Virus record (IMG/VR): IMGVR_UViG_3300046721_000269
Source of the DNA: an uncultured virus (IMG/VR IMGVR_UViG_3300046721_000269)
Lineage: Duplodnaviria; Heunggongvirae; Uroviricota; Caudoviricetes
Length of the DNA stretch: 64,000 bases
Strand: one strand, 5' to 3'
Positions 1 to 64,000 of the stretch are shown one piece after another (positions within the stretch are counted from its first letter, which is position 1; each line of letters begins with the position of its first letter). The notes below the pieces were generated by a model. It saw only the letters and a program-made list of their open reading frames with translations, was not told where the DNA came from and ran no database searches. Made by a program: the position numbers and the translations under genes.

Positions 1-272
1 GTAATGGTCCAGTTGAACTGCTGGCCGATTGCAACCAGCGCCTTGCTGCAATCCTCCCGACCACCACCGCAAATCACGGTGTAACTCCGCCGGTGCTCTT
101 CCCCTCCCTTGATCCCGCTCAGCTCCGTGTACGTGCTGGCCTCCCATCGGATCTTGCCGAATGCCTGATCCACTTCCTTGGTCTGGCGCGGGCCAGCTTC
201 GGATGTCCACTTTTGGGGTTTCGCCGGCTGAAGAGTCGCGGGCCTCATATCTACTGCTATTGTATCGCTCAT
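1..272 (-). CDS. hypothetical phage protein, partial (runs off left edge)
   Basis: ATG at 272; frame MSDTIAVDMRPATLQ...GQQFNWTI stays open to position 1; same strand as neighbouring genes; preceded by the repeated leader element. Confidence 0.6.
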   Translation of the reverse strand, partial: MSDTIAVDMRPATLQPAKPQKWTSEAGPRQTKEVDQAFGKIRWEASTYTELSGIKGGEEHRRSYTVICGGGREDCSKALVAIGQQFNWTI

Positions 273-281
273 GTTTTGATT

Positions 282-316
282 TTGGTTGAACTGTTAGTCG
301 GAGCGTTGTTGCTCCG
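282..316 (-). promoter_or_regulatory. repeated 5' leader element (GGAGC/GCTCC hairpin + TAACAGTTCAACCAA), copy 1
   Basis: 15-bp ttggttgaactgtta at 282-296 identical to 1097-1111; adjacent hairpin cggagc-gttgtt-gctccg. Confidence 0.5.
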
Positions 317-360
317 CAGGTCCCGCCGACCGCCGACGGGACCTCCGGAATGACCTCGCC

Positions 361-1095
361 CTATTCTTCCTTGAGTGTTTCGTCAACCGCTCGGAGTGCC
401 TTCTTGGTGTTGCCCTCCTCAAGCTCGTTGCGAATAACGTGCAGGCCCGCATAGACCAGTTGCAGCTTCTCCTTCAGGTCGCTGATCCGCTCGACCAGCG
501 CTTCCAACTTGACCATCTCCACCCTTACCTCTTCCTTCGCAGGCTTCTCCCGTTTCTCGCACAACCGGGCAATCTCCTTGAGCCGCACAGTCGGAGCAAT
601 GTCGGTGTTGTTGGCAGTCAGCTCGATTGCGAGCAACAAGTCAGCACGTTTAGGCGGAGGCTTAATCCCCAGGAGCCTGCGCGCCTCCCGAACAAAGTTG
701 TCCATGCCCTCGGTCCAGTGCCCCATCATCGGCCCTTCCAACTCGGCAAGCATGCTTTCCAGGACATCCTGAGCCGTCCGCGGTTTCGGTGGCGCAACCT
801 GTTCGACGGCGAGCACGTCCACCAGGCCCTCAAACGCCTCGAACGAAATGTGCTCCGCCGGGTCCGGCATGACGTGGATTTCATTGGCCAGTTGTTCCGC
901 GATCGCCAGCAGCTTGGGATAGCGGTTCGCGCAGTTGGTCAGGAAGTTACCGATCTGTTGGTGCGCTGCTACGGCCGGCACGCTGGCAAGGATGATGCCC
1001 TCGGTTGTCTCGACGGTGTTGGTTTCAGGGTGATACTCGTAAGGCCCGCTCATAACGCTGGCCATCAATGATTTTGTCTCGCTTGGTTTACTCAT
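361..1095 (-). CDS. hypothetical phage protein with C-terminal coiled coil
   Basis: ORF 361..1149; likely start ATG 1095 (MSKPSETK) directly after the repeated leader. Confidence 0.7.
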   Translation of the reverse strand: MSKPSETKSLMASVMSGPYEYHPETNTVETTEGIILASVPAVAAHQQIGNFLTNCANRYPKLLAIAEQLANEIHVMPDPAEHISFEAFEGLVDVLAVEQVAPPKPRTAQDVLESMLAELEGPMMGHWTEGMDNFVREARRLLGIKPPPKRADLLLAIELTANNTDIAPTVRLKEIARLCEKREKPAKEEVRVEMVKLEALVERISDLKEKLQLVYAGLHVIRNELEEGNTKKALRAVDETLKEE

Positions 1096-1096
1096 A

Positions 1097-1127
1097 TTGG
1101 TTGAACTGTTATTGGAGCTTGGCTCCG
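1097..1127 (-). promoter_or_regulatory. repeated 5' leader element, copy 2
   Basis: ttggttgaactgtta 1097-1111 plus ggagc-ttg-gctcc hairpin 1114-1126. Confidence 0.5.
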
Positions 1128-1197
1128 GTGAGACGCCCGCAGGTAGCATTGAGCGATGCTAGTTCGTGAGGATTTCCCCACGGGCGCCTCAACGGTG

Positions 1198-1860
1198 CTA
1201 AGTTAATTCCTTGTCCACCGCCGCCACATTGGCGGGAGTCGGTCCCAAGGTGTTTCGGATGCCTCGATGCAAGGTGCAGATCATCTCCCAAACCTCGCCG
1301 GTATCGGTATATTCCTCCGCGTTGCTTTTGGCGTGCAGGTCCTCAAAGCAGGTAGCGATCGCCCTGAGGTTCCCCTCCAATGCCGCTACACGCGCCCTGA
1401 GCTGCTCCTCCGGAGTTGGTGGACGCTTTGAGCACATGAGCGTATGTAAACCCGTCATGCCGCACTCCTCGCACGGGGTTTGCCTCTTAATCTGCTCGGC
1501 CAACTCCTCCCGCTGCTGCTGATTGCTCGGGATAAGCCCGCGTGACATCAGGTTAAGCTGTGCCACAAGGTAATTGAGCCTCAACCCGTAGTCGGACCCA
1601 TCAATGATGACGAGCGAATCCTCCGCGGTTTCCCCGTCCCAGTATAGCAAGGTGGGATGCTCGGTGCGCCATCCCTCAAACGTCTTGCGTGCCGACCCGT
1701 AGGACTTACACGAGCAAATGAGCCGCTGTTTGGGGTTCTTCGCGTAAATCTGCGTACCCGACTGCGCCAGCACAAAGAACCGATTGCCGCTTTTTACCGC
1801 TGCAATCATCTCTAAATGCGATTTTGGGATCACTGCCTCTATTAACTCTTCCAGTCTCAT
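1198..1860 (-). CDS. hypothetical phage protein (CxxC...H...C motif)
   Basis: 220 aa ORF; 4-bp overlap with upstream gene. Confidence 0.7.
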   Translation of the reverse strand: MRLEELIEAVIPKSHLEMIAAVKSGNRFFVLAQSGTQIYAKNPKQRLICSCKSYGSARKTFEGWRTEHPTLLYWDGETAEDSLVIIDGSDYGLRLNYLVAQLNLMSRGLIPSNQQQREELAEQIKRQTPCEECGMTGLHTLMCSKRPPTPEEQLRARVAALEGNLRAIATCFEDLHAKSNAEEYTDTGEVWEMICTLHRGIRNTLGPTPANVAAVDKELT

Positions 1861-2285
1861 AGCGCGCCTCCCGTCCGGTTCATGGCCGTGCGTGCCCCCT
1901 CAAGGTCGATGTTGCCAGCAACCCAATAGCCGTCCGGATTGCCCTCGTCCTGGTGGATGTTCTCAAGCTGCGATATCAACCCGCCGAGCTGCTCCCGCAA
2001 CAATTCAATCTGCGTGGATAGGTCCAGGCTCGTGTTAGGGTGTTGCGCTGACTCAGCTATCCAGGCCTCCAGCAAACGAAACTCCGGCTCAGGAAGCATG
2101 TCAGGGACCTCGGTAAAGCCCTCGTCCTCTTTGAATTCATCGGAGCACGCCTCACAAAGGTCGTGGCTCTGCTTTTCGTCAGTCTCAAGGCAGTAAGCAA
2201 AGATTTCTCCTGGCATGAATTCCCGCCCGCATGCCTCGCAGTTCTGCTTAATCCGCTCGTATGGGTCCTCGTGCTTATTTGGCAT
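1857..2285 (-). CDS. hypothetical protein with zinc-finger-like CxxC pairs
   Basis: CEACG...CEAC; likely start MPNKHED at 2285 after GGAGGG. Confidence 0.65.
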   Translation of the reverse strand: MPNKHEDPYERIKQNCEACGREFMPGEIFAYCLETDEKQSHDLCEACSDEFKEDEGFTEVPDMLPEPEFRLLEAWIAESAQHPNTSLDLSTQIELLREQLGGLISQLENIHQDEGNPDGYWVAGNIDLEGARTAMNRTGGAL

Positions 2286-2625
2286 CGAACTGCCCTCCCT
2301 TCCCCTGCGTCTCAGCTTCGTAGTGCATCCGGCCATTCTCAATCAACTCGGCAAGGTTCAACCGCCCCTTGCTATCGCAGTAGTTATGCCGATCGCACCA
2401 GTGCGCTAGGTCCGCTATCAAGTCGCCTACCGCGGTTTCAGTGGTGTCCACTCCCGTCGCTACGCAGAAGGCCTGTAACGCTGCCTCCGCCCATTCGGCC
2501 CGTGCATCGTTTCCAGGCTCTTCACCCGCATACTCGCCGTTGGGAACCCCCCGCGGTCTACCGCAGGAGGCATTCATCACCATCTCGGCAAACTGGTTTT
2601 CCCGCCGCTCTTCAACCTTAGGCAT
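2275..2625 (-). CDS. conserved-looking small phage early protein
   Basis: NDARAEWAEAAL...DLIADLAHWCD...HYEAE motif; GGAGGA RBS. Confidence 0.7.
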   Translation of the reverse strand: MPKVEERRENQFAEMVMNASCGRPRGVPNGEYAGEEPGNDARAEWAEAALQAFCVATGVDTTETAVGDLIADLAHWCDRHNYCDSKGRLNLAELIENGRMHYEAETQGKGGQFDAK

Positions 2626-3406
2626 GGTAGTATTCCTCCCTGGTTGCGGTCATTCCCTCGCTCGTCAACGCTTCATCGTCCAACTCGTTAAAGAACGATT
2701 CCAGCTCCGTGAATGGCTCGCACCCGCCGCTTTTGCGGGTCGTCTCCAAACACATCCCGTTGGCGTACGGCTCAAACACCGTCACAACCGGTTTCTTTTC
2801 CTGGCGGTCCCAAAGAACAAGCTGCCCCTCCATGGCCTCAGGCACGTCCGGATACTGCTCCCGTATGGCCCCCACAATCCAAACAAACCGCGGATTGTCC
2901 TCCCTCGCCTCTTCCCAACAGAGCCCAAGGCTCAAGTCCCATACCTCGACGTTCCGCTGGCCCTCAGGATCCGGCACAAGAATCGTTTCGGCCGGGACCC
3001 GCGAATCAGCCTCGTCATAGTTCGGGTCGTGGACGACAAGCTCGTTGCCATCAAAGCCCGCAGTCAAATAGCCCCCGTCATTACCATTCTCAGCCGCTCG
3101 CTCCGCCTGCTTCTGAATGAACTTCTCGACCTCGGCGCGCTCGGCGTAAGGGTGAGCCCATCCGTTCCAGCGCTCCGTCGGCGCGGTCCAGGCTCGGATA
3201 TACCGCTCTTCACCATCGAAGCCGACCCATCCCAACCGATACACGTGCTCGGGCGTTGCGTCCCATTCCACAACCTCAGTCACGGGGATTCTGCACCCAA
3301 ATCCGCCGCCCTCAGGGAATGCCTTAACTACTCCGGCTGTTCTGCACTGCTCGGGCGGGTCCAGCCGGTAGTACCTCCCGTTCTTCGCTTTTATCAAGTT
3401 ACTCAT
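2618..3406 (-). CDS. hypothetical phage protein (WNGWxxP motif)
   Basis: ORF 2618..3442, likely start ATG 3406; coupled to next gene. Confidence 0.7.
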   Translation of the reverse strand: MSNLIKAKNGRYYRLDPPEQCRTAGVVKAFPEGGGFGCRIPVTEVVEWDATPEHVYRLGWVGFDGEERYIRAWTAPTERWNGWAHPYAERAEVEKFIQKQAERAAENGNDGGYLTAGFDGNELVVHDPNYDEADSRVPAETILVPDPEGQRNVEVWDLSLGLCWEEAREDNPRFVWIVGAIREQYPDVPEAMEGQLVLWDRQEKKPVVTVFEPYANGMCLETTRKSGGCEPFTELESFFNELDDEALTSEGMTATREEYYHA

Positions 3407-3476
3407 TTTGCTTGGTTTTCTGTGGGGCTTGGTTACTCCCACGGTGAACCCTCCGCGTCAGGGCTCAACGTGTCAG

Positions 3477-3869
3477 TTATGGAGCCTCCCGCGTCACCTT
3501 GGTTTCCGACGCCAGCTCGGCCATGCCCATTCGAACCCCATCGGCTGTCTTGTAGTAGCCTTGCCGCTCGAACCGGCGGAGAAACCGTGTCATAGCTGCC
3601 TCAGCCTCGCCTCGCGTGTGATACTCCCCGTCGGCCACGTCGGTCAGACCGTCCGGCCCGACCACATACCAAAGCTCAACCTCGGGCCAGCCTTGGGAAG
3701 TGCACTCCTTGCGCCACTTGCCAAACTCGTGCTCGTCGGCAAAGGTCATCGTATAGGAATTGTCCGGCTGGTCCGCGCACTCCCACGTCACCACAATGCC
3801 CGCGGCCGTGCGTTCAATCACAAACCGGCCATATTCGCGGCCACGCATATCGGGTAGCATTGTCCTCAT
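3477..3869 (-). CDS. hypothetical phage protein
   Basis: ORF 3477..3914, likely start ATG 3869 overlapping previous stop (ATGA). Confidence 0.65.
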   Translation of the reverse strand: MRTMLPDMRGREYGRFVIERTAAGIVVTWECADQPDNSYTMTFADEHEFGKWRKECTSQGWPEVELWYVVGPDGLTDVADGEYHTRGEAEAAMTRFLRRFERQGYYKTADGVRMGMAELASETKVTREAP

Positions 3870-4219
3870 GACACCCCCCCTTCCCCAATCGCCTTGAGTG
3901 CCTCGGCCAACCACTCGGCGTGCTCGTCGGCGTCATCGCCCTCCCCAATGATGCTTACCGCTCGGCTCAACAGCCCCGAATACGTAAGCGCGCACCATCT
4001 GGCGAACGTCTCCCGGTTGATTTCCAACCTTTCGATATTTGTGGCCTTGAGGCAATAATCCATCAAAACCTTGTCCGCCTCGTAATTCCAACCGAGCTGC
4101 TTAGCCCGCTCCATTACCGCAGTTTCGGCTTCAATCATCTCCTCGGTTTCCTCGGTCGGCTTGGACCTCGCCATTGCCAGCGCGTTGTCGAACGCTACCA
4201 AGACTTGCGCAAAGCTCAT
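3866..4219 (-). CDS. hypothetical phage protein
   Basis: 117 aa ORF, ATGA overlaps on both sides, GGAGGG RBS. Confidence 0.7.
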   Translation of the reverse strand: MSFAQVLVAFDNALAMARSKPTEETEEMIEAETAVMERAKQLGWNYEADKVLMDYCLKATNIERLEINRETFARWCALTYSGLLSRAVSIIGEGDDADEHAEWLAEALKAIGEGGVS

Positions 4220-5001
4220 GACACCCTCCTTCCCTCAGAAGTCCCAAGCCGTTTGTGCTCCATCGCCCACGCCAAAAACGCACCCTTAACCTTCTCCATC
4301 TCCTCACCGTAAAGCGCGTTGTCCTCGCCCTGATGCCCCGTCCATCCATACAGCCCCATCAGCGCCCAAGCCACAAACCGGGATTGCTCCGGCTCAGAGC
4401 TGTCCATCCCGTTGATCCCTGCGTTATCCAGGCACTCCTGCGCTATCGCGTAGTTGCACGCCCGCATGCATGCATCCAGGCTCGGCACAAATCCCCCGAC
4501 CTCAGCCACGGCTTTGGCTATCGCTCCGGCAATCACAACCGGGTCGGCCTCGTCATCTTTGGCCGCGCTTATCCGCGTATCGAACCACTGGTCGACCTTG
4601 AATTCGTTCCCATCCTTATCGTGCATCTGGCCAGCCCATGTGTCCCCTGCGTCCCCAATCGCCCATGAACAATCACCCTCCAACAGCACGGACACGTAAC
4701 CCGGATACTCGTTGACCGAGTCAATACCCATCACGTCCAGCCGGTCGATCACCTGCTCAATCACCGTCCCGCCCGCGATATCAATCGCCATGTTCGCCGC
4801 CACATCCTTCCGCGTCGAATCACCCGCGGTTTTCAGGCTCCCGCCCTCGTAAAACGTCTCACACGAAACCGCGCAGTTGTTGGGCTCAAAACTGCACTCC
4901 TCCCGCTGCCCATCACTGTAATACGCCACCAGCTTGATCAGCCGTTGACGGTCGTTATCACGGTAATCCCGCGTCCTTCGCTCAACTATTTTATTGCTCA
5001 C
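4216..5001 (-). CDS. hypothetical phage protein
   Basis: ORF 4216..5046, likely start GTG 5001 (MSNKIVERR) after GAGG. Confidence 0.7.
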   Translation of the reverse strand: MSNKIVERRTRDYRDNDRQRLIKLVAYYSDGQREECSFEPNNCAVSCETFYEGGSLKTAGDSTRKDVAANMAIDIAGGTVIEQVIDRLDVMGIDSVNEYPGYVSVLLEGDCSWAIGDAGDTWAGQMHDKDGNEFKVDQWFDTRISAAKDDEADPVVIAGAIAKAVAEVGGFVPSLDACMRACNYAIAQECLDNAGINGMDSSEPEQSRFVAWALMGLYGWTGHQGEDNALYGEEMEKVKGAFLAWAMEHKRLGTSEGRRVS

Positions 5002-5003
5002 TT

Positions 5004-5162
5004 CTACCTCACAAACAGCACGGATAAACGCGCCGCAGCAAGCCACATCGCGGCCACGTCCGCCACGATAAGGAAAGTGTAGATCACTCGGTGAAACCGG
5101 GATGATTCTAACCTCTCGAAAAGAGATTGCTCCTCGAAGTACTGCTCACGATCACGTCTCAT
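5004..5162 (-). CDS. 52-aa small protein with C-terminal hydrophobic segment (not in ORF track)
   Basis: MRRDREQYFEEQSLFERLESSRFHRVIYTFLIVADVAAMWLAAARLSVLFVR; first ORF after the leftward promoter. Confidence 0.5.
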   Translation of the reverse strand: MRRDREQYFEEQSLFERLESSRFHRVIYTFLIVADVAAMWLAAARLSVLFVR

Positions 5163-5171
5163 GCTGACGCA

Positions 5172-5200
5172 AGCATACGCCCCTTATCCCGATAAGGCAA
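5172..5200 (-). promoter_or_regulatory. sigma70-type leftward early promoter with operator-like palindrome in the spacer
   Basis: TTGCCT-17-TATGCT on minus strand; ccttatc-cc-gataagg inverted repeat at 5182-5197. Confidence 0.65.
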
Positions 5201-5247
5201 GAATTTTACCCCTTGACGCGGTCCGTAAAAGAGCGGATAAGTGCGCC

Positions 5248-5367
5248 AATGAGCGATTGCTGTCGCAGGATGGATACTGCTTCAAGAATCTGGCGAAAGC
5301 CGGAAGTTGGTATCCATCCAATTCGTTCCCGCCCCTCGTGCAGCAACACCAGGGGCATTTTCTTTTT
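5248..5367 (+). ncRNA. candidate ~120 nt structured small RNA
   Basis: TTGACG-17-GATAAG upstream (5213-5241); perfect 10-bp stem 5268-5277/5310-5319 enclosing a GAAA-tetraloop hairpin; terminator gcccct..aggggc + U tract 5331-5367. Confidence 0.45.
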
Positions 5368-5639
5368 CCCGCTGGTGCGCGCCTACCCTCCCAACCGAGT
5401 GGCGCGCGTACCATAACGACTAGCACATAAACCCCGAGCGGCCTGCGCGTCGTTTCGCTCGGCAGATAGACCCTTGTGGCCTGCAACATGGCCCAACGGC
5501 TCTGCAAAAACCCAACGATGCGCCAAAGCCGTTTTACCGTGTGACCGTTCCGGCCCGTTCCAGGAGGCGCTACGATACCACCCGCCACACCGTTCACCAT
5601 TTTATGAGGGGGGAACCCTCTTGCGCTCACATCCCTTCC

Positions 5640-6300
5640 TCCGACCCTCACCCCAATCCCCGACCGACCGAACCAACCCCAAACCGGACCGCCGATGTCA
5701 CGAGTCACCAAAGGCGAGTGGGGACCTTTCGCGAGCGGGAGCGCGTTCTCAAGGTTGAGAATGGATCGTACCGGGATTCTATTAAACCGACCAAACGGTT
5801 CCTCGGAGGTTCCCCCGACCGGCAGAATTCGAAGCTGTTCACGCCTGGAACGGCAAAACCGCGTTCCCGGCCGGTCGGAGGTCGACATTGCCGGCCGAAA
5901 AACCGCCGGCGCAATCGGCCTGGCGGCTCGACCGACCCTCCTCGGGGGGAGAGCGGGGCACCCCGCCGGACCGTGGCCAGAACGCGGGATACGTCACTGC
6001 TGGCCTCAGAGATTTTTTGGGGTTGGTTTGGGGTTTCGGGGCTTTTGGTTAGTGGAAGTGCTTACTCCTTCGGAAGATGGCAACAAAACGAGGTATGGGG
6101 GCAAGGGGTTAGTAGGAGGGGGGTACGGGGGGAACCTTGAAGGGGTGAGGGGGTTGGAGGGTGAAGGACCCCCACCGTTTTTGGGGGGGGTTGTTTTGGT
6201 CGGGTGTTGATTTGGAGGGGTTTAGGGGTGTGGGGTCCGTAGTAGACCTACCCCAAAAACGGTGGTGGTGGTGGTGGGGACCACCCCCAAAAACGGTGGT
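5640..6300. repeat. non-coding repeat region (possible genome end / pac / origin)
   Basis: ccccaaaaacggtgg at 6251 and 6285 with inverted copy at 6172-6186; ccgaaccaaccccaaa 5668-5683 inverted at 6016-6031 (1 mismatch); several CCGACC; GGT runs. Confidence 0.55.
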
Positions 6301-6374
6301 GGTTGAAAATGGGACAGTTGTTCCACGTGGAAAGTGGGCGGCAAGTATCGGTGAGCAGCCAAGGCGGGCGGATG

Positions 6375-6626
6375 TCAATTTTGCTGAGTGTCGAGGCGGG
6401 CGAGTTCCTGGTCGATGAGGATATCGCGGGAGCCGTTGAGCCAGCCCTGGATGTAGGCGACGAGGCAGTCGCGGCGGTGTTTGGGTTGGCGGAGGAGATG
6501 AGGGGAATGGTTGATGAAGGCGAGCCAGCCGCGGGCGATGATGGGTCTGGCGTCGGGCGGGATGCCGCGGGTTTTGGCTTCCTGATTGAAGTCGAAGCGC
6601 TGGCGGAGTTCTTGACCTTTGGTCAT
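6375..6626 (-). CDS. hypothetical protein
   Basis: C-terminal part of ORF 6375..6839; likely start MTKGQELRQ at 6626. Confidence 0.5.
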   Translation of the reverse strand: MTKGQELRQRFDFNQEAKTRGIPPDARPIIARGWLAFINHSPHLLRQPKHRRDCLVAYIQGWLNGSRDILIDQELARLDTQQN

Positions 6627-6636
6627 GTGGTTGTGG

Positions 6637-6969
6637 TCAATCGTGGGCGTCACCGTTGTCGATGTAGCCATGCCAGCAGCCGCCGACCTGGATGGAGCGG
6701 GCCTGGTTTGGGGGCATGGCATTGAGGGTGAGGTCTTGGAGGCTGGTCCCGTCGAATTTCCAGCGGCCGGGGCCTGGAAGTTTGGAGTCGGGGACACCGC
6801 GGCCAGCGGCCCAAAGGATGAGGGAATGGCAACCGACATTCGTGCCGAGTTTCCGGAAGCAGCCAGGGCAAAGGAGGATGAGGCCTTGAGCTTCGGGGAG
6901 CGAGTCGACGAAGGTGTAGCTGTTGTCGGTGATTTTGACGAGGCGGGCTTCGAGGTCGGAGAGTTTCAT
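6637..6969 (-). CDS. DUF6527-like Cys/His metal-binding protein
   Basis: CPGC...H...W.FDG...LTL...SI...CWHGYIDNG pattern. Confidence 0.6.
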   Translation of the reverse strand: MKLSDLEARLVKITDNSYTFVDSLPEAQGLILLCPGCFRKLGTNVGCHSLILWAAGRGVPDSKLPGPGRWKFDGTSLQDLTLNAMPPNQARSIQVGGCWHGYIDNGDAHD

Positions 6970-7487
6970 CGTGGGTTAGTGGGTGGATGGAAGTGGACTT
7001 CCTTGGCGAGTATGGCGGTTTGGTTGCCCGGTTGGACTTTGGAGCCGGGGATGAAGGACGGGGTAACGTCATCGGCCACGCCGTCGGGGGAGATGTTGGC
7101 GCGGCCGCCTTCCATGGTGACGGAGAGGGCTTGTGAATCGGTGAGGCGGGCGGCGAGGTAGCCGATGGTTTGGGCTGTGTCGCGCATTTCCTTGAGCCGG
7201 CCTTTTTTGTTTTTGTCGGCGTGGAGGTCCTCAAGGGCGGAGTAGAGCATTTTCATGGAGCGATCGAGGATGGTTTGGGCGATGAGCGCGCGGCCGCGAT
7301 GGGTGCGGATAGTGCCGAGGGAATGGACGTGGATACCGAGTCGCTGCAGATCGATGAGGGCCTCGGGGCCGATATCGGCAAAGCCCTGGCGTTTGAGTGC
7401 GGCGATGGCTTCCTCGGGGAGGACTTGGGGCTCGTCGATGGAGACGGGGACGGCGGGGGGTTTTGGGGCGATGGGTTGGTCAGACAT
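6966..7487 (-). CDS. hypothetical helical protein (possible small terminase, unproven)
   Basis: ORF 6966..7634, likely start MSDQPIAP at 7487; ATGA overlap with downstream gene. Confidence 0.55.
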   Translation of the reverse strand: MSDQPIAPKPPAVPVSIDEPQVLPEEAIAALKRQGFADIGPEALIDLQRLGIHVHSLGTIRTHRGRALIAQTILDRSMKMLYSALEDLHADKNKKGRLKEMRDTAQTIGYLAARLTDSQALSVTMEGGRANISPDGVADDVTPSFIPGSKVQPGNQTAILAKEVHFHPPTNPR

Positions 7488-7968
7488 TTGCGAGCGGGTA
7501 GGAGTTGAGGTTAAGGGGCCAGCCTTTGGAGCCGTGCGAGGCGTTGGAGAGCCAGCAGTTAGACGGGATCCGGTTCTTGAGCGGGAGCAGGCACCAGCAG
7601 CCCAGGCGGAGGAGGTTGCCGTGGTGGTCCACATAGGTTCGGCCAGGTGTGCCGCACGTCCTGCGGGATTTGTTGTAGAGTGGGCAATGGTGGCAGTGGA
7701 GTTGGCGGCTGAGGCGCGTCGATTTGGTTGGGTTGAGTGGGTGATTGGGGCGCAGGACCAGGAAGTATAGCAGCATCCAGAGCGGCCTTAACCCGTCGTG
7801 AAGCAAGCACAGGGGGTTTTGAAAAGTCACCAAGCACGCGGATATCGCCGTGAAGCCGCCCTTTAAAATCAGCGGCAGATGGGCGGCGAGCACCCGTGTA
7901 CCACGCCATGAAGATGCGAAGTGAAATGCTAACGCGCCTGCGCAACGATCCGACGATTCTCTCTGCAT
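7480..7968 (-). CDS. Cys-rich zinc-binding phage protein overlapping the 3' end of the upstream gene
   Basis: CHHCP...TCG...GCWCLLPLK...CW...W motif; start uncertain (ATG 7776 possible). Confidence 0.55.
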   Translation of the reverse strand: MQRESSDRCAGALAFHFASSWRGTRVLAAHLPLILKGGFTAISACLVTFQNPLCLLHDGLRPLWMLLYFLVLRPNHPLNPTKSTRLSRQLHCHHCPLYNKSRRTCGTPGRTYVDHHGNLLRLGCWCLLPLKNRIPSNCWLSNASHGSKGWPLNLNSYPLANV

Positions 7969-8719
7969 ACTCCCTGAACCCTAGCTGTGCGCGGCGCTCG
8001 AATTCAACTCTTCTTGTCTGTTTGAACCAGGAAGGCTTGAGTTCGACCTCGATGCCTCGGTCAAGGAGGCCGGAGCCGACGGCGACCAGGTCGAGCGAGC
8101 AGAAATCCTCGTAGACGCGCCCGGTGTGCAGCATGCGCTGTTGTTCGGCCCATTCGGCTTCCCTCATCCAGGGGCCGAGCTCGGGGAATTTCTTGTGCAG
8201 GATTTCCTTCCAGTTGACGCGGTAGGGGCAGACGTGGAGCTGGAAGAGGAAGAAGTCGACGGGCTTCTCCTGGTTGATGAGCCAGTTGGCTGCGTGGGTG
8301 CAGAACAGGCGCCAGAGGCGCTCGAGCTCTTCACGGGATTGGACGCCGGTTTCGTTGGACTGCCAGAGTGCATCCAGGAATTCATCGCGATCGGCGCGGA
8401 GGGCGGGATCGGTTTGGGGCTGTTGCGAGAGGCGCGGTTGTTCCCAGGAGAAGAGCAGCTCGGGATGTTGGGGCGGTTGCGGGTCGGCATGGACGGCCAG
8501 GTCGACGGCTCGAACGAACCATTGGCCGGGGTGAGCTTCCTCGGTCCAGGCGCAGAGCTCGCGGCACTGGGCGGCGAAAGCGTTTTCCTGGGCGAAAGAT
8601 AGTTCCATGGCGTGGGCGAAGCGGTAGGTCAGGGGGCGTTGGGAGACGACCTCAACGAGGATGGGGATAGTCCAGAGGACGGGACGCCTGCCGCGGAGCT
8701 TCCAAAGTTCAGATGCCAT
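7559..8719 (-). CDS. hypothetical protein with Pro-rich C-terminal tail
   Basis: 386 aa ORF; TTGCGC-17-TAAAAG promoter 6 nt upstream. Confidence 0.65.
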   Translation of the reverse strand: MASELWKLRGRRPVLWTIPILVEVVSQRPLTYRFAHAMELSFAQENAFAAQCRELCAWTEEAHPGQWFVRAVDLAVHADPQPPQHPELLFSWEQPRLSQQPQTDPALRADRDEFLDALWQSNETGVQSREELERLWRLFCTHAANWLINQEKPVDFFLFQLHVCPYRVNWKEILHKKFPELGPWMREAEWAEQQRMLHTGRVYEDFCSLDLVAVGSGLLDRGIEVELKPSWFKQTRRVEFERRAQLGFREYAERIVGSLRRRVSISLRIFMAWYTGARRPSAADFKGRLHGDIRVLGDFSKPPVLASRRVKAALDAAILPGPAPQSPTQPNQIDAPQPPTPLPPLPTLQQIPQDVRHTWPNLCGPPRQPPPPGLLVPAPAQEPDPV

Positions 8720-8767
8720 AAGAAACTTTTACTCAGAGCTTGCAATGGGCGCAAGGCGCTGTAAAAC
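8720..8767. promoter_or_regulatory. overlapping divergent promoters
   Basis: minus: TTGCGC(8749-54)-17-TAAAAG(8726-31); plus: TTGCAA(8740-45)-16-TAAAAC(8762-67). Confidence 0.55.
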
Positions 8768-8784
8768 AGACGGCACCAACGAAC

Positions 8785-9882
8785 ATGAGCAACGAGAACT
8801 TTGAGATAAGGGACGCTTCATCCTCGGTTATCATTCCAGTAGTTACTTCCTACGGGCCATCCGGGTCGGGCAAGACGCTCTCGATGATACTGTACGCGCG
8901 GGGGATAGTGGGTCCCAAGGGTCGGATCATCGTAGTGGACGCGGAGAACAAGCGGGCATCGATCTTTGCCGACCAGGTCCCCGGCGGTTACAAGGTGATT
9001 GATCTGGCCCCGCCGTTCACCCCCGACCGCTATTACGCGGCGATCATTGCAGCTCAAGAGAGGTCGGATATAACGGTGGTAGACTCGATGTCGCACGAGT
9101 GGGAGGGCCCGGGGGGCGTGCTGGATTGGCAGGAGCAAGAGTTGGATCGGCTGAGCAAAGGGGACGCGGACAAGGCGCAGCAGGTCAAGATGCTGTCCTG
9201 GTCGGCGCCCAAGCAGTCGCACAAAAGGCTCATGCGCTGGCTGGCGGCGACTTCCAAGCCTTTGATTCTCTGCTTTCGGGCGGAGCACAAGACGCATTTC
9301 GATGAGGACACAAGCCCGCCGTTGCCGGACGCGGTAGCGCGGCAGGCGGCGCGGGAGGAGCGGCGGCGCCGGACGGTTGTGAAGGACCGGTTCACAACGC
9401 CGATTGGGGCTAAGGAGCTGGTATGGGATTGCCTGATAACCTACGAGATGGTCCGTAAAGAGCGGGAAGGGCTCGAGCAGGGGGGCTTTGTGATAGCGCG
9501 CAAGTGGACGCACCCGGATTTGATGCGGGTATTGCCCAAGCCGGATGAGCAGGTGTCGATTAAGCACGGGGAAGCGCTGGCGGCATGGTGCTCGCGAGCG
9601 GCAGTGAAGGCGCCGCCGGCAAGTCCTCCTGCCGGCAGCAAGCCGGTTGAAGGAACGCGGACGGTTAGTGAACGCGATCGGCTCCTGGGTGAACTTCGGA
9701 GCCTGACCCGTGAACAGAGCGGTTGGGATGGCAAGGCGGCATCGTGGCCGCTGGCAAAGCAGCGGATGCAACAATGGCTCATAGACGAGGGGGTCCTGGG
9801 CGACACACAGATTTTGGACACGCTGACGGACGGTGAACTGGCCGGAGCGGTCCAGGCAACGAAAACGAAACTGCAAAAATGA
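8785..9882 (+). CDS. AAA-family ATPase, Sak4-like phage recombination protein
   Basis: Walker A GPSGSGKT, VDAEN, Walker B VVDSMSHEW.G.GG.L. Confidence 0.8.
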   Translation: MSNENFEIRDASSSVIIPVVTSYGPSGSGKTLSMILYARGIVGPKGRIIVVDAENKRASIFADQVPGGYKVIDLAPPFTPDRYYAAIIAAQERSDITVVDSMSHEWEGPGGVLDWQEQELDRLSKGDADKAQQVKMLSWSAPKQSHKRLMRWLAATSKPLILCFRAEHKTHFDEDTSPPLPDAVARQAAREERRRRTVVKDRFTTPIGAKELVWDCLITYEMVRKEREGLEQGGFVIARKWTHPDLMRVLPKPDEQVSIKHGEALAAWCSRAAVKAPPASPPAGSKPVEGTRTVSERDRLLGELRSLTREQSGWDGKAASWPLAKQRMQQWLIDEGVLGDTQILDTLTDGELAGAVQATKTKLQK

Positions 9883-11276
9883 AACCACTCAGACTCAAGA
9901 TCCATAACGTGGGCCTCATTGAGGACACGGTCATTGAAATCAACAAGCCGCTGCTGCTGTTCTATGGCGACATCCGGCAAGGGAAAACCACGATACTGAA
10001 TTGCGTGCGTTGGGTCCTGGGGGCGTCGAACTGGCCCGAGGACATCATCAGGCACGGGGCGGACGAGGCGTCGATAGAGTTCGAGTTTGATGGCGGGGTA
10101 GTGTCGCGCTCGTGGTACCGGAGCAAGGCCGGCAAGAGCAAGGGGACGACTCAGGCGCGGGAGACGACCTTCATTCGAAACGGGCGCCCGGTGGAGAGGC
10201 CGGCCAGCGAGTTATCGCGGCTGGTTAATCCGTTCCTGGTGGACCACGAGTATCTGAAGAAGATGAGCGAGGGGGAGCGCCGGCAATACTTCGTGGACTC
10301 TTTCCCGGTGGACACCAAGGACCTGGATACCGAGTCATTCAACAATGACAAGGAAGCGACCGAGCTGCGCGCCAAGGTGCGCGGGTATGGCCAGATCGAT
10401 TTGACGCCCGTGCCGGCGACCAGCACGCCGGACTTGAAGCGGCAACTGTCCGAAGCCAGGGCGGCGCATGCTGCTGGAATGACCAAGCTGGTCGAGGAAC
10501 AGGAGCAGCTCGAGAGGAAGTGGCGGACCGAGTCTGAGCTGATTGAGGATGAAAACGAGAAGCGCCGCGAACAGAACCGGCGGAACGCAGACGCTGAGTC
10601 ATACCTTCGGAGCATCAAAGCGCGGATAGCCGAGCTCGAGGCGGAGGCCGAGAAGGCGATCGCGGTGATGCGGGAGAACCCGGTTTTAGCGCTGGCACCA
10701 AAGCCGGAGAAACCTGAGGCGCTGGTCCAGCTTGCGCGCAAGGCTGCGGATTACCCGATAACAACGCCCGAGCTCGAGAAGCTGCAGGAAGCGGTAAACG
10801 AGTCGACGCTAAACGATGAGCGGCGCAAGGTGTTCCTGGCGAACAAAGCCAAGGCCGAGCAGAAGGAGCGGGAAGAGAAGCGCGTCCAGGAGTTGGAGGC
10901 CCGCGCGCGAGAAATCAAAAAGGAGAGGGTTGCCCGGTTAAGCAAGTGCGCGGAGGTAGTCCCCGGGCTGTCCTTTGCCGAGTCGGGGCAATTCACTTTC
11001 GAGGGGACCGACGCGGGGATGCTGAGCACATCGCAGATAATGCGGCTCTCGGAGATGCTGAGCGCGCTCTACCCTGAGGGGTTTGGGCTGAGCCTGATTG
11101 ACCGGGCTGAGAGCATGGGCAAATCCATCTTTGAATTCGTGGACCGGGCCAAGGCGGAGAAAAAGACGATCCTGGCAACCATCGTGGGCGAGGCGCCCGC
11201 GGCAGCGCCGGCTGAGGTCGGAGTCTTTGTGGTGGACCAGGGAAAGGTCACGTCCAAACAAACGGAGCTGATATGA
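9879..11276 (+). CDS. SMC/Rad50-like ATPase with central coiled coil
   Basis: GDIRQGKTT, long coiled coil, LSTSQ signature, LIDRAE Walker B. Confidence 0.75.
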   Translation: MKPLRLKIHNVGLIEDTVIEINKPLLLFYGDIRQGKTTILNCVRWVLGASNWPEDIIRHGADEASIEFEFDGGVVSRSWYRSKAGKSKGTTQARETTFIRNGRPVERPASELSRLVNPFLVDHEYLKKMSEGERRQYFVDSFPVDTKDLDTESFNNDKEATELRAKVRGYGQIDLTPVPATSTPDLKRQLSEARAAHAAGMTKLVEEQEQLERKWRTESELIEDENEKRREQNRRNADAESYLRSIKARIAELEAEAEKAIAVMRENPVLALAPKPEKPEALVQLARKAADYPITTPELEKLQEAVNESTLNDERRKVFLANKAKAEQKEREEKRVQELEARAREIKKERVARLSKCAEVVPGLSFAESGQFTFEGTDAGMLSTSQIMRLSEMLSALYPEGFGLSLIDRAESMGKSIFEFVDRAKAEKKTILATIVGEAPAAAPAEVGVFVVDQGKVTSKQTELI

Positions 11277-11521
11277 ACGCAAGCGAGCTGAGAGTTGGGA
11301 TGCGCGTCAAATCGCTCGTCGAGTTTAGCGGTGTGCCGGCCGGGAGTCAGGGTGTTGTGGACGAGGATTACGGAACTGGCTTCATGGTGGCGTGGGACCT
11401 GCCAGGGCACCCACTGCCGGCGGGCTATACCACCTACGAAGGAGTCCCGGTCATCCAAAGCGGCATAACTCGGGACGGTTTCGACAAGAAAACAGAACTT
11501 CAATATCTGGAGGCCGTATGA
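11273..11521 (+). CDS. hypothetical SH3-like small protein
   Basis: 82 aa, ATGA coupling, GGAG RBS. Confidence 0.65.
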   Translation: MNASELRVGMRVKSLVEFSGVPAGSQGVVDEDYGTGFMVAWDLPGHPLPAGYTTYEGVPVIQSGITRDGFDKKTELQYLEAV

Positions 11522-11718
11522 AGCTGCGTTACAAGTGCCGCCGTTGTGAAAAGGTGTTTTACGCCGGCGAGGACATGCCACAAAAGGAGGCATGGGACGA
11601 GCTGCTTAGAGCTCTTGTTGCGGGGGGGTCATCGAACCTTATGACTATCCATCCCTGTGACGGCGAGCGCGAGAGCACCAAAGCCTTTGGGCTTGCCGAC
11701 CTACAAGGAGCATCATGA
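11518..11718 (+). CDS. small zinc-ribbon-like protein
   Basis: MKLRYKCRRC...HPC...GLADLQG; GGAGG RBS, ATGA overlaps. Confidence 0.6.
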   Translation: MKLRYKCRRCEKVFYAGEDMPQKEAWDELLRALVAGGSSNLMTIHPCDGERESTKAFGLADLQGAS

Positions 11719-12713
11719 GCCCGTCACAATTCTTTGAGGTCAATCCTCTCAAGTTCGTCGACGGCCAGATCGTCGCGGAGAACGTCACAACCGAGGCTTA
11801 CCTCCGCCAGGACCCAAAGACAGGGAGGGGCCATCCTGACTTTGTCGTGAGCCGGTCGGAGCTGATGCTCTTCATGTCGAACCCTCAGCGCTGGATCCGC
11901 GGCTACGAGTTCAAAGACACGGCCGCGACCGAATGGGGCACGCTGATTGACTGCCTTGTCACGTGCAAGGGCGAGTTCGAGAAGCGCTTCGCCCTGACGC
12001 CCGAAACGTGCGAGGCCACAAAGACGATGAAGATCGTCAAAGAGGGAAAGGCACGGGCCGGCGACCAGGTCCCCTGGAGCCCAACGGCTACGGAGTGCAG
12101 GGAATGGAAAGAGGAGGCGGAGTCCCGTGGCTTGCAGATCGTGACTCGCAAGGAAATGGAGCAGGCCAATCAGGCGATCGCCGCGCTAAAGTCGGACGCC
12201 TGGATCGGGCACATGCTGGCTGAGGCTTCCTTCCAGGTCATGTGCATCGCGACCTATGAGGACAAGGACACAAAGGTCAAGGTCCCGCTCAAGTGCCTCG
12301 TAGACATTGTCCCATCGATGAAGGGGCAATACGCCAACGGCCTGACCGACTTCAAGACCGCCAGGACGGCATCGCCCAAGGAGTGGGAGAATGCCTGCAG
12401 GAAGCAGCACTACGACGTGCAGGGCGCGATGAGCCTGGATATCTGGTCCGCGTGCAAACCCAAAGAACGCTGGTGCTGGTATCACATCATTCAGGAAAAC
12501 GAATTTCCATGGCAACCCGCCCGCCGGTATATGTCCGATACGATGCTGGCGATGGGGCGGATCGATATGTGGCAGGCGCTCAAACGCTACTGCCGTTGCC
12601 TCAAGGAAAATCAGTGGCCGAGTTGGGATGACGAAGGCCCGCAAGTCGTCTACGGCTTTGGCCCGATAAACGCCAACAAATACCAGGCCGAGGAATACGG
12701 CCTCGGGCAATGA
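11715..12713 (+). CDS. PD-(D/E)XK exonuclease, RecE/ExoVIII-like (DUF3799-type)
   Basis: SRSEL, GTLID, KCLVD...DFKT, YDVQGA motifs; recombination module context. Confidence 0.8.
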   Translation: MSPSQFFEVNPLKFVDGQIVAENVTTEAYLRQDPKTGRGHPDFVVSRSELMLFMSNPQRWIRGYEFKDTAATEWGTLIDCLVTCKGEFEKRFALTPETCEATKTMKIVKEGKARAGDQVPWSPTATECREWKEEAESRGLQIVTRKEMEQANQAIAALKSDAWIGHMLAEASFQVMCIATYEDKDTKVKVPLKCLVDIVPSMKGQYANGLTDFKTARTASPKEWENACRKQHYDVQGAMSLDIWSACKPKERWCWYHIIQENEFPWQPARRYMSDTMLAMGRIDMWQALKRYCRCLKENQWPSWDDEGPQVVYGFGPINANKYQAEEYGLGQ

Positions 12714-12725
12714 AAGGACCACCTA

Positions 12726-13051
12726 TGGCACAAGCACAAGGCCGGCTGAATGGAATTACCGGCGAGCAAGTCCCGGAAATCGAAGAGGCAGCGGCGGACC
12801 TGCGTAAACTCCAAAGCAAACGCGCCAAGTTAGCAGAGCAGGAAGAGAAGGCGCGCCTGAACCTTTGCGAGGTTCTCAAAAAGCACGGGTATGGCCGTAA
12901 GAAGTACATGTTCGATATCCTGGACGATGAGACGGGGAAAGAGGTCAAGCTCGACGTGTTCACCGAGAAGGTAACGACCGAGCGCGCCCGCGTCCGGATC
13001 CACAAGGACGAGAAGAAGAAAGAGGGCGAGTCCGAAGAGGCGGGCGATTAG
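12726..13051 (+). CDS. hypothetical basic coiled-coil protein
   Basis: ORF 12710..13051; alternative start MAQAQ. Confidence 0.6.
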
Positions 13052-13287
13052 TAGCTCGAGTTGTTACCGTAGCGCAGTGAGCGCACTACTCCGCCACGCG
13101 CCATCTTCCGGCGACCTCCCCTAAGCCTGCCGAGAGTCTGAGCAAGCCGCGCGCGCCTTCCGAGGGTCCCGCCCTTGGACGCCGCGGCTGCGAGTTTTTT
13201 AGCGGGGATTTTCTTCCCCATTGGCACCCCAAGTTGTTTGTGGAGCGCGCCAGGGTGTTTAATCGCGCCTTTGATCCAGTTCGCCAT
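13048..13287 (-). CDS. small basic phage protein (WIxxAIKxPGALH family), probably virion-associated
   Basis: MANWIKGAIKHPGALHKQLGVP..KIP..KL..A...GRRARLAQTL; own promoter TTGACA-17-CAAATG 6 nt upstream. Confidence 0.75.
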   Translation of the reverse strand: MANWIKGAIKHPGALHKQLGVPMGKKIPAKKLAAAASKGGTLGRRARLAQTLGRLRGGRRKMARGGVVRSLRYGNNSSY

Positions 13288-13342
13288 GTGGGCCATTTGA
13301 GTTATTAACAGTGGGGTGTCAATAACTTTCTAAAACTTAGGC

Positions 13343-13506
13343 TTCACAGATCGGATAGGAGGCATATAGTCCACGCCACAGTCACGGATGATTGTGGGCG
13401 CACTGAAACGTCCGATAATTTTTCAACCGATACTTTCGGCTCTCCGGTTCCGTGCGGGATGTCGCCCGACTTCCTTTTCAGCCACGGGACCGGCAGAGCC
13501 GTTTTT
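13343..13506 (+). promoter_or_regulatory. promoter plus structured attenuator-like leader upstream of the replication initiator
   Basis: TTCACA-16-TATAGT (13343-13370); long hairpin 13437-13501 followed by TTTTT; upstream cacgga, gggcg, ctgaaa complementary to stem/loop. Confidence 0.55.
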
Positions 13507-13511
13507 GAGCG

Positions 13512-14285
13512 ATGCGAAACGCGGAATGTGCTCTTTGGGCGTTACGGCAGCGGGTCGGACGCGGAAGCGACAAGTTAATACTCGCGGTCCTGGCCAGCTT
13601 CTCGGACGATAAAATGCAGGCGTGGCCATCACAGAGCACCATTGCACTCGAGGCGGAGGTTGACATAAAAACGGTCAGTATGGGGCTGCGGCGCATAGAG
13701 GCTGCTGGACTGATCAAACAAGTCGGCACAGTAGGGCTAGGGACTAAGGTTTGGAAGCTGCTTCAGCGGGTAGCGCCACCACCGGAAACGGTGGACGATT
13801 ATGTACTTACTTCTATACCTGTTAATAAGGAAGGGGGTACGGGGGAAACCACAAAAACCACACAGGCCGAGTTGATTCCCAGGCCAAGGAAGGACAGGGG
13901 CACGCTCGAGGATGTTCAAAAGCTCTGCCTGGAACTTGGATTGCCCGAATCCGATGCCACATGGTTCTTCTACAAGTGTGAGGGCTGCGGATGGGTAAAC
14001 GCGAAGCAGCCGATCAAGGATTGGAAAGCGACAATTCGAGCCTGGAGGGCTGGCGGATTTTTCCCGAGCCAAAAGACCAACGGCGCGAGCAAACATTTCT
14101 CTGAGACGGACGCCCGCCGACGCGAGCAGATGGCTCGGAGTTCACAAGTACCACTAACCACGAAAACCGTTATGAGATATGGAAAGGGTCAAAACAATGG
14201 ATCCGGAGAAACTAACAGATGCGAGAGTACCCCGCCGTTACCGGGAACAGATACAGGGACACCAGGGCCAGGGACCGTGGCATGA
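13512..14285 (+). CDS. replication initiator, N-terminal winged HTH
   Basis: KLIL..LA...D....WPSQ.TIA......TV...L..LE.AGLI; C-terminal GW...IKDWKATIR.W; precedes DnaC-like gene. Confidence 0.75.
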   Translation: MRNAECALWALRQRVGRGSDKLILAVLASFSDDKMQAWPSQSTIALEAEVDIKTVSMGLRRIEAAGLIKQVGTVGLGTKVWKLLQRVAPPPETVDDYVLTSIPVNKEGGTGETTKTTQAELIPRPRKDRGTLEDVQKLCLELGLPESDATWFFYKCEGCGWVNAKQPIKDWKATIRAWRAGGFFPSQKTNGASKHFSETDARRREQMARSSQVPLTTKTVMRYGKGQNNGSGETNRCESTPPLPGTDTGTPGPGTVA

Positions 14286-14757
14286 CTGCGGCAGAGACTT
14301 CTTTCAAAGGCTCGGCAAGAAAGGCGTCCTGCTCGCGGCCATCGGCAAGAGCGGCGTGGGCAAAACGCAGCTTGCGGCCAACATCATTTACAACGTGGTG
14401 CGGCATACCGGAAGGTCCTGCCTCTACACGACCGCTCGCGACTTTTTCCTCGACCTCAAGGCGTGCTACCGCGCCGACGGGGAGCCTGAGCGGGAAGTCA
14501 TTGGGGAGTACTGCAAACCATCGTTCCTCGTCATCGACGAGTACGACAAGCGAAGCGGAAGCCAGTGGGAGGACGGAATGCTCGAGCACGTTATCAACCG
14601 CCGTTACGGCATGATGAAAGACACGATGCTCATAGCCAACTACAGCCAGCCGGCATTTGAAGAGGCGCTCGGGCCGGCCAACCTCTCGAGGTTGAACGAG
14701 GGCGGGCTCATGGCGGTATGCGACTGGCCAAGTTTCAGGGAGGCTGTGTGTGGCTGA
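14179..14757 (+). CDS. DnaC/IstB-like ATPase (helicase loader)
   Basis: GKSGVGKT, LVIDE, INRRY, SRL.E, W.SFR. Confidence 0.85.
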   Translation: MERVKTMDPEKLTDARVPRRYREQIQGHQGQGPWHDCGRDFFQRLGKKGVLLAAIGKSGVGKTQLAANIIYNVVRHTGRSCLYTTARDFFLDLKACYRADGEPEREVIGEYCKPSFLVIDEYDKRSGSQWEDGMLEHVINRRYGMMKDTMLIANYSQPAFEEALGPANLSRLNEGGLMAVCDWPSFREAVCG

Positions 14758-16127
14758 TCCCGGAGAAGCTGGCCCGACCCTGGTTAGCCTGTGTCGCGGG
14801 GTCGGATTACTCGACGAAGCCGTTAAACTGGTTTTTCCCGGAGCAACGACTCTATGTAGCGCGGAGTGGGAAAGCTACGCCAACGCCGTGTACCTGGCGC
14901 GGATGGAAGAATCGAGCGTGGACGCCCATCCTATTTGGATCGGAGATATTGCCGACCTCGAGCTTTCCGCGCTTCGTCGCCTTGTCTATATCCTCTGCGC
15001 GAGCCTCCCTTGCACGCCGTTCAGTTATGCCGGACTACGCACCGGAAACGACGATCCTCGAGCTTTTGGAGATGGCAGCGGACCAGCTCGACATTGTCTC
15101 CGGCTCATTGCCGAGTGTTGCCCCGCCCTGGTGTTCTTCGAGAACGCGCCAGCTTGGGTTAGAGGGCTTAGGGACAAGCGAAGCGGAAAAATCAACTATC
15201 CGTTCCTGGCTTTCGGAGCGGAATTATGCGGAATGGGTTACGAGCTCGTTGAACCGGTCTTTATCTCTGCGGACGATGTTAAAGGAGCGCACGAGCGCGA
15301 AAGAGTCTTTGTGCTGGCCTACCGCCACGGCCCGGATGGACTCCGGTGCAAACAATCGTTATCAGCGTGGCTGCGAGAAGGCAGGCAGGCAGTTGCAGGA
15401 AGAGGCGGCGAACTGGCAGACCCCGCGATCCAACGAGGCGGGAAACTTCACCAGGGATCACGGGGTACCGGGAATGGAACGGGACACGCTCTCGGGCCAG
15501 TCGGAGAAGTGGGCGACCCCGGACGCGCCGACGGGCGGCAGCAGGACCAGGAGCGACGAGGCGATGCAGCTGGGGCTTCACGGAACGGGAGCCAAGATGC
15601 AGGTGACACTGCAGGACCAGGCCAGCCGCTGGTCGACGCCCAGGGCGAGCGAGGGCGGTCCGGACTTTGCGAAACCGGAGCGGAGCAACACGGGGATGGG
15701 CTTGCCGGCACAAACGGCGAATTGGCCGACGGTCACAACAATGGACGGGGAGCAGGCCGGCGGGAGGGGCAGGAGGGAAAACCGGGGCAAGACAACACTC
15801 AGCCTCGAGACGGAGAACTGGCCGACGTGTCAGGCCAGGGACTACCGGAGCGGGGAGACGCGAAAGGACTACGGAAACTCCCGACCGTTGACGGAGGCAG
15901 TCCTCGAATTTTCGCTCCAGGGCCAAAAGATCCCCGATGGCAAGACATCCTCGAGTCCTGCCCGTGGCTCGCGCCCGCGGTTAAACCCGGCTTTCGCGTT
16001 ATGGTTGATGGGCGCCCCATGGTTCTGGACGAGGCCCGAATCGATCAGCTTCGGTGCACAGGTAACGCAGTTGTGGCAATTCAAGGCGCGTGTGCTCTTG
16101 TGGAGCTTCTTCGGAGAGCCGGAATAG
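14748..16127 (+). CDS. overlapping alternative-frame partner of the C5 MTase (WxTP repeats + motif IX)
   Basis: 1.4 kb open frame; six W[PQAS]T repeats; RLNPAFALWLMGAPWFWT; GTG 14748 shares the RBS with GTG 14750. Confidence 0.7.
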   Translation: MWLIPEKLARPWLACVAGSDYSTKPLNWFFPEQRLYVARSGKATPTPCTWRGWKNRAWTPILFGSEILPTSSFPRFVALSISSARASLARRSVMPDYAPETTILELLEMAADQLDIVSGSLPSVAPPWCSSRTRQLGLEGLGTSEAEKSTIRSWLSERNYAEWVTSSLNRSLSLRTMLKERTSAKESLCWPTATARMDSGANNRYQRGCEKAGRQLQEEAANWQTPRSNEAGNFTRDHGVPGMERDTLSGQSEKWATPDAPTGGSRTRSDEAMQLGLHGTGAKMQVTLQDQASRWSTPRASEGGPDFAKPERSNTGMGLPAQTANWPTVTTMDGEQAGGRGRRENRGKTTLSLETENWPTCQARDYRSGETRKDYGNSRPLTEAVLEFSLQGQKIPDGKTSSSPARGSRPRLNPAFALWLMGAPWFWTRPESISFGAQVTQLWQFKARVLLWSFFGEPE

Positions 16128-16132
16128 CATGA
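14750..16132 (+). CDS. DNA cytosine-5 methyltransferase, alpha-type polypeptide (motifs I-VIII, X)
   Basis: SLCRGVG (I), LPCTPFSYAG (IV), FFENAP (VI), HERERVF (VIII), CTGNAVV (X). Confidence 0.8.
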   Translation: MADPGEAGPTLVSLCRGVGLLDEAVKLVFPGATTLCSAEWESYANAVYLARMEESSVDAHPIWIGDIADLELSALRRLVYILCASLPCTPFSYAGLRTGNDDPRAFGDGSGPARHCLRLIAECCPALVFFENAPAWVRGLRDKRSGKINYPFLAFGAELCGMGYELVEPVFISADDVKGAHERERVFVLAYRHGPDGLRCKQSLSAWLREGRQAVAGRGGELADPAIQRGGKLHQGSRGTGNGTGHALGPVGEVGDPGRADGRQQDQERRGDAAGASRNGSQDAGDTAGPGQPLVDAQGERGRSGLCETGAEQHGDGLAGTNGELADGHNNGRGAGRREGQEGKPGQDNTQPRDGELADVSGQGLPERGDAKGLRKLPTVDGGSPRIFAPGPKDPRWQDILESCPWLAPAVKPGFRVMVDGRPMVLDEARIDQLRCTGNAVVAIQGACALVELLRRAGIA

Positions 16133-17556
16133 GACGTCAAGCGTCCGAGCCGTCACCGGACCGATTGCCGCCGAACTCACCAGAGGCGGAAGAATCGGCC
16201 CTGGGGTGCATTCTGATGGACGAAAAGCGCTCAGTGGAGTGCATCAGTCTTTTCGTTGAAAAGTTCGGTCCGAGCGCGCCGGATGCCTTCTACGACATGC
16301 GGCGCCAGACGATTTGGACCGCGATGCTCGAGCTTTACACGGCCGGGATCCGGGTCTACGTCATCAGCCTTGTCGATTATCTGCGAGACAAGCAACTGCT
16401 CGAGCAGGTCGGCGGGGTGGTTTACATTGCGCAGCTCGCGGACGTGTCCCCATCACCGGAAGCGCTGCCGACCTTCATTGATATCCTGATTGAGAAGCTG
16501 AGGCGCCGGCAAATGATCAAGGCCTGCGTTCAGGCCGTATCAACGCTCTACGAGGACGCGGAGGCGGACAGCGCCATGGACACCGTTGAGCGGTCCGTGA
16601 TGGAGGTCCGCAAAATTGGCGCAGCGGGACAACTGAAGCCGATCAAGGAAGTAGTTCAGGGGGCGATCGCGAGGATTGAGGACTTCCACCAGCGCAAGGG
16701 CATGCTAGTCGGGCTGTCTACCGGGTTTGCCGACATCGATAAAATGACCGGCGGGCTCGAGAATGGGACTTACAACATCATCGCGGCGCGCCCGAGCATG
16801 GGCAAGACCTCCCTGGCAATGAACATCGTTGAGCACGTGGCGATCGATCAACAGCTCTCGGTCGGAGTATTCAGCCTGGAAATGACGGTTGAATCGTTGG
16901 TGATGCGGATGCTTTGCTCCCGCGCCCGCGTGAACCTGCGCAATGTCCGTGACGGGTTCCTGGCCGAGCGGGACTTCCCGAAGCTCACCGGAGCGGCCGG
17001 CAAGATTGCCGTGAGCAACCTTTTTGTGGATGACGCCAACGGGCTCAGTGTGATGGAGCTGAGGGCTCGAGCGCGCCGGATGAAGATCCAGCACGGCATC
17101 AAATTATTAGTGATAGATTATGTGCAATTACTTATAGCCACGGTGAACGGCAGGAGGCCTGATAAGCGCGAGCGGGAAGTCTCCGAGGTTTCAGCCGGCA
17201 TCAAGGCACTTTCGAAGGAGCTCGCGATCCCGGTCCTGGCGATATGCCAGCTCAACCGCGAAATCGACCGCGCCAAACGAAAACCCGTCCTGGCGGACCT
17301 GAGGGAAAGCGGGAGCCTCGAGCAGGATGCAGACCTTGTTGGCATGTTGTACCGACCGCAAATCGACGATGAAAACAGAGAGCAAGATGAAGCTACGCCG
17401 GTGTGCCTGGACATAGCCAAGCAGAGGAATGGGCCTTCCGGTGAAGTCAAGCTGACCTTCCTCAAACCCTACACTCGGTTCGAGTCAGCGGCCAGGGTGA
17501 GTGACGAGGACATGCCAAATGACCAACAACACGACCTTGACTACCATGAGCGGTAA
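16129..17556 (+). CDS. dnaB: replicative DNA helicase DnaB
   Basis: PPNSPEAE, AARPSMGKT, FSLEM, IDYVQL, QLNRE, DLRESGSLEQDAD, AKQRNGP. Confidence 0.95.
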   Translation: MRRQASEPSPDRLPPNSPEAEESALGCILMDEKRSVECISLFVEKFGPSAPDAFYDMRRQTIWTAMLELYTAGIRVYVISLVDYLRDKQLLEQVGGVVYIAQLADVSPSPEALPTFIDILIEKLRRRQMIKACVQAVSTLYEDAEADSAMDTVERSVMEVRKIGAAGQLKPIKEVVQGAIARIEDFHQRKGMLVGLSTGFADIDKMTGGLENGTYNIIAARPSMGKTSLAMNIVEHVAIDQQLSVGVFSLEMTVESLVMRMLCSRARVNLRNVRDGFLAERDFPKLTGAAGKIAVSNLFVDDANGLSVMELRARARRMKIQHGIKLLVIDYVQLLIATVNGRRPDKREREVSEVSAGIKALSKELAIPVLAICQLNREIDRAKRKPVLADLRESGSLEQDADLVGMLYRPQIDDENREQDEATPVCLDIAKQRNGPSGEVKLTFLKPYTRFESAARVSDEDMPNDQQHDLDYHER

Positions 17557-17577
17557 ACGGTAAAAGGAGCGCCATCA

Positions 17578-18156
17578 ATGAAACGTGAGCCGCAAAGTCC
17601 GATCGCCAAGGCAATCCACTCGCTGATAAAGGGAACGTGCATCAAGCCCGAGACACTCGACGTTATTGAGACACTCAGGGACAATAAGCTCGAGCTCGTA
17701 TTCCTGCCGGATATGTGCGACTTCCGGATCCTGATCGGCAGCAAAGGCAAGACAATCACGGCGCTGCAGCACGTTGCTCAGGAAATGGGGCGCGGATCCG
17801 GACTCGAGGTCGGCCTGGAGTTGCGGGAATCCTACATCGGAGAGCGCCTTCCGATGAGCGACTTTGAACTAAATCCCGGATTCAAAGGGCCGGAAATGCT
17901 ACCCATCCTCGACCCGTTTTTAGAGCTGCTCTTCGACCCACTCCCAACGGTCCGATTCGAGGACAAAGGCGAGAAGCTCTACATCATCATCGACGTGCCG
18001 GAAGAAGAGCTGCCGCTAATCAAGGCAATGGGCGTAGCCTTTTACCCTTACGGGTTCAGGCACGGACGCAGGCTGAGCTTCCGGATCGTCGACTACCACG
18101 AAACTGAAAATGAGACACCAACAAACACCGACGGCGTTTCCCCTGGCGTGGCCTAA
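17578..18156 (+). CDS. KH-domain RNA-binding protein (KhpA-like, with degenerate second unit)
   Basis: DFRILIGSKGKTITALQ GxxG loop. Confidence 0.65.
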   Translation: MKREPQSPIAKAIHSLIKGTCIKPETLDVIETLRDNKLELVFLPDMCDFRILIGSKGKTITALQHVAQEMGRGSGLEVGLELRESYIGERLPMSDFELNPGFKGPEMLPILDPFLELLFDPLPTVRFEDKGEKLYIIIDVPEEELPLIKAMGVAFYPYGFRHGRRLSFRIVDYHETENETPTNTDGVSPGVA

Positions 18157-18700
18157 TGGCTGGCCAAAAACCGAGGACTACAAAAAGCAGGACGGGAGCT
18201 TCAAAACCGAGACGCCCCGGGCCCTGGCAAACCTCAAGCGAGAGCTCGACCTGATGAGGGCAAAGAACCTCGTGCTCTCGAGCAATTACACCCTGGGCGT
18301 GGAGAATCCCAAAGATTCCGGAGTGGTTGCTTATTTCGAGTGGGAGCAGACGCAGATGGCGATCCCCTGCGACCGTTACCGCCGGATAGCGCACAACATC
18401 CAGGCCATTGCCCTGACCATTGAGGCCATGCGCGGGATCGAGCGGTGGGGGGCCAAGCACATGATTAAGGCGATGTTCTCCGGCTTCAAACAGATCGGCA
18501 TGGGCCAGCATCACGAGGAGCCATTGCTCAAGTGGTGGGAGATTTTGAAATGTCCCCCTGAGTCAAATGGGGCGACCATCACCGAGGCTTACCGCCGGCG
18601 GATCAAAGAGGTTCACCCCGACAAGGGCGGCACCCAGGAAGAATTCATAAACGTGCAAGCCGCCTACGATCATGTTAAAAGCCTTGGCTACGTCCAATGA
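18110..18700 (+). CDS. phage J-domain (DnaJ-type) protein
   Basis: FPLAWP.GWP N-terminus, CDRY...N..AI..TIEA.R, C-terminal HPDKGG. Confidence 0.85.
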   Translation: MRHQQTPTAFPLAWPNGWPKTEDYKKQDGSFKTETPRALANLKRELDLMRAKNLVLSSNYTLGVENPKDSGVVAYFEWEQTQMAIPCDRYRRIAHNIQAIALTIEAMRGIERWGAKHMIKAMFSGFKQIGMGQHHEEPLLKWWEILKCPPESNGATITEAYRRRIKEVHPDKGGTQEEFINVQAAYDHVKSLGYVQ

Positions 18701-19128
18701 CCTCCGAAGATGAATACAGAGCAAAAGGATTTGTTAAGTGCAGTGATGGAAGCTGGTCCCATCCGTCACGTGTTGCACGTAAAGGGGATAACCCCCTCAT
18801 TCAAGACGCAAAAGACAGCGTACGGTTGGATAGACAAAAAGAGTGGGAAGATATTCGCAAGGCCAGCCACGCTCCCCGAGCACAAAGAGTGGATGCGCAA
18901 AACCGTCCTAGATTTCGCGTCACAATTACTTACCGCTTCGCAGATCGACGAGTCCACGACCTCGATGGATGCACGTCGACGCTCCTTGATTGCCTCATTG
19001 CCACACGACGATACTTGGACGGCGATCCCCGAGCAGATTTCAAGGGGAAGGCTGTGCGAACCAGGCGAGGAGCCAGGAGCGGAGATACTGATCGAACTGA
19101 TAGCGTGAAAGGCCCTGTGCCATTTTAA
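18697..19128 (+). CDS. rusA: RusA-like resolvase, frame carrying the DxD...D helix
   Basis: RVTITYRFADRRVHDLDGCTSTLLDCL. Confidence 0.5.
   Translation: MTSEDEYRAKGFVKCSDGSWSHPSRVARKGDNPLIQDAKDSVRLDRQKEWEDIRKASHAPRAQRVDAQNRPRFRVTITYRFADRRVHDLDGCTSTLLDCLIATRRYLDGDPRADFKGKAVRTRRGARSGDTDRTDSVKGPVPF
18710..19108 (+). CDS. rusA: RusA-like resolvase, overlapping frame carrying N-terminal strand/helix and C-terminal DD + strands
   Basis: LHVKGITPSFK...T..HKEW...; LPHDDTW..I...GAEILIE. Confidence 0.5.
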   Translation: MNTEQKDLLSAVMEAGPIRHVLHVKGITPSFKTQKTAYGWIDKKSGKIFARPATLPEHKEWMRKTVLDFASQLLTASQIDESTTSMDARRRSLIASLPHDDTWTAIPEQISRGRLCEPGEEPGAEILIELIA

Positions 19129-19132
19129 CCCT

Positions 19133-19360
19133 ATGAGCGTCCCGATAGAGAAAATCACCGAGGAACGGCTGGCCCGATGGAAACGGCGCATGAAGGAATC
19201 GCACGCTACGCCGATCGTCCTGATGGGCGTGGGGCACGATCACAAATGCGGTGAGATTGTGGTCTGCATCCCTGAGGACGTGGATAATGCGCTTGTCCTG
19301 GCCACGCTCTGCTTTGCGGTCGAGCAGCTCGCCCCGGGCACAATCCGGAAAGCAACGTGA
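19133..19360 (+). CDS. hypothetical protein
   Basis: 75 aa, GTGA overlap with next gene. Confidence 0.55.
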   Translation: MSVPIEKITEERLARWKRRMKESHATPIVLMGVGHDHKCGEIVVCIPEDVDNALVLATLCFAVEQLAPGTIRKAT

Positions 19361-20688
19361 TCATTCCCCACAAACTTCTTGGAGATGCCCGAGCCAAACT
19401 TGCCGAGCTGCCGGAGAACTCTTTCCAGCTCTGTGTGACCAGCCCCCCCTACTGGGGCTTGCGCTCCTACCTGCCGGCCAATCATCCACTAAAGCATTTG
19501 GAGATTGGGACCGAGGACACGCTCGAGCAATACCTTGCCAACCTGGTCGAAGTGTTTACCGCGGTTCACCGGGTGCTCCGAGACGACGGGCTTTTGTGGG
19601 TGAACATGGGGGACCGCTGGACGGCTGGCTCGCGCCGGCAATACGATCGGTGCGCCAAAATCATGGGGCGGGATGAGAAGCATCCGGCCAACGGAGTGTT
19701 TCGCCCGATGGACCCGACCGGGCTCAAGATTAAAGAGCTGTGCTTGCTCCCTCAGCGCGTAGCGATCGCCCTGCAGGAGTCCGGCTGGTATCTGCGTTGC
19801 ATGTGCCCCTGGATAAAGCGCAACTGCATGCCTGAGAGCGTTAAGGACCGGCCAGTCAATGCGCTCGAGTATTTCTTCATGTTCTCAAAGCAGCGGTTCT
19901 ACTACTACGACCGAGACGCAGTGACCGTGCGGGCCTCGGACAACACGCACCCCAGGGCCGCGGTTTTCCCGCACAGAGAGACGCGCAACGACAATAACCG
20001 GAGACGCCGGCGGACAAACCCTAAGGCGGCACTGGCTCAAATCGGGGTGAAACAAAACCCCTCCTTCCAGGAAGCGACGAGCGACTATCTTCCGAGCCGC
20101 CGGAACTGGCGCAACACAGACCTGTTCATGCAATCGTGGGAGGGCCTGCTTGGGGACGAGAACGGGGACCCGCTCGCCCTGGTGGTAAACCCAAAGGGGA
20201 CCACGATGAGTCACTACGCGAGTTACCCGGTTTCGCTGATACGGCCAATCATCCAGGCGTCCACGTCGGAGGGCGGTTGCTGCTCGAACTGCGGGGCGCC
20301 GAGAATAAGGGTCGTAGAGGTCGGGGAGGCGGACATCGAACGCCAGCGCCAGTGCGGAGGCGACCTCCTGGGCGAATATCACGGCCAGGCCAAAAAAGAC
20401 TTCAAAGGGAACGGGGTTCAGGACGCCAGCGACGTTAAGCGGCGGATACTGGCCGGCATGCGCGAGCGTAAGACGGTCGGATGGAACCCAGGATGCACGT
20501 GCGATCGGGATCAAATGTGCTCGCTCATATCGAAGCCATGCTCAGTGATCGACCCATTTCACGGGACGGGCACAACCGCGCAAGCCTGTGTTGAGCTGGG
20601 GCGCCACTACACCGGCATTGAGATTTCCGAGGACTACTTCAAGGACTCGGACCGAAAAGACAGCCAAACTGCACTATCGATCGTTTAA
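19357..20688 (+). CDS. DNA N4-cytosine/N6-adenine methyltransferase (beta class)
   Basis: VTSPPYWGLR, HYASYP, DPFHGTGTT, GIEIS; Cys-rich insert. Confidence 0.9.
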   Translation: MIIPHKLLGDARAKLAELPENSFQLCVTSPPYWGLRSYLPANHPLKHLEIGTEDTLEQYLANLVEVFTAVHRVLRDDGLLWVNMGDRWTAGSRRQYDRCAKIMGRDEKHPANGVFRPMDPTGLKIKELCLLPQRVAIALQESGWYLRCMCPWIKRNCMPESVKDRPVNALEYFFMFSKQRFYYYDRDAVTVRASDNTHPRAAVFPHRETRNDNNRRRRRTNPKAALAQIGVKQNPSFQEATSDYLPSRRNWRNTDLFMQSWEGLLGDENGDPLALVVNPKGTTMSHYASYPVSLIRPIIQASTSEGGCCSNCGAPRIRVVEVGEADIERQRQCGGDLLGEYHGQAKKDFKGNGVQDASDVKRRILAGMRERKTVGWNPGCTCDRDQMCSLISKPCSVIDPFHGTGTTAQACVELGRHYTGIEISEDYFKDSDRKDSQTALSIV

Positions 20689-20689
20689 T

Positions 20690-20983
20690 ATGCACCTAAA
20701 GAAAATGCCCAAATCCATATTCGGACACCGGGTCCTTGTTTTGCTCGATGCCGTCAATTCAGCGCTCGAGTTGCCGGACCAGCGCACATACGAGGGAACG
20801 GTCGGCGCCGTGCACCTGGTAGGCGACAGCAAATGCACGATGCAGCTCCGCGAATTTCCGCTTCCGGTCGGCGCCGGGGACCGGGTCCTCATGGCGGAAC
20901 AGGGATTCGAGCCTATCACGATCGAGGGGTACGCCGGAACATTCCGTCTCTGCCACGGAGACGACATCCTGGGGGTGCTATGA
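20690..20983 (+). CDS. groES: GroES-like co-chaperonin
   Basis: GHRVLV...LELPD...G.V..VG...V..GDRVL...G...I.IEG...L...DILGVL. Confidence 0.7.
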   Translation: MHLKKMPKSIFGHRVLVLLDAVNSALELPDQRTYEGTVGAVHLVGDSKCTMQLREFPLPVGAGDRVLMAEQGFEPITIEGYAGTFRLCHGDDILGVL

Positions 20984-21435
20984 CTCAAGATGACCTCCAT
21001 CTGGCACAGGAAGCAGATCACCAAAACCAAAGGGGTACGGGAGCAAGCGAAACAACGCCAGGGGGATCCCGGTCGGAGTCGATCCCTGGTGGGAATGCGC
21101 CCGAGTCCCGTACCCCATCCTTCGACGAGTGGGCGCTCGTTGAGATTATGGGGCACCAGCAGATCGTAGGACGGTTGCGCGAGCAGGTGATTGCCGGCAA
21201 AGCGTTCCTAAGGGTCGACGTCCCTGGGCAGAACGGGGACAAAGACTTCACGCGGTTCTACGGGCCGGACTCAATCTATTGCATCAGTCCGGTTAGCGAG
21301 GATGTTGCCAAGGCGATGCTGCAGCAGTCCCGGTTTAGGAACGAGCCGATCAAGCCTTACGATATCCCGCGGCTTGCCGAGAAGTTCACCCCTGACTCCG
21401 GGGAGGATAACCGTTATGGAGGGGACGAAACGTGA
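20980..21435 (+). CDS. conserved phage protein
   Basis: WALVEIMGH...G...E....LRVDVP...SIYCI.P.SE. Confidence 0.7.
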   Translation: MTQDDLHLAQEADHQNQRGTGASETTPGGSRSESIPGGNAPESRTPSFDEWALVEIMGHQQIVGRLREQVIAGKAFLRVDVPGQNGDKDFTRFYGPDSIYCISPVSEDVAKAMLQQSRFRNEPIKPYDIPRLAEKFTPDSGEDNRYGGDET

Positions 21436-21851
21436 GCCTGTTCAAAAACAAACGAACCCAGGGGGCCAACTACGTGCCGGACACGAGTGGCTACCAGCCT
21501 CCGCCGGAAGCCCTGGACCTCACCAAGCTCAAACCTCCGCCCAAGAGGACGGAGCGGAAGGTCCCGACAAAGTTCGCGTGCAACATGAAGTGGGAATGGT
21601 TTCGTGAGTTTACCCTTTGGGAGCGGATCCAAATCCTGTTCGGCTGCAACCTGGTTGTGATGACCGGAGTAGCGACACAGCACCGGCCGGGGGAGTTCCA
21701 GCCGTTGCTAATGGGGAGGGTGAGCTACGACAAGAATGCGACCGAGCACATGCAGCGGGTATGCGCGAACATGATCGACGAGAGAACGCAACTCCCACAG
21801 ACGCCAGAGGTTCAGGCGGCGAATTTGAACCGGGAGGCAAAGAAACCATGA
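21432..21851 (+). CDS. hypothetical protein
   Basis: 139 aa, GTGA/ATGA coupling. Confidence 0.6.
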   Translation: MSLFKNKRTQGANYVPDTSGYQPPPEALDLTKLKPPPKRTERKVPTKFACNMKWEWFREFTLWERIQILFGCNLVVMTGVATQHRPGEFQPLLMGRVSYDKNATEHMQRVCANMIDERTQLPQTPEVQAANLNREAKKP

Positions 21852-22126
21852 AGCCGGTCAAAATTGACATCGGGAACCTCCATCAAAGCCAGCTTCCCGA
21901 TCCGCCCAAGGATATAGTCAAACAGGTGCTCGAGCTCTACCGGTTTCCATCGGAGGAGATTGCCGTCCTGGCGCTCAAATCGTGGTATGTGGTTTGTCTT
22001 GCAAACGGGTGGGTCCCGAGCCCCGACCGTGAGTATGTGGTGGCGCACTCGATGTTCATGTCCGGATTTATCGCTGGCTACAACTGCCACACCGCGAAAT
22101 CGATGGAAATTGCCAGGAGCAATTAG
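21848..22126 (+). CDS. hypothetical protein
   Basis: likely start MKPVKID overlapping previous stop. Confidence 0.55.
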   Translation: MKPVKIDIGNLHQSQLPDPPKDIVKQVLELYRFPSEEIAVLALKSWYVVCLANGWVPSPDREYVVAHSMFMSGFIAGYNCHTAKSMEIARSN

Positions 22127-22129
22127 CGT

Positions 22130-23224
22130 ATGAGCGAGACGAGCATTCCCTGGTGCGATTACACTTGGAACCCTTGGAGAGGTTGCGACAAGGTCAGCGC
22201 GGGCTGTAAATACTGTTACATAGTCCTTACCCCGCCGTTCCGAATATCGGGACAGAAGCACGGGGATCCCAGGGTCCGCGGAAGTGACGCCGTGCTCAAA
22301 GCGCCGTACGGCTGGAACAAGCGGCCATGGATCTGCGACGTGTGCGGCAATGCCGAACCGGATGGAAGCGACGACTGCCGTAAGTGCGGTAGTGAGACAG
22401 GAGCTTTTGGAAAGAACCGACATCGCGCTCGAGTGTTCCTGGGCAGCCTGATGGACATTTTTGACGACGAGGTAAAAGTCGAGTGGCTGGCCGACGCGCT
22501 ACAGGTCGTCAACGATTGCAAGGATCTGGACTTCCTGCTCGTCACTAAGAGGCCAGAGCTTTGGCTTCAGAGGCTGACCTACGTGCTTGATTGGGAGCAT
22601 CAATTCCGAGGGCTCACAGGATTTGCCGATCATTGGCTTCGTGGCACAGCGCCGGAAAACGTCTGGATGATCACCAGCACCGAGAATCAGGAGATGCTCG
22701 AGAAGAGAGAGCCAGAGCTGCTCAAGATCCCGGCCGTAGTTCACGGGCTGAGCTGTGAGCCGTTGCTCGGGCCACTGGTCCTGCAGGGGCCACTGAACGG
22801 GGAATTCAAGCTCTACCTTCGGAATCTGAGCGATACAGACAGCGATCGAAAAGGTAAAAAGCGGATCGACTGGGTGATTGCCGGCGGCGAGAGCGGTCCC
22901 AATGCGCGAAATTGCAATGTCTCATGGATCCGCAACATCCAGGAGCAGTGCATGGTTGCTGGTGTTTCCTACTTCGGCAAACAACTCGGAGCGAAACCGG
23001 TCTGCGACTGCTCTGTAGCGGTCGGCAGTCACTCGGCAAATTGCTGCGAGCACTTCCCGTATCCGATCCGCAACAAAAAAGGCGAGGACCCAACCGAATG
23101 GCCTGCCGACATGAGGGTAAGACAATGGCCGAGCCCCCGCGATTCGATCACGTCTGGTTCTGGCGGTCCAAGCTCCCGCATCGCAAAGGCCAGCTCTGCG
23201 CCGTCCTCCACCGAGGACCGATGA
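22130..23224 (+). CDS. DUF5131 / gp37-gp68-like radical-SAM-related protein
   Basis: TSIPWCDYTWNPWRGCDKVSAGCKYCY, SLMDIF, LVTKRP, SCEPLLG, WVIAGGESG, KQLG. Confidence 0.85.
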   Translation: MSETSIPWCDYTWNPWRGCDKVSAGCKYCYIVLTPPFRISGQKHGDPRVRGSDAVLKAPYGWNKRPWICDVCGNAEPDGSDDCRKCGSETGAFGKNRHRARVFLGSLMDIFDDEVKVEWLADALQVVNDCKDLDFLLVTKRPELWLQRLTYVLDWEHQFRGLTGFADHWLRGTAPENVWMITSTENQEMLEKREPELLKIPAVVHGLSCEPLLGPLVLQGPLNGEFKLYLRNLSDTDSDRKGKKRIDWVIAGGESGPNARNCNVSWIRNIQEQCMVAGVSYFGKQLGAKPVCDCSVAVGSHSANCCEHFPYPIRNKKGEDPTEWPADMRVRQWPSPRDSITSGSGGPSSRIAKASSAPSSTEDR

Positions 23225-23322
23225 ACTCCGCGCTTGTTCAATTTACCGACGGTTGCAAAGTCGTAACCAGCCGGTATGCAGTAAGAAAACTCAAACCGAA
23301 AAGGACACATGCCACAACCTGA
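23125..23322 (+). CDS. small phage protein
   Basis: W.W...RKGQ.C.VL.RG.MNSALV.F.DG..VVTSR.AVRK. Confidence 0.6.
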   Translation: MAEPPRFDHVWFWRSKLPHRKGQLCAVLHRGPMNSALVQFTDGCKVVTSRYAVRKLKPKRTHATT

Positions 23323-23629
23323 CGAACTCGATCGAATGATAAATCGCGCCAAGGAAATTGGAGCCCGCGAGATAACTCCGGCAGACATGACGAGGGAGGG
23401 CTTTAAGGCGTTTGTAAACGACTGGCGGGACGCGGTCAAAATAATTGCCGACGGGGTAAGGAACCTCAAGGGTCATCCCACAGCAAAGACGCCGGAGCCA
23501 GGGGTTGACTGCGGCGAGGTCAACGCCAACATCATGCTCGCCTATCGGCACCTTGAGGACGCACGCATGCGCCTGGGCAAGGCCATCCAGGCGACCGAGG
23601 GCGGGGTTTCCTGCTACGACAAAAAATGA
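23309..23629 (+). CDS. helical-hairpin phage protein
   Basis: ANIMLAYRHLEDARMRLGKAIQA..GG.S.YDK; AGGA RBS. Confidence 0.7.
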   Translation: MPQPDELDRMINRAKEIGAREITPADMTREGFKAFVNDWRDAVKIIADGVRNLKGHPTAKTPEPGVDCGEVNANIMLAYRHLEDARMRLGKAIQATEGGVSCYDKK

Positions 23630-23898
23630 GCGGTTCAATCAACATCGACCCGGCACAGGTTCAACGGCTGGACTTCGTCCACTGGACGGCGCCGGGTTGT
23701 CCTGGGGACAATTACGGGCAGGTGCTTGATCTGCTCGACAACTCCCGGATAGTTGTAGCCTACGGCGGGGTGCGTAAGTTCATCTACCGCTCGCAGATTA
23801 CAGCCGCCATCAGAAACGAGCTGCCCCATGAGTCGATCCCCAACCTCAATCCGCTATGTGCCGGCATGCCTTTCGGTAAGCCGATCGTGAAAAGGTGA
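23626..23898 (+). CDS. hypothetical protein
   Basis: 90 aa, ATGA coupling. Confidence 0.5.
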   Translation: MSGSINIDPAQVQRLDFVHWTAPGCPGDNYGQVLDLLDNSRIVVAYGGVRKFIYRSQITAAIRNELPHESIPNLNPLCAGMPFGKPIVKR

Positions 23899-24082
23899 GA
23901 AATCCGAATAAATACAACTGGAGCTCTGTTTTCATTGGTGACGTTTGCTCGCTTTGTTACAAAGCGATCCAAACTGGAACCGGAAAGGCGGAACATTGTC
24001 GGAAGCACGTGAGGGAAGGAAGGATGCAGCTCGTTGGATGTGGCACTGATGCGAACCCGTTCCGGTTTATTATAAAGGTGAC

Positions 24083-24379
24083 ATGACAGCGCGATATCAC
24101 GATGCCTCGATGAACTACGTTCAGGCAAAGTTTGAGCGCCTTACCCCGAGTCAAAGGGTTAACGTATTCCGCCGGCTTGCGGTCCATCGGGCGCGAATTC
24201 CCCGGCCGGTTTGGCTGTTCGCCCTGAGCACAACGATCGACCTTGAGCTCAGCGGGGCACCGATGCCAGACCCATGCCCGGGGAGCTGCGGGACGCCGGA
24301 TCCGCGGAGTCAGGACCTCCGGATCGAATCAATCGCTGCAGTGTGCATGCTGCAAGGATTGCCTCCAAAGCCATGGTGA
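24083..24379 (+). CDS. hypothetical protein
   Basis: 98 aa, AGGTG RBS, coupled. Confidence 0.45.
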   Translation: MTARYHDASMNYVQAKFERLTPSQRVNVFRRLAVHRARIPRPVWLFALSTTIDLELSGAPMPDPCPGSCGTPDPRSQDLRIESIAAVCMLQGLPPKPW

Positions 24380-24633
24380 TGATCGCAATGATGTTTTGCG
24401 CGCGCGGCCTGGACCTGATGACGACGCTGCTTGTGACCCCGGACCTGAGACGGGAGATGAACCCCTTCTACAGGCTGATCGGTTGGAAATGGATCATCAT
24501 CATTAACGCCCTGCTGGTGATTACCGCTCGGGTCGGCCATGAGGAGTTCCCGCACTTCTACTGGGCGGTCATCTACGCCAGTTTCTTCTCTGCGGCCTGG
24601 AACATTGGAGTGTATATCCGCTATGAGCTGTGA
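24373..24633 (+). CDS. small membrane protein
   Basis: D..TT......EMNPF..LIG plus hydrophobic helices. Confidence 0.55.
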   Translation: MVMIAMMFCARGLDLMTTLLVTPDLRREMNPFYRLIGWKWIIIINALLVITARVGHEEFPHFYWAVIYASFFSAAWNIGVYIRYEL

Positions 24634-24866
24634 TGGAACCCGCCGACCTTAATCTTAATCAGCCAGAGGAGCAGGCGAAACAGCAGCGCGCCGTCGACGT
24701 CGAGCAGCTATTCGTCCTCCGTTGCGAGTGTGGCCGGAATGGCACGGTCCGACTGAGGCATTACGAGCTCGTCCGATGCGAGTGCGGGCTGGTTTACTGG
24801 GCGCTGAGGCCGAAGCGCAACGGCGCAATGAAACTGTTCCCGTGGCCAGGAGACTACAAGCAATGA
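24633..24866 (+). CDS. small zinc-ribbon protein
   Basis: two RCECG motifs. Confidence 0.55.
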   Translation: MEPADLNLNQPEEQAKQQRAVDVEQLFVLRCECGRNGTVRLRHYELVRCECGLVYWALRPKRNGAMKLFPWPGDYKQ

Positions 24867-25144
24867 GCCAATCCGAATTCGTATTCCCGGCAAGAAGGAC
24901 CGATCCAGAGACTTCGCACGAGGCTGCACGGTCCATAAACATTACGAGGCTTGAGAAGGTGGTCCTCGACGCCTTTATCTCACACGGCGAAATGACCACT
25001 CATGAGCTTGCCCAAGTAACCAGCCTTGAGCTGGTGACGGTTTCCCCAAGGGTGCGGCCACTGGTGAGGAAAGGGCTTATCAGGGACTCTGGCAGAAGGA
25101 AGATTGGCGAGAGTGGTCGTCCGAGCATAATCTGGACTACATGA
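24863..25144 (+). CDS. winged HTH DNA-binding protein
   Basis: ARRTDPETSHEAA...MT..ELA.......SPR...L..KGLI.DSG.R. Confidence 0.7.
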   Translation: MSQSEFVFPARRTDPETSHEAARSINITRLEKVVLDAFISHGEMTTHELAQVTSLELVTVSPRVRPLVRKGLIRDSGRRKIGESGRPSIIWTT

Positions 25145-25404
25145 GCGACCAAATCATCACGGCACCGACGCCGGCAAACTACCCGTGCAATGACCCTGAC
25201 TTTTCTAAGCCGCTTCCAGGCCAGGTTACACACTGGCCCGACAATCCGGCGGCTTTTGTCCGCCCGCGCACGTGCCAGCCGCCGGTCGGCTTCCTGGCGG
25301 ACCCGTTCATGCGAAAGCAGGTCGGACCCTGCTCAGCAACCAACCCGCGACCATGGGTCGGACCCAAGATCGTGGCCGGACAACCCCCAACCGATATATT
25401 TTGA
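25141..25404 (+). CDS. hypothetical Pro-rich protein
   Basis: 87 aa, ATGA coupling. Confidence 0.45.
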   Translation: MSDQIITAPTPANYPCNDPDFSKPLPGQVTHWPDNPAAFVRPRTCQPPVGFLADPFMRKQVGPCSATNPRPWVGPKIVAGQPPTDIF

Positions 25405-25608
25405 ATGAAGTCCCAAACCGACAGTACCCCAATCATCGAACACCCTCGATGCCCCATGCACGGTGAACCGCTCGAGATGAAGCAGGACAAGCAGGGCCTC
25501 TGGTCCTGTTTCTGCAAACACCAGGCCTGCTCAAAGGTCGGCTACGCCTGGACCGAGTCTGATGCCTACCTGGAATTCCACCGGGCCAACAACATCAAGC
25601 CGTGCTGA
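25405..25608 (+). CDS. small Cys-rich protein
   Basis: CP.H...C...C pattern. Confidence 0.5.
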   Translation: MKSQTDSTPIIEHPRCPMHGEPLEMKQDKQGLWSCFCKHQACSKVGYAWTESDAYLEFHRANNIKPC

Positions 25609-25686
25609 GTAGCGCGATAACAGCTCAGGACTACTGGATCATCGGCTTCTCGCTGGTGATACTCGCCCTCATAATCTTCAGGCCTC

Positions 25687-26118
25687 GTGGACCCCGAAAT
25701 CCTTAAACAGCGCCTCCGGAAGTGCCGGACCAGGAAAGAAGCGATGGAACTCCTCGGGGACGAAGCTAAAGCCCTACCGATTTACGCGGCCGCGGTTGCC
25801 TGGGAGGACTTCGCCAAACGGCTCGAGTCCATGGGCGGGATTGAAAACTTCAGGACGGTGAGATTTTGGGACGTGATTGTAGCCTACTACGCAGCTTACC
25901 TCACGGGTCTGCTTGACTGGCAGCGGCACGGCATGCCGCACGTCGATGTTGTTCTACCCGCCCTTGATGGCCGGCCCATAGACTTGCCAGCCCAAAAGGC
26001 CGATCAGGACGAACTGAACGACGCTCATCCCCATCCCCCAGTAGGAGTAGTGGTCGGTGTGCCCGTAATAGTTGGCAACGCCGCAGATAAAGAGGATGAT
26101 CATAATGATCCAGAATAG
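25687..26118 (+). CDS. hypothetical protein (3' part overlaps an antisense gene)
   Basis: 143 aa ORF. Confidence 0.45.
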   Translation: MDPEILKQRLRKCRTRKEAMELLGDEAKALPIYAAAVAWEDFAKRLESMGGIENFRTVRFWDVIVAYYAAYLTGLLDWQRHGMPHVDVVLPALDGRPIDLPAQKADQDELNDAHPHPPVGVVVGVPVIVGNAADKEDDHNDPE

Positions 26119-26133
26119 TGCGCTTCGTGTCAT
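25954..26133 (-). CDS. 59-aa two-helix membrane protein (not in ORF track)
   Basis: MTRSALFWIIMIILFICGVANYYGHTDHYSYWGMGMSVVQFVLIGLLGWQVYGPAIKGG; TTGAGA-16-TACGTT promoter 6 nt upstream. Confidence 0.65.
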   Translation of the reverse strand: MTRSALFWIIMIILFICGVANYYGHTDHYSYWGMGMSVVQFVLIGLLGWQVYGPAIKGG

Positions 26134-26229
26134 GCCTGGAACGTAGCACGCTCGAGCTGACTCTCAAAGTGGGTAGTTTCTTGACGATTAGTCTTGCCAA
26201 GGCATAGGGGCGAGCTTAGAAGCTGCCTC

Positions 26230-26424
26230 ATGCCGACCGCAATCGACAGCAACGGTAATTACGCGCCAGTCCTCGAGCATCCGGACCCCGCCAACTTCGG
26301 GGATGGTGTAAACAACACGATCAGCTACGTCGGACCTCCAAACTTCACGCCCCCTGATGGCCCTAGCATCATCGTGGACGTGAACGGGCGGGTGTGGACG
26401 TACTTTGACGGTCAATGGAACTAA
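26230..26424 (+). CDS. small tail-fibre-like domain protein
   Basis: MPTAID...GPPNFTP...IVDVNGRVWTYFDGQWN; promoter TTGCCA-17-TAGAAG. Confidence 0.6.
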   Translation: MPTAIDSNGNYAPVLEHPDPANFGDGVNNTISYVGPPNFTPPDGPSIIVDVNGRVWTYFDGQWN

Positions 26425-27296
26425 CCCCTATGAAACTGACAATACCAAAGGCCTTAGCACTCGGCGCCGCGCTCGGATTGAGCTGCGTTTTAATGGGGGC
26501 GGTGCACCTAGCGACGTACGTGGGGCAATTCGTTGGGGAGGGGTCATCGCTGACCAATGTGGCGGCTGTCTCCATGGTGGTCCCGCTCGACGGAGTCCAC
26601 GAAATCAACATCATAAAGCACGATACGCACGGGATAGACCTGGACTACAAGAATAGCGACGGGAGCGGGTCGACTGCCTTGTTCCGGACCGTGGACGCGG
26701 CGTTTCATTTCGTCAATATCCCGTATATCGATGATACCAGCTTTTGGGGGAATGCGCTCGGGGTCAACGCCTCGGGGCAGCTCGTCTCGATCAGTGGGGC
26801 GACGATAATCAACAACTTCTTTTCGACGAACCTGTTCACCGTTACCAACTTTGTCGATTACTTCAATTCCTATAGCAACGCCTTCATCACGTTCCAGTCG
26901 AACACCATTTTCAATCAGAACATCACGGTTAAGGGCAACGCGACGGTCCAAACCCTGATCATCACCAATAGCCTGTTACTCTCGACCAACGCCTTCCCGT
27001 TGACGCCGGGGACAACCTGGAACTGGGCAAAGAAGTGGCAACGGATCGACACAAACGCAGATTTCAACGTAACCGCCATTACCGGGTTGAGTAACAACTA
27101 CGTCAACGAGGCTGAGCTACTCATCAGCAACACCGGGGCCGGCCAGATGATTGCGCACCTGACGTTTAGCATGAACAAATTCGGCCCAAACACGACCAAC
27201 GATCTTTACATCGGAGGCCATAAGCAGGCTTACGTTGACGGCCAGATACCAGCCCTCCCCAGCTCCACCAACATCGTAACCATAGTCGAACAATGA
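26415..27296 (+). CDS. Asn/Thr-rich beta protein with signal-peptide-like N-terminus (fibre-like)
   Basis: hydrophobic N-terminus; GQFVGEGSSLTNV fibre-type motif. Confidence 0.65.
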   Translation: MELTPMKLTIPKALALGAALGLSCVLMGAVHLATYVGQFVGEGSSLTNVAAVSMVVPLDGVHEINIIKHDTHGIDLDYKNSDGSGSTALFRTVDAAFHFVNIPYIDDTSFWGNALGVNASGQLVSISGATIINNFFSTNLFTVTNFVDYFNSYSNAFITFQSNTIFNQNITVKGNATVQTLIITNSLLLSTNAFPLTPGTTWNWAKKWQRIDTNADFNVTAITGLSNNYVNEAELLISNTGAGQMIAHLTFSMNKFGPNTTNDLYIGGHKQAYVDGQIPALPSSTNIVTIVEQ

Positions 27297-29947
27297 TCCG
27301 CTTTTTGCTTCCGCTCCTGTTCTGCGTGCGGGTCCTGGGCGCTGGCTTCACCGAAAGCATACCGTTCAAGGCTCAGGCCAGCAGTGAATCTTTGCTCGGG
27401 GGACTCGTCGGCGCGTGGAGCTTCGACGAAGGCGTAGCAAGCGGGGACAGGACCAACTCGCTCAACAGCACGCTCACCCTGAAAGACGTCAACAGCAACG
27501 TGCCGGCAATCGCGGGTCAGTTTCAAGGGGCGGCAGATTTCAGCGCAGACTCGGGGCTTCGTGGGCCTTTGACCAACAATCTTGCTGCTACGCTCGGGAC
27601 CGGATCCTTCAGCTTTGCCTTGTGGTATATCGTTCAAAACTCAGTCACGATGATCGGGCAGGCATCACCCTCCGATCAATTCGCAGGAGACTATCGATGG
27701 GGTCAGGCCAATAATTGGCAGGTGTGGAAACCCGACAGGACGAGTGCGACCCTCGCCCCCGATTTGCCCTCTGACGTATCAAGCCATTGGCAATTTGTCG
27801 TTTTCGGATACGACCAGGCCAATGCGCAGATCTTCATTTACACCAACAATGGGCCGAAGCTGACGGCTTCGCTCGTTGGAACGCGCGCCAATGCCACTAA
27901 TTTCAATATCTTTTGGCAGTCAGGATTTGTTGACGAGCTTTACTGCTGGAACAGGGCATTGACGACCGCCGAAGTCGGTCGGCTCTGGAACAGTGGGCTT
28001 GGCCTGAAGTATCCGTTCACCACGGGGCTAAATTCCGCAAGCGGGGCAAACGTGGCCAGCAACTTCCAATGGAATGTTCTGTATAACGGTGGGGCGCTAC
28101 CGTCCAACAGCACGAGCAACGCCATTAGCATTCTGGCCGACAGCCTTCAGTCACACGGCTTGTGGACAAACATTTATTTCGCCTTGCCATTCGCGCCTGA
28201 CAGCGTGATTGCCGCCAAGACCCCGATCAAGTGGTGGAGCCGCGCTGATGGAAACGGAGGAACAGTAGCTGAAGGGATGCCTCAAAGGAAATCTACGGCT
28301 GGCAATCAAACCGATTTTGTGTCCGGAGACTTGAGCGTTAACGGACTTGCCGGCAGCGGGAATGTCGGCAATGACACCAAGTTTCTCGTTTCAACATTTC
28401 CCGGCAATGACGCCAGCTCGCTAAATGCCGTAAGTCATGCTCAGGCGGTTTACGTCTCTAGCACGAATGGCGGTGGTTACGATTTGGGAGTGTTTGGATT
28501 CGGAAATCCGAATGGAAGGGGTTTTTGGATAGGCGCCCGAAACGGGGTTAATTCGGAAGGATTGGACGGTAATTTCTCAGGTAACGTAATCTCTGTTGCG
28601 TCATCGGGAGCGGGCTTCTATGTCAACTCGCGGACTTCTTCAACCGATCACCGGCTTTATTTTGCAAACACCCTCACCCCATTTGCGCAAATCGGGAGCA
28701 CGGACTCGACGGCGTACAGCACCGCTTTTGGAATACAAGTCACATGGCTTACTGAGAACGACGCTAATGCAGGCCCGTTTGCCCATGCGACCGCGGACAC
28801 GTTGTCTTGGGGCAGCTTGCACACTGCCGGATTGTCGAGTGGTGACGCTCAAACACTGTTCAACGATGTTCAAACTTTCCGGATTAACGCGGGCGGCGGT
28901 TTTGCGCCAACTCTGGCAACAGTGACAAACACGCCCGCGGTCATCGGCAACAGCGCGACGATCAAAGTCACCACAAGCCTGTCCAGTCCAACCTATCAAT
29001 GGAAAGTGAACGGGACCGCGATCGCCGGGGCGACTCAATCGTCTTACACGATTGGCACCGTGGCGCTTTCTGACTTCGGAGACTACGTCTGTGCGGTGAC
29101 TTCTGGCGGGCTTACCTATCCGTCCACGCCTGGGCAGGTTGCCACGGTTACGACAACGGTGGTGAGCAACTGGGTTCTGTGCGCGGAGAACGTCAACAAC
29201 AACGGCGCGACGGTTTCCTCAAACACGATTTGGGCGGTGGACCAGTTTTGGAACGGGATGGTCACGGACGGCAGCAGCTCCAAGTATCAAGCAATCAACT
29301 GCTACGTTCCTGACAGCTTTGCGGCGGCATTGACTCCGCTAATCACTGTCTCGGGGGCACCCTACCTCTGGATCAATCACGGGTTCACCAGCGGGCAACT
29401 GACCGTCAACGGTTTGATCAACAGCGGCAGCGAATACCTGGATACCGGAGTAACGGACAGCGCGGCTTTCAGCTCGGTCAACGATATTGGTTTTACCATC
29501 TATTTTTTCGCGACGCCAAGCGACACCGGATTGATCGGCATCATCACCCCGGATTTCTCGGGCGGTTACATGCTCAACCCCAACCGGAGCGGCAACGCAC
29601 AGTGGTATGATTACGGTCCGTCAACTGGCGGAGCCGGCAACCTTCACGTCACGTCTCCCGGAGCTGGCTATTATTGCGGCACGCGAACGGCCTCCAACGC
29701 GGAAGCGTTTTATTTCGCCAACAGCACGAGCGCGCACGCGGCGCTGGCGACCGGATCGGTTGCCCCAGGGGAATCGTTGACTGGCCAGAACATTTATATT
29801 TTCAACGCCTCCGGATTGACCATCACCGTCACAGGCAAGAGGATTTCCTACACGTCCATCTCAAAGGGCGTGACGAGTACCGATAGCAGCAACCAATACA
29901 GCCGGGTACGCACTCTTAGGCTGGCGCTCGGCGGAGGTTCGCTGTAA
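27293..29947 (+). CDS. exported LamG-like + Ig-domain protein with internal duplication (adhesin / receptor-binding candidate)
   Basis: signal peptide; LVGAWSFDE...DELYCWNRALT.AEV..LWN; YQWKVNG..IAGAT...D.GDY.C.VT; two homologous ~270 aa units. Confidence 0.75.
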   Translation: MIRFLLPLLFCVRVLGAGFTESIPFKAQASSESLLGGLVGAWSFDEGVASGDRTNSLNSTLTLKDVNSNVPAIAGQFQGAADFSADSGLRGPLTNNLAATLGTGSFSFALWYIVQNSVTMIGQASPSDQFAGDYRWGQANNWQVWKPDRTSATLAPDLPSDVSSHWQFVVFGYDQANAQIFIYTNNGPKLTASLVGTRANATNFNIFWQSGFVDELYCWNRALTTAEVGRLWNSGLGLKYPFTTGLNSASGANVASNFQWNVLYNGGALPSNSTSNAISILADSLQSHGLWTNIYFALPFAPDSVIAAKTPIKWWSRADGNGGTVAEGMPQRKSTAGNQTDFVSGDLSVNGLAGSGNVGNDTKFLVSTFPGNDASSLNAVSHAQAVYVSSTNGGGYDLGVFGFGNPNGRGFWIGARNGVNSEGLDGNFSGNVISVASSGAGFYVNSRTSSTDHRLYFANTLTPFAQIGSTDSTAYSTAFGIQVTWLTENDANAGPFAHATADTLSWGSLHTAGLSSGDAQTLFNDVQTFRINAGGGFAPTLATVTNTPAVIGNSATIKVTTSLSSPTYQWKVNGTAIAGATQSSYTIGTVALSDFGDYVCAVTSGGLTYPSTPGQVATVTTTVVSNWVLCAENVNNNGATVSSNTIWAVDQFWNGMVTDGSSSKYQAINCYVPDSFAAALTPLITVSGAPYLWINHGFTSGQLTVNGLINSGSEYLDTGVTDSAAFSSVNDIGFTIYFFATPSDTGLIGIITPDFSGGYMLNPNRSGNAQWYDYGPSTGGAGNLHVTSPGAGYYCGTRTASNAEAFYFANSTSAHAALATGSVAPGESLTGQNIYIFNASGLTITVTGKRISYTSISKGVTSTDSSNQYSRVRTLRLALGGGSL

Positions 29948-30011
29948 GTGCGGGACAGATAGGGAACAATGACTTGGCGGGCAGGCCATGTTGCACAGAG
30001 CACCACATACC

Positions 30012-30842
30012 ATGTTGAAGTTGATCTATCCAGCCATCACAGGCTTGGCGATATTTGCGGCCCAGGTGCTGGACGAGAAGGCAACGGTCCCGCTTTACAC
30101 TGCCGGCAGCATAATTTGCAGCCTTCTGATATTCACCATTACCACGACTCGGAAGTTGCAGAAATTCATCGATCGCCTGGAGGCTGTTGAGCAGGGGGAC
30201 AAGGAGGTAAAAACCGACATCGAGAGCATCAAGCGCGATATGGCTCTCAAGACTGACATCGATAGCGTCCGCCGCGAAGTGATCGAGATGACCGCGCAAG
30301 TGGCCCAACTGCGAGCGGCGACCGCGGACCTCCGAACCGAAACGTCAGAGCTAAAGGGCAAGGTCGACGATTTCAGGAGCGACCGCGAGGCCGACATGGA
30401 GCACCTGAGGGTTCAAATGCGGACCGATTCGATGATGCAACCGGTATCCGAGGAAACGGGCATGAGAATTTTGATGATCGACGACAACGACCAGGACATT
30501 CAGATATTGCGGCGCCGGATGTCTCCGACCTTCATTCTCGAATCGGCTGAAACGCTGAGGGAGGGGACCTCGAAGCTCAAACGCCTGCACTACGATGCTG
30601 TGTTTCTCGACCTGAAACTCCCCGACGCCAGGTATAACCGCACGGTCGAGGACTTTGTCGCAGACAACCCTGGCATGCTGGTTATCGTCCTTACGGGCTC
30701 CAACGACGAGGCAACAACCAAACGCTGCTTTGATCAGGGCGCTGATGGCGTTTGGATTAAGGGTATCGATGACGTCGACATCCGTGTGATTTCTCGGAGG
30801 CTCAAGGAGGCAATCTGGCGACGGAGGACAAACTCGAAGTGA
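30012..30842 (+). CDS. membrane-anchored coiled-coil protein with C-terminal receiver (REC) domain
   Basis: two hydrophobic segments, heptads, RILMIDD...FLDLKLPD...VLTG...GADG..IK. Confidence 0.75.
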   Translation: MLKLIYPAITGLAIFAAQVLDEKATVPLYTAGSIICSLLIFTITTTRKLQKFIDRLEAVEQGDKEVKTDIESIKRDMALKTDIDSVRREVIEMTAQVAQLRAATADLRTETSELKGKVDDFRSDREADMEHLRVQMRTDSMMQPVSEETGMRILMIDDNDQDIQILRRRMSPTFILESAETLREGTSKLKRLHYDAVFLDLKLPDARYNRTVEDFVADNPGMLVIVLTGSNDEATTKRCFDQGADGVWIKGIDDVDIRVISRRLKEAIWRRRTNSK

Positions 30843-31594
30843 TATGCCCGACGTGCGGCAACCCCCTCCGGACCTGCAAACGCCGCGAACGGCTGGATGG
30901 CAATGGGTTTGTAATGCAAACCTACTGCACGGTCTGCAACAACCTCAAGCGGCGGCTGACCTACAAGAGCCAGCGAAAGAATCCCCCATCGAATAACATG
31001 CCCGCGGTCCACGGGCGCCGGCAGCGCGCACGGCTGGATGACTACTACGTCAGATTCACGCTGAGCCAGGGGACCAGTATTCCACCAAAGGCTTGGCCTC
31101 CGGAGCTGGTTCAGTTAAAACGGGCGCAACTATTACTAAAACGAGCATCGACAAATGAGACAATTAAGCGAAAAGCAGCTACGGATCGCGGTGATGCTGG
31201 CCGAGGGGCTTCAGCACAAGGAGATAGCCCTAAAGATGGGGTCCAACACCAAAACGATCGAGTCATACATTTACGGCAACGGGGACCCGGCAAAAGGAAT
31301 CGAGGGAATCCTCGGAGTCAGCGGTCGGGCAGGGATTGTGAAGTGGGCGCTCGAGCAAGGCCTTCTCAAAAACAAAGCGCTGGCATCGCCCCCGTTCAAG
31401 ATCCAGATCGAAGGCACACCCCAGCTCGCAAAGGCGTTAATGAAGTGCGCCGAGGATGCAGCCAACGGGAGGGCCGAACCGATGCAGGTGAACGCACTTT
31501 GCTCGGCCACTCAGGCGTTTATCAACCTGGCCCGCTTGCAAATGGAAGTGATCGAGCGCAAGCAAGACTTGCCGTGGCTACTGGGATAGCGTAA
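30839..31594 (+). CDS. zinc-finger phage protein (PELxxLKR motif); 3' half overlaps the LuxR-type gene
   Basis: CPTC...CTVC, LDDYYV...PPELVQLKRAQLLLKR. Confidence 0.55.
   Translation: MICPTCGNPLRTCKRRERLDGNGFVMQTYCTVCNNLKRRLTYKSQRKNPPSNNMPAVHGRRQRARLDDYYVRFTLSQGTSIPPKAWPPELVQLKRAQLLLKRASTNETIKRKAATDRGDAGRGASAQGDSPKDGVQHQNDRVIHLRQRGPGKRNRGNPRSQRSGRDCEVGARARPSQKQSAGIAPVQDPDRRHTPARKGVNEVRRGCSQREGRTDAGERTLLGHSGVYQPGPLANGSDRAQARLAVATGIA
31155..31589 (+). CDS. LuxR-type HTH regulator with C-terminal helical domain
   Basis: LSEKQLRIAVMLAEGLQHKEIALKMGSNTKTIESY. Confidence 0.75.
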   Translation: MRQLSEKQLRIAVMLAEGLQHKEIALKMGSNTKTIESYIYGNGDPAKGIEGILGVSGRAGIVKWALEQGLLKNKALASPPFKIQIEGTPQLAKALMKCAEDAANGRAEPMQVNALCSATQAFINLARLQMEVIERKQDLPWLLG

Positions 31595-31603
31595 ACGGAG
31601 CCT

Positions 31604-32074
31604 ATGAAATGGAAGCTGCTCGCGCCGTTTCGGGGGTTTTCCGGTTTGAAACTGGAAAAAGTAACCCTAATGATCCTGGCGTTGTTCATGGCAGGTTGCC
31701 AAAGCCCGCCTACCCCGAGCGCGCCGCCCCCTCCGCCCCCTCCCCCGACTGCTGCTGCAGTCGTGGAATCTGCCGTTGTGTCTGCTGCAGGCGGGACCTA
31801 TTCCGTTCCTGTGACATGGTTTCCTTACCAGCCACAGAACGCCACGATCCGAGTGTGGATGGGTTCCTCTCCAGGCTCATTCAACTTAGTCGCGCTCCGG
31901 CCTGGATGGTCGAGTAATGCTGTTGTGAGCGGTTTGAAGAAGAACACTCGTTATTATTTCCGACTGACAGCGCTCAGCACTAACAGCCTCGAGAGCGCGC
32001 CGTCAGGCACCGTCTCCTATTCCATCAAAGGCGGGGCAATCGCTGCCGCGCCAGCACCGTCAACCGCTCAATAG
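31604..32074 (+). CDS. lipoprotein with fibronectin type III domain
   Basis: lipobox MAGC; VVSGLKKNTRYYFRLTA...LESAPS. Confidence 0.7.
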   Translation: MKWKLLAPFRGFSGLKLEKVTLMILALFMAGCQSPPTPSAPPPPPPPPTAAAVVESAVVSAAGGTYSVPVTWFPYQPQNATIRVWMGSSPGSFNLVALRPGWSSNAVVSGLKKNTRYYFRLTALSTNSLESAPSGTVSYSIKGGAIAAAPAPSTAQ

Positions 32075-32076
32075 AT

Positions 32077-32661
32077 ATGAAAACACTGCTATCCATCATC
32101 GCACTGATCGCTTTCACGCTCACGGTTAACGCCGTTACTGCAACCCTGGCATGGGATAAGAGTCCGGATCCTACAGTGGTCGGCTACCACTTGTATGAGG
32201 GCGTTGCCAGTCGCACGTACACGAACATGCTGACCGTGACGCCGGCATCAACGACAAACGTAACCGTGGCAAATCTGACGGTAGGGCAAACCTATTTCTT
32301 TGCGGTGACTGCTTACACTGCCACGGGCCTTGAAAGTAAGTATTCCAGTGAAGTCGCTTACAACGCGCCCGCGCCGGTTCCCGTTATCACCGTGCAGCCG
32401 GTGGGCGGCACGAACCAATCCGGGACCAGCTTCACCTTTACCGTTGGGGCAACTGGCGTGAACCTTTCCTACCAGTGGCTGTTTAACGGGACGCCGATTA
32501 CCGGCTCGACCAATAGCGCGCTCACCATCAATCCCGTCACGTACGTCAATAACGGCAGCTACACCGTCACGGTGAGCAACTCGAGCGGGTCAGTGGTGAG
32601 CAATCCCGCCCTCCTGGCTGTAATCCCCTTACCGCCGTCCGGCTTGAAGGTCGGCCCGTAA
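32077..32661 (+). CDS. secreted FN3 + immunoglobulin domain protein
   Basis: signal peptide; LAWD...GY.LY.G...TYFFAVTAY; ITVQP...LSYQW.FNG...GSY.V.VSN. Confidence 0.8.
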   Translation: MKTLLSIIALIAFTLTVNAVTATLAWDKSPDPTVVGYHLYEGVASRTYTNMLTVTPASTTNVTVANLTVGQTYFFAVTAYTATGLESKYSSEVAYNAPAPVPVITVQPVGGTNQSGTSFTFTVGATGVNLSYQWLFNGTPITGSTNSALTINPVTYVNNGSYTVTVSNSSGSVVSNPALLAVIPLPPSGLKVGP

Positions 32662-32705
32662 AATAGGCTTGCAAATCCAGGCGTTGCGGGAGCAAAGTCC
32701 GCCCC

Positions 32706-32927
32706 ATGGTACAAGCATGGAACTGGCTAATCGGGAAGAAGAGTTACATCATCGCCTTTGGTGCAGCTATTTACGGCGCGGGAATTGCAACCAACCTCTG
32801 GCCGCACTCTCAGGCGCTTGATATCTTCCTGGGCAGCGGGGCAGTAGCCAGCCTCCGGCACAGCATCAGCACTACGGCACAACAACAAGAAGCAGTCACA
32901 ATCGCAGAAAGCTCCAAAACTCCATGA
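32706..32927 (+). CDS. small two-TM holin-like protein
   Basis: L.GKKSYI...LG...ASLR.SI pattern; own promoter. Confidence 0.55.
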   Translation: MVQAWNWLIGKKSYIIAFGAAIYGAGIATNLWPHSQALDIFLGSGAVASLRHSISTTAQQQEAVTIAESSKTP

Positions 32928-33406
32928 AAGCACTACGCAGACAGTATTACTTCGCGATGACGGTAGCAGGAGGCCTCCTGGCTTCCCTGGCAGTAATCCC
33001 GCTCCTACCAGGTTGCGCGAGCAGCCTTGACCAGGCCGGCGTGTATGGCTCAGGCGGGAACAGCCCGTTTGGGACCAATGACAATTCCTTCCTGTTCATC
33101 TCCGACAAAACCCTGGTCGACAGCAAGGAGACTCTCACCGCTTTCGTGAACTGGGAGCTTCAAAACCGCCAGGTGCTTGCCAGTGTGGCGCCCAACGTCA
33201 CGGTTGTAGCGGACAACATACGGGACAGCGCCCCACTCTGGTTCACAAACGCCTATATCGCCCGAGCGGCATATATCGCGGCTTTCAAGAGCAATCCCGC
33301 GACCGCGGGCGCTAAGAGCAACGCCTTTGCGGCCTCGGTTAGTTCTATTTCGGCTCAGTCCCTCGCAACGTCCGCACTCACCAACTCGGTTAAACTGCAT
33401 CCATAA
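32924..33406 (+). CDS. lipoprotein (possible spanin-like)
   Basis: lipobox LLPGC after hydrophobic stretch; helical Ala-rich body. Confidence 0.6.
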   Translation: MKALRRQYYFAMTVAGGLLASLAVIPLLPGCASSLDQAGVYGSGGNSPFGTNDNSFLFISDKTLVDSKETLTAFVNWELQNRQVLASVAPNVTVVADNIRDSAPLWFTNAYIARAAYIAAFKSNPATAGAKSNAFAASVSSISAQSLATSALTNSVKLHP

Positions 33407-33738
33407 TGAACACGATTCAGACAATCCAGCTCGACGCAGGAGAATTCCTGCAATTCATTGACGGAGTGCTCACGCCCCTGGAGCAGGCCATCCCGGCCGT
33501 AGCACAGGTCGGCGGACCGATCGGGCTCGCGACGAGTGCAGCCGCTGCCATTCTCCCTCTCCTCTCCAAGATCCCGATTGGGGAAGTCTACACGGTCGAA
33601 CAGCAGCAGAGCATCCTTGACCGCGTTCAGGCGCTAAACCTGCTCGACTTCAGCGCCCCAGGCTGGCAACGGAGCGTTCCGAAGGCGACGACGCCCCCGA
33701 CGACGCCCCCGACGACAACGACGCCCCCGGCCGTGTGA
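33406..33738 (+). CDS. hypothetical amphipathic protein with TTPP repeat tail
   Basis: 110 aa, TAATG coupling; 12-bp repeats near 33686-33730. Confidence 0.6.
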   Translation: MNTIQTIQLDAGEFLQFIDGVLTPLEQAIPAVAQVGGPIGLATSAAAAILPLLSKIPIGEVYTVEQQQSILDRVQALNLLDFSAPGWQRSVPKATTPPTTPPTTTTPPAV

Positions 33739-34115
33739 CGCTCGAACAGGTCCTTCGCAAAACCCCGCCGGCCAAGTGCCGAATACTCGCGAGACGCGCC
33801 AAAAGGTTCGTCTCGAACGCAGATATCGCACGGGCCACGGGGTTATCCCGTTCGATGGTGAACAAGATCAACCATCAGCGGAACTGGCTCAATTTGAAGG
33901 TAAGGGACGTCATCGCCTACTCGGAGGCGCTCGGGATCAACCTCCTGGCGCCATCATCTCGGCGTGATAGGAGACTTATCAAGGCCGGCAAGCTCGCCTT
34001 CATGATGAAGGCCTCACCAGCGCAAAGGCGCATGTGTGCTCGCTTACTGGGTGAGCTCGGTCGACCATACGATTACGGAAGCGGTCCCCGTGATTCACGC
34101 GGCCTACTCGAATAG
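33735..34115 (+). CDS. XRE-like HTH protein
   Basis: SNADIARATGLSRSMVNKI. Confidence 0.6.
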   Translation: MTLEQVLRKTPPAKCRILARRAKRFVSNADIARATGLSRSMVNKINHQRNWLNLKVRDVIAYSEALGINLLAPSSRRDRRLIKAGKLAFMMKASPAQRRMCARLLGELGRPYDYGSGPRDSRGLLE

Positions 34116-34171
34116 TTCTAGCCGTTCGGGTGGGAGAAGGGCCGAATGGCCTGGCAAGGACCGCTCCCCCT

Positions 34172-35740
34172 CTACAACGAGGCGATAAGGCCCCCGGATG
34201 ATGAGCGGGACCCTTCATTCCCGATGCTTCCGAGCTCGAGCTCTTCAGCCATCTCCATCAGTAGGGCGTAGGTAAGCGCGTCGAAAATATGCTTGTTCTC
34301 GTTGTGAACAACGTAGTCCAGGCTGGATCCGCCACTCCCCTTCTTGAGCTCCTTCAACATCCGGATGACCCCGCGGCAGTGGGCGGAGATATGGAATCGG
34401 TTATTGTGCAGCAGGTTTTTCAGGAGCTGCACCCTGGTACGGACGGAGCCGGCGGGCTTTGGCGCCCCGCGGAGGAAGATCCGCTTTTGGCTGGCCGCGT
34501 AGACCTCAAGGTAAGGGTAGGTATCCCCCGTGGCTGAGTATTTTTCGATGCTCGAGCGGTCGGACCAGGCGCGCTCAAGGTCGAACTTTTTGCCGGCATG
34601 AGCCTCGAGGCCCTCAACCTTCTCCATAACGGCCAGGGTGAAATCCTCGTTGCTGACTTCCTCCCCGAGGACCTCGACCTCGTCCAGGACGATAAAATGA
34701 GCTTTCCCGTTGACGTACTGGCGCTCAAGTGTGACCTGCGCATGCCACGTATCCCCCATGTCCCAACCGGTCACGAGCTCAAAGCAATTCGGGGAGGGAT
34801 TAGCGACAATCCATTCCTCCTCGGAGCCTTCGGTGGACCCGATCACGTGCTTACTGGGGTGGAAGTGCTTTTTGAAGTGGACCGACGTGTCTCCATCGCC
34901 ATAGACCCATTTGCCCTCGACGTAGCGCGCGTACAGGCCCTCGTCATAAGCGTAGGTTGTCTTTAGCTCATCCAGCTCCCGCGGATCCAGGAACTCGTTT
35001 TCTTCCGGCTTGATTTGGACCAGCCCCAGGCCGGCCTGGAAATTAAGGAAGAGCTGCTCGGGAAGGCTCGGTCTGCCGCGTTCCTTGCACCGGTCGGAGT
35101 ATGCCTGATAGCTGAGGTTTTTCTCCACATACCAAACCTCGTAGATCCAGGACGCATCTCCCTCCTCGCTCGGGTTCGTGTCGGCAAGCCATTGCTGCTC
35201 CTCCATCATCAGGTGAGGCATACGCAGTGATGGCAGGGCGACCGAGAGGATCTTGCGGTCCCGGAATTTGGACAGCTCGGAGAAGTAAATCATCGAGAAA
35301 CGCTGCTCCTTCAGCTTGTCCTCGATATCCGGATCGTAGTCCAAGCTGAAGAGCATCAGCTCAGATTGCCCGCCGTGCGCGTTCCTTATCCGGAAGTATG
35401 GGGTCCGGGTCTGACCGTCGACTTTCGGGCCCGGGACGCCTTCCGCGCTGCGCGTTGTGTAGCGCAACCCGATTTTGGCCTTAATCCACTCCGGCAAAAC
35501 AATCGTGTGAAGGTCTGACCAGGTCCCGCCCTCCTTTGAATTCTTGAGTGTGCGCGAAAACATCGCCACTCGGGCACCCCTGGTTTCCCAAAGGTGACGG
35601 ACTATTTTATGCAGGACAGCCCAGGTTTTACCGCTCTTTCTCGGACCGTCGACCAGGAGGGCGCGGGCCATGGAATTGAACACCATGAGCTGCTTCGCGA
35701 ACAAGTTTGGATACCAGCGACCGGTAGCGTCTATAGGCAT
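34172..35740 (-). CDS. terL: terminase large subunit
   Basis: GPRKSGKT, YFSEL (atypical Walker B), DTNP, RYVEGKWV, GWDMG, HIFDALTY. Confidence 0.85.
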   Translation of the reverse strand: MPIDATGRWYPNLFAKQLMVFNSMARALLVDGPRKSGKTWAVLHKIVRHLWETRGARVAMFSRTLKNSKEGGTWSDLHTIVLPEWIKAKIGLRYTTRSAEGVPGPKVDGQTRTPYFRIRNAHGGQSELMLFSLDYDPDIEDKLKEQRFSMIYFSELSKFRDRKILSVALPSLRMPHLMMEEQQWLADTNPSEEGDASWIYEVWYVEKNLSYQAYSDRCKERGRPSLPEQLFLNFQAGLGLVQIKPEENEFLDPRELDELKTTYAYDEGLYARYVEGKWVYGDGDTSVHFKKHFHPSKHVIGSTEGSEEEWIVANPSPNCFELVTGWDMGDTWHAQVTLERQYVNGKAHFIVLDEVEVLGEEVSNEDFTLAVMEKVEGLEAHAGKKFDLERAWSDRSSIEKYSATGDTYPYLEVYAASQKRIFLRGAPKPAGSVRTRVQLLKNLLHNNRFHISAHCRGVIRMLKELKKGSGGSSLDYVVHNENKHIFDALTYALLMEMAEELELGSIGNEGSRSSSGGLIASL

Positions 35741-35784
35741 GGCCCCAAAATTGTCTTGTATTCGGAGAGTCTCAAGGCTAAAGC
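35741..35784. promoter_or_regulatory. overlapping divergent promoters for terL and the portal operon
   Basis: minus TTGAGA-16-CAATTT-7-ATG; plus TTGTAT-17-TAAAGC. Confidence 0.55.
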
Positions 35785-35802
35785 CTGCTCCCGAGCGATG
35801 CT

Positions 35803-36153
35803 ATGAGCAAACAACCGATAGCCGAAATACGACTGCCCGCACACCATCCCGCGTTCAACGACCACGACGAGGATGATCAATACGTCATCCACGCCCACAT
35901 GCGGCCCAAGCCCAAGAAAATGGCCGGCGGAGGGATGGTGGGGGAAATGAACGAAATGCCAGCGGATGCCCTTGCTGCAGGCGAAAGGCCGATGCCGCTT
36001 GAGCACGTGCTCCACGTGACGCAAATCGAGAAGTCCCCCAAAGCACAGGGCGGTTCCAACAAGAGGCCGACCACGCCGACGCCGGCGAGGAACCCGATTA
36101 AGGCACTCAAGGAACGCCAAACGGCAGAAGCCAATACGCGCCAAGTCACGTGA
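35803..36153 (+). CDS. small late protein with KMAGGG tag
   Basis: 116 aa, GTGA overlap with portal. Confidence 0.6.
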   Translation: MSKQPIAEIRLPAHHPAFNDHDEDDQYVIHAHMRPKPKKMAGGGMVGEMNEMPADALAAGERPMPLEHVLHVTQIEKSPKAQGGSNKRPTTPTPARNPIKALKERQTAEANTRQVT

Positions 36154-38528
36154 TCGACCTCAAGATCCTCGAGAAAAAAGGGATCACGGTCGACGCGCTT
36201 AGGACGAAGCTCGCCGGCAATCCCCTGACGTGGCAATACACGGACGGCCGTGTCGCGCTCTGGCAGCGAATCCGCTCCCGAATCCAGGAGGGGATGAACC
36301 GCAACTTCATGGATTACCGGATATACCACGCCCTGGACCTCGCGTGGGAAACTCCGTTTCGCCAGGTTAGCTCTACCCTGCTCGCTTACTTCATCGAGAA
36401 GGGGGACACGATGGACGACAAGGTAGCCGAAAAGGTTGCCGCCGACCTCGGCCTTACTCACATGCTCGAGCAGGAGCTCGACGTCAGGACCGGGAAACCA
36501 ACCGGCAAATCGACGTTCAACCTGCCGATGTTCTTCAACATTTTCGTTCCGTTGGTCCGCGCGTACGTAACCATCCGGTGGGCGCGTATCATGAATGACC
36601 GCCGGCTGAGCCCGTTCTTTGAGTATGTCCCGGTGAAGGCAACGGCGGTAAACCGGCTAAAGTGCGGCGCCATCACTGACCGGGTCCAGCTCATCAGTAA
36701 CCAGTACGGCTACTACGACGTGATGAAACAGGCCGTTCTGAAAATGTTGCACTACGGCTGGTGTTTGCAGTTCCCCAAAGAGTCCTGGCACTCAGAGACG
36801 CAGCTCAAGGGGGCTGATAGTGTCGACAAAGAAGCCGGCGAATCGGACGAGCTTGGCAAGGTGATTGAGTGGACCACGAGGGAGGGCCTCCGTTACCATC
36901 ACCCTCACCCTACCCGTATGTATAGCGACCTCAATCACGGGCGCTACACCTACAACTATGACTCGGGCTGCGAATTTGCCGGATACTGGATGATCCGGAG
37001 GTACCGCGATATCGCCCGGTCCGACTTCTGGAACAAGGAACAAATCTCAATCGGCCCTAACTCCCTGGTGGTCGATTATCGGACCTTCTTCGCGACCGTC
37101 TACTCCGCCTGCACGCTCAACATCCCGACAATTCCCGCGCCGAAAAACGACGGGAACACACTGCTTGCTCAGGTCGGCGCCGGGATTGGCGACATGGATC
37201 GGGAGAAGCAGCTCGCCTACCTCTACTACGGGACGGACCACTTTGACCAGGGATGCCTCACCGTTGAGCACTTTGAAAAGCTGGTCCCCAGTGAAAACGG
37301 CCTTGGAGACTACGATCATCCCGTCTGGTTCCGTTTCGTTGTCGGCGGTGATATCGCAACCTTCCTGTATGCCGAGCCCCTCCCCTACAATCCGGTGCTC
37401 TACCTGGGCTACGATGCCGACGAGTCGCGAACCAATAACGCGAGCCTGAGTCTCGAAATTCTTCCGTTCCAGGACCATTTCTCGAACGTCCTCACTCAGA
37501 TCGTGCTGACGGCCAAGCAGAACCTCGCCAACGTGACCTTTATCGACTCGGACCAGGTCCCCGAGGAGACGCGCAACATAATCGCCAACCTTGGCGAGAA
37601 ACTTTTCCGCAAATTGAACTTTGTGAAGTTCTCCGGCCGGGGCGCCGTGCGAGCTCAGAACAAGGTGCAAGAGGCGGTGATCAACCACGCGCTGCCCAAG
37701 GGCAACGTGGCTGAGCTTACCAATGTCCTGAAAACAATCCTGGACGTGCTTGAGCGCGTGCTGGTGATGAGCAGCCAAGAAGTTGCCCAATCCGCCAGCC
37801 ACGAGCAAACACGCGAGGAGGTCCGAAACATCGCGCAATCCACATCAACGAGGCTGCTCTTCACAAGCACACCGGTAGACATTTTCCGGGATGCATGGAA
37901 GCGGCAGCTTTATCAGGGGCTAATGGCCTACGGCGACGAGGATATTTACGCTCACATTGCGAGCGACCTGCCTCTCACCAAGGAGGCCCTCGAGAAGATG
38001 GGATTCACCTTTGCCGACGAGCACGATGATATGTCAGAGGGTTATTACCCTGGCATCCATCACCGCCGGATAAAGGTGAAGAAGCAAGCCACGGCGATCG
38101 AGCTATGGGAAATTGCCTCAACCCGTGATGGAGACGACCGGCCTAACGATGCTCAGACCGCCCAGGTTTTGGCGCAACTGGTTCAACCCCTCCTGGCCAA
38201 TCCAATGACGGCCCAAGCCATTGGTGCGGCACAGGCTATAGAGCTGGCCAACAAGATCGGTCAGCTCGCCGGCTTGGACAGGGACTTCAAGCTGAGGGAT
38301 ATGACCCCGCAAGGCGCCAATCCACAAGAGCAGCAGCAGGCCGCACAGGAGCAACTGCAGCAGGTTATTCAGGCTGTTCAGCAGGGAGGGCAACAACTCC
38401 AGGCGCTCGGCCAGCAGGTGGACAAGAACAGTCAGGACATAGCGACATTAGCCAAAACGCTGATGTCCGCACCGAATCCAGCAAATGATACACTTGGAGT
38501 ACCTGCCGTTGCCGGAGGCCCAAGCTAA
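36150..38528 (+). CDS. portal protein (P22/podovirus-like, inferred)
   Basis: 792 aa next to terL; P.QD..S..., QTREEV motif, Gln-rich coiled-coil C-terminus. Confidence 0.65.
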   Translation: MIDLKILEKKGITVDALRTKLAGNPLTWQYTDGRVALWQRIRSRIQEGMNRNFMDYRIYHALDLAWETPFRQVSSTLLAYFIEKGDTMDDKVAEKVAADLGLTHMLEQELDVRTGKPTGKSTFNLPMFFNIFVPLVRAYVTIRWARIMNDRRLSPFFEYVPVKATAVNRLKCGAITDRVQLISNQYGYYDVMKQAVLKMLHYGWCLQFPKESWHSETQLKGADSVDKEAGESDELGKVIEWTTREGLRYHHPHPTRMYSDLNHGRYTYNYDSGCEFAGYWMIRRYRDIARSDFWNKEQISIGPNSLVVDYRTFFATVYSACTLNIPTIPAPKNDGNTLLAQVGAGIGDMDREKQLAYLYYGTDHFDQGCLTVEHFEKLVPSENGLGDYDHPVWFRFVVGGDIATFLYAEPLPYNPVLYLGYDADESRTNNASLSLEILPFQDHFSNVLTQIVLTAKQNLANVTFIDSDQVPEETRNIIANLGEKLFRKLNFVKFSGRGAVRAQNKVQEAVINHALPKGNVAELTNVLKTILDVLERVLVMSSQEVAQSASHEQTREEVRNIAQSTSTRLLFTSTPVDIFRDAWKRQLYQGLMAYGDEDIYAHIASDLPLTKEALEKMGFTFADEHDDMSEGYYPGIHHRRIKVKKQATAIELWEIASTRDGDDRPNDAQTAQVLAQLVQPLLANPMTAQAIGAAQAIELANKIGQLAGLDRDFKLRDMTPQGANPQEQQQAAQEQLQQVIQAVQQGGQQLQALGQQVDKNSQDIATLAKTLMSAPNPANDTLGVPAVAGGPS

Positions 38529-38793
38529 GGCCGTCCGTGAGTGGTTAGCAAACCCCGCCTTCGCTACCTTCGTCGGCTGGTTATCAAACCAGGCCGCAAA
38601 GCACACCGCCGAGGCCGGCAACCTTTTGGTTGAAGGACGCGAGGATAATGAGCTCGAGGCCAAAAGAGTGGCAGATGAAGCCAGGAAGTTCAAAGCAGCT
38701 TGGGAAATAATGGTTCAGTTCACCGATCGGAGCTTTCAGCCTGATCACGTGAGGCTGATCCCCAAACCGGTAAACGTCAGCGAAAACACGTAA
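38485..38793 (+). CDS. small helical protein following portal
   Basis: 102 aa; position. Confidence 0.6.
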   Translation: MIHLEYLPLPEAQAKAVREWLANPAFATFVGWLSNQAAKHTAEAGNLLVEGREDNELEAKRVADEARKFKAAWEIMVQFTDRSFQPDHVRLIPKPVNVSENT

Positions 38794-38799
38794 AGCACC

Positions 38800-40317
38800 A
38801 TGGAAGTCACATTCACCGAAACGCCAAAGGCGAAGAAGGCCACACCACAAGCACCCCAAGCAGCTCCGGCAGCGCCAGCGGCCGCCGCTGAGCCTCAAGT
38901 CATCATCCCGACGCAAGAAGAGCTTCGGGAACGTGTTCTTGATACTTATACGACCATGGGATGGGGGGACGTACCGGAACACGCCGTTCCGCAGGTCAAA
39001 GAGGTTGCCCCGGCGGGGGAAACGCCCGCTGCAGCACCCCAGGCAGAGCCAGAGGCCCCGCCAGCGCCGGAGGAGCCGCAGGCAGAGCCTGAGCCAGAGC
39101 TTTCACCGCGGGAACTCATCGAGGCGTCCGCCGACGCTACCGCGCGCGCCGTTGCCCGAGCACTGAAACCGGCGGAGCCCCAAACGACTGAGCCAAAGCG
39201 GGATGATTTCCAGCTCGAACCGGACGACCAACATGACCTGCAGGCCATTCGCTACCTCGAGCAGGGCAATCCGAAGAAGTATGCCGGCCTGACAGACCGA
39301 TACCTCGCCTACGTCAAAGCGCACTACGCCTATGTCGACGGGTGGAAAGAGAAGAACCCGGACAAGGAATTCGACCCCCAGGAGGAAGAGCACCAGCAAT
39401 GGTATGCGGCTAACATGCCGGAAATAGATGAAAGGATGCTCGAGCAGGCTCACACTGACATGGCGGTCGAAGCCAAGGTTCAGGAGCGGCTCGCCCCAAT
39501 CGAACAGGAGCGCGCACAGGCCAAGAAAGAGCGAGCGCTCGAGGAGGCCGGCCCGCGCATCATCGACCAGATGGACCGTAAGATCTACTCAATGGTCGAA
39601 CAGGCTGACCCGGAACTTGCTAAATTGCTCAAAGGCGAAAACGGGGTGTTACTCGTGCGGGATGCTGAGGCCCTGGGCAAAGTCGACGAGGCAAACCCCA
39701 TCGCTAAGGAAATCCTGGTGGATGTCGTCCAGAATCAGCTCGAGCCCCTTCTGTTCGAACTCGAAAAAACGACGGTCCCCGAATATGGGTATCAGCTCGA
39801 CCCGAAGAAGAACGCGGCCCATGAAGCGATCGCCAAGTTCGTGGCGCAGAAAGAGCGCGACCTGGCGGCAATGCCTGCAGCTCAGCGGATCCTCAACGGC
39901 AAGCGGTGGATGTCCCTGAGCGAGTACGCCGAGGCCAAGAACGATATCCAGGAGGACAAAGCCCTGAGCCAGTCTCAGAAGCGTGCTCAGGTCGAAGCCC
40001 TCGATCGCCGGGTTTGGACCATCACAGCCGACCAGGTTGAGGACCTCATGTGCGACTTCTACGCCAAAAAAGCGAAGTCCCTTATCGCCAAACAGGAGGC
40101 TTTAGCGCAACGGCGCTTCAAAGTGGCTCCTTCCAATGGCGCTAAGCCCGCCGCTCAACCCGCAGCGCAACCCGCCGCAAGGCCCGCAGCCGCCGGAGGA
40201 AAACCGCGATCGCCGTCCCTGGGCGGTCAGGCTGATGTTGTGTCCAACACGCCAGGAGGCGGGGCAGGGTCGAAAACCTTCGGTCAGGAAGCTACTGACA
40301 CCATGTTTGGGAGATGA
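38800..40317 (+). CDS. capsid scaffolding protein (inferred)
   Basis: acidic Pro/Ala/Glu-rich, helical, between portal and capsid candidate. Confidence 0.6.
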   Translation: MEVTFTETPKAKKATPQAPQAAPAAPAAAAEPQVIIPTQEELRERVLDTYTTMGWGDVPEHAVPQVKEVAPAGETPAAAPQAEPEAPPAPEEPQAEPEPELSPRELIEASADATARAVARALKPAEPQTTEPKRDDFQLEPDDQHDLQAIRYLEQGNPKKYAGLTDRYLAYVKAHYAYVDGWKEKNPDKEFDPQEEEHQQWYAANMPEIDERMLEQAHTDMAVEAKVQERLAPIEQERAQAKKERALEEAGPRIIDQMDRKIYSMVEQADPELAKLLKGENGVLLVRDAEALGKVDEANPIAKEILVDVVQNQLEPLLFELEKTTVPEYGYQLDPKKNAAHEAIAKFVAQKERDLAAMPAAQRILNGKRWMSLSEYAEAKNDIQEDKALSQSQKRAQVEALDRRVWTITADQVEDLMCDFYAKKAKSLIAKQEALAQRRFKVAPSNGAKPAAQPAAQPAARPAAAGGKPRSPSLGGQADVVSNTPGGGAGSKTFGQEATDTMFGR

Positions 40318-40367
40318 TCGCCTCCGTGCGACGGGCGTGTAGCTAGACCGCCCCGAGCCGGAAAGCG

Positions 40368-42212
40368 ATGAACAAACGACGTTGGTATGGACTACTGCTC
40401 CTTGTAGTAGTCGCCTTTGTCCTCAGTCCTATCTGGACACTCAGCGCCCTTGCTGCTCTTCCGCTCTTGGCGGTAACGAGCACAAGTCGGCGTTTTCAGG
40501 ACACTCCCTGTACCGTCGTGGTTTCGAATAACTTCGATACCCACGGCACAATTACGCGGGCGAGTGTAGCTAACCTCACACCTACGGACCTGGAAAACCT
40601 GTTCCGCCCAAACGGGCTATTTGCCGACATGGACTCCTGGTTCCGAACGGCCTTCGAAATGAAGGCGTGCGGGATCAAGGTCAACGGCATGTATGACTGG
40701 GTAATGTCCAGTCAGCGGAATATGGGCTCCCTCCTCTCTTACGAGAAGGTCGACAAGGGGCCGAACCTGCTCAAACCCTTCATCCTGGGGCGCCAGGACT
40801 CGGTTATTAACAAGGAGTTTTGGGCTGTCTCCGGCGGTCAGGCCAAAAGCGCCTACACCGCTACGGTTACTGGTCCCCTCACCACGGACGATCTTGCCCT
40901 GGGTGCTGCAAACGACCGCGTAGTCCGCGTTGTCAGCCGTTACGGCATCGACCTTGATGCCAAGTGGTTTGCCGACAAGGACCGGGTCAATATCTTCGGG
41001 CGAATTGGCGGTCAGACGGTGATCGGTCAATGGCGCGTGCTGGCGGCTGAAGTGGCTTCCGATTTCAGCTATGCTGACGTGCTGCTGACTTCCGAGAATG
41101 CCGGCTCGACCATGGCCTACGACCCGACGCCGACCTCAGGCGTATTGCTCCTCGGTGCAAACAACGTCAACGACTACGAGTCCTGGTGTCACAACCGGCC
41201 AACTTTGGACCCAAGAAAGCGCGTGCCCTATTGGTTCCAAACGATTCGACGTGGCCGACGGGTGGACTCGGAATACAAGAAGGTTTTCGCTCGGCTCATG
41301 GAGTCGAACGAGTACTTCCGTCAGTTTGGCGACCTGGACCTTGCCGAGCGCAACCGCCAGGACGAAGAGAATTGGCAGCGGAGTTGGTTGAACACGTTCT
41401 TCTACGGTAAGAAGATCAGCACCAACCAGACCCTTGCCAACTGGCAGAACCTCGAGCAAATCCTGACCGTCTCGGGCGGCAGTGTTGACCCTGGCACCGG
41501 TGGCAAAATCATTGCCTACCGCGCCAACATGGTCGGCGTGTTCGAGCAGCTCCTGGCCTGCGACCGCGTTCGCGACCTCCAAAATCAGAGCCTCAACTTC
41601 TACGAGTTGCTGAGCGAGATTTACCGGATCATGCGTGCTCGCAAGAGCCAAGGTAAGCCGGTCGACGTCATTGATATCTTCACGGACAATCAGACGGCGG
41701 CGGACTTCGAAACCGCAGTCATCAGCTACTACCGCAAGGAATACGGCGACATCGTCCGTATCAACATCGAAGAGGGCTCCAACGAGCTCGGCTTCTATTG
41801 GCGGAAGTACAAGGTGAAATACCCGGCTGGCCTGAGCATCGCCATTGTGACCCACGAGTTCTTTGACGATATCCTCAACGCCTTCATCACTGAGAATATC
41901 GACTCAGCGGGCCGCATGATGCTGATCCTGGATATCGGCAAGCCCGGTCCCAAGGGCGGGACGATCTACCCCGGCATGATTGCCACTAACCGAAAGGTGC
42001 GAACCCTCGGTGAGATTGAGCAGTTGGCCAGAATCGATCCTACGTTCGCCTGCACGATGGAAAACATCACGGAAGAAATTACGCTGATCAGCGAAACGTG
42101 CACCGCCATCGTTGAGTGCCCTGCCAACTCCGTTTGGATCATGGGCGTGGCGGCTGGACCTCCGACAACGGTGGGTCTGACGGCCAATCCGAGTTACCAG
42201 AACCTCTACTAA
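40368..42212 (+). CDS. major capsid protein candidate with N-terminal hydrophobic leader
   Basis: 614 aa after scaffold, followed by tandem terminators; identity from synteny only. Confidence 0.6.
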   Translation: MNKRRWYGLLLLVVVAFVLSPIWTLSALAALPLLAVTSTSRRFQDTPCTVVVSNNFDTHGTITRASVANLTPTDLENLFRPNGLFADMDSWFRTAFEMKACGIKVNGMYDWVMSSQRNMGSLLSYEKVDKGPNLLKPFILGRQDSVINKEFWAVSGGQAKSAYTATVTGPLTTDDLALGAANDRVVRVVSRYGIDLDAKWFADKDRVNIFGRIGGQTVIGQWRVLAAEVASDFSYADVLLTSENAGSTMAYDPTPTSGVLLLGANNVNDYESWCHNRPTLDPRKRVPYWFQTIRRGRRVDSEYKKVFARLMESNEYFRQFGDLDLAERNRQDEENWQRSWLNTFFYGKKISTNQTLANWQNLEQILTVSGGSVDPGTGGKIIAYRANMVGVFEQLLACDRVRDLQNQSLNFYELLSEIYRIMRARKSQGKPVDVIDIFTDNQTAADFETAVISYYRKEYGDIVRINIEEGSNELGFYWRKYKVKYPAGLSIAIVTHEFFDDILNAFITENIDSAGRMMLILDIGKPGPKGGTIYPGMIATNRKVRTLGEIEQLARIDPTFACTMENITEEITLISETCTAIVECPANSVWIMGVAAGPPTTVGLTANPSYQNLY

Positions 42213-42251
42213 GCAACGATAGTAGACGGGGCTGGTTTGCTGGAAACCATT

Positions 42252-42292
42252 GCGGGGCTGGCTTGATCTTGGGCCGGCCCCGCGCTATTTTT
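42252..42292 (+). terminator. intrinsic terminator 1
   Basis: gcggggctggc/gccggccccgc stem then tattttt. Confidence 0.6.
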
Positions 42293-42320
42293 GGCCCGTT
42301 CATTCGGTTTTGTTTTGGTT

Positions 42321-42355
42321 AGGCCTCCCGTATAGGAAAGCGGGAGGCCTTTTTT
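42321..42355 (+). terminator. intrinsic terminator 2
   Basis: aggcctcccg/cgggaggcct perfect stem then T run. Confidence 0.75.
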
Positions 42356-42394
42356 ACTTCCAATTCGAGCCCTCCGGCGGTAACAGTGGCGCCC

Positions 42395-42925
42395 ATGGCG
42401 AATAGATACTTCAAGAAACTGACCCCAGGCACGGCAGCGCACATCAATATCAACGGCACTGCCCTCGCAATCACCTTCGACACCCTGGACCACGTTCTTG
42501 GGTATTACCACAACCCCGACGAGGCCGTAACTAATGAGCTGCTCCGGCTCATCCGAGAGCAGAGGGGCGGGATCACCGAGATAAGCGAAGAGGAATACGT
42601 GCGTGATTACGCCGAAAAAAAAACGACGAAGCCGAGGTTGTTGAGTCCCTGGCGGGAGGAGTTATCAAGATCGGCGGGTCTGGGGCTCGTAAATCGCGAA
42701 ATAAGCGCGCAGGCTGGTGGGGACGCCCTGGATGCTCTCGCTGTTAAAGGTCGGAGCGATATCCTGCCTCGCCACGAAGTTCCGATTCGAATGGAGAGTC
42801 CTGCAAATGGGTCGGCACCCAAGGCAACGACGCCTGAAGGGTCCGCACCGGCTCCCGAGGAGTTCAAACCTAACCTAGGAAAGCGAAATGCCCCGCGCCC
42901 CAAGAACAAGCCGCCGGAGAAATGA
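42395..42925 (+). CDS. hypothetical late protein
   Basis: start MANRYFKK; TTCCAA-17-TAACAG promoter. Confidence 0.6.
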   Translation: MANRYFKKLTPGTAAHININGTALAITFDTLDHVLGYYHNPDEAVTNELLRLIREQRGGITEISEEEYVRDYAEKKTTKPRLLSPWREELSRSAGLGLVNREISAQAGGDALDALAVKGRSDILPRHEVPIRMESPANGSAPKATTPEGSAPAPEEFKPNLGKRNAPRPKNKPPEK

Positions 42926-43401
42926 AGGAAATCCAGCTCACCCAGGGCAAAGTAGCCATCGTAGACGATGAGGACTTTGAATTCCTCAGTAAGTGGAAGT
43001 GGCACGTGCTCAGGACGCGATGGGCACATGGAGAAATCTGGTACGCTCGACGGGGCCGAGGGGTGATGATGCACAAGGTAATAGCGGGAAGGATAGGGCT
43101 TCCGAATGTAGACCACGCGGACGGCGACGGCCTTCACAACTGGCGGTCCAACCTCCGGCCCTGCACCCGCAATCAGAACCAAGGCAACCGGAGAAAGCGC
43201 GCCCCCGGATCTAGCCGCTACAAGGGCGTAAGCTGGATACAGTCAAAACGTATTTTCAGGGCCGGCATTAGGCAAAACGGGAAGAGCATTCACCTGGGCC
43301 ACTTCAAGGACGAGCGGACGGCGGCACTTGCCTACGACTCGGAAGCCAGAAAGCGGTTTGGGGATTTCGCCCTTACCAACTTTCCAGGAGCGAACCAATG
43401 A
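42922..43401 (+). CDS. HNH homing endonuclease with AP2 domain
   Basis: MKEIQLTQGKVAIVDDED, VDHADGDGLHNWRSNLR, SRYKGV, LG.F.....AA.AYD...FG.FA..NF. Confidence 0.9.
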   Translation: MKEIQLTQGKVAIVDDEDFEFLSKWKWHVLRTRWAHGEIWYARRGRGVMMHKVIAGRIGLPNVDHADGDGLHNWRSNLRPCTRNQNQGNRRKRAPGSSRYKGVSWIQSKRIFRAGIRQNGKSIHLGHFKDERTAALAYDSEARKRFGDFALTNFPGANQ

Positions 43402-44984
43402 GCCGAGACAGGACAAAAACCGTCCTCCAACTAAAGACTGAAATCCGCAACCAGATTTGGGCCAGCGGTGAGCCTGAGAACCTGGTAACGGCACACGACG
43501 AGCATTTCCAGGAGGCATTCGCGGAAATTGCCAAGTGGGTCCCTCTGTGCGAACGGGACGACAACGTCGACGTCTTTCGCTTCAACAAGACTTTCTTCAA
43601 GAACGGAATGACGGTGTTTGAGGCCCCGCGCGGCATTATCCAGCGGGTATTCACCGTTGCCAACGAGGACTACACCGACCCGGTTTACATTCAGAACCGC
43701 TCCTGGCCCTGGCCGGAGTCTTGGGCTCGCAACCTTTACCTCTTCCCGCTGCCCGACATGACCAAGGCCGGCAAGCTGGCCGTTGGGTTCATGAATTCGG
43801 ACCCCAACAACGATAGCCTGTACGGCCGGTCCAGGACGGGGGTATGGGCGCAGTATCAGAAGAACCTCTATATTGCTCCCTGGATCCAAAGCAACGAGAT
43901 GGTGGTCGTTGAGTGGCGCGGGATTAAGCTGGCTTGGGAGGACCTCGACCTCATCAACCCGGAGCAGAACTATCGCAAAGCGGTCAAGCTGTACGTCCAA
44001 TACTGCCACGAGCGCGATTACGGGAGCCTGCAAGACTCTCAGGCCTACCACAACACGTCCAAGACCGGCAGCTTCGACGAGGCCCTCGCGGACCTCATCC
44101 ACGAGTGCAACGAGCGCCAGCAGGTTCGGAACGAGTATCCGCAGCAGTATGAGCGCAACCGGATCTGCTCGGAGATTGCCGATGACGCGCCGATTGTTGG
44201 CGTCACTAACCTTGTCCTGGCGCATTGCGGCAACATGACCCCGCCAGGGGAGAACATCGACGACGTTGGCCGGCTCATGCGCAACTGGGGACCGTACGCC
44301 GTGCTTGGGACCCGATTCATTGACGACGTAAACACCGACTACGACGCGACGGCCGGGGACCAGTTTCATGATTACATGGACCCCTACCCCGGTAACAAGG
44401 GCCCGGGGGCTGAGGACGGGAACGCTCTATGGCCCGCGCCATCCCAACAAGATTGGGATTTCGACAACCTCAGGACCTACGAGGGGTTCTTCCCGCTTGG
44501 AGGCAACCGGCGGTATTACTCGGTTGTGATTGGGGACGTCTCTTTGTTTTTCATCGATTCGGCAGTGAACGAGCCCGACGGGAACACGTCCGGCAGCACG
44601 CAAGGGGCATGGCTCCAGGCGCAGCTCGCCCTGGCGACCACATCCTGGAAGATCGTTGTCATGTATCACGCTCCATGGGGTTCACTCTACTCCGACGCGA
44701 ACCTGCAATGGCCGTTCAAGAGCTGGGGCGCCGACCTCGTGATATGCGGCCAGGCGTTGAATTATGAACGCCTGGATATCTCCGGCCTGCCGGTCATCAA
44801 TGACGGGCTCGGAGGACTCGAACCGGTTGAGCCGATCGGCATTTACGCCACGGCAAACACCAAAAGCACCTACGCCGCCAAACCAGGAGCGCTCCGGATA
44901 AACACCAAGGACAAGAGCCTTGTAGCGGAGTTTTGGACCAAGGACGGCGAACTGATAGACACGCTCGAGCTTTCAAAGCCGTGA
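43398..44984 (+). CDS. head-tail adaptor-like protein fused to a degenerate metallophosphoesterase domain
   Basis: N-terminal adaptor-like helices (positional); C-terminal YYS...V.LFFIDS, Q..WL..QLA, WKIV..YH, WPF..WGAD.V..G...YER. Confidence 0.6.
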   Translation: MSRDRTKTVLQLKTEIRNQIWASGEPENLVTAHDEHFQEAFAEIAKWVPLCERDDNVDVFRFNKTFFKNGMTVFEAPRGIIQRVFTVANEDYTDPVYIQNRSWPWPESWARNLYLFPLPDMTKAGKLAVGFMNSDPNNDSLYGRSRTGVWAQYQKNLYIAPWIQSNEMVVVEWRGIKLAWEDLDLINPEQNYRKAVKLYVQYCHERDYGSLQDSQAYHNTSKTGSFDEALADLIHECNERQQVRNEYPQQYERNRICSEIADDAPIVGVTNLVLAHCGNMTPPGENIDDVGRLMRNWGPYAVLGTRFIDDVNTDYDATAGDQFHDYMDPYPGNKGPGAEDGNALWPAPSQQDWDFDNLRTYEGFFPLGGNRRYYSVVIGDVSLFFIDSAVNEPDGNTSGSTQGAWLQAQLALATTSWKIVVMYHAPWGSLYSDANLQWPFKSWGADLVICGQALNYERLDISGLPVINDGLGGLEPVEPIGIYATANTKSTYAAKPGALRINTKDKSLVAEFWTKDGELIDTLELSKP

Positions 44985-45400
44985 ACCTGCCAAACGTAAA
45001 CGCCAGTCCGGATCCCCTCGTCCTGCCGGCAGTGAAGGATAGCCGGAAGGTTGAGCCGGCGACTGTGAGTCCGGCGCCGGGACCCAAGTTCACGGTTGTC
45101 GTAACCCCGACGCTGCATCCTGGCGACCCGGTATGGGCGACTGAGGTTACGGTCACAAACAACGGTCCAGATACCTACGGGGCGACGGACTTTGTTCTTT
45201 GGGTGGGAGGGAGCCCATTCTTGACCGGAAGCGGTCCAACGCCAATCCCTCCTGGCACGTTCGCTCTCATAAACACGGTTACAGGGGGCACGTCTCCAGG
45301 CTTCGCGCCTGCGAGTGCCTTTATCAAAGTGCAGGGCGTAACCATTTGGACCGGGACCTGGCAGATGGGCTTCTTCTACGCGATCACAATCAACTTCTGA
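44981..45400 (+). CDS. beta-rich virion protein (hypothetical)
   Basis: GTG start overlapping previous stop. Confidence 0.55.
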   Translation: MNLPNVNASPDPLVLPAVKDSRKVEPATVSPAPGPKFTVVVTPTLHPGDPVWATEVTVTNNGPDTYGATDFVLWVGGSPFLTGSGPTPIPPGTFALINTVTGGTSPGFAPASAFIKVQGVTIWTGTWQMGFFYAITINF

Positions 45401-45448
45401 GAAAGCGCTCTCGACTTTCACCCCCCGACGGCGTAGAAGGGCGCCTAT

Positions 45449-46114
45449 ATGAGTCTGCCATTCACACCTAACGACGCCAAGGCACTGATACCTGACCCGA
45501 CGTCTACCCTTTGCGGGAACTTCCTCAATGCGCTGCTCAAGCTCCCGGTATTGTTCTACCAGTTCATCAATTACGCCTTTGACTCGAGCGGCAACCCGAG
45601 CAAGGCCGCTGTCAATCTCGCGCTTCCAACCGGCTCTTACATTTTCTCGGCTGTAGTTCTTCCGGAGGACGGCACGAAGCTGCTTTGCGATGGCCGGCAG
45701 ACGATACCGCAGGCAACTTATCCTGCCCTGTCTACGGCCCTGGGGACCATCTACGGTCCGGCGAGCGGCGGAAACTTCACCATTCCGGATTGTCGCGCGC
45801 GGTTCCCGGTTGGCGTTGGCAACTTTACCCACGCAGGTTCATGCGTGGCCGGCACCGCCGTCGGAGTGGACCAGGCGAGTTTAATCGTCACGAATCTCCC
45901 GTCTCACACTCATCCGGTTCATGCCCTCAAGGTTCAGCACGGGACGATCGATACGACAGTGTTCACGCCGGCTACGGGAGATTCAGCGCAGCAGGCCGAC
46001 GGGGCAACCCAACCGACTGGCACGGTCGGAGCGGGATCGGCCGGGAATGGTATCGGCACGCCGTTCGACATCATTCCGCCAGGGTTCCCTTGCTACGTGT
46101 ATATCGTTTGTTGA
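45449..46114 (+). CDS. tail fibre / tail-collar domain protein
   Basis: LLCDG.....TYPAL..ALGT.YG....FTIPD.R.RFPVG; NLPSHTH. Confidence 0.8.
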   Translation: MSLPFTPNDAKALIPDPTSTLCGNFLNALLKLPVLFYQFINYAFDSSGNPSKAAVNLALPTGSYIFSAVVLPEDGTKLLCDGRQTIPQATYPALSTALGTIYGPASGGNFTIPDCRARFPVGVGNFTHAGSCVAGTAVGVDQASLIVTNLPSHTHPVHALKVQHGTIDTTVFTPATGDSAQQADGATQPTGTVGAGSAGNGIGTPFDIIPPGFPCYVYIVC

Positions 46115-46117
46115 GCC

Positions 46118-48124
46118 ATGCCTCAGCCAATCAGACCGCTTAGTCCAATCACCGGAGCTCTCGACCTGAGAAGCTCCCCTGACCAGTTAGCAGCGGATGC
46201 CCTCCGCATGCGGCAAAACTTCCAATGCACGGGACAAGGCAAGTTAAGGCGGGGGTCCGGATTCGAGAAGCTGCTCAGCACCGGCAATTACAACAACTCG
46301 GACTTTCACGATCAGCTATTGAGCTTGTCGCACGCAGGCGGGCGCCAGCCGGTTACGCTTCTCTTCGAGGCGATCAGTACGCTTGGCGTGCGATCGCTGA
46401 TTATTGGGACTCAGCAGACCGTAGCGCAGCTTAACGCCTTCTCCGGCAATTACCGGATCCTGGGCGGAGGGTTTGGCGGGACGTTCAGCCAGGACGCAAT
46501 GGCCCCGAGGTTCAAGGCGGCTCAGCAGGGGGACTACGTTCTTTTGACCAATAACTTTGATAAGGTCAAATACCTCAGGCTCGAGCAGGCCGCGGACCCA
46601 ATCACCGGCAAGTTCCTCTACGACGTGCCGGACCTCGACATTATCGCTCTGACCCAGGCCAAGGTTATTTGGCAGTGGAAAAGCGTGGTGTTCCTGGCGG
46701 ACGTGACCATGGACCAGGAGCGGGTTTCTTACCGGCTGGTGTGGTCAGACTTCGACAACCCGACGGGCTTCGATCCGGCTGTGCTTTCCTCGATCACCGG
46801 GTTTAAGGACCTGTTCACCTACGAGACGATTCTTGCCGGCATGCCCATCGGCAACTCGTTCCTGATCTACACAACGCACGGGATTTGGGAGATGATAGCG
46901 GTCGGCGGGGACCAGTCCTTTGACTTCCGCAGGGTCTACAACGGAGAGAAGGACGAATTCAAAGGGTGTCTCGCCTACCCCAACACCCTCATTAACGCGC
47001 ATGATACCCATTTCTACATCGGACGAGAGGGCCTTTACCAGTTCGGTCAGTATTACCCTGCACCAGATCGACCTGAATGGCTGCACCGTGCGAGTTACGA
47101 CCTGCTGTCCAATATCGACCCCGCGGCCTGTGACGCTCACGTTGCCGGTGTATTTGCGGACGAAGTCCTCTTTTCAGTGGCGACGAAGAGCGCAACCGGG
47201 CACTGCCCCGACTACAGCCTGCGCATTAACAAAGCGTTCTCAGTAGCAGACGTGGTGGACCACGGCTTTACCGCCATCAGCCAGTTTTCACCGCAGATCA
47301 TTGAGACGATCCGCGACTTCATCATTGAGAACGAGATTTGCACGCTCTCAGGCATGGCGAGCGCGGGCTATCCCTACGGGCCGGAAGGTTTGCCCCGCGT
47401 ATTGCCGGCGCCATCGGTCCCCTACGCCCCGGATAGCATTTACCAGACTGCGCGCCTTGCAGTAGCGGGGACCCACGTTGAGGACTACACGCAGCCGAAT
47501 AGCTCTTCGCACTCAATTTGCAGCCTGATTGGAGGCGAACGGCTAAGCGAAATCTGCCGCATGTGCAAAACGGACCCGCTCCTTATCGCGGTCAGCTCCG
47601 CGGATTGGTGCATTAAGTCACTGGGCCGGGTTTACTACCGCGAGATTTGCGCCAATCCTTCTGCAGTGGGGACCACCGACGCAAACGGCTACACGGCCGC
47701 GGTCGGGCAGTACGTGCTCAATGGGGTAACCTCGATTCTCCGTTTTGCGCCGGCCTTCGCTGCCGACGCCATGATTAAGCTGAGCAAGCTCGAGCTGAAG
47801 TTTTTGCCGGCCCAACCTCCGCAGATCCCGCCGCTCAGCGTCAGCTTGAGGGTGGGAGTGTCAGCCGAGCCAGCGGATCCGAATACCGGAGTTGGCATCG
47901 TTTTCTATCAGCACTCGAGCAAGCCACTCGCCTACGCCACGCAGCGCAACCAGGCGCAGCATTTGCTGGCGAACACTCAGCCGAGCTCACGTGCGCTCTG
48001 GAACTTTGACCGGCGGGGCCGGTTCATCTACGTGGAAATCACGATTACCGGAGTTGGCGGGGACGCGCTCTTCTCCGACCTGGATACAGAGCTCGCGATG
48101 CTCGGTCGAACCCGCAATTATTGA
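46118..48124 (+). CDS. tail tubular / DNA stabilisation (nozzle) protein, podovirus-like
   Basis: 668 aa beta-propeller-like; QGKLRRGSG, RLVWSD..NP, GRFI...I motifs. Confidence 0.65.
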   Translation: MPQPIRPLSPITGALDLRSSPDQLAADALRMRQNFQCTGQGKLRRGSGFEKLLSTGNYNNSDFHDQLLSLSHAGGRQPVTLLFEAISTLGVRSLIIGTQQTVAQLNAFSGNYRILGGGFGGTFSQDAMAPRFKAAQQGDYVLLTNNFDKVKYLRLEQAADPITGKFLYDVPDLDIIALTQAKVIWQWKSVVFLADVTMDQERVSYRLVWSDFDNPTGFDPAVLSSITGFKDLFTYETILAGMPIGNSFLIYTTHGIWEMIAVGGDQSFDFRRVYNGEKDEFKGCLAYPNTLINAHDTHFYIGREGLYQFGQYYPAPDRPEWLHRASYDLLSNIDPAACDAHVAGVFADEVLFSVATKSATGHCPDYSLRINKAFSVADVVDHGFTAISQFSPQIIETIRDFIIENEICTLSGMASAGYPYGPEGLPRVLPAPSVPYAPDSIYQTARLAVAGTHVEDYTQPNSSSHSICSLIGGERLSEICRMCKTDPLLIAVSSADWCIKSLGRVYYREICANPSAVGTTDANGYTAAVGQYVLNGVTSILRFAPAFAADAMIKLSKLELKFLPAQPPQIPPLSVSLRVGVSAEPADPNTGVGIVFYQHSSKPLAYATQRNQAQHLLANTQPSSRALWNFDRRGRFIYVEITITGVGGDALFSDLDTELAMLGRTRNY

Positions 48125-48657
48125 TGGCCAAGACCAATCCACTTGACGCTTTCGTTGCCCCGAGGCCCTCGAGCTTTCCGTCAGATTTCCGTCTCCCGCC
48201 GATGCCGAAGCTGCTAGACTCGATCAAGAGCGGGGTCGGATTCATGAAAGGACTAGAAGCGCATGACCAAGCACTCGAACAGTGGAGGCAAAACGCGGAA
48301 AAGTCGATCAACGAGCGTATCACGCAACCGTCGAGCACGGCCACGGCCACGACCTCGACCGCGCCAGCGGCGACGGTAACGCCGGTTACGGAAACCGTCT
48401 CGGAAGTTACGTCGGTCAACAGCAAGACGGGTGACGTCTCCCTGACTACTGACGACATACCGCCCACGTCCATGAATCAATACCTCACGGGCGCGGGCTG
48501 GTTAAACTTCTTCGACCACCTTGGGTTTATCCGGACGGATATTCCCGTTGGCGACTCTGTTTACGTTCCACTTCAAAGAGCGGCAGTCATCCCTGGACCG
48601 TTCACTGTTGAGGGGTCATTGACCGTCGACGGGGTAATTCTCTTCCTACCACTATGA
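48124..48657 (+). CDS. tail-associated protein
   Basis: VTSVNSKTGDVSLTTDDI fibre repeat; GPFTV.GSLTV.G. Confidence 0.65.
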   Translation: MAKTNPLDAFVAPRPSSFPSDFRLPPMPKLLDSIKSGVGFMKGLEAHDQALEQWRQNAEKSINERITQPSSTATATTSTAPAATVTPVTETVSEVTSVNSKTGDVSLTTDDIPPTSMNQYLTGAGWLNFFDHLGFIRTDIPVGDSVYVPLQRAAVIPGPFTVEGSLTVDGVILFLPL

Positions 48658-49019
48658 GCACCAGCATCAACGGCTCTGACCTTGCGGTCCCAGGCACAGC
48701 CACTATCGCAACTCTCGCGCTGACTAACCCGGCGGTTATCCTCCGGCCCTACGTGGCCACGGGGGTAAACTATCCGGCAACGCTCCTTGATGAGATAATC
48801 GAGCTGACTGCAACCGGGCTGACAGTGACCCTGCCGACGCCGGTTGGCTGCGCCGGCAAAGAGTTCCTCGTCAAGCTCACGGCAGCGACCTCGAGCGGCA
48901 CAGTGGCAACCGCGGCCGGCAGTATCGAGGGTGTTCCGACCTACAGCCTCACCGCCCAAGACAAGTACGTCCGTGTATTCAGCAACGGAACAGACTGGCT
49001 CATCAGCGGATCGAATTGA
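48654..49019 (+). CDS. small tail fibre/spike protein
   Basis: TVTLP....GKEF.VK...I.G..TY.L..Q....V.SNGT.W.I. Confidence 0.65.
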   Translation: MSTSINGSDLAVPGTATIATLALTNPAVILRPYVATGVNYPATLLDEIIELTATGLTVTLPTPVGCAGKEFLVKLTAATSSGTVATAAGSIEGVPTYSLTAQDKYVRVFSNGTDWLISGSN

Positions 49020-49431
49020 GCTGGCAAGGCCAGACGACGTGATTCGGATTGGGCAGATGCTTCGCCGGTTCTACGGCACCCACGGGGCCATCTACGGGAT
49101 CCCATACGATCACGGGTCCTGCCTCTCGACGATCCTCAAAACCATCCAGGACGGGATCTGCCTCGTCGGACGCAACTCCTGCGCGGGAGCCCTGCTCCTA
49201 CCCTTCCCCTTCAATTCAAACGCGGTAGTGGCCCATATACCGTTTTGGTACGTGGAAAAAGGCCGGCAAATCGCGATCTTCGACGTGCTTCTCAGAGAGT
49301 GTAAACGCGCCGGAGCCAAGTTCGTCAACGTAGCGGCCCTGGCCCCAAAGGGGACCGGGAAGCGCTTCTACGCCGTGCGCGGGCTCAAGCTGGCGGAGTT
49401 TCAGTACATCGGTCCCGTCGAAAAGACTTGA
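48973..49431 (+). CDS. GNAT-like acetyltransferase of the tail module (start uncertain)
   Basis: IELARPDD...WYV...GA...RFY...G...E; typical position before ejected proteins. Confidence 0.6.
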   Translation: MYSATEQTGSSADRIELARPDDVIRIGQMLRRFYGTHGAIYGIPYDHGSCLSTILKTIQDGICLVGRNSCAGALLLPFPFNSNAVVAHIPFWYVEKGRQIAIFDVLLRECKRAGAKFVNVAALAPKGTGKRFYAVRGLKLAEFQYIGPVEKT

Positions 49432-49461
49432 AACATCGCCGGGAAAGATTAAAAGAGCCGC

Positions 49462-50841
49462 ATGGGTGCAATCGGCGGGATCATTAGAGCAGCAAGCGGA
49501 CCCCCGAGCTATTCAACAATAAGCTCGGTGAAGAACCCCGCCCTTCAGGGCGCGATCGATACCTCGATTAGCGGACTACCCCAGCTCCAACGCGGGGTAA
49601 ACGCCGGGTTAGACACCTTCACGCGGGATTGGAATGCGGCCACTCCCCAAGTAGCTGCTGAGACAGGCCAGGAAACCAACGCCATCGGCCAGTTCTACAA
49701 CGGGCAAATGGCGAGCCAGCTCGCGCAGCTCAGAGCATCGCGTCAGGGGGCAGTAAACGCCGCGGCCAACGTGGCGACCCAACAGGCTTTGGCCTCTCAG
49801 AACAGGTCCAGGCTTACCGGCTCCGGCGGATTGGGGAGCTACAATCAGCGCCAGACGATCGCCGCGCTGCAGCCGATCCAGGTTCAGGCCGCGCTCGAAA
49901 ACGAGAACCAAAGGCGGTCGGACCTCGGCTACCTGACTCAAAACCAAGTGGGTTTGGCCGGTACACGGGAGTCTCTTCAGAATCAGCTTGCAGGGCGCTC
50001 ACTCGTGCCAGGGCAACAGCGGCTCGCGACGCTCGGCCAGGAAAACCAGTACATGAGCGGTCTGACAAACCTCGACCAGGCCAACAAGTTTTACGGGCTG
50101 CAGAAGTCCCCGAATATGTGGGCGGACGTTGCGGACTCACTCGACCAGGGTGTTCTCAATGCCGCATCGATATATTCCTCGATGGGGACCCCCGGAATGG
50201 GGCACAAAGAGGGCGGACTTATCCGCGGCCCGGGTACCGGGACGTCCGACTCGATACCTGCACGCCTGTCAAAGGGCGAATTCGTTGTCCCGGCGGACGT
50301 GGTCCACATTCCCGGTGTGCTGCCTCTCCTCGAGAAGATGAGGCACTTGCACAACATGCACCACGTAAGCCGACATCAGGAAGGACTCAAAGTCTACCTG
50401 AACCAGATGAAGCGCGCCAAGGCGACCACAACGGGGACGGGGACCGCCAAGATGGCCAGTGGGGGATTGGCCGGCGGTTACGGTGGGTTCGGGGGCGGAG
50501 GCGGCGGCGGTGGGGGCGGTGGGGGACTTGCCGGCTCGGCTCAGCAGCTCGGCGCCAGGGTCGACGCGGATCTTCAGGCGCAGTGGTTGCCACCTACCAT
50601 TCTTCCGACGGATGGCGGAGTGGGCGTAACGGCTCCTGGCGGAATGGGACTTGGCAGGCCGCGCGCCACAGCAATGCCGTCGGGCGGAGTCGGAAGCGGC
50701 GGCTTTGAACAATCTCCCTACCTCAACATGAGCAACTGGGAGGGAGTGCCAAACGAGTGGCGCAGTTACGCTAACGCAATGGCTGAGAAGTACAGCAACC
50801 CCAATAGCCCGCACTACATCAAACCGGGCACTTACGAGTAA
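49462..50841 (+). CDS. internal virion / DNA ejection protein
   Basis: Gln/Gly/Ala-rich; GGLIRGPGTGTSDSIPARLSKGEFVVPAD motif. Confidence 0.7.
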   Translation: MGAIGGIIRAASGPPSYSTISSVKNPALQGAIDTSISGLPQLQRGVNAGLDTFTRDWNAATPQVAAETGQETNAIGQFYNGQMASQLAQLRASRQGAVNAAANVATQQALASQNRSRLTGSGGLGSYNQRQTIAALQPIQVQAALENENQRRSDLGYLTQNQVGLAGTRESLQNQLAGRSLVPGQQRLATLGQENQYMSGLTNLDQANKFYGLQKSPNMWADVADSLDQGVLNAASIYSSMGTPGMGHKEGGLIRGPGTGTSDSIPARLSKGEFVVPADVVHIPGVLPLLEKMRHLHNMHHVSRHQEGLKVYLNQMKRAKATTTGTGTAKMASGGLAGGYGGFGGGGGGGGGGGGLAGSAQQLGARVDADLQAQWLPPTILPTDGGVGVTAPGGMGLGRPRATAMPSGGVGSGGFEQSPYLNMSNWEGVPNEWRSYANAMAEKYSNPNSPHYIKPGTYE

Positions 50842-51908
50842 TGGCAGACCCAATCGTTGGCGATTCTTTTGGAGGCATCCAGCAGTCTCAACTGCAGCAG
50901 GAGGGGCTTCGGCGCGCCGCTTTCGCGCAGTCGATGGCCAACATTCTCGGCAGTCTCCGTGAACGCAACAACTTGGCGCTGGCAACGCACCAGCAAGAGC
51001 TGGAGCAGGGATACCACAAGGCGCAGATGGAACACGCCGAGCGCGAGCTCGACTTGAGGAACCATGAAGCGCTATGGCGCAACCAGCGAGACATCGAGCA
51101 TAACAAGATCAGCCAGGGGTATCTGGACATGCAAAACAAGATGCTCGACTGGCAAAAGACTCAGCCGACCTCAGCCAACGTGCGAGAGCAGGCCTTCCAG
51201 GATGCCCAGGCTGAGAGGCTCGCGACCCAGGGTTATTTTGACGATCCGGCTCACGTGCAATCGGTCTACCCGCACATGAGCGAAGCTCAGGCGGGATTGC
51301 TGGCCGATGAATCGTACCGTGCCCGCTCGCAGTTGGAGAGCGACTACAACACAGCCAACGAGGCCGCGGGCACGCTCAACCGGCAGATGGAGCTGACGAA
51401 GTCGATTGCGAGCACCAAGAGCGCCGTTGCCAAGGTCCCATGGTATCGCGGCATGCCTACGGAACTTCAGACCGCCAAGGAGAATTTGCCCCAGCTGCAA
51501 GCCGAGCTCGGGGACGTGAGCAACCGGGCCAACAAGATCCAGCAGGACAAACGGCTCGCGGGCCTCGTGACCTACGACCCGCAGAGCGGGAAGTACATGC
51601 CGACGGTCCCAACGCCGCAATGGCAGAATCGCCAGCGCCGCGGTAACGGATCGTTGAACACCGGGAGCACGGGGACCAGCAGCGCGCCGACGCCTGAAGA
51701 TCAGGCCGGAGGAGTCGGGGGAGGCCTCGGCGGACTCGGTGCCAATCCTGGTGTCACCCCGACTACTGGGACCGGCAGCACTGGACGCAAATACCCGATG
51801 CCGGTGTATGACCTCGTCAACAGGTATGTAAGCCAGGGGATGCACCCCTCCGACGCGCTAAGCATGGCCATTAGCGATTACGGCCAGTCCACCGAGAACA
51901 CGCGGTAA
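50841..51908 (+). CDS. internal virion / ejection protein (coiled coil)
   Basis: 355 aa Gln-rich, TAATG coupling. Confidence 0.65.
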   Translation: MADPIVGDSFGGIQQSQLQQEGLRRAAFAQSMANILGSLRERNNLALATHQQELEQGYHKAQMEHAERELDLRNHEALWRNQRDIEHNKISQGYLDMQNKMLDWQKTQPTSANVREQAFQDAQAERLATQGYFDDPAHVQSVYPHMSEAQAGLLADESYRARSQLESDYNTANEAAGTLNRQMELTKSIASTKSAVAKVPWYRGMPTELQTAKENLPQLQAELGDVSNRANKIQQDKRLAGLVTYDPQSGKYMPTVPTPQWQNRQRRGNGSLNTGSTGTSSAPTPEDQAGGVGGGLGGLGANPGVTPTTGTGSTGRKYPMPVYDLVNRYVSQGMHPSDALSMAISDYGQSTENTR

Positions 51909-51946
51909 AGATTTGATTAGAAGGGCGTCCATGGTAAAAACCGCAC

Positions 51947-54900
51947 ATGGCGCTGTCATTCGACGAAATCGATCAAATCGAAATTCCACAAGCTCAGAAC
52001 AGCCGAAGCCTAGCGGGCAAGCTCCTGAGCCCCGACGAGATTGACTCCCTGCCGGCAGGAGGCAGGCCTCAGCTCTCCCCCCAAGAGATAGATTCTATCC
52101 AGAATCCAATCAGATTCCGTTCCGTCGACACAACGGTTCCAGGAATGCGGACGACACGGGGCGGACCACCACTTCAACTACCGGAGGAGGCAGCAAGCCC
52201 GTTTGACGAGCTCGAGGGGCCAGTCTCGACCACCGCGGTCGGTGCGGCTCGGACCGCCGGCTCAACCCTCGGAGCGGCCGGGAAAGGGGTAGCTGCGATC
52301 GGGGAGGATGTCCTTGAAGCGCCAACACAGATAGCCGGTTATCAGCAAGGGTTTCGCAATATCCGCTCACTCGGCCGCGTGAAGTCGGTCGGCAATTTGC
52401 TCGGCGGAATCGAGCAGGAACAGCCCACGCCGTTCGAAGAGGAGACACAGCAGACGACCGGCATACCTCGATTTGCCAGGACGGCAACCACGTCTCTGCT
52501 CGAGATGGAGCCACGGCTCGCGGCCGGGTTTGCCCTCGGCGCCGCAGGCGTGCCGGCATCGCTGGCGGCAGCAGCGCCGATGGTTGCGACGGACAAGGGC
52601 GAGCTCGACCCGATTGGCGCGGCGATCGCGGCGGGGCTTCCTGGGGTGAGCAGCCTGGGTGAGGACGTTGTCGCGAAGCTGCTCTCAAAGGTCCCGGTAT
52701 CGAAAGTTGCGATCGACGTGCTGTCCAATGACCCGATGAAGCTCAAAGGCAAAATCACCCAGGAGCTCGGGGGCATCCAGATATCAAGCGATCAGTTCAG
52801 GCACTTCCTTGAGTCCGGCGGCGGGTTTCTCGCGGCGAATGCGTACCTCGCTGCCGCTGAAGTGGCGCGCAACCCGGAGCGGATCGGCAAGATGACCGCG
52901 GCTGAGGCAAAGCAATACGCGCTTGATTTCGTGGCGCAGAACCTTGCGCCGGCCCTGCTCGGGTTCATTCGAAGCGGAGAGAGTCGCACGATTGGGGAAC
53001 TCCGGCCGGGATTGCAAAAGGAAATGCGTCCGCCGATCGAGGAGGCCGCGCAGTTCATTCAGCAGGCCAACGAGCGGATCCAGGCCAACGGCGATTTGGA
53101 TACTCAGCTCAAGACCCATTTGACCCAACGCCAGGCCGCAGGCGCGGGCCAGCACGAGATAGACGCCATCCAGGCGGCAATCGACAACAACGAGAAGGCG
53201 ACTCGGGACCTCCGGACGAGGGCTCGGTATGCCAACGACCAGTACACCCAGGATGAATGGGACGCATGGAAGGGACAACAACCCGGCACGGCGCAGCCGG
53301 CTCAGCAACCACCTGCAGGCGGGGCGCCGACCGGCCAGCAATTAACACCAGGAGACATAGATGCCATTAACCCAAGCGGGAACGTGGAGGGCGTTCCAGG
53401 ACAACAAACGGGAGTTGCTCCGGTCGGGCAAACGGGGACCCCAACAGGCGGAGGCGATAGCGTTCCGAGTGATGAAGGCCAACGGGGGACATCCGCCCCC
53501 GCCGTCCCCGCACAGCAAACTGGGGCGCCAGCTCCGAGCGCGCCGCCGGTTCAGCCAGGGGGGGCTGGCCCGAGCGGTGAACGGGTTCCGCCAGTCGTTC
53601 CTACGGGTGCGCCCGCGCAGCCTCAGACGCGAAAGCCAGAGGTAGCCAACCTCGGGACCGGAACACAGCTAAACAATCTCGGGGACCCCTTGGGGACGGC
53701 TTACTACGCTACTCCGGAGGATTACGCTAAATGGACCGACCTACAGAAAAAGCTCAAGGCCTCGGTCGACCGCATGCTCGAGCTTTACAAGTCCAATGAG
53801 CGCGGGGAGCAGTGGGACAAGGTTCAAGAGCAATACAGGGCGCTCCAGCAGGAAAACGAGGACCTTAAAAACAAGTATGGAGGCATGCCGCCTGCAGCGC
53901 CAAAGGTGGAAGTCAAAAGCCAGGGCGCGACCAATCCCAATCCGACGCCAGCGCAGACCGAGGCGGGCAACTATCAGAAGCGGGAGCTGAAGATTGAGGG
54001 ATTGCCGGCCATCAGCATTGAGAACGAGGCCGGCGGAATCCGGAAGAGCAAACCGGGCGCGCCACCGTGGCAGGTGCAAATGCCAGTGGCCTACGGCTAC
54101 TTCAAAGGGACGAAGGACAACACGAAGGAGCACGTCGACGTTTACGTCGGCCCAAATCTGCAAAGCGATAAAATCTTTGTTGTCGACCAGCTCGACCCCG
54201 ACACGCACCTATACGATGAGCCTAAGGTGCTGCTCGGGTTCAACGCGCCAGGCGAAGCACGCATGGCCTATGCCGCATCATTCTCCGACGGAAAGGGGAA
54301 TGCCCGGTGGGGAACAGTTACGCAGATGACCAGAGAAGCGCTTGCGCAGTGGCTGAAGAAGCCAACCCGCATAGCGGAGGAGGGCGGACAAGGATCCGAG
54401 GAGTGGCTTGCGAGTCAGAAGAAAACGGCAGCAAGAGTTGGGGTTCCCCTCTCTCAATGGCTGGCTATGTCGAAACAGACAAACCTGGAGCAGCTCGGGC
54501 AATGGGGGGTAACTCAAGCTCAACTGCTCGAGCGCGCTGCAACGAAACCCGCCGAAAGTGGAACGAAAGGGCCTGAAAGTGGAACGAAAGTCCCGGAAAC
54601 TAAGCCGGAACGCAAAACCGGCGACCTGGAAGGACTAACCGAGGAAGAGCTCGATTCGATGCTGGACACGGCGTCGACGGAGGCAAAGAAGCCTGAAAAA
54701 CCGAAAGCTCCGAAGGCTCCCAAAGCGCCAGTACCGGTAAAGCAGCGGGAGTGGCGCGAGATTGGCAAGAACGCGGCCGGGGACAAAGTCTACGAGGACC
54801 GCAACGGCGTCCGCTCGATCGTGCGTGCGGGTGTGAGAGTTTCCGAGGCGGTAGAGCTCATCCCGACCCGAGAGGGCATTAAATTCGCCCGCCCAACCGA

Positions 54901-57900
54901 GGAGAGCCCCGAATTTGCAGTAACCGAATGGAAGCCGACGATTGAGCCATGGCCGGCTGAGGCACCGAAGAAACCGCGCTCCCTGGGCACAAAAGGACCC
55001 GCTCCGGCCCCGAAACAAGCTGAGGCGGGCACAAAAGGGCAGGAAAAGACGCCAGCGGAAATCATTGCCGAGGCAGCAAAGCAGGGTGTCACTGGCATTG
55101 ATGAAGCGGTCAAAGGCCTGCACAAGCTCTTTGGCGGAGGAAAGCACACCGGGACCGGCGGTCCAGGCTTCGACGAGGAGACATATAAGGAGGCCAAGCC
55201 TCATTTCGAAGCGGCTTACGACAACTTCAAAAAAGCAGGCCGCAGCTTTGCGGACTTCCTCCGCTACATATTCAAGGAGTTCGGGGACCGGGTCCGGCCC
55301 TACATCAAGCGGTTCATCCAGGAGCTACAGGCATCCGCAAAAGCCCCGATTGACACCGGCGCGCGCGGGCCGCAACCTCCTATAGGTGCTAACGAACGAA
55401 CAGAAGGCACAGGCGGTCCTGGCGTCCCTGGAGGAGAACAGCCCCCAACTGCTGGCGCAACTGGCGGAGAAGGGGGAACTGGTGTCACGCCTGCAGGACA
55501 GGGTCAACCGGTTCAACCTGGAGTACGTCCGCCTGATGAAGGGGCAACCAGCGGATCAGGATCCCATGGTGGAGGAGCGCCTATTCCCGATGCTGACGGA
55601 GTTCCCAAAGAGCCAGAACCAAAAACCCCTGAGTCGTCAACAGCGGGAGTTGGTCCAGAAGCAACTGGACAAGTACCTAGCCAGCCTCCCGCGCCCGTTG
55701 AGCCAGCCGGCCCAATCGAGGTAGACGATCGCCGTCCTACCAACTTCTATTTCGAGAAGGAACACGCCCCGACAGGTGCTGTCTCCCGAATCGAGGCCAA
55801 CGTCAAAGCCCTGAAGCTGGTCAAAGAGCTTCAGGCTAACAACCGTTTCCCGACCGATGACGAGCGCGCCATACTTGCGGCCTGGTCCGGATGGGGCTCG
55901 TTCAAAGAGTTGTTTGCCGAGGGGCGTGCCGAGGCCCGGGAATGGGATGCCGGTTGGGTTAAGCGCTACGGCAGGTTCTACGACCAGCTAAAGAAGATCC
56001 TCAGCCCGAAGGAGTTCATTGCTGCAGCAGAGTCCAGCGCGTTCGCCCACTACACAGGCCAGGACATCATCAAGCCCATGTGGGACCTGGTTAAGCGTCT
56101 TGGCTACAAGGGCGGCCGAGCTTTGGACCCGAGCGCCGGCAAAGGCTCTTTCAGTGGCTTCATGCCGTCGGATGTTCAGGCGGCAACCAACTGGACGCAG
56201 ATCGAGCTTGAGCCAATAACCGGTGCGATCCTGGGGTATCTGTTCCCGCGGACCGACGTGAGGGTTCAGGGCTTCGAAAACGCCAAAATCCCCAACGGCT
56301 ATTACGAGCTGGCGATTACGAACGTCCCGTTCCACGAGGTCGGGCCCGGGAAAGAATATCCCGACCTCAACCTGCACAACTACTTTATCGCCCGCATGCT
56401 GGACAAGGTCCGGCCCGGTGGCTTGGTAGTGGTCATCACCAGCGCGAATACGATGGAGGCGCAGTACCAGCAAAGGAAGTTCCTCGCCGGCAAGGGTGAG
56501 CTGGTCGGCGCCATCCGGCTCCCCAACAACGCGCATAAGGAGGTCGGCGGGACCGAAGTGACAACGGACATTCTTGTATTACGGAAACCCGACGGCAAAC
56601 CGTTCGAGGCGCATCCCTGGGAGAATCAGGTCCGCGTTACGATGGGAGACGAAGAGGCACCGCTCAACCAATACTTTGCCACGCACCCCGAGATGGTCCT
56701 CGGGCGAAACGCCATGGAGGGCAAGCTCTACAGGAAGGGCGGCTACACCGTCCAGCCGACGCCAGGGGCTTTGCTCGAGAAGATAGCAGCGGCGATCCAG
56801 AAGTTCCCGCAAGACATTTTCCAGCGGGGGGAACCCGAGGCGGAGATTGAGAAGCAACAGACCGCGCTCGAGGACAACTCCCTGGTGCTGGACGATAAAG
56901 GCCGGGTGATGAAGGCCAAGGGGTATGAGCTCGCGATGCCCGATTGGGACTCGACCAGCAAGCCACTGGTGGACCGGGCAAAGGATTACATCGGGCTCCG
57001 TGACGTGCTACTCCGTCAGTATTTCATGGAGGGGGACCCGGAAGCGACGGATGAGGCTCTCGAGGCCAACCGCGCCGCACTCAAAAAGGCCTACGAGAAG
57101 TTTGTTAAGAAGCACGGCCGGTTAAACGAGATAGCGCGCAAGCTCCGCCACTTGGAGGACGAGCCCTACTATTACACGGTGATGGGGCTTGAGAACGTGC
57201 GGGAGGTTCAGGACCCCGAGGATCCGGCAAAGACAAAGACCTTGATTGAGCCGGCGGACGTGCTGACCAAGCGGGTCAAGACGCCGGACCGACCGCCGGC
57301 CCACGTCGACACGGCCACGGACGGCCTTGGTGTCTCGCTCGCCTTCAAGGGTCAGCTCGACATGGAGTTCATCAAGGCCCTCACCGGCCTGGACGAGACA
57401 GCGATCGAGGCAGACCTGATCACAAACGGCGGGTGCTTCAAGGACCCGGATACCGGCAAAGTCGTCACGGGGACCGATTACCTTTCAGGGGACGTGCGCG
57501 ACAAGCTCGCCAAGGCGATGTTCGCGGCCAAGGAGTCGGACGAGTTCAAGAGGAATGTTGAAGCCCTCCGAGCCACGATCCCCGAAACTATCCCGTTCGA
57601 GAAAATAAGCACCACGCTTAACGCCCGGTGGACGCCGCTCTCAGTGCTCAACACCTTTGCAGAGCAGGTGATAGGTCTAGCGAAAGGCTCAATCCGGTTT
57701 GTGCCGGTCATCGAGGAGTTTAGCTGTAAGCAGAACGAACGCTTCGCCCTGAGCAATCTGGCCAAAACCCAGTGGTCGACAGCGGATATGCTGGCTACTG
57801 AGCTGCTCAATCACGCGCTCAACTTCAAGCGCGCAACGATCACCAAGACGGACAGCGACGGGAAGCGCTACACGGACGAGGACGCCACGGCCCTGGCTAA

Positions 57901-60900
57901 CCAGATGATTGATAAAATGCGGGATGCTTACCTGCAATTCATCCGGGAGAGCAAGGAGGCTGTGCCGTACCGGTACTTTGACGTTGAGGCCGGCGAATAC
58001 AAAACCGAGCCGCTACAGATTTGGGACGTGCTCGAGCGCGAGTTCAACAAGAAGGTTAATTCCTTCGTGGACCCGAAGTATGACGGCTCCGTCCTTAAAC
58101 TCCCGGGCCTATCGACCTTTGTGAAGCGCAACCCCCACCTGTTAAACGGCGTCATGCGTGCCATCATGACGGGGTCGGCGGTGTTCGCCCACGGCGTAGG
58201 CTCGGGAAAGACCTTCCTGCAGATACTCATTGCCCATGAGCTGCAACGGATTGGGCTCGCCAGAAAGATGGTGCTGGTTGTCAAAAAGCCGACGGTCGGC
58301 CAGTTCCGTGTCTCCATCGAGAAGGCTTACCCAGGCTCCAAGGTGCTCATCCCAACGCAACGGGACTTCGAGGCGTCCAACCGCAAGAAGCTAATCGCCC
58401 GAATTGCCTCAACCAAATGGGACTTCATCGTCCTGAGCCATGAGCAGTTCAAGGCCATCAAGCCGGGCTCGAACCTGATCCAGAACTTCTTCGACGAACA
58501 GATCAACGCGCTCCTGCAGATCCTCCACGACCAGGGCTATAGCGAACCTGGTGAGAAGGAGAGCACGCGAGGTTTGCCGCCGGAGGTCCGCAACATCGTT
58601 CGGAAGATCCGCGGGCTCCGCAAGCGGCTGACCGCGCACCTGGACACTATTGGCAAGCGCCAGGATACCGGCCTCCCGTGGGAAGATATCGGGATTGACG
58701 GGCTATCGATCGACGAAAGCCACAACTTCAAAAAGATCCCCATCCCGACGCAGATGGACAACGAGATTAAGGGGATCCCCAATGACTTCAGCCAGCGGGC
58801 GGTCGACATGCTTGTGAAGGTCCGCAACGTCCAGCAGCGGACCAACGGGCGCAATGTGTTCTTTGCCTCGGGCACACCGGTCAGCAATACCCTGGCAGAG
58901 TTATGGGTCCAGTTCCACGCGACTAACCCCAACCTCCTGAAGGCGTTCAACGTCGAAACCTTCGATAGCTTCGCTTCCACGTTTGCCGACGTGATCGAGA
59001 ACTTCGAATACGGATGGGACCAGCAGTTTCATGATGTCACGCGCATGAGCCGGTTCAAGAACCCGGCGGGCCTGACGATGCTGACGCGCCTGGGGATGGA
59101 TGTCCGCATGGGCAACAAAGAGCTGGGGCTCGACGTGCCGGAGATGAAAACCGGGAAGCCCATCATCCACATCGTTAAGCCAACCAAGTCATACCGCCGA
59201 TGGATCGCCTTCCTCAATGACGCAGTTGCGGCATGGGAATCAGCCGAGCCAAAGGAGCGGTTCTTCAACTCCTGGGTCCCCATCACCGTAATGCGGGCGG
59301 GCGTGGCCGCGGCGCTGGACCCGCGCTGTGTGTTTTCCGATGCCGAGGACGATCCGGCCAGCAAGGTCAACCAGGCTGTGAGGGCCATCCTCGAGGCCTA
59401 CAAGCAGGGCGCGGAGCATCGCTCTACCATGATGGTGTTCGCGGACATGTACGGGACGCTCGACACGAGCAAGCTGAGGGAATTTGTCGGCGGCGAGCAT
59501 GCCCCGGTTATCGAGGTCGAATCGGTTCCCGTGCCAGGGGACAAGGAAGCGGACGAGGCGGCAGACAGCGGCGCCAAGGACTCGGCAGACTATTCGAAGC
59601 ACCTGGTAGGACCGTTCAACCTCTACGACGACATCCGCCGTAAGCTCATTGCCGGCGGGGTCCCCGAGCACGAGATAGGGATTGCCATTGAGCACGATTC
59701 CGACGCGGCTCGCGAGACGCTGTTTAACAAGGTCCGGCAGGGCATCGTCCGGATCCTGATCGGCTCGACGGAGAAGATCGGTGAAGGCGTCGACGTGCCT
59801 CAGCGCATGATGCACCAGTTCCACCTGGACCCGCCGATGCAGATGACGCCAGCCAAATACGAGCAACGGCTCGGGCGCATCATCCGCCAGGGCAATATGT
59901 TCAGCCCCAAAAACCTCAACATCCCGGTTGAGGTCCACGTGCTGGCGCAAGAGCTCTCGATGGACGCGGCGATCTGGCAAATGCTGGAAACCAAGGCCGT
60001 GATGATCCTGCAGGCGTTGCGCGGCCAGTTCCTGGGGGACACGTTCGAGGATCCGGCCAGCGATATCACCATGGCCATGGCCGAGATTAAAGCGGCCGCC
60101 ACTGGGGACCGGCGAGCCCTGCAACTGGTGCAGCTCAAGAAAGAGGTACGGGATCTGAGCGTTGAGGAGGGGGCCTACTTCCGCCGCGGGTCGGAACTCC
60201 GGCGATCGATTGACGAGCAGAGCAGGACCCACCGGGCAAAGCTCGAGTATGCGGCCAAGAATCGCGAGCTAGGGGCAGCGGCTAAAGCAGCTACGGCCAA
60301 CGACGAGACGGCCAGCCTGCTCTACATCAAAGAGCAAAAGCGGGTCACGGGCAAAGAGGCAATGACCGCGTGGCTCAAAGCTGCGAACGAGGCCATGGAG
60401 AAGGTCCTCGAGAAGGACGGCCAGCGAGCCCAAATGAGTCTCATCTTTGGGGACAACCTCCGCTGCCGGCTCGACGTTCAGCTCATCTTCCAGACGAACA
60501 TAGAACCTGGAAAGGCAGCCGAAACTATCCACACCTATCGGCGCGAGGCGCGGTTTTACCTGGGCGGACCGGAGTGGGAATGGGGCAACCCGACTTGGGA
60601 CAGCAGCCTGAAGTCGATCGAAAACACCTACGACGCGCTGAAGCGAGTACCTGAGCACGCCGAGAAGCGCGCTCAGGACGACATTGAGGACGCTGCCAAG
60701 GCCGAGGGATTGGCCCGCGCGTACACCGAGCAGCTAAACAACCTCAAGTTCGATAAGGCCGACATCCTCAAGGAAAAGAAGGAAGCCCTCTACGCCCTCG
60801 AGCGTGAGCTGATGGACCGGCGGTCCCCATGGGACAAGTTGCTCGACCAGGCGGGGATTGTCTCGCCGCCGCTCCACTACCGGATCATTTCGGAAATGCA

Positions 60901-63900
60901 GCGGTTACTGCCGCAGATGAACATTGCCGACGGGGATGCCTCGATAGCCAGACTCCGCCGCAATCAACTCAAGGCGCAGCCGAACGCCAACCCGAAAGCC
61001 GTCGACATCGCCACGAAGGCCGCTGACGAGGCCGACAAGAAAGCCTTCGACCTGCACGATCGAGTTGAGGACCTGCAACGCCGGCTGGCGATTGTTGAGA
61101 AACATCGGCTCGGCGCCGCTAAGGCCGGCTCACTGGCCAAGCTGCCCTACGGCACAACCCCGACTAAGCGCGGGACGCAGTATGCCCCATCACCTGAAGG
61201 ATGGGGGGCCATCGAAGCGCCTACCGATCAACTGGCGCGCGCCACGGGTATCGAAGAGCTGAGGCAACTGCTCAAGAGCCCACAAGCGGCGCTGTCTGAC
61301 CAGGCCCGCCGGATTGCCTTAGCGCTCCTGGACGAGCCGGTCATGCGCGATCTGGATTGGTCCAAGCTCACGGTTGCGATCCGGCAAAACCTCCGGATGG
61401 GGGCAGGGTCCGCCAACGTAGCCGACAACCTGATCCAGCTTTCGGAAACGGTTGCGCCCGACGTGTTCCCGCATGAAGTGTTTCACTTCCTATGGCACCT
61501 GTTGCCCGAGGAGGTAAAGCAGCAGATCAACGGCTTCCGCCAGGAGGCAATCAACGCAGTCCTTGCGCGGATAACCAGCCTTGAGGATATGCCGCCCGCC
61601 TTGCGGGAGCTGCTCCAAGACATGGTTACTAACCCAGGAGGCGTTAGCAGCGAGGATTACCTGACTCGGGCCTCAGACATCATCGGGGGCAACCCTGAGC
61701 TGCATCGCCTACTTCACGATTGGTACTACCTTTCCAGTCCGCAGGAATACCTGGCGGGACTCGCCGGCCGGCGGTACGCGCGGGACAAGAGCGGCACCGA
61801 GGAGCCAAAGAAGGCCGGACTCTTCGACCGGATCCTTGAGAAGCTAAAGGAATGGCTGCGCGGCCTGCTCGAAACCCTCCGCCGGTTCTTCGGTCATAAA
61901 CCCGATATCAACGGGGTTATCGACGATTTGTTATCGGGTAAATACCGGAATTCAATGGAGTCCGGAACAGCGGCAGAGCGCCAGTACAGCATGACGCCGC
62001 CGGAGACGCCAGGGGACGAAACCGGCATTAACCTCGGAGACATCGAACTCACCGAGGGGGCAGCGGCAAGAGCTGAAGGCCCGCAGACAACCCAACGCAT
62101 GGGCGTCATCGATAAGATCCTGGGGCGCGAAGCGATGGGCCCGGGGTTCACCGAGCGCGGCAAAGCCCATGCCATGGCGCAATTTACCAAGGCCGGCCTG
62201 CAAACGGCGGACGCGCCGGACGGGTATCTCCAACTTGCGGCGCCGGAGCTGGATTCTGAGATTGAAGGTCGGCGGCTGCTCAAGCTGCTCCAAGAGGACA
62301 TCGCGAAACAGCAGACCCCAGGGAGGGGCCAGGAAACCGGCGAGCTCGCCTTCCTGCTCAACTCCATCCGCCTGCACATGATTGGAGACGAGGTCGAAGC
62401 CTTTAGCCCGACCCTCAGGGCCGAGCTCTACGCGACTGCGCAGGGCGAATCATCCCACCGCGGCCTGATGCTCGGAGCCCTGGCGGCGCTGCCAAAGACG
62501 ATCCAATACCTGGCGCGCAACGTAAACACCGTGCTCAACCGGACTTACTCCGACGCCTTTGGGGGTGAGCTGGTCCGGAAGATCCTGCAGCGCGTGGCAA
62601 CCGACTTCCGTGACTACTTCACCGAGGCCGAGATTCAGGCGGCACTTGCAGGCACGCGCATGGAGGAATACCTCAACAAAGCCCTGGCCCTGAACAGGCG
62701 GGACGAAGGCGGCCGCGTTTACCGGAAGGCTCAGCAGCTCCTGAAAGCCAAGGGGCGCAAGACCCTGGCGCGGCTCGAAGGGGATGCAAGGGTAACGGAA
62801 GCGGTCAGGGAAATCCTGGCGCAAGCGGCCAAGGAAGGCTTTGAGCCGCAGCCATCGCCCAACAAGCCATTACCGCCGCTCGAATCGCTCCTCCTGATGG
62901 TGCACCCACAGACGGCGGAGAAGATTGACCGGCTGATTGCCAAGGCCATCACCGATGCCATGCATAACGCGGGCATCAAGCAGGCCCTCAACGAGGCGCC
63001 TGACGACGAGACGCGGGAAGAGCTGCAGGCGAACTTTGACGCCGGCGAGGAGCCGACCGACGAACAGATGGAAAAGGGGCTCGACCTTCCCGAGTTCCAG
63101 CATTGGAAGGCCATCCGTGACAATCTCACGGACTACAACCCGGTAACCGTCAAGCTGGCCCAGGACCTTATCCGGGGTGACTTCAGGGGCACCAGGTTCC
63201 GACAGCCCATCGCCCGACCGGCGGATAGCCGCATAGACCTTGAGAAGCTGGCCCAGTCGCCTAAGGACGAGGTCCGCCGGGTGATGGACGGCTACCTGAT
63301 GAACCTCGAGGCCAACATGGACCTTACCCACGCCACGGACGAGACAAAGCAAAGGGTAGTGTCCATTATCGAGACAGAACTTCTTAAACAGCTCGAGAGC
63401 GCACGGGAGCGCGTTCGTGGCCCTTTGTTCCAACCACCGCCCAATCGCGCCACAGCGCTTACGCCAGAGCAGCGGCTAGGCCTTAAAATCAACGCGGGCC
63501 TCTTTGGTGATCCGCGATTGGACCTCCCGGAGATGATCCAGCGCGTAGCCTCAAAGGGGGTTATCCAGAAGATCATGCCAAAGGCTGGCGAGCTGGTCCG
63601 CCAATCGATGGACGTCCCCTTCTATCGCCAGCAGGAGCTTGCCCAACGCTTTGCCCAACAGCTCATACAGCGGTTCAGTATCCCCGTAGACGTGGCCGAC
63701 CGCGCCGCAGCCCTATTCGAGCAGGCCTTCACCGATCGGTTTGAAAAGGCCCGAGCCCAGGCTATCAAGCAGACCTTGGAAGGCCTTACGCCGCAGGAAC
63801 GACGGCAGATGAAGCCCGGTAAACCCCTATGGCAGAAGGTTGTTGCCGCAGTCAATGCCGGCAATTTCGACTCGGCCGACGCGCTCAGGGCGATAGCTCA

Positions 63901-64000
63901 GGCCCACGGATGGAGCCCACCGTCCGCTGCAGACGTTGCGAGGCTGAAGGCAATCGCGGAGCAGCTCCAAAAGCTCAGGGAGCTTACACCCCAGGAACTT
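51947..64000 (+). CDS. giant DarB-like polyvalent virion protein (PPase-like, N6-MTase, SNF2 helicase, HExxH), partial
   Basis: ATG 51947, at least 4018 codons to window end (frame spot-checked; absent from ORF track, consistent with no stop); EAGNY..HVDV..DE.KV (~53950-54240), DPSAGKG + NVPF (56321), HGVGSGKT (58190), DESH (58712), QRLGRIIRQGN, HEVFH (61472). Confidence 0.85.
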   Translation, partial: MALSFDEIDQIEIPQAQNSRSLAGKLLSPDEIDSLPAGGRPQLSPQEIDSIQNPIRFRSVDTTVPGMRTTRGGPPLQLPEEAASPFDELEGPVSTTAVGAARTAGSTLGAAGKGVAAIGEDVLEAPTQIAGYQQGFRNIRSLGRVKSVGNLLGGIEQEQPTPFEEETQQTTGIPRFARTATTSLLEMEPRLAAGFALGAAGVPASLAAAAPMVATDKGELDPIGAAIAAGLPGVSSLGEDVVAKLLSKVPVSKVAIDVLSNDPMKLKGKITQELGGIQISSDQFRHFLESGGGFLAANAYLAAAEVARNPERIGKMTAAEAKQYALDFVAQNLAPALLGFIRSGESRTIGELRPGLQKEMRPPIEEAAQFIQQANERIQANGDLDTQLKTHLTQRQAAGAGQHEIDAIQAAIDNNEKATRDLRTRARYANDQYTQDEWDAWKGQQPGTAQPAQQPPAGGAPTGQQLTPGDIDAINPSGNVEGVPGQQTGVAPVGQTGTPTGGGDSVPSDEGQRGTSAPAVPAQQTGAPAPSAPPVQPGGAGPSGERVPPVVPTGAPAQPQTRKPEVANLGTGTQLNNLGDPLGTAYYATPEDYAKWTDLQKKLKASVDRMLELYKSNERGEQWDKVQEQYRALQQENEDLKNKYGGMPPAAPKVEVKSQGATNPNPTPAQTEAGNYQKRELKIEGLPAISIENEAGGIRKSKPGAPPWQVQMPVAYGYFKGTKDNTKEHVDVYVGPNLQSDKIFVVDQLDPDTHLYDEPKVLLGFNAPGEARMAYAASFSDGKGNARWGTVTQMTREALAQWLKKPTRIAEEGGQGSEEWLASQKKTAARVGVPLSQWLAMSKQTNLEQLGQWGVTQAQLLERAATKPAESGTKGPESGTKVPETKPERKTGDLEGLTEEELDSMLDTASTEAKKPEKPKAPKAPKAPVPVKQREWREIGKNAAGDKVYEDRNGVRSIVRAGVRVSEAVELIPTREGIKFARPTEESPEFAVTEWKPTIEPWPAEAPKKPRSLGTKGPAPAPKQAEAGTKGQEKTPAEIIAEAAKQGVTGIDEAVKGLHKLFGGGKHTGTGGPGFDEETYKEAKPHFEAAYDNFKKAGRSFADFLRYIFKEFGDRVRPYIKRFIQELQASAKAPIDTGARGPQPPIGANERTEGTGGPGVPGGEQPPTAGATGGEGGTGVTPAGQGQPVQPGVRPPDEGATSGSGSHGGGAPIPDADGVPKEPEPKTPESSTAGVGPEATGQVPSQPPAPVEPAGPIEVDDRRPTNFYFEKEHAPTGAVSRIEANVKALKLVKELQANNRFPTDDERAILAAWSGWGSFKELFAEGRAEAREWDAGWVKRYGRFYDQLKKILSPKEFIAAAESSAFAHYTGQDIIKPMWDLVKRLGYKGGRALDPSAGKGSFSGFMPSDVQAATNWTQIELEPITGAILGYLFPRTDVRVQGFENAKIPNGYYELAITNVPFHEVGPGKEYPDLNLHNYFIARMLDKVRPGGLVVVITSANTMEAQYQQRKFLAGKGELVGAIRLPNNAHKEVGGTEVTTDILVLRKPDGKPFEAHPWENQVRVTMGDEEAPLNQYFATHPEMVLGRNAMEGKLYRKGGYTVQPTPGALLEKIAAAIQKFPQDIFQRGEPEAEIEKQQTALEDNSLVLDDKGRVMKAKGYELAMPDWDSTSKPLVDRAKDYIGLRDVLLRQYFMEGDPEATDEALEANRAALKKAYEKFVKKHGRLNEIARKLRHLEDEPYYYTVMGLENVREVQDPEDPAKTKTLIEPADVLTKRVKTPDRPPAHVDTATDGLGVSLAFKGQLDMEFIKALTGLDETAIEADLITNGGCFKDPDTGKVVTGTDYLSGDVRDKLAKAMFAAKESDEFKRNVEALRATIPETIPFEKISTTLNARWTPLSVLNTFAEQVIGLAKGSIRFVPVIEEFSCKQNERFALSNLAKTQWSTADMLATELLNHALNFKRATITKTDSDGKRYTDEDATALANQMIDKMRDAYLQFIRESKEAVPYRYFDVEAGEYKTEPLQIWDVLEREFNKKVNSFVDPKYDGSVLKLPGLSTFVKRNPHLLNGVMRAIMTGSAVFAHGVGSGKTFLQILIAHELQRIGLARKMVLVVKKPTVGQFRVSIEKAYPGSKVLIPTQRDFEASNRKKLIARIASTKWDFIVLSHEQFKAIKPGSNLIQNFFDEQINALLQILHDQGYSEPGEKESTRGLPPEVRNIVRKIRGLRKRLTAHLDTIGKRQDTGLPWEDIGIDGLSIDESHNFKKIPIPTQMDNEIKGIPNDFSQRAVDMLVKVRNVQQRTNGRNVFFASGTPVSNTLAELWVQFHATNPNLLKAFNVETFDSFASTFADVIENFEYGWDQQFHDVTRMSRFKNPAGLTMLTRLGMDVRMGNKELGLDVPEMKTGKPIIHIVKPTKSYRRWIAFLNDAVAAWESAEPKERFFNSWVPITVMRAGVAAALDPRCVFSDAEDDPASKVNQAVRAILEAYKQGAEHRSTMMVFADMYGTLDTSKLREFVGGEHAPVIEVESVPVPGDKEADEAADSGAKDSADYSKHLVGPFNLYDDIRRKLIAGGVPEHEIGIAIEHDSDAARETLFNKVRQGIVRILIGSTEKIGEGVDVPQRMMHQFHLDPPMQMTPAKYEQRLGRIIRQGNMFSPKNLNIPVEVHVLAQELSMDAAIWQMLETKAVMILQALRGQFLGDTFEDPASDITMAMAEIKAAATGDRRALQLVQLKKEVRDLSVEEGAYFRRGSELRRSIDEQSRTHRAKLEYAAKNRELGAAAKAATANDETASLLYIKEQKRVTGKEAMTAWLKAANEAMEKVLEKDGQRAQMSLIFGDNLRCRLDVQLIFQTNIEPGKAAETIHTYRREARFYLGGPEWEWGNPTWDSSLKSIENTYDALKRVPEHAEKRAQDDIEDAAKAEGLARAYTEQLNNLKFDKADILKEKKEALYALERELMDRRSPWDKLLDQAGIVSPPLHYRIISEMQRLLPQMNIADGDASIARLRRNQLKAQPNANPKAVDIATKAADEADKKAFDLHDRVEDLQRRLAIVEKHRLGAAKAGSLAKLPYGTTPTKRGTQYAPSPEGWGAIEAPTDQLARATGIEELRQLLKSPQAALSDQARRIALALLDEPVMRDLDWSKLTVAIRQNLRMGAGSANVADNLIQLSETVAPDVFPHEVFHFLWHLLPEEVKQQINGFRQEAINAVLARITSLEDMPPALRELLQDMVTNPGGVSSEDYLTRASDIIGGNPELHRLLHDWYYLSSPQEYLAGLAGRRYARDKSGTEEPKKAGLFDRILEKLKEWLRGLLETLRRFFGHKPDINGVIDDLLSGKYRNSMESGTAAERQYSMTPPETPGDETGINLGDIELTEGAAARAEGPQTTQRMGVIDKILGREAMGPGFTERGKAHAMAQFTKAGLQTADAPDGYLQLAAPELDSEIEGRRLLKLLQEDIAKQQTPGRGQETGELAFLLNSIRLHMIGDEVEAFSPTLRAELYATAQGESSHRGLMLGALAALPKTIQYLARNVNTVLNRTYSDAFGGELVRKILQRVATDFRDYFTEAEIQAALAGTRMEEYLNKALALNRRDEGGRVYRKAQQLLKAKGRKTLARLEGDARVTEAVREILAQAAKEGFEPQPSPNKPLPPLESLLLMVHPQTAEKIDRLIAKAITDAMHNAGIKQALNEAPDDETREELQANFDAGEEPTDEQMEKGLDLPEFQHWKAIRDNLTDYNPVTVKLAQDLIRGDFRGTRFRQPIARPADSRIDLEKLAQSPKDEVRRVMDGYLMNLEANMDLTHATDETKQRVVSIIETELLKQLESARERVRGPLFQPPPNRATALTPEQRLGLKINAGLFGDPRLDLPEMIQRVASKGVIQKIMPKAGELVRQSMDVPFYRQQELAQRFAQQLIQRFSIPVDVADRAAALFEQAFTDRFEKARAQAIKQTLEGLTPQERRQMKPGKPLWQKVVAAVNAGNFDSADALRAIAQAHGWSPPSAADVARLKAIAEQLQKLRELTPQEL
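53361..53645 (+). CDS. nested +1-frame small basic protein (MPL...N..EL..G...QA.AIA family)
   Basis: CAGGAG RBS; MPLTQAG...NKRELLRSGKRGPQQAEAIAF; host frame is a low-complexity linker here. Confidence 0.6.
   Translation: MPLTQAGTWRAFQDNKRELLRSGKRGPQQAEAIAFRVMKANGGHPPPPSPHSKLGRQLRARRRFSQGGLARAVNGFRQSFLRVRPRSLRRESQR
55386..55724 (+). CDS. nested +1-frame helical protein, TnpV-like
   Basis: LEENSPQLLAQLAEKGELVSRLQ...VEERLFP; TTGACA-17-CAACCT 7 nt before GTG. Confidence 0.55.
   Translation: MLTNEQKAQAVLASLEENSPQLLAQLAEKGELVSRLQDRVNRFNLEYVRLMKGQPADQDPMVEERLFPMLTEFPKSQNQKPLSRQQRELVQKQLDKYLASLPRPLSQPAQSR

Follow-up and report, generated by a model that had tools for sequence, protein, structure and literature searches.

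Two fully overlapping phage reading frames that probably encode the two chains of one C5 methyltransferase

Introduction

What is to be made of a phage gene in which two frames of the same strand are open for some 1.4 kb, one of them with most of the motifs of a cytosine C5 methyltransferase and the other with what appears to be a motif that the first lacks? The DNA concerned, referred to below as the window, is the whole analysed stretch of 64,000 nucleotides from an uncultured tailed virus (IMG/VR record IMGVR_UViG_3300046721_000269). The answer argued here is that the locus probably encodes a two-chain orphan phage C5 methyltransferase resembling M.EcoHK31I, both chains being specified by the same 1.4 kb. 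A two-chain enzyme had been proposed in an initial annotation made from the letters alone, and conservation, the apparent selection on both frames, single-chain relatives with the same parts and a structure model now all favour it.

The locus and its neighbours

The window is a segment of a tailed-phage genome, with a replication module around the methyltransferase gene; terminase and virion genes lie farther along. The features needed below are these:

13512-14285: replication initiator, near the methyltransferase gene
14179..14757, plus strand: dnaC-like helicase loader, from sequence (phrog_50, E 3.7e-32; PF01695)
14737..14743, plus strand: Shine-Dalgarno-like AGGGAGG, with spacings of 4 nt to the GTG of beta and 6 nt to that of alpha
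14748..14753, plus strand: paired start GTG-TGG, the beta start codon and Trp2, whose bases contain the alpha GTG-G at +2
14748..16127, plus strand: beta chain, 459 aa (phrog_1008 'DNA methyltransferase', E 2.7e-11; 82 database proteins including itself; alignments)
14750..16132, plus strand: alpha chain, 460 aa (PF00145; phrog_29583 over 12-459; AF2 model)
14748..15314, plus strand: N-terminal half of beta (1-189), overprinting alpha motifs I-VIII
15008..15013, plus strand: motif IV catalytic Pro-Cys (PC87-88) of alpha, invariant in 92/92 aligned alphas
15315..15908, plus strand: six beta units, starting at 15315, 15414, 15510, 15630, 15723 and 15819
15978..16031, plus strand: motif IX block of beta, R411-T428, RLNPAFALWLMGAPWFWT (beta 411-428)
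16043..16108, plus strand: motif X of alpha (D432-L453; GNAV 438-441), overlapped by the beta C-terminal helix
16129..17556, plus strand: dnaB helicase, from sequence (PF03796, E 1.1e-89)
19357-20688: second methyltransferase, N6/N4-type, in the same window

The dnaC TGA (14755-14757) is in the third frame, 5-7 nt beyond both methyltransferase starts, and the dnaB start, ATG at 16129, shares bases with the alpha stop (ATGA) and comes 1 nt past the stop of beta. As the initial annotation had it, the two frames are open for about 1.4 kb and end 5 nt apart, beta with TAG at 16125-16127 and alpha with TGA at 16130-16132, while the third frame has many stops. Nowhere else in the window are two frames of one strand open together for so long (1429 nt here, 1044 nt in the runner-up). 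No restriction-enzyme family was matched among the 12 and 18 window proteins scanned, on which ground the gene is taken here to be an orphan; k-mer depletion within the window pointed to no target sequence.

Could an assembly slip have divided one frame between two? Indels that merge the motifs into a single frame had been named at the outset as the sign to look for, and contigs from 4/4 runs have none (contigs rather than raw reads, and one run may be the source). Contig X2, possibly the source, spans the locus unchanged, as does contig X4 except for the uncovered 15045-15103. At the level of contigs, an assembly frameshift is ruled out.

One ribosome site, interlocked starts

The arrangement GGGAGG-ctgt-GTGTG, with GTGs at 14748 and 14750, is read directly in the sequence, just as first noted, and AGGGAGG is the putative ribosome site for both. 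An in-frame ATG at 14718 could lengthen beta by 10 aa; as a start for beta it was rejected, the relatives beginning at the W2 position.

How general is the arrangement? With one mis-anchored locus dropped before counting (n=110), beta begins M/V-W or M-x-W in 107/110 loci, with the Trp near the alpha start. The rule sought that very pattern, and what it yields as a result is therefore confined to how often the pattern occurs and to the free base. The alpha-frame codon at the paired start is GTG in 77, ATG in 21, TTG in 6 and CTG in 3 (n=107). An M-W start (67 loci) yields the alpha GTG of necessity, whereas M-x-W (40 loci) leaves the wobble base free; there ATG occurs 21 times, GTG 10, TTG 6 and CTG 3, a start-codon bias that looks unusual for GC-rich genes. 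In 107/107 the alpha frame has a start codon at -4, +2 or +5, counted from the beta start, an in-frame stop immediately precedes the beta start in 32/107, and 86/107 have an upstream Shine-Dalgarno-like 4-mer, mostly 4-9 nt before the beta start. Among full-overlap loci selected through alpha instead, 64/80 have an ATG-type M-W or M-x-W start under a looser pattern. The two counts together support the view that the interlocked start is a family trait and no local accident. As to what might set the ratio of the chains, coupling to the dnaC stop would account for it equally as well as would start choice and Shine-Dalgarno spacing; the alpha start moves among -4, +2 and +5 in the relatives.

What each frame appears to encode

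The division of motifs described in the initial annotation, with I, IV, VI, VIII and X in one frame, whose variable region is filler, and six WxT(P) repeats plus an LNP..WLMG.P block in the other, is what alpha and beta respectively turn out to carry. The search of each frame with profiles which it suggested assigns PF00145 and PHROG 29583 to alpha, and PHROG 1008 to beta.

Alpha consists of a catalytic large domain (motifs I-VIII), filler at about 218-385, a conserved C-terminal block and motif X. PF00145 aligns only with residues 11-194 (E 1.7e-16, 61 bits, cut-off 22) and TIGR00675 gives 43.4 bits, below its whole-protein cut-off of 100.65. By profile and by fold alike the best match is M.HhaI, whose fold the AF2 model adopts, with pLDDT below 50 at 218-341 and 343-385; residues 218-385 are predicted to be mostly disordered. 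Several motif residues are variants. Motif I is SLCRG, with C for F, the residue after the catalytic Cys is T for Q, and motif VI is ENA, where 46/47 relatives have ENV; motif VIII is R183-x-R185. A pattern search of the alpha frame for motif IX found nothing. Taken as a one-chain C5 enzyme with all ten motifs, alpha therefore falls short, motif IX lying in the other frame, yet the core of the PF00145 type (I, IV, VI, VIII; Rossmann-like fold) is present, with variant I and VI.

Beta has an N-terminal arm, six units, the motif IX block and a C-terminal helix. The block, which we take to be motif IX partly from the general consensus of that motif, would be so by position, as it precedes motif X in single-chain relatives. 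Seven of its residues (L412, N413, P414, F416, W419, L420 and M421) are invariant in 92 betas, partly by virtue of the search pattern. At most loci a distance of 77 nt separates motif IX from motif X, which is in the +2 frame, and both frames are conserved there. Beta matched no Pfam or NCBIfam family, the 92 betas share no common Pfam family, and against the PDB there was neither a sequence nor a fold match; modelled alone, beta reaches pLDDT 54.9 and pTM 0.25. In the ESM Atlas, as a lead only, beta falls with unnamed viral clusters, one of them auto-named DNA (cytosine-5)-methyltransferase.

The units occupy the position of a target-recognition domain (TRD) in the layout. Their consensus is L-x6-W-[PA]-T-P-x-A-x-D and their length about 31 aa; in the window copy the Trps are W190, 223, 255, 295, 326 and 358, and the signatures are three W-x-T-P and three W-P-T-[A/V/C]. 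The 92 betas have 407 units, 2-8 per relative. Unit cores at least 55% identical form 865 between-protein pairs, 336 of which join proteins whose N-terminal halves are less than 40% identical (identities by alignment, possibly too low), and 253 of these distant pairs are at different rank. Inside one protein, by contrast with this traffic between proteins, alike pairs number 1/777. Unit 2 of the window copy belongs to a 13-member type, and the other five are shared, among the 92 betas, with L014 alone. The pattern is that expected of exchangeable modules, and suggests units shuffled between phages like cassettes. T/S-P is present in 346/407 units and T-[ILV], the published TL consensus, in 13/407; the window copy has one TL-type unit in six (WPTV), and PTL is what the one unit has in the nested relatives L390 and L406. 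That the units serve as multiple target-recognition modules is plausible on these comparisons, and for a multispecific cassette array as such the chances seem somewhat short of even.

Relatives and layouts

Via the beta alignment, with the motif-IX block as the only search pattern, 219 loci were fetched, to which 4 named records were added; removal of 24 duplicates and 1 without the pattern left 198 of the 223. Motif I could be anchored in 111/198, the remainder being lost to contig ends or pattern misses, and the 111 include the window's own sequence. From motif I to IX/X, alpha is open in 109/111, beta in 109/111, both in 107/111 and the third frame in 0/111; the broken relatives are the 4/111 with a stop, plus frameshifted copies. 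Of 80 new loci obtained with an alpha profile, itself derived from the anchored loci, 65 were scorable, and the beta N-terminal half is open in 62/65. Cultured phages have the layout too, as does a relative that is 69-70% identical.

A viral sample drawn with motif IV only gives a view that does not presuppose the beta block. It comprised 80 loci with flanks, from which 8 duplicates and 5 unanchored loci were dropped. Among the remaining 67 there are 18 with full overlap, 12 with a nested beta, 9 in a single frame, 5 AquI-like, 5 truncated and 18 that the regex did not place, its classes being imperfect (L237 and L377 proved misclassed on inspection). At 18/67, full overlap appears to be common in this group of methyltransferases, where several other layouts exist beside it. 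The single-frame relatives are informative: L229 and the viral L319, L323 and L409 unite I-VIII, L-P-T-P units, the LNP block and X on a single chain, and in L229 the alpha profile matches at 7-202 and 325-387 and the beta profile, in the same frame, at 247-357.

Records mostly annotate one frame only. It is beta in Acidovorax phage Alfacinha1, and alpha in phi1026b and Yong-M2-251, and the two PHROGs, 1008 (beta) and 29583 (alpha), though both labelled DNA methyltransferase, are separate unlinked families.

Selection on both frames

An open second frame can of course be a shadow of the first, and in 6/19 single-frame genes, all of GC at least 0.68, the +1 frame is open by chance. How then to distinguish selection from shadow? 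With the partner held fixed, log10 P(open) is -2.95 for the alpha middle and -1.9 for the beta N-terminal half, the latter too strong a value, as the null predicted about twice the stops of control genes (267 vs 116, 44 genes). Because this flank-codon null overstated stops some two-fold, and an excess was seen in controls too, the case for N-terminal selection rests instead on column contrasts and a within-genome comparison. The +1-frame excess, in bits per column, is 0.26-0.27 for non-overlap controls, 0.38 for the alpha-selected overlap loci and 0.69 for the close set, so that much of the similarity among beta N-termini reads as a shadow of alpha. However, codons P61, E41, R40 and L57 are fixed in overlap genes specifically. 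Alpha Pro61 is CCT, which makes beta Leu62, at 40/44 and at least 23/35 overlap-gene codons, against 3 of about 20 listed for non-overlap genes. Moderate selection on the beta N-terminal half for its own sake (G41, K42, W58, L62) thus looks real but looser in constraint.

Comparison with the relative L002/L005, of about 70% identity, shows which frame yields to which. In the N-terminal part the changes fall on the alpha wobble (61 vs 32 and 23 at the other positions), in the middle on the beta wobble (75 vs 30 and 25), and in the C-terminal part there are few at any position. At four-fold sites the neighbours differ at 56/93 (dnaB), 21/29 (dnaC) and 28/42 (the DnaJ-like gene), 105/164 pooled, whereas alpha differs at 17/52 in its N-terminal part, 6/54 in the middle and 6/23 in the C-terminal part, and beta at 1/30, 31/66 and 0/15. 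These silent-site patterns point to selection on both frames. Among strain variants within the gene (run X7), 5/5 are silent in beta and alter alpha, a count from which contig 16, a divergent one with 7 differences, is excluded. In the middle region, across 47 loci selected for having both frames open, T at the wobble position is missing just where it would create a stop in alpha (258.8 expected, 0 observed) and occurs normally in control contexts (853.6 expected, 862 observed). The alpha middle, which is not conserved, has on this evidence the look of filler kept stop-free, evolving as the wobble shadow of beta.

A two-chain model

Modelling of both chains together, which had been suggested at the start, gave ipSAE 0.88 for the alpha plus beta complex against 0.00 for the best of 3 controls, though split halves tend to pass. 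Across the runs at least 54% of contacts are shared and partner pLDDT is at least 53. The mark for a complex was passed by 116/157 solved pairs and 2/215 mismatched pairs. Since the halves of split genes tend to pass, this result may show likeness to solved single-chain C5 enzymes, rather than binding. The modelled interface sets beta 407-455 on alpha 381-456 (the C-terminal block and motif X), and N-terminal segments of beta contact the alpha catalytic domain; none of the contacts predicted with confidence involves the units.

Comparison with known systems

M.EcoHK31I is part of a restriction-modification pair, whereas the phage gene is an orphan in a replication module. PMC2836561 and PMC3404938 describe an E. 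coli enzyme with target YGGCCR and agree with the statement, in the initial annotation, that its motif IX is in a beta subunit encoded in an alternative frame; both chains are needed, alpha alone being inactive (PMC2836561), and restart at internal methionines is described there as possible for beta. By layout as so described, which is the basis of the comparison rather than the chain sequences, the likeness is that alpha has I-VIII and X without IX, and a second-frame chain has IX. The differences, on the same descriptions, are that its beta is small and inside alpha, while the phage frames are co-extensive (1380 nt) with starts 2 nt apart, and that its TRD is published as being in alpha, while the phage has TRD-like units in beta and filler in alpha. 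As it lacks the small nested beta and the TRD in alpha, the phage enzyme is filed as a variant of the M.EcoHK31I type and not a member. No record named M.EcoHK31I was among the matches listed from the plasmid searches.

M.AquI (CYCGRG) is another two-polypeptide C5 methyltransferase (PMC3404938). There too two chains complete one enzyme, with the distal variable region and IX in the second, but its alpha ends in the variable region and motif X is in the small chain; with motif X in alpha, the phage enzyme is not AquI-type. An AquI-like layout does occur among the relatives, in mycobacteriophage Severus gp77/gp76.

The multispecific C5 methyltransferases of Bacillus temperate phages are described, in PMC12707154 and PMC2413257, as single chains with TRDs marked by a TL motif, PT(ILV)(TASV) according to PMC2413257, and of proven specificity. 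They are likewise orphan phage enzymes with distinct tandem modules between VIII and IX, bounded by a conserved Thr-centred motif. The phage units differ in being about 31 aa, mostly W-x-T-P, on an overprinted chain, and putative as modules. No description of the full-overlap phage family was found in the literature searched, a scope that excluded subscription journals, REBASE and supplements; under the terms tried, the available parts of PMC3711429, PMC8788219, PMC8227390 and PMC6536676 do not mention it. PMC5537653 and PMC3925955 deal with phage enzymes of about 700 aa and relaxed specificity, which are kept apart from this family here.

Other ways to read the locus

Might beta really be short, as in M.EcoHK31I, beginning at an internal start near the units, with its open N-terminal half a by-product or lead-in? 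Nested betas are common (12/67 in the motif-IV sample), shadow similarity is found in control genes too, and beta contains in-frame start codons, the internal restarts described for the M.EcoHK31I beta being a precedent. That reading is nevertheless unlikely, for it leaves unaccounted for the M-W start conserved at the alpha start, the four codons fixed specifically in overlap genes, and the constraint on silent sites in the alpha N-terminal part (17/52 against 105/164 in three neighbours); moreover no clear Shine-Dalgarno sequence precedes the internal starts listed, and the model places the N-terminal arm in the interface. Suppose instead that alpha, perhaps with relaxed specificity, is the whole enzyme, beta doing something else or nothing. 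It is very unlikely that this is so, given that the beta block is exactly at the motif-IX place of single-frame relatives, that the variable region of alpha is the wobble shadow of beta and predicted to be disordered, and that M.EcoHK31I alpha by itself is inactive. What favours it is the conserved C-terminal block which alpha has of its own (FAPGP...PA.EPG.R..DG), a possible part stand-in for the small domain, and the annotation of one frame only in most records.

Recoding offers a different route to a single chain: two programmed frameshifts would join alpha I-VIII to the beta units and IX, and these to alpha X, in keeping with the canonical order of the motifs along the DNA and the existence of single-frame versions. 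Such shifting needs neither the alpha middle nor the beta N-terminal half to be open, yet both are kept so, and both frames are conserved on either side of the would-be junctions. The slippery-like heptamers (14868, 15440, 15775) are away from the junctions needed, that at 15440 being absent from the relative. With no conserved slippery site at the junctions the double frameshift was rejected, and is highly improbable. An artefact of assembly, or a dead gene, would fit the broken state of some relatives and the variant residues in motifs IV and VI. It is scarcely credible in the face of indel-free contigs from 4 runs, the same layout in the 69-70% relative and cultured phages, and a purifying pattern among strain variants.

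To return to the preferred reading, two chains of one enzyme, how might it work? Ribosomes arriving from dnaC, or bound at AGGGAGG, would start at either GTG. Alpha would fold as the SAM-binding catalytic domain (I-VIII, X), its middle a spacer in which stops are avoided solely to let translation run on to motif X. Beta would add the small domain missing in alpha (TRD-like units and motif IX), and an arm at its N-terminus and a helix at its C-terminus would wrap alpha and hold the dimer. The probable task of the enzyme is to protect the replicating phage DNA from host restriction by methylation. Translation of both frames, the dimer, its activity, the reading of DNA by the units and the anti-restriction role are what we infer.

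What it would mean

Somewhat bolder, and with a little less than an even chance of being right, is the idea of a widespread unannotated multispecific class in which the specificity subunit is wholly overprinted on the catalytic one, served by one ribosome site and interlocked starts, with exchangeable target modules of about 31 residues. Within it, length changes would come in multiples of three as both frames must stay open, and, if it is true, the target-recognition part lies, for an M.EcoHK31I-like enzyme, in beta and not alpha. There are practical corollaries. As records carry one frame, anyone predicting specificity from an annotated protein would be looking at the wrong chain, and the partner could disappear when the annotated frame is recoded, or is cloned by itself after the start codon of a vector. 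Should the units prove to be target modules, nature offers in them a library of small DNA-recognition cassettes that can be swapped, and phages have in them a way to broad anti-restriction. The dual-frame two-chain design has so far been proven, in smaller form, in one E. coli enzyme only. If its products are indeed subunits of one enzyme, this conserved same-strand overlap of 1.4 kb offers dual coding, and start-site choice at one ribosome site, in unusually clean natural form.

Extended, interrupted and single-frame relatives

In phage phi1026b (locus L009, 2481-4601) the beta frame, i.e., that with the target-recognition-like units and motif IX, has no stop at the methyltransferase end and reads on through the next gene downstream, which is annotated as ParB-like and which beta traverses in frame. 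The same extension occurs at the related loci L053, L058 and L069; total lengths across the four loci are 704-739 aa, and the extended form recurs in two database proteins of about 706 aa that match beta (P0063 and P0081; PF17762). Judged from these sequences, beta and the ParB-like domain may be one fused protein in L009, L053, L058 and L069. In Acidovorax phage Alfacinha1 (L010, 1984-3117), the GenBank label of cytosine methyltransferase sits on beta and not on the catalytic frame, alpha.

What is to be made of interrupted copies? The two-frame gene is frameshifted in L084, L085, L086, L087, L125 and L167, and carries a single stop in L133, L146 and L175. In L084, L086 and L125 one frameshift joins the N-terminal half of alpha in frame to motif IX. 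Sequencing error, decay and steps between layouts are all candidate explanations for the broken copies. Among high-GC relatives that are single-frame (L313, L314, L316, L317, L321 and L326), the middle resembles the filler of alpha, so that any units there would be out of frame, yet it leads into motifs IX and X.

Other features of the window

19357-20688, + strand: second orphan methyltransferase, this one of the N6/N4 class (PF01555, E 5e-36); it contains a long insertion and, close to the C-terminus, Cys pairs
34172-35740, - strand: terminase large subunit, flanked on both sides by long plus-strand ORFs, opposite in orientation
49662-50705, + strand: another long stretch (1044 nt) in which two frames of one strand are open, overlying a Gly/Ala/Gln-rich ORF (49462-50841) with a tape-measure-like motif

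A Pfam search with the frames tried at 49662-50705 gave no match, and that double-open stretch is probably a compositional shadow.

With both strands counted over 1-64000, AAGCTT is absent (0 versus 29.8 expected) and CAGCTG is strongly depleted (4 versus 59.9), as are ACGCGT, GTAC and CTAG, a depletion consistent with restriction-site avoidance. The best two beta relatives from prokaryote genomes, L174 (E 6e-50) and L179 (E 1e-42), both come from Verrucomicrobia assemblies, and these matches hint, weakly, at Verrucomicrobia as the host group.

Follow-up and report, generated by a model that had tools for sequence, protein, structure and literature searches.

Whether one enzyme fold can be encoded in complementary pieces by two overlapping reading frames is the question raised by a stretch of about 400 nt in an uncultured tailed phage (IMG/VR record IMGVR_UViG_3300046721_000269). 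Herein, the window is the whole 64,000-nt stretch of this record that was analysed. An earlier note, made from the letters of the DNA and a list of its open reading frames, had described two ATG-initiated frames 13 nt apart over the same ~400 nt and had read them as a Holliday junction resolvase of the RusA type with its active-site elements divided between them. Both ORFs were confirmed and are called ORF A and ORF B (Table 1). ORF B lies in the +1 frame relative to ORF A, with 13 nt between the starts, and all of its 399 nt are inside ORF A. The ATG of ORF A shares bases with the TGA of the upstream gene, in the form ATGA, and the setting of the two frames is a phage replication and recombination module.

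Table 1. Positions in the window of ORF A, ORF B, their parts and the neighbouring genes
Feature	Position (nt)	Strand	Description
AAA_23 ATPase	9879-11276		Module member
PDDEXK nuclease	11715-12713		Module member
HTH protein, IstB-like loader, C5 methylase			Module members, between PDDEXK nuclease and DnaB helicase
DnaB helicase	16090-17556		Module member
KH protein			Module member, between DnaB helicase and DnaJ-domain protein
Upstream gene, DnaJ-domain protein	18110..18700	+	phrog_9210; TGA stop at 18698-18700
ORF A	18697..19128	+	143 aa, ATG; N-terminal motif, non-conserved linker, RusA-like core, basic tail
A residues 1-25	18697..18771	+	Small N-terminal motif DEYRAKGFVKCSDGSW; pLDDT 83-87 (AF2, A alone)
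A residues 26-65	18772..18891	+	Linker; z -1 to 3, stop-free, pLDDT <50
A residues 66-110	18892..19026	+	RusA-like core; z up to 21 (sliding windows); phrog_34 and RusA profile matches
A strand FRVTITYRF	18913-18939	+	In RusA-like core
A D88	18958-18960	+	In RusA-like core
A D90	18964-18966	+	In RusA-like core
A helix 92-107	18970-19017	+	Contains invariant D98-C99
A residues 111-143	19027..19128	+	Variable basic tail; no excess conservation
ORF B	18710..19108	+	132 aa, ATG; large family without Pfam domain
B residues 19-76	18764..18937	+	Strand 1, PSFKTQK loop, hairpin, helix 1; z 6-18
B PSFKTQK loop	18794-18814	+
B helix 1	18875-18937	+
B residues 77-91	18938..18982	+	Weakly conserved linker, over best-conserved part of A
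B residues 92-132	18983..19105	+	SLIASLPHDDTW; D100/D101 (19007-19012), two strands
Downstream small ORF	19133..19360	+	75 aa, no family; begins 5 nt past ORF A stop
N6/N4 methylase	19357-20688		Module member, after the 75-aa ORF

Many metagenome runs from soil and from the rhizosphere contained the same DNA, and the stretch was reproduced with 0 gaps by independent assemblies, wholly from runs X3 and X4 and partially from runs X6 and X8. Compensating sequencing indels, which the earlier note had named as a possible source of the pattern, are therefore excluded, and these gap-free assemblies together with relatives open in both frames rule out a sequencing artefact. An ORF on the minus strand (18766..19191) was also considered and rejected: it was not retained in relatives, where the longest antisense stop-free stretch was 55-144 of 115-166 codons depending on the locus, and it matched no family.

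The DNA of relatives was fetched with patterns derived from the B peptide and, separately, from A; several of the locus sets were retrieved by B-peptide patterns alone. Frames A and B were both open in all 23 distinct related phage or metagenome loci, including some with merely 30-40% B identity to the B protein of the window, while the third (+2) frame of these loci was stop-rich. Homologues thus do retain both frames, a point on which the earlier note had rested its own check. In frame A, a motif with the form FR[IV]T[IV]..[SA]D.R.RD.DG..ST[LI]LDC[LI]I.A.RR was kept throughout, even at 30-40% B identity. The GC content was 0.48-0.58 across the loci and only 53% G+C in the region of the window, so that composition gives no reason to expect alternative frames to stay open for long. 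In the first 16 loci, the non-conserved N-terminal part of A was stop-free in every case, with a per-locus chance of 0.04-0.67 and a product of 2e-13, a product that overstates independence because the loci are mutually related. Both frames were likewise open in the seven loci found beyond these, with a per-locus chance of 0.005-0.108.

Selection on each frame was assessed with a shuffle test, in which synonymous codons were permuted within each sequence while the protein and codon usage of one frame were held fixed, over the overlap of 16 loci. With B fixed, the real frame A contained 0 stops in 16/16 loci compared with a mean of 43.5 and a minimum of 31 in 200 shuffles, and its pairwise identity was 0.299 compared with 0.175±0.005 (91 of the 120 pairs, those below 45% B identity; z ~25). 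With A fixed, frame B contained 0 stops compared with 17.9 expected, and its identity was 0.349 compared with 0.177±0.004 (112/120 pairs). Each frame is conserved beyond the constraint that comes from the other. With open frames in diverged relatives and selection on each frame in the two-way shuffles, the 400-nt stretch is a genuine conserved dual-coding locus of a soil phage.

Sliding windows of the shuffle test revealed how this constraint is distributed. In ORF B, constraint extended from end to end and weakened at residues 80-89 (z 4.2, identity 0.25 vs 0.20), whereas ORF A was constrained at residues ~66-110 only, its first 60 residues and its tail showing no excess. At each border, both frames were constrained together over ~10-15 codons. 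A conserved element in one frame faces a tether in the other, and vice versa: the linker of A (residues 26-65) sits over strand 1, the PSFKTQK loop and helix 1 of B, and the residues of B opposite the A core include a segment (77-86) modelled mainly as coil when B was predicted alone. The first ~20 residues of A carry motifs that are conserved within subfamilies. Three subfamily-specific N-terminal types were found among A proteins, and the DEYRAKGFVKCSDGSW type of the window recurs in P0021, L003, L007, L008, L010, L012, L019, and L028. Past the stop of B, the tail of A ends in P-x-P-F in the window, P0021, L001, L002, L008, L010, and L012.

The core of A showed profile similarity to RusA directly. 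The family phrog_34, annotated in PHROG as RusA-like Holliday junction resolvase, was matched by 13/17 A members (best E 9.7e-5), and the A profile aligned by hhalign with E. coli RusA (E 3.8e-5) and with a set of 20 RusA sequences (E 1.9e-5, A 61-115 on RusA 43-97). A D88/D90 were placed by hhalign on RusA D70/D72, and A D98 on RusA D80. The sole match of the A profile among PDB sequences was RusA itself (1q8r residues 56-98), at a non-significant E of 0.88. The middle strand and the DRR...D.D helix were found in frame A, as the earlier note had it, within FRVTITYRFADRRVHDLDGCTSTLLDCLIATRRYL (residues 73-107, nt 18913-19017). Judged by these profile comparisons, the core of A is homologous to strand 2, the DxD and helix 2 of RusA.

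The residues reported as critical in RusA are D70, D72, K76, and D90/D91 (PMC1636454, PMC10956419). In A, D88, D98, C99, and D90 were invariant in 17 sequences, and the second Asp of the DxD was lost in 2/23 loci, both found later: L027 (DNP) and L028 (DAW). RusA N73 and K76, in helix 2, were replaced in A by G and by S, T or A, giving D.DG..(S/T/A), with N only in L006; the absence of this Asn and Lys after the DxD had been noticed before and was borne out. With N73 and K76 replaced and the second Asp lost in L027 and L028, catalysis is therefore uncertain. A search with the A protein found one called homologue (P0021) among 5.8 billion clusters, indicating that A escapes the annotation pipelines, which do report B.

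ORF B belongs to a much larger family. There were 19 full-length B homologues at 45-78% identity, and a profile search returned 446 representative clusters at E<=1e-3, 368 of them at E<=1e-10. The translation of frame B contains HVLHVKGITPSFKTQK and a long helix, as well as PHDDTW and a pair of strands at its end. Both D100 and D101 were invariant in 32 sequences, and D101 was invariant in 150 representatives. An A-type motif in frame within the B protein occurred in 0/150 representatives. Direct searches linked B to no RusA. Pfam RusA (PF05866) was matched by 0/32 B members and 0/150 B representatives, and equally by 0/17 A members, even with cut-offs of E<=10 or E<=1; the lone significant Pfam match among the 150 B representatives was an HTH domain in one member. 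The neighbouring genes had no Pfam RusA match either. None of the 32 B members matched the PHROG RusA families, hhalign of B against enterobacterial RusA gave no similarity, and the B profile had no relevant match among PDB sequences. The B-alone model, which is of moderate quality (pLDDT 67), had no Foldseek match in the PDB at E<=0.001, and an ESM Atlas search for B gave no usable match. No match was obtained by tblastn of A and B each against 50,697 GenBank phages, and none by a scan of genome contigs with B.

Since B has no direct similarity to RusA, its link to RusA runs through one intermediate. The locus L031, found with an N-terminal B pattern, encodes a single-frame protein of 134 aa; its other frames are closed, with 13 codons in the -1 frame. 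The L031 protein matched four PHROG families, all RusA-like: phrog_1682, phrog_11894, phrog_34, and phrog_21721 (best E 2.5e-10, the others 2e-5, 3.4e-5, and 1.9e-4). The B profile in turn aligned with L031 by hhalign with a probability of 97.2 and an E of 3.5e-11 when built from 150 sequences (B 28-128), and with an E of 2.5e-9 when built from 32 sequences, in both cases over the full length of L031. This alignment spans VPS.KN.K, helix 1, DDNW..PEI and the last strand, with DD.W..PE of B on DDNW..PE of L031. On the strength of these alignments, B and the single-frame RusA-like protein of L031 are homologues, and the earlier assignment of the first strand and helix, the terminal DD and two strands to frame B was upheld through L031. 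B and L031 share VPS.KN.K, DDNW..PEI and the last strand and are homologous end to end; unlike A/B, L031 has strand 2, D-L-T-N-K and helix 2 all in one frame. L031 shows how the unsplit relative looks.

The second step, from L031 to RusA, is weak: L031 matches E. coli RusA with an E of 0.023 in a collinear alignment that puts its DD on RusA D90/D91, and the equivalence of B D100/D101 with Asp90/Asp91 runs through it. With the DxD on A and the DD on B, the catalytic acids of RusA would therefore be divided between the chains. The RusA metal site, according to PMC1636454 and PMC10956419, forms at the dimer (subunit) interface. When the conserved blocks of both frames were concatenated in RusA order, the hhalign score against RusA rose to 46.2 (E 2e-7) from 35.3 for the core alone; the gain is modest, as swapped and reversed controls scored 39.8 and 38.3, and the real order extends into helix 1 of B. 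In the profile comparison foreseen in the earlier note, the A core matched phrog_34 and RusA and the chimera improved the score modestly; B had no direct match and Pfam gave none. In overall plan, A/B resemble RusA (E. coli DLP12 / phage 82; 1Q8R) in the order strand, PS-loop, helix, strand, D.D, helix, DD, two strands, in small size, and in lying downstream of phage replication genes. However, RusA is one 120-aa chain from one frame, whereas here N73/K76 are not kept and the elements of the fold (a four-stranded sheet and two helices) lie on two chains in overlapping frames rather than on one polypeptide.

Structure prediction was carried out for each chain separately and for the pair. Alone, B and A reached pLDDT 67 and 62 in AF2, and the ESM Atlas model of B had a pTM of 0.26. 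The B-alone model has no strand at the position of RusA strand 2, and in the A-alone model the segment 28-66 is disordered and the core unsupported. Neither chain is thus predicted to fold convincingly by itself. When B 15-132 was co-folded with A 60-116, the ipSAE was 0.76 (runs 0.69, 0.76, and 0.76) compared with a best value of 0.00 in three controls, co-folding being a check that the earlier note had proposed. The calibration of this score, 116/157 solved pairs against 2/215 mismatched pairs, is approximate here, own alignments being used. The runs agreed in at least 88% of contacts, with a partner pLDDT of at least 68, and with unrelated partners the pLDDT of either chain dropped to 38-41. 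In the co-fold, the A strand 73-79 is antiparallel with the last strand of B (124-129), the A helix 99-103 packs against the B helix 65-70, and the interface includes residues of the A DxD, the B PS.K loop and the B DD. This supports binding of A to B, as far as a score can that expresses model confidence and may reflect memory of the RusA fold.

In 16/16 loci, A has a start of its own, ATG or GTG, 4-34 nt upstream of the B ATG. The stop of the upstream ORF overlaps the A start in seven loci and the B start in four, and abuts the A start in two, so that it overlaps or adjoins the start of A or B in 13/16 loci. Among the remaining loci, the upstream stop lies 10 nt before the A start in one, and no upstream ORF of at least 60 aa is present in two. 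This layout of starts and stops suggests that ribosomes terminate and then re-initiate at one or the other adjacent start; as both starts lie beside the upstream stop, re-initiation in either frame is probable.

Taken together, we consider it probable that the two chains form a composite RusA-like resolvase. Two polypeptides would be made from the two start codons 13 nt apart, ribosomes that terminate at the upstream gene probably re-initiating in either frame. Chain B would supply strand 1 and the last two strands together with the PS.K loop, helix 1 and the DD, with a poorly conserved linker at the position of strand 2, the DxD and helix 2. Chain A, which we infer to be translated, would consist of tethers flanking exactly the missing piece, namely strand 2, the metal-binding aspartates of the DxD and helix 2, and would contribute a small N-terminal motif of its own besides the core. 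In the predicted assembly, the A strand inserts beside the last strand of B and the A helix packs on B helix 1, so that the RusA-like fold would be rebuilt with an acidic active site shared by A D88/D90 and B D100/D101. The assembly would presumably dimerise like RusA, a dimer whose cleavage of the junction is symmetric and uses Mg2+, and would act as a nuclease on Holliday junctions or on branched DNA of the phage. A wider proposal is that an ancestral one-chain RusA was re-encoded throughout the family (446 clusters) as two interleaved chains that would be an enzyme only upon assembly, with the start choice of re-initiating ribosomes setting their ratio; we regard the case for and against it as evenly balanced.

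Other explanations of the same conservation were weighed against this one. Frame A might be untranslated, and the B sequence, codon usage or an RNA element might be what keeps it open and conserved. Its single call in the 5.8-billion-cluster collection would fit, as would the record of the 24 listed runs containing the stretch, among which there is no RNA run. However, shuffles that preserve B still gave z ~25 and the contrast of 0 stops with 43.5, the conserved part has the sequence of a RusA segment whose aspartates are invariant, and an RNA element would not keep amino-acid identity in one frame at 30-40% B identity, making this extremely improbable. A double programmed frameshift, in which the ribosome moves from B into A (-1) ahead of strand 2 and from A back into B (+1) past helix 2, would instead yield one RusA chain, and was the other form that the earlier note had allowed. 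The order of conservation along the DNA is indeed B, A, B, and the blocks joined in that order gave the best RusA match (46.2, E 2e-7). But a canonical slippery heptamer (X_XXY_YYZ) in the B phase within 120 nt before the core occurred in only 3/16 loci, at differing places and none of them conserved, so the junction lacks the conserved slippery site of a programmed frameshift. A single chain would also have to re-read ~30 nt twice, given the shared borders of 10-15 codons, and would need neither the A start seen in 16/16 loci nor the 46-88 open codons upstream of the core. The N-terminal motifs of A are also conserved within subfamilies. We consider a double frameshift very improbable. Fusion by a single frameshift, besides or replacing a plain product, for instance of the N-terminal half of B with the A core in the manner of dnaX or phage tail chaperones, would account for the shared start region; as it meets the same lack of a conserved slippery site, and as A has a start and an N-terminal motif of its own, it appears quite improbable. 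Two independently initiated chains are favoured over frameshifting because A has its own starts, an open N-terminal part and N-terminal motifs, and because no slippery site is conserved. The complementing two-chain form of the earlier proposal is the one that the evidence favours, with the A start in 16/16 loci, both frames constrained at the borders and a co-fold value of 0.76 vs 0.00.

It is also conceivable that both proteins are real but have no resolvase activity as a pair, A being a regulator, a tether or a non-catalytic DNA-junction binder built on a remnant of RusA, or the two acting separately. A without N73 and K76, the second Asp lost in L027 and L028, and the extra N-terminal motifs and basic tail of A would agree with such a role. 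Against it stand the invariance of A D88, D98, and C99 in 17 sequences, and of D90 except in the later L027 and L028, the invariance of B D100 and D101 in 32 sequences and of D101 in 150, and the presence of the A DxD, the B PS.K loop and the B DD in the co-fold interface. In addition, no canonical RusA turned up when five phage records related to the window, four of them with a completeness of at least 98%, were searched with PF05866, the one profile used for this purpose. We therefore regard an inactive pair as rather unlikely, and retain the composite resolvase as the preferred reading.

Several known systems share parts of this arrangement, lambda Rz/Rz1 and human MOCS2A/B being near analogues. 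The lambda spanins Rz and Rz1 are two proteins from overlapping plus-strand frames that bind each other for one job; however, the short Rz1 gene lies inside Rz, and the membrane proteins that the two encode are unrelated, whereas the A and B frames are nearly coextensive and appear to hold pieces of one ancestral fold. Human MOCS2A and MOCS2B are two subunits of one enzyme, made from overlapping frames of one transcript; their overlap is short and each has a separate complete fold, whereas A and B would be interleaved parts of one domain. In dnaX, the IS3 transposases and the tail assembly chaperones, a conserved slippery site leads to a trans-frame fusion. Like A/B, such programmed frameshift genes use two frames of one locus for their products; unlike them, A/B have no conserved slippery site (3/16 loci with a heptamer) and an own start for each frame. 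For the split methyltransferase to which the earlier note had likened the architecture, Pfam gave no support: its second frame was without a match even at E<=10.

The earlier note had named no described example for RusA, and in full-text searches of the literature no paper tying RusA to overlapping or dual coding was found. The PRFect paper names 'RusA/RuvC' among frameshift genes, but the junction-resolvase reference found among its citations is the 1991 ruvC paper. A RusA-type enzyme split across overlapping frames thus seems to be undescribed.

The usual account of overlapping genes is of an old gene overprinted by a new, unrelated and often disordered protein. In the present case, the two frames appear to encode parts of a single old enzyme at complementary positions, and this is conserved among phages that have diverged widely. 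If the composite resolvase is real, it would be a new way of encoding an enzyme and a natural split-protein system; on the wider proposal of a re-encoded ancestral RusA, it would also be the first protein fold known to be split over two reading frames. A 'hypothetical protein' family of 446 clusters would then be half of a resolvase, whose other half is hidden by standard gene calling. The locus would also offer a concrete case for the limits that dual coding sets on protein evolution, and for the choice of start codon after translational coupling.

Chain A is the protein whose core matches the RusA segment with the D.D motif (D88/D90). Its N-termini fall into three motif types, [DE]ELRAKGF..PDGS[WY], FPNASESFKRRNPHL and MPTWT.E[QN]L.AYE, each of which is specific to one subfamily. 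Chain B, encoded by the ORF inside A, is unconserved where these motifs sit, and the window's own N-terminal motif was modelled with a pLDDT of 83-87. At the other end, chain A terminates with P-[VLP]-P-F just past the stop of B in the window's clade, which comprises the window itself, the single called homologue P0021 and the dual-frame loci L001, L002, L008, L010 and L012. This ending could be a docking motif, or it could be a by-product of the start region of the next gene.

Features in and around the A/B stretch, in the single-frame relative L031 and in the second overlapping pair
Feature	Location	Strand	Length	Remark
Chain A N-terminal motif	window 18697-18771			also at frame A starts of other loci
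P-[VLP]-P-F end of chain A	window 19114-19128
Antisense ORF	window 18766-19191	-	141 aa	overlies A/B
DnaJ-domain protein	window 18110-18700			upstream of A/B; phrog_9210, E 4e-45
RusA-like gene	L031:1480-1884			single frame; D-L-T-N-K replaces D.D
Cys-rich ORF	L031:824-1423			just upstream of the RusA-like gene; ...HH...H... pattern
Overlapping ORF	window 14718..16127	+	469 aa	near-coextensive with 14750..16132
Overlapping ORF	window 14750..16132	+	460 aa	C-5 DNA methylase match

The antisense ORF had no match in family searches and was not retained in relatives, where stop-free antisense runs spanned 55-144 codons and differed between loci. It is probably a by-product of the two open sense frames.

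The window holds a second overlapping + strand pair, the 'split MTase' to which the earlier note had likened the divided RusA. The methylase match of its 14750 frame is limited to profile positions 3-164 of 324 in Pfam, and a Pfam search with the 14718 frame returned no family even at E<=10.

L031, which bridges B to RusA, lies on an AT-rich phage contig. Judged by eye from its histidine pattern, the Cys-rich ORF at this locus looks like an HNH-type nuclease.

The DnaJ-domain gene also directly precedes A/B in the related locus L002, and some members of the family may have kept these genes side by side.

In two lineages the second Asp of D.D in the frame A core was replaced, giving DNP in L027 and DAW in L028, and the helix of the core reads ..CDAII / ..IADCIV in these loci. 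Both lineages may carry a variant core that lacks activity or is wired differently. When A proteins were compared with PHROG, 11 of 17 matched phrog_1532, an 80-aa family annotated as function unknown, at profile positions 3-45 (best E 1e-4). Short core-only proteins of this kind may already be present, unannotated, in sequenced phages.

Follow-up and report, generated by a model that had tools for sequence, protein, structure and literature searches.

Does the apparently disordered first linker of a giant phage protein contain a second gene, and is that gene still at work? We addressed this question in a stretch of 64,000 nucleotides (the window), for which the initial annotation had suggested a small gene on the same strand, nested inside the linker. 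We asked whether the nested peptide belongs to a known family, whether the same arrangement occurs elsewhere, and which reading best accounts for this copy.

The giant gene and the open reading frame in its linker

The host gene can be assigned to the polyvalent class (Table 1). Its protein also has a match to Helicase_C, and the genes upstream match tail and virion-structural PHROGs. Host-frame GC3 is 0.50–0.63 in the linker vs 0.74 for the whole gene. The initial annotation had described a ribosome-binding site, an ATG and a 94-residue peptide within an open host frame of Gly, Pro and Gln filler; all of these elements were recovered, and the host reading over the nested open reading frame (ORF) is G/P/Q/T-rich. 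The second linker of the giant gene has a coding-like +1 ORF at 55386–55724, which may be another nested case.

Table 1 Coordinates of the giant gene, its first linker and the nested ORF within the window.
Feature	Position	Strand	Description
Host gene, polyvalent virion protein	51947..64000	+	More than 4018 codons; runs off the window
First G/P/Q/T-rich "linker"	53273..53650	+	About host residues 443–568; contains the nested ORF
Shine-Dalgarno-like AGGAGA	53350..53355	+	5 nt before the nested ATG; host codons CCA GGA GAC (P G D)
Nested ORF	53361..53645	+	ATG at 53361, TAG at 53643–53645; 94 codons plus stop; host frame +1
PHROG-2423-like domain, residues 1–43	53361..53489	+	Family match; predicted helical hairpin; ends ..KANGG
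Tail of nested ORF, residues 44–94	53490..53645	+	Pro run, then Arg-rich
InPase domain	53951..54358	+	First domain after the linker; PF18823, host residues 669–804, E 1.5e-35

Stop codons lie in the nested frame close upstream of the ATG, at 53343–53345 and 53358–53360. The nested ORF ranks fifth or sixth in length among the 20 same-strand alternative-frame ORFs of at least 50 residues in the giant gene, and its frame stays open across 93 codons in 52% of host-synonymous recodings. Its openness is thus uninformative; its length is ordinary for a GC-rich giant gene, and the ORF as such is within chance. The start signals are mildly unusual. Of 63 ATGs that lie out of frame in the giant gene, only 2 are preceded by a Shine-Dalgarno core of at least 5 nt, AGGAGA requires two A-ending codons (19% and 18% in the usage of the phage), and Shine-Dalgarno sequence and ATG appear together in 4.9% of host-synonymous recodings. 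The nested start, ATG-CCA-TTA, overlaps a host-frame motif, L[ST]PxEIDx[IL], of which the host N-terminus has three further copies with nothing nested in them, and the needs of the host protein may therefore account for part of the conservation near the start.

Codon statistics were discarded as coding evidence. By GC3 and codon log-likelihood the +1 and host frames look equally coding-like across the domain, and the test is unusable since linker composition confounds it and the same signal is found upstream of the ATG. One of four sequencing runs, X5, covers 53402–53617 and is identical there, and no variants were thus seen within the nested ORF; the soil and rhizosphere contigs that diverge from the window do not cover this interval.

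Similarity of the nested peptide to PHROG 2423

The initial annotation had recognized a common small stand-alone phage protein in the peptide, and this was borne out. The nested ORF matches the phrog_2423 profile with 20–22 bits, at E 1.1e-3 for all 94 residues and E 2e-4 for the first 43, in a collection that has no curated cut-off. Residues 1–36 align from Met1 onto profile positions 1–35 of 52. Among 66 control alternative-frame ORFs, the best score was E 0.031. Using a family HMM built here, the nested ORF scored 24.9 bits vs 5.3 for the next-best of 1681 six-frame segments, and was the sole family match in the window. The pattern M-P-L ... N ... E-L ... G ... Q-A-x-A-I-A likewise occurs once across the six frames. 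Pfam and NCBIfam returned no matches for the nested peptide, nor did word-index protein searches with the 43- and 94-residue peptides; in a Pfam search, canonical family members had no Pfam family either.

We compared the score with two sets of controls. None of 5000 random peptides in which MPL and QAxAIA were fixed reached 27.5 bits (mean 8.8, maximum 25.9), and none of 20,000 host-synonymous recodings reached the nested score (mean -2.6, s.d. 6.1, maximum 16.6). The similarity of the nested peptide to PHROG 2423 is well beyond chance, and we consider it highly probable that the ORF is a homologous, embedded PHROG-2423 gene.

The family is widespread. A family-pattern ORF is present in at least 236 IMG/VR loci (118 of 120 plus 118 of 120 among the pattern-fetched matches listed), of which one, L151, is a probable false positive, and in 163 isolate phage records, with phiCbK-type Caulobacter phages and PB1-type phages among the carriers; homologues had been proposed as the check on the initial annotation. 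Of 217 distinct members, 160 are no longer than 60 residues, and a Lys/Arg-rich C-terminal tail is typical. The family is a protein of about 45 residues with an invariant Met-Pro-Leu start, a predicted helical hairpin and a basic tail. Its usual form is a stand-alone gene of 41–60 codons in head or packaging modules, or the N-terminus of head-maturation proteases and of further capsid-bound proteins. Among 67 scanned neighbours, 34 had any hit and 27 were functionally annotated, 21 of these as head, packaging or connector genes; in cyanophage KBS-S-2A the family gene lies directly 3' of a MuF-type head morphogenesis gene. The domain is also fused in frame to NUDIX+DUF2213 (L052), to a polyvalent protein of at least 1033 residues with LPD23 (L132) and to other long proteins.

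AlphaFold2 predicted helices at residues 9–22 and 27–40 of the nested domain with a pLDDT of 92, a confidence that comes from the 124-row family alignment. A Foldseek search of this model against the PDB gave no match at E ≤ 0.001.

Nesting in other phages and possible nesting in relatives of the host protein

Next, we looked for the same arrangement in other genomes. Bona fide members are nested at +1 in polyvalent genes of 1600–3600 codons from five other uncultivated phages, with E-values to phrog_2423 of 1e-17 to 1e-22 (62–78 bits). The host proteins comprise 1707 residues with LPD38 in G001, a complete genome; a homologue of that host in G003; 3636 residues in G006; 2088 residues with DUF7178 and an ART-PolyVal match below the curated cut-off in G007; and at least 1599 residues with RadC in G008. 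These canonical nested copies end after 42–77 codons. In each of the three records searched (G001, G006 and G007) the nested copy is the only family copy.

The pair G001 and G003 allowed the two frames to be compared. Over the 126 nt of the nested stretch there are 38 differences, and 19 fall on third codon positions of the nested frame. The nested reading takes 18 of the changes as synonymous and the host reading 7, and the encoded peptides are identical at 29 of 42 nested vs 21 of 42 host-frame positions. By this measure the nested frame is under purifying selection in this one comparable pair. Several candidates were left out of the count: the supposed hosts of L247, L248 and their kin L152, L156, L188 and L191 are Arg-rich spurious frames, and in L123/G002 a terminase frame runs through the small gene.

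Such nested members are invisible in protein collections because gene callers forbid one gene inside another. The same fate had been foreseen for the present ORF, and its peptide is indeed absent from the protein collections covering this locus.

We then examined relatives of the host protein. Full-length relatives of 4600–4730 residues hold the N-domain, linker and InPase domain in one chain. Against P0006 (4732 residues), host-frame identity peaks over the Shine-Dalgarno region (13/29) and the nested domain (21/44), compared with 17/72 and 13/51 in the flanks, the second of these being the host-frame shadow of the nested tail, and 70/230 in the folded N-domain. A compatibility scan covered 151 related proteins and 2792 candidate sites, of which 2333 had a stop-free solution, and ranked the sites by how readily their protein sequence would allow a family-like +1 peptide. 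The best four of the 2792 were the present linker and the linkers that precede the InPase domain in P0005, P0004 and P0016, the last three taking ranks first to third. Their gapped upper bounds, computed from protein sequences alone, were 73.5 (P0005), 57.6 (P0004) and 68.2 bits (P0016) vs 51.3 for the present linker, and the highest bounds among other polyvalent proteins were 30–50 bits. The protein sequences of the closest relatives are compatible with near-canonical nested copies.

At the DNA level, the family ORF was absent from four distinct related records (L251/L253, L252, L254/L255 and L256), none of which has the linker of the window. L251 (identical to L253) and L252, found by alignment of the N-domain, have Pro-rich linkers leading to a different domain. 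The P0016 and P0004 queries both led to one IMG/VR contig (L254 = L255), and the P0005 query of genome contigs to a MAG contig (L256), each with an unrelated N-terminal architecture. No close relatives were found by DNA or tblastn searches of the isolate phage collection, a search with host residues 1–818 gave no related loci in IMG/VR or metagenome contigs, and there were no matches with the N-domain alignment in genome contigs or with the P0005 N-terminus and P0006 in IMG/VR.

A working gene, a relic or neither

We propose that the nested ORF is an embedded, diverged PHROG-2423 member with its own Shine-Dalgarno sequence and ATG, and that the apparent disordered linker of the giant protein would largely be this small gene read one base earlier. 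The small gene would be the older partner, and the nesting would have arisen when read-through joined the genes on either side of it into one, using the alternative frame that is most often stop-free in GC-rich phages. Of the 86 family members with a GC content of 55% or more, 40 have the host-like frame open over the full length of the small gene and 12 the other frame. The small protein would be made by internal initiation on the mRNA of the giant gene and, judging from its context, may act with the cargo packaged in the capsid, as a factor inside the head or in the loading of that cargo. The window copy would probably still be translated into a functional domain of about 43 residues with a dispensable tail. 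For this explanation as a whole, including continued translation of the functional domain, we see the chances as balanced; that the nested copy is still functional we favor slightly.

The fit of the nested copy to its family bears directly on its working state. The family-conserved Met1, Pro2, Leu3, Asn15, Gly23, Lys24 and Q-A-x-A-I-A are all kept; MPL and QAxAIA were the selection pattern used here, whereas Asn (217 of 218 members) and Gly (211 of 218) lay outside it. Four other residues occur in none of the 218 members: Ala at position 6 (Gly or Ser in 211), Lys right after the invariant Asn15 (Ile, Val or Leu in 216), Arg after Gly-Lys (Pro in 187) and a Met in a column with Ala in 125. Thr at position 8, a conserved Ser, is shared with 8 of 218, and one extra residue is inserted before the Gln of QAxAIA. 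The copy scores 25–28 bits vs a median of 75.7 and a 5th percentile of 61.6 for the 217 other rows, of which the only one as low (26.6 bits) is a probable false positive. The initial proposal of a real internal gene is partly supported: the family homology holds and the nesting recurs in other phages, and the working state of this copy is less firm.

The tail is a further departure. The nested ORF has 94 codons vs a family size of 41–60 residues and lacks the Lys-rich tail; the fraction of Lys and Arg is 0.26 in its tail, 0.22 in the +1 frame of the whole giant gene and 0.5 in the family median. Residues 44–94 are probably unselected read-on, a by-product of the alternative frame. A few long members end in 'GG...ARPQRF', and a likeness of the tail to this C-terminal motif, noticed only by eye, was dropped. 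The "xxxGG tag" that had been noted earlier is present as a Gly-Gly and proved a minor feature of the family: GG within 18 residues past QAxAIA is found in 11 of the 160 short members, 7 of the 24 of medium length and 20 of the 33 long ones.

These departures fit an alternative that we regard as a serious one, if on the improbable side, in which a nested PHROG-2423 gene gave rise to the linker and has since lost its function. The ATG, the Shine-Dalgarno sequence and the similarity would then persist through recent decay or through limits that the EID motif and the need for an open linker impose on the host frame. The score far under the family range, the residues seen in no other member, the loss of the canonical stop, the unconstrained tail, the open frame expected by chance and the overlap of the host EID motif with the nested start are all consistent with it. 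Against it, the similarity sits on host-synonymous positions that would randomize fast, as the recodings indicate, and Shine-Dalgarno sequence and ATG have both been kept. Host-frame conservation against P0006 is also highest exactly over the Shine-Dalgarno sequence and the domain, and there is no second family copy in the window.

An origin by chance, in which a GC-rich linker full of Gly, Pro and Gln yields an alternative-frame ORF that resembles by accident a family short and low in information, with MPL a by-product of the host motif D-A-I, is very improbable. E-values of 2e-4 to 1e-3 are modest for a six-frame window searched against all 38,880 PHROG families, MPL arises in 3% of host-motif recodings, and the ORF had been picked by the MPL...QAxAIA pattern itself. 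Yet neither patterned random peptides nor recodings attain the nested score, no other six-frame segment comes close, five further polyvalent genes carry the family nested at the same offset, and the linkers of the relatives lead the compatibility scan.

We give equally little credence to a second isoform, in which translation starts at the nested ATG and a -1 slip into the host frame yields a shortened giant protein headed by MPL: the known in-frame fusions, the register of the nested frame (host +1, restored by a -1 slip) and a G7 run at 53558 that forms an in-register X_XXY_YYZ heptamer speak for it, but runs of G are not among the classical efficient slippery sites, no such heptamer occurs in the nested ORFs of G003, G006, G007 and G008, and the +1 offset is more simply explained by the other frame being closed.

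Comparison with known overlapping genes places the proposed embedded gene in context. In phage lambda, the spanin gene Rz1 is contained in full within Rz, read at +1 from start signals of its own, and the two products are partners in one machine. The nested ORF likewise has its own Shine-Dalgarno sequence and ATG and lies wholly inside a longer same-strand gene at +1. Unlike Rz1, PHROG 2423 is a widespread family whose members mostly stand alone, and the host genes that contain it are unrelated; what the host frame reads here is low-complexity linker, not a folded domain. As in the overprinted genes of phiX174 (B in A, E in D), two proteins would come from one stretch, with synonymous sites less free. 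In classical overprinting the nested frame is a de novo newcomer, whereas here it is an old conserved family and the host reading looks newer. Compared with other PHROG 2423 members, the window copy has the same Met-Pro-Leu, Asn15, Gly23 and Q-A-x-A-I-A, at 20–22 bits vs 62–78 for the five other nested members.

The polyvalent proteins of phages and conjugative elements were described by Iyer et al. 2017 (PMC5512222). The window host belongs to that class, and the other hosts have LPD38, RadC and the sub-cut-off ART-PolyVal. In the text searched, 'overlapping' and 'frameshift' do not occur and 'nested' occurs twice, both times for a hairpin fold; a second gene within the stretches between domains, as proposed here, is not mentioned there. 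In the portions of the literature on polyvalent and overlapping genes that we consulted, we found neither the PHROG 2423 family nor a nested gene in a polyvalent protein described.

As a more general and tentative proposal, which we think rather unlikely to hold, the linkers of polyvalent proteins may be older small genes read in a second frame. Polyvalent genes would then grow by read-through fusion across a PHROG-2423 gene lying between their parts, and this gene, alive within the fusion as the only copy of the genome, would supply a small head-associated factor along with the ejected cargo. The nested start can be removed by a single host-synonymous base change, GAT to GAC at 53360–53362. 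If the nesting is functional, a conserved head-module protein has been missed in phages where the nested copy is the sole one, some polyvalent "disordered linkers" would be shadows of a second gene and not spacers, and polyvalent proteins would need to be cut into domains differently. Read-through fusion across a small gene would then be a testable route for the assembly of giant anti-defence cargo proteins.

The nested frame, its start signals and its peptide

The window has a GC content of 0.55-0.63 and a gene content that includes tail, virion-structural and terminase genes. Its giant polyvalent gene, which also encodes a helicase C domain, is open well beyond the linker in question, and this linker is rich in G, P, Q and T; the initial annotation had read it as G/P/Q filler. 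The proposed ribosome-binding site, ATG and nested frame were likewise recovered, and two stops in the nested frame lie shortly 5' of the ATG.

Features of the host gene and of the alternative frames within it
Feature	Position	Strand	Remarks
Host ORF	51947 to window end	+	>4018 codons, open at window end
Repeated host motif L[ST]PxEIDx[IL]	host residues 7, 31, 47, 404, 470 (nt about 51965, 52037, 52085, 53156, 53354)		
G/P/Q/T-rich linker	about host residues 443-568	+	between N-terminal domain and InPase
SD-like AGGAGA	53350-53355	+	then 5-base spacer and ATG
Nested ORF	ATG 53361, TAG 53643-53645	+	94 codons, frame +1 of host, inside linker
G7 homopolymer	53558-53564		in linker; sole in-register X_XXY_YYZ heptamer of nested frame
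InPase domain (polyvalent-type)	host residues 669-804	+	E 1.5e-35
ORF in second G/P/T-rich linker	55386-55724	+	112 codons, +1 frame, GTG start; 54942-55385 in same frame

The existence and length of the nested ORF are by themselves not more than chance. It ranks only 5th or 6th in length among the 20 ORFs of 50 codons or more that the giant gene contains in alternative frames of the same strand, and when the host protein was held fixed and its codons redrawn from the phage's codon usage, the frame was open across 93 codons in 52% of draws. The start signals are somewhat uncommon: 2 of 63 out-of-frame ATGs in the giant gene have an SD core, and SD and ATG come up together in 4.9% of the recoding draws. 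Conservation of the start region carries the caveat that one copy of the repeated host motif (host residue 470) overlaps the nested SD and ATG; this motif also occurs in the N-termini (including P0005 and P0006) and linkers of the host protein's relatives P0004-P0006.

The first 36 residues of the nested product align to PHROG 2423, starting at position 1 of the profile (E 1.1e-3 with the full 94-residue product, 2e-4 with residues 1-43), which bears out the earlier recognition of a common stand-alone small phage protein. None of the 66 further alternative-frame ORFs in the gene had a PHROG E value better than 0.031. Family members were fetched with a degenerate DNA pattern built from the query's MPL and QAxAIA, and a family-pattern ORF was present in 118 of 120 loci in each of two scans, among the matches listed (at least 120 loci per scan); one of the 236 family-pattern loci, L151, is a probable false positive. 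The resulting profile of 218 distinct domains scores the nested ORF at 24.9 bits; the runner-up among 1681 segments from all six frames of the window reaches 5.3. Since the fetch pattern makes those eight positions circular, 5000 random peptides were scored with the pattern fixed (mean 8.8, sd 3.7, max 25.9), and none reached the observed 27.5. Host-synonymous redraws gave a mean of -2.6 (sd 6.1, max 16.6), with 0 of 20,000 at 27.6 or more. Thus, the similarity is no by-product of the host amino-acid sequence and resides in host silent positions. We consider the embedded sequence very probably homologous to PHROG 2423.

The ORF in the second linker encodes what looks like a natural helical protein. 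Its +1 frame exceeds the host frame in codon log-likelihood by about 12 bits, and no other part of the gene gives so extreme a value. Its sole database match is to itself, as predicted on a contig of 1005 nt, its PHROG matches are weak (E 0.11) and its atlas score of 0.87 is uninformative.

The PHROG 2423 family and the window's copy

The family consensus, MPLKKGxSxKxxSxNIxxExxAGKPQKQAVAIA, leads into a Lys/Arg-rich tail, and 160 of the 217 distinct family sequences are 60 aa or shorter; neither Pfam nor NCBIfam has a model that covers it. A tblastn search with a canonical member found 163 isolate phage records (Acinetobacter, Pseudomonas, Caulobacter, cyanophages and others), where the match is annotated as a hypothetical gene or lies under 'head maturation protease'. 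In cyanophage KBS-S-2A the family gene directly follows a MuF-type head morphogenesis gene, between portal and major head protein, and in phiCbK it lies among tRNA genes. Around stand-alone members, 34 of 67 flanking ORFs match a PHROG, 27 of those with a functional category, and 21 of these 27 belong to head/packaging/connector, portal being the most frequent. In-frame N-terminal fusions join the domain to NUDIX plus DUF2213, to DUF6321 and to a polyvalent protein of at least 1033 aa with LPD23. NUDIX hydrolases adjoin the domain or are fused to it in three IMG/VR loci (L052, L055, L086) and in Burkholderia phages BCSR129 and Bm1, and a nested copy or its shadow precedes InPase in the window, P0004, P0005 and P0016. 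Judged from these arrangements, adjacency to pyrophosphatase-type domains (NUDIX, InPase) appears to recur.

AlphaFold2, run on the family alignment, predicted an extended N-terminus and two helices, and a Foldseek search with this model returned nothing specific. A GG follows the domain in 20 of 33 long forms versus 11 of 160 short forms, and so looks like a domain junction; of the xxxGG tag initially described, the GG is thus present in the family but rare in short forms.

The window's copy retains MPL, N15, G23, K24 and QAEAIA. Its score of 25-28 bits lies below both the median (75.7) and the 5th percentile (61.6) of the family. At several conserved columns its residues are found in 0 of 218 members, the clearest oddity being a Lys where Ile, Val or Leu follows the invariant Asn, and it carries a one-residue insertion. 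In the tail, residues 44-94, the basic fraction is 0.26, which does not stand out from the 0.22 of the gene's +1 frame as a whole.

Nesting in other polyvalent genes

Checking the fetched loci for overlapping frames revealed genuine family members that lie within very long ORFs on the same strand in other uncultivated phages: a 77-aa gene in G001 (host ORF 1707 aa from the first Met, Pfam LPD38), 45 aa in G003 (host truncated at its 5' end and homologous to that of G001, at 40% identity and E 3e-87), 42 aa in G006 (host 3636 aa), 56 aa in G007 (host 2088 aa, DUF7178 and a sub-threshold ART-PolyVal) and 51 aa in G008 (host at least 1599 aa, RadC). These match phrog_2423 at 1e-17 to 1e-22, each has an upstream SD-like purine run, and in G001 (complete, with terminal repeats), G006 and G007 the nested copy is the sole one. 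The offset is +1 in every case, because the host-like frame is more often stop-free across the small gene (40 of 86 family members of at least 55% GC, against 12 of 86 for the other frame). In G006, a non-helical stretch of the host coincides with the nested gene.

G001 and G003 differ at 38 of 126 bases, 19 of which are third bases of nested codons. The nested peptide is left unaltered by 18 of the differences and the host reading by 7, and identity is 29/42 for the former and 21/42 for the latter. Selection has therefore acted mainly on the nested frame. This shows the family as a nested, selected gene in polyvalent genes for G001/G003, and the same is strongly suggested for G006-G008. These hosts have no detectable relationship to the window's host protein, so nesting recurs across different polyvalent proteins.

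Four loci (L152, L156, L188 and L191) were dropped as their 'hosts' are spurious Arg-rich frames. A terminase-like ORF that stays open through a canonical family gene into the next gene (L123, the same as G002; 2-1672, GC 0.68) was not counted; its overlapped part is Arg-rich junk, and a spurious read-on or an indel in the assembly probably accounts for the overlap.

Host relatives, rival readings and origin

A profile-free exhaustive search with the host protein returned 9052 proteins at E <= 0.001, mostly via InPase. The layout of N-domain, linker and InPase is found in few giant proteins, P0004 (4724 aa), P0005 (4627 aa) and P0006 (4732 aa), the last in a single alignment across residues 4-809. 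Four distinct related records read as DNA contain no family ORF, and the parts of the host protein that they share lie elsewhere than this linker. A 4069-codon polyvalent gene (L254, the same as L255; 6947-19153) has a helicase/methylase core in common with P0016 and P0004; its N-terminal set differs and has a repeated 'DIFDEIAP' motif of its own, and the gene holds no family ORF.

Because host residues fix two of the three bases per nested codon, we used a dynamic programme over synonymous codons to find the highest family score open to each host stretch, an upper bound from protein sequence and not an observation. Over 2792 candidate sites from 151 proteins (stop-free solutions exist for 2333; median -20.9, 99th percentile 22.5), the four highest bounds, P0005 (70.7), P0004 (58.3), P0016 (52.5) and the window (44.6), all fall in the pre-InPase linker. 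With gaps, the bounds are 73.5, 57.6, 68.2 and 51.3 bits, respectively, and 38.4 for P0006. Other polyvalent proteins in the list have upper bounds of 30-50, and some of these may also be real cases.

Host-frame identity to P0006 is 13/29 just before the ATG and 21/44 over the nested domain, compared with 17/72 pre-linker, 13/51 in the nested tail, 27/102 post-linker, 70/230 in the folded N-domain and 79/136 in InPase. The 'filler' is thus conserved above the folded N-domain, and only over the putative SD and 43-residue domain, as dual coding predicts.

Among metagenome runs, 24 listed ones (soil, rhizosphere and root; 24 studies) contain this stretch or near variants of it, and 2 of them may be the source. 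Soil and rhizosphere contigs over 52700-54300 hold 10 variant sites, 9 of which fall on the third base of a host codon; this fits purifying selection acting on the giant protein outside the linker. None of the 10 falls in the nested ORF, because a single contig (X5) covers it and is identical to the window, also at the G7 run (n=1).

We lean slightly, if at all, towards the window's copy being a still-translated, functional domain, a reading with which the identity to P0006 would agree. The copy may instead be a relic that recently lost its function, which its low family score and unmatched residues would suit; we hold this to be a credible but lesser possibility. The random-peptide and synonymous redraws make chance resemblance very improbable. 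A frameshift isoform of the giant protein is similarly improbable; no conserved slippery site was found.

The nesting may have originated when the genes on either side of the small gene were fused by read-through across it, since the stand-alone gene adjoins MuF/portal genes, the frame is permissive (stop-free) and the host 'linker' coincides with the nested gene. Its context and fusions suggest that the small protein would serve capsid-internal cargo. Out-of-frame embedded genes are classical in phages, as for Rz1 in Rz and in phiX174. In the sections available of the literature on polyvalent proteins, overprinting/embedded genes, DUF2213 and Rz1, no description of such nesting was found; the available text of the polyvalent-protein paper has no 'overlapping' or 'frameshift' and two uses of 'nested', both of a hairpin fold (PMC5512222). 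What sets this case apart is its polarity, in that the small nested reading is the conserved and probably older one and the overlying reading of the giant protein looks like a low-complexity newcomer.
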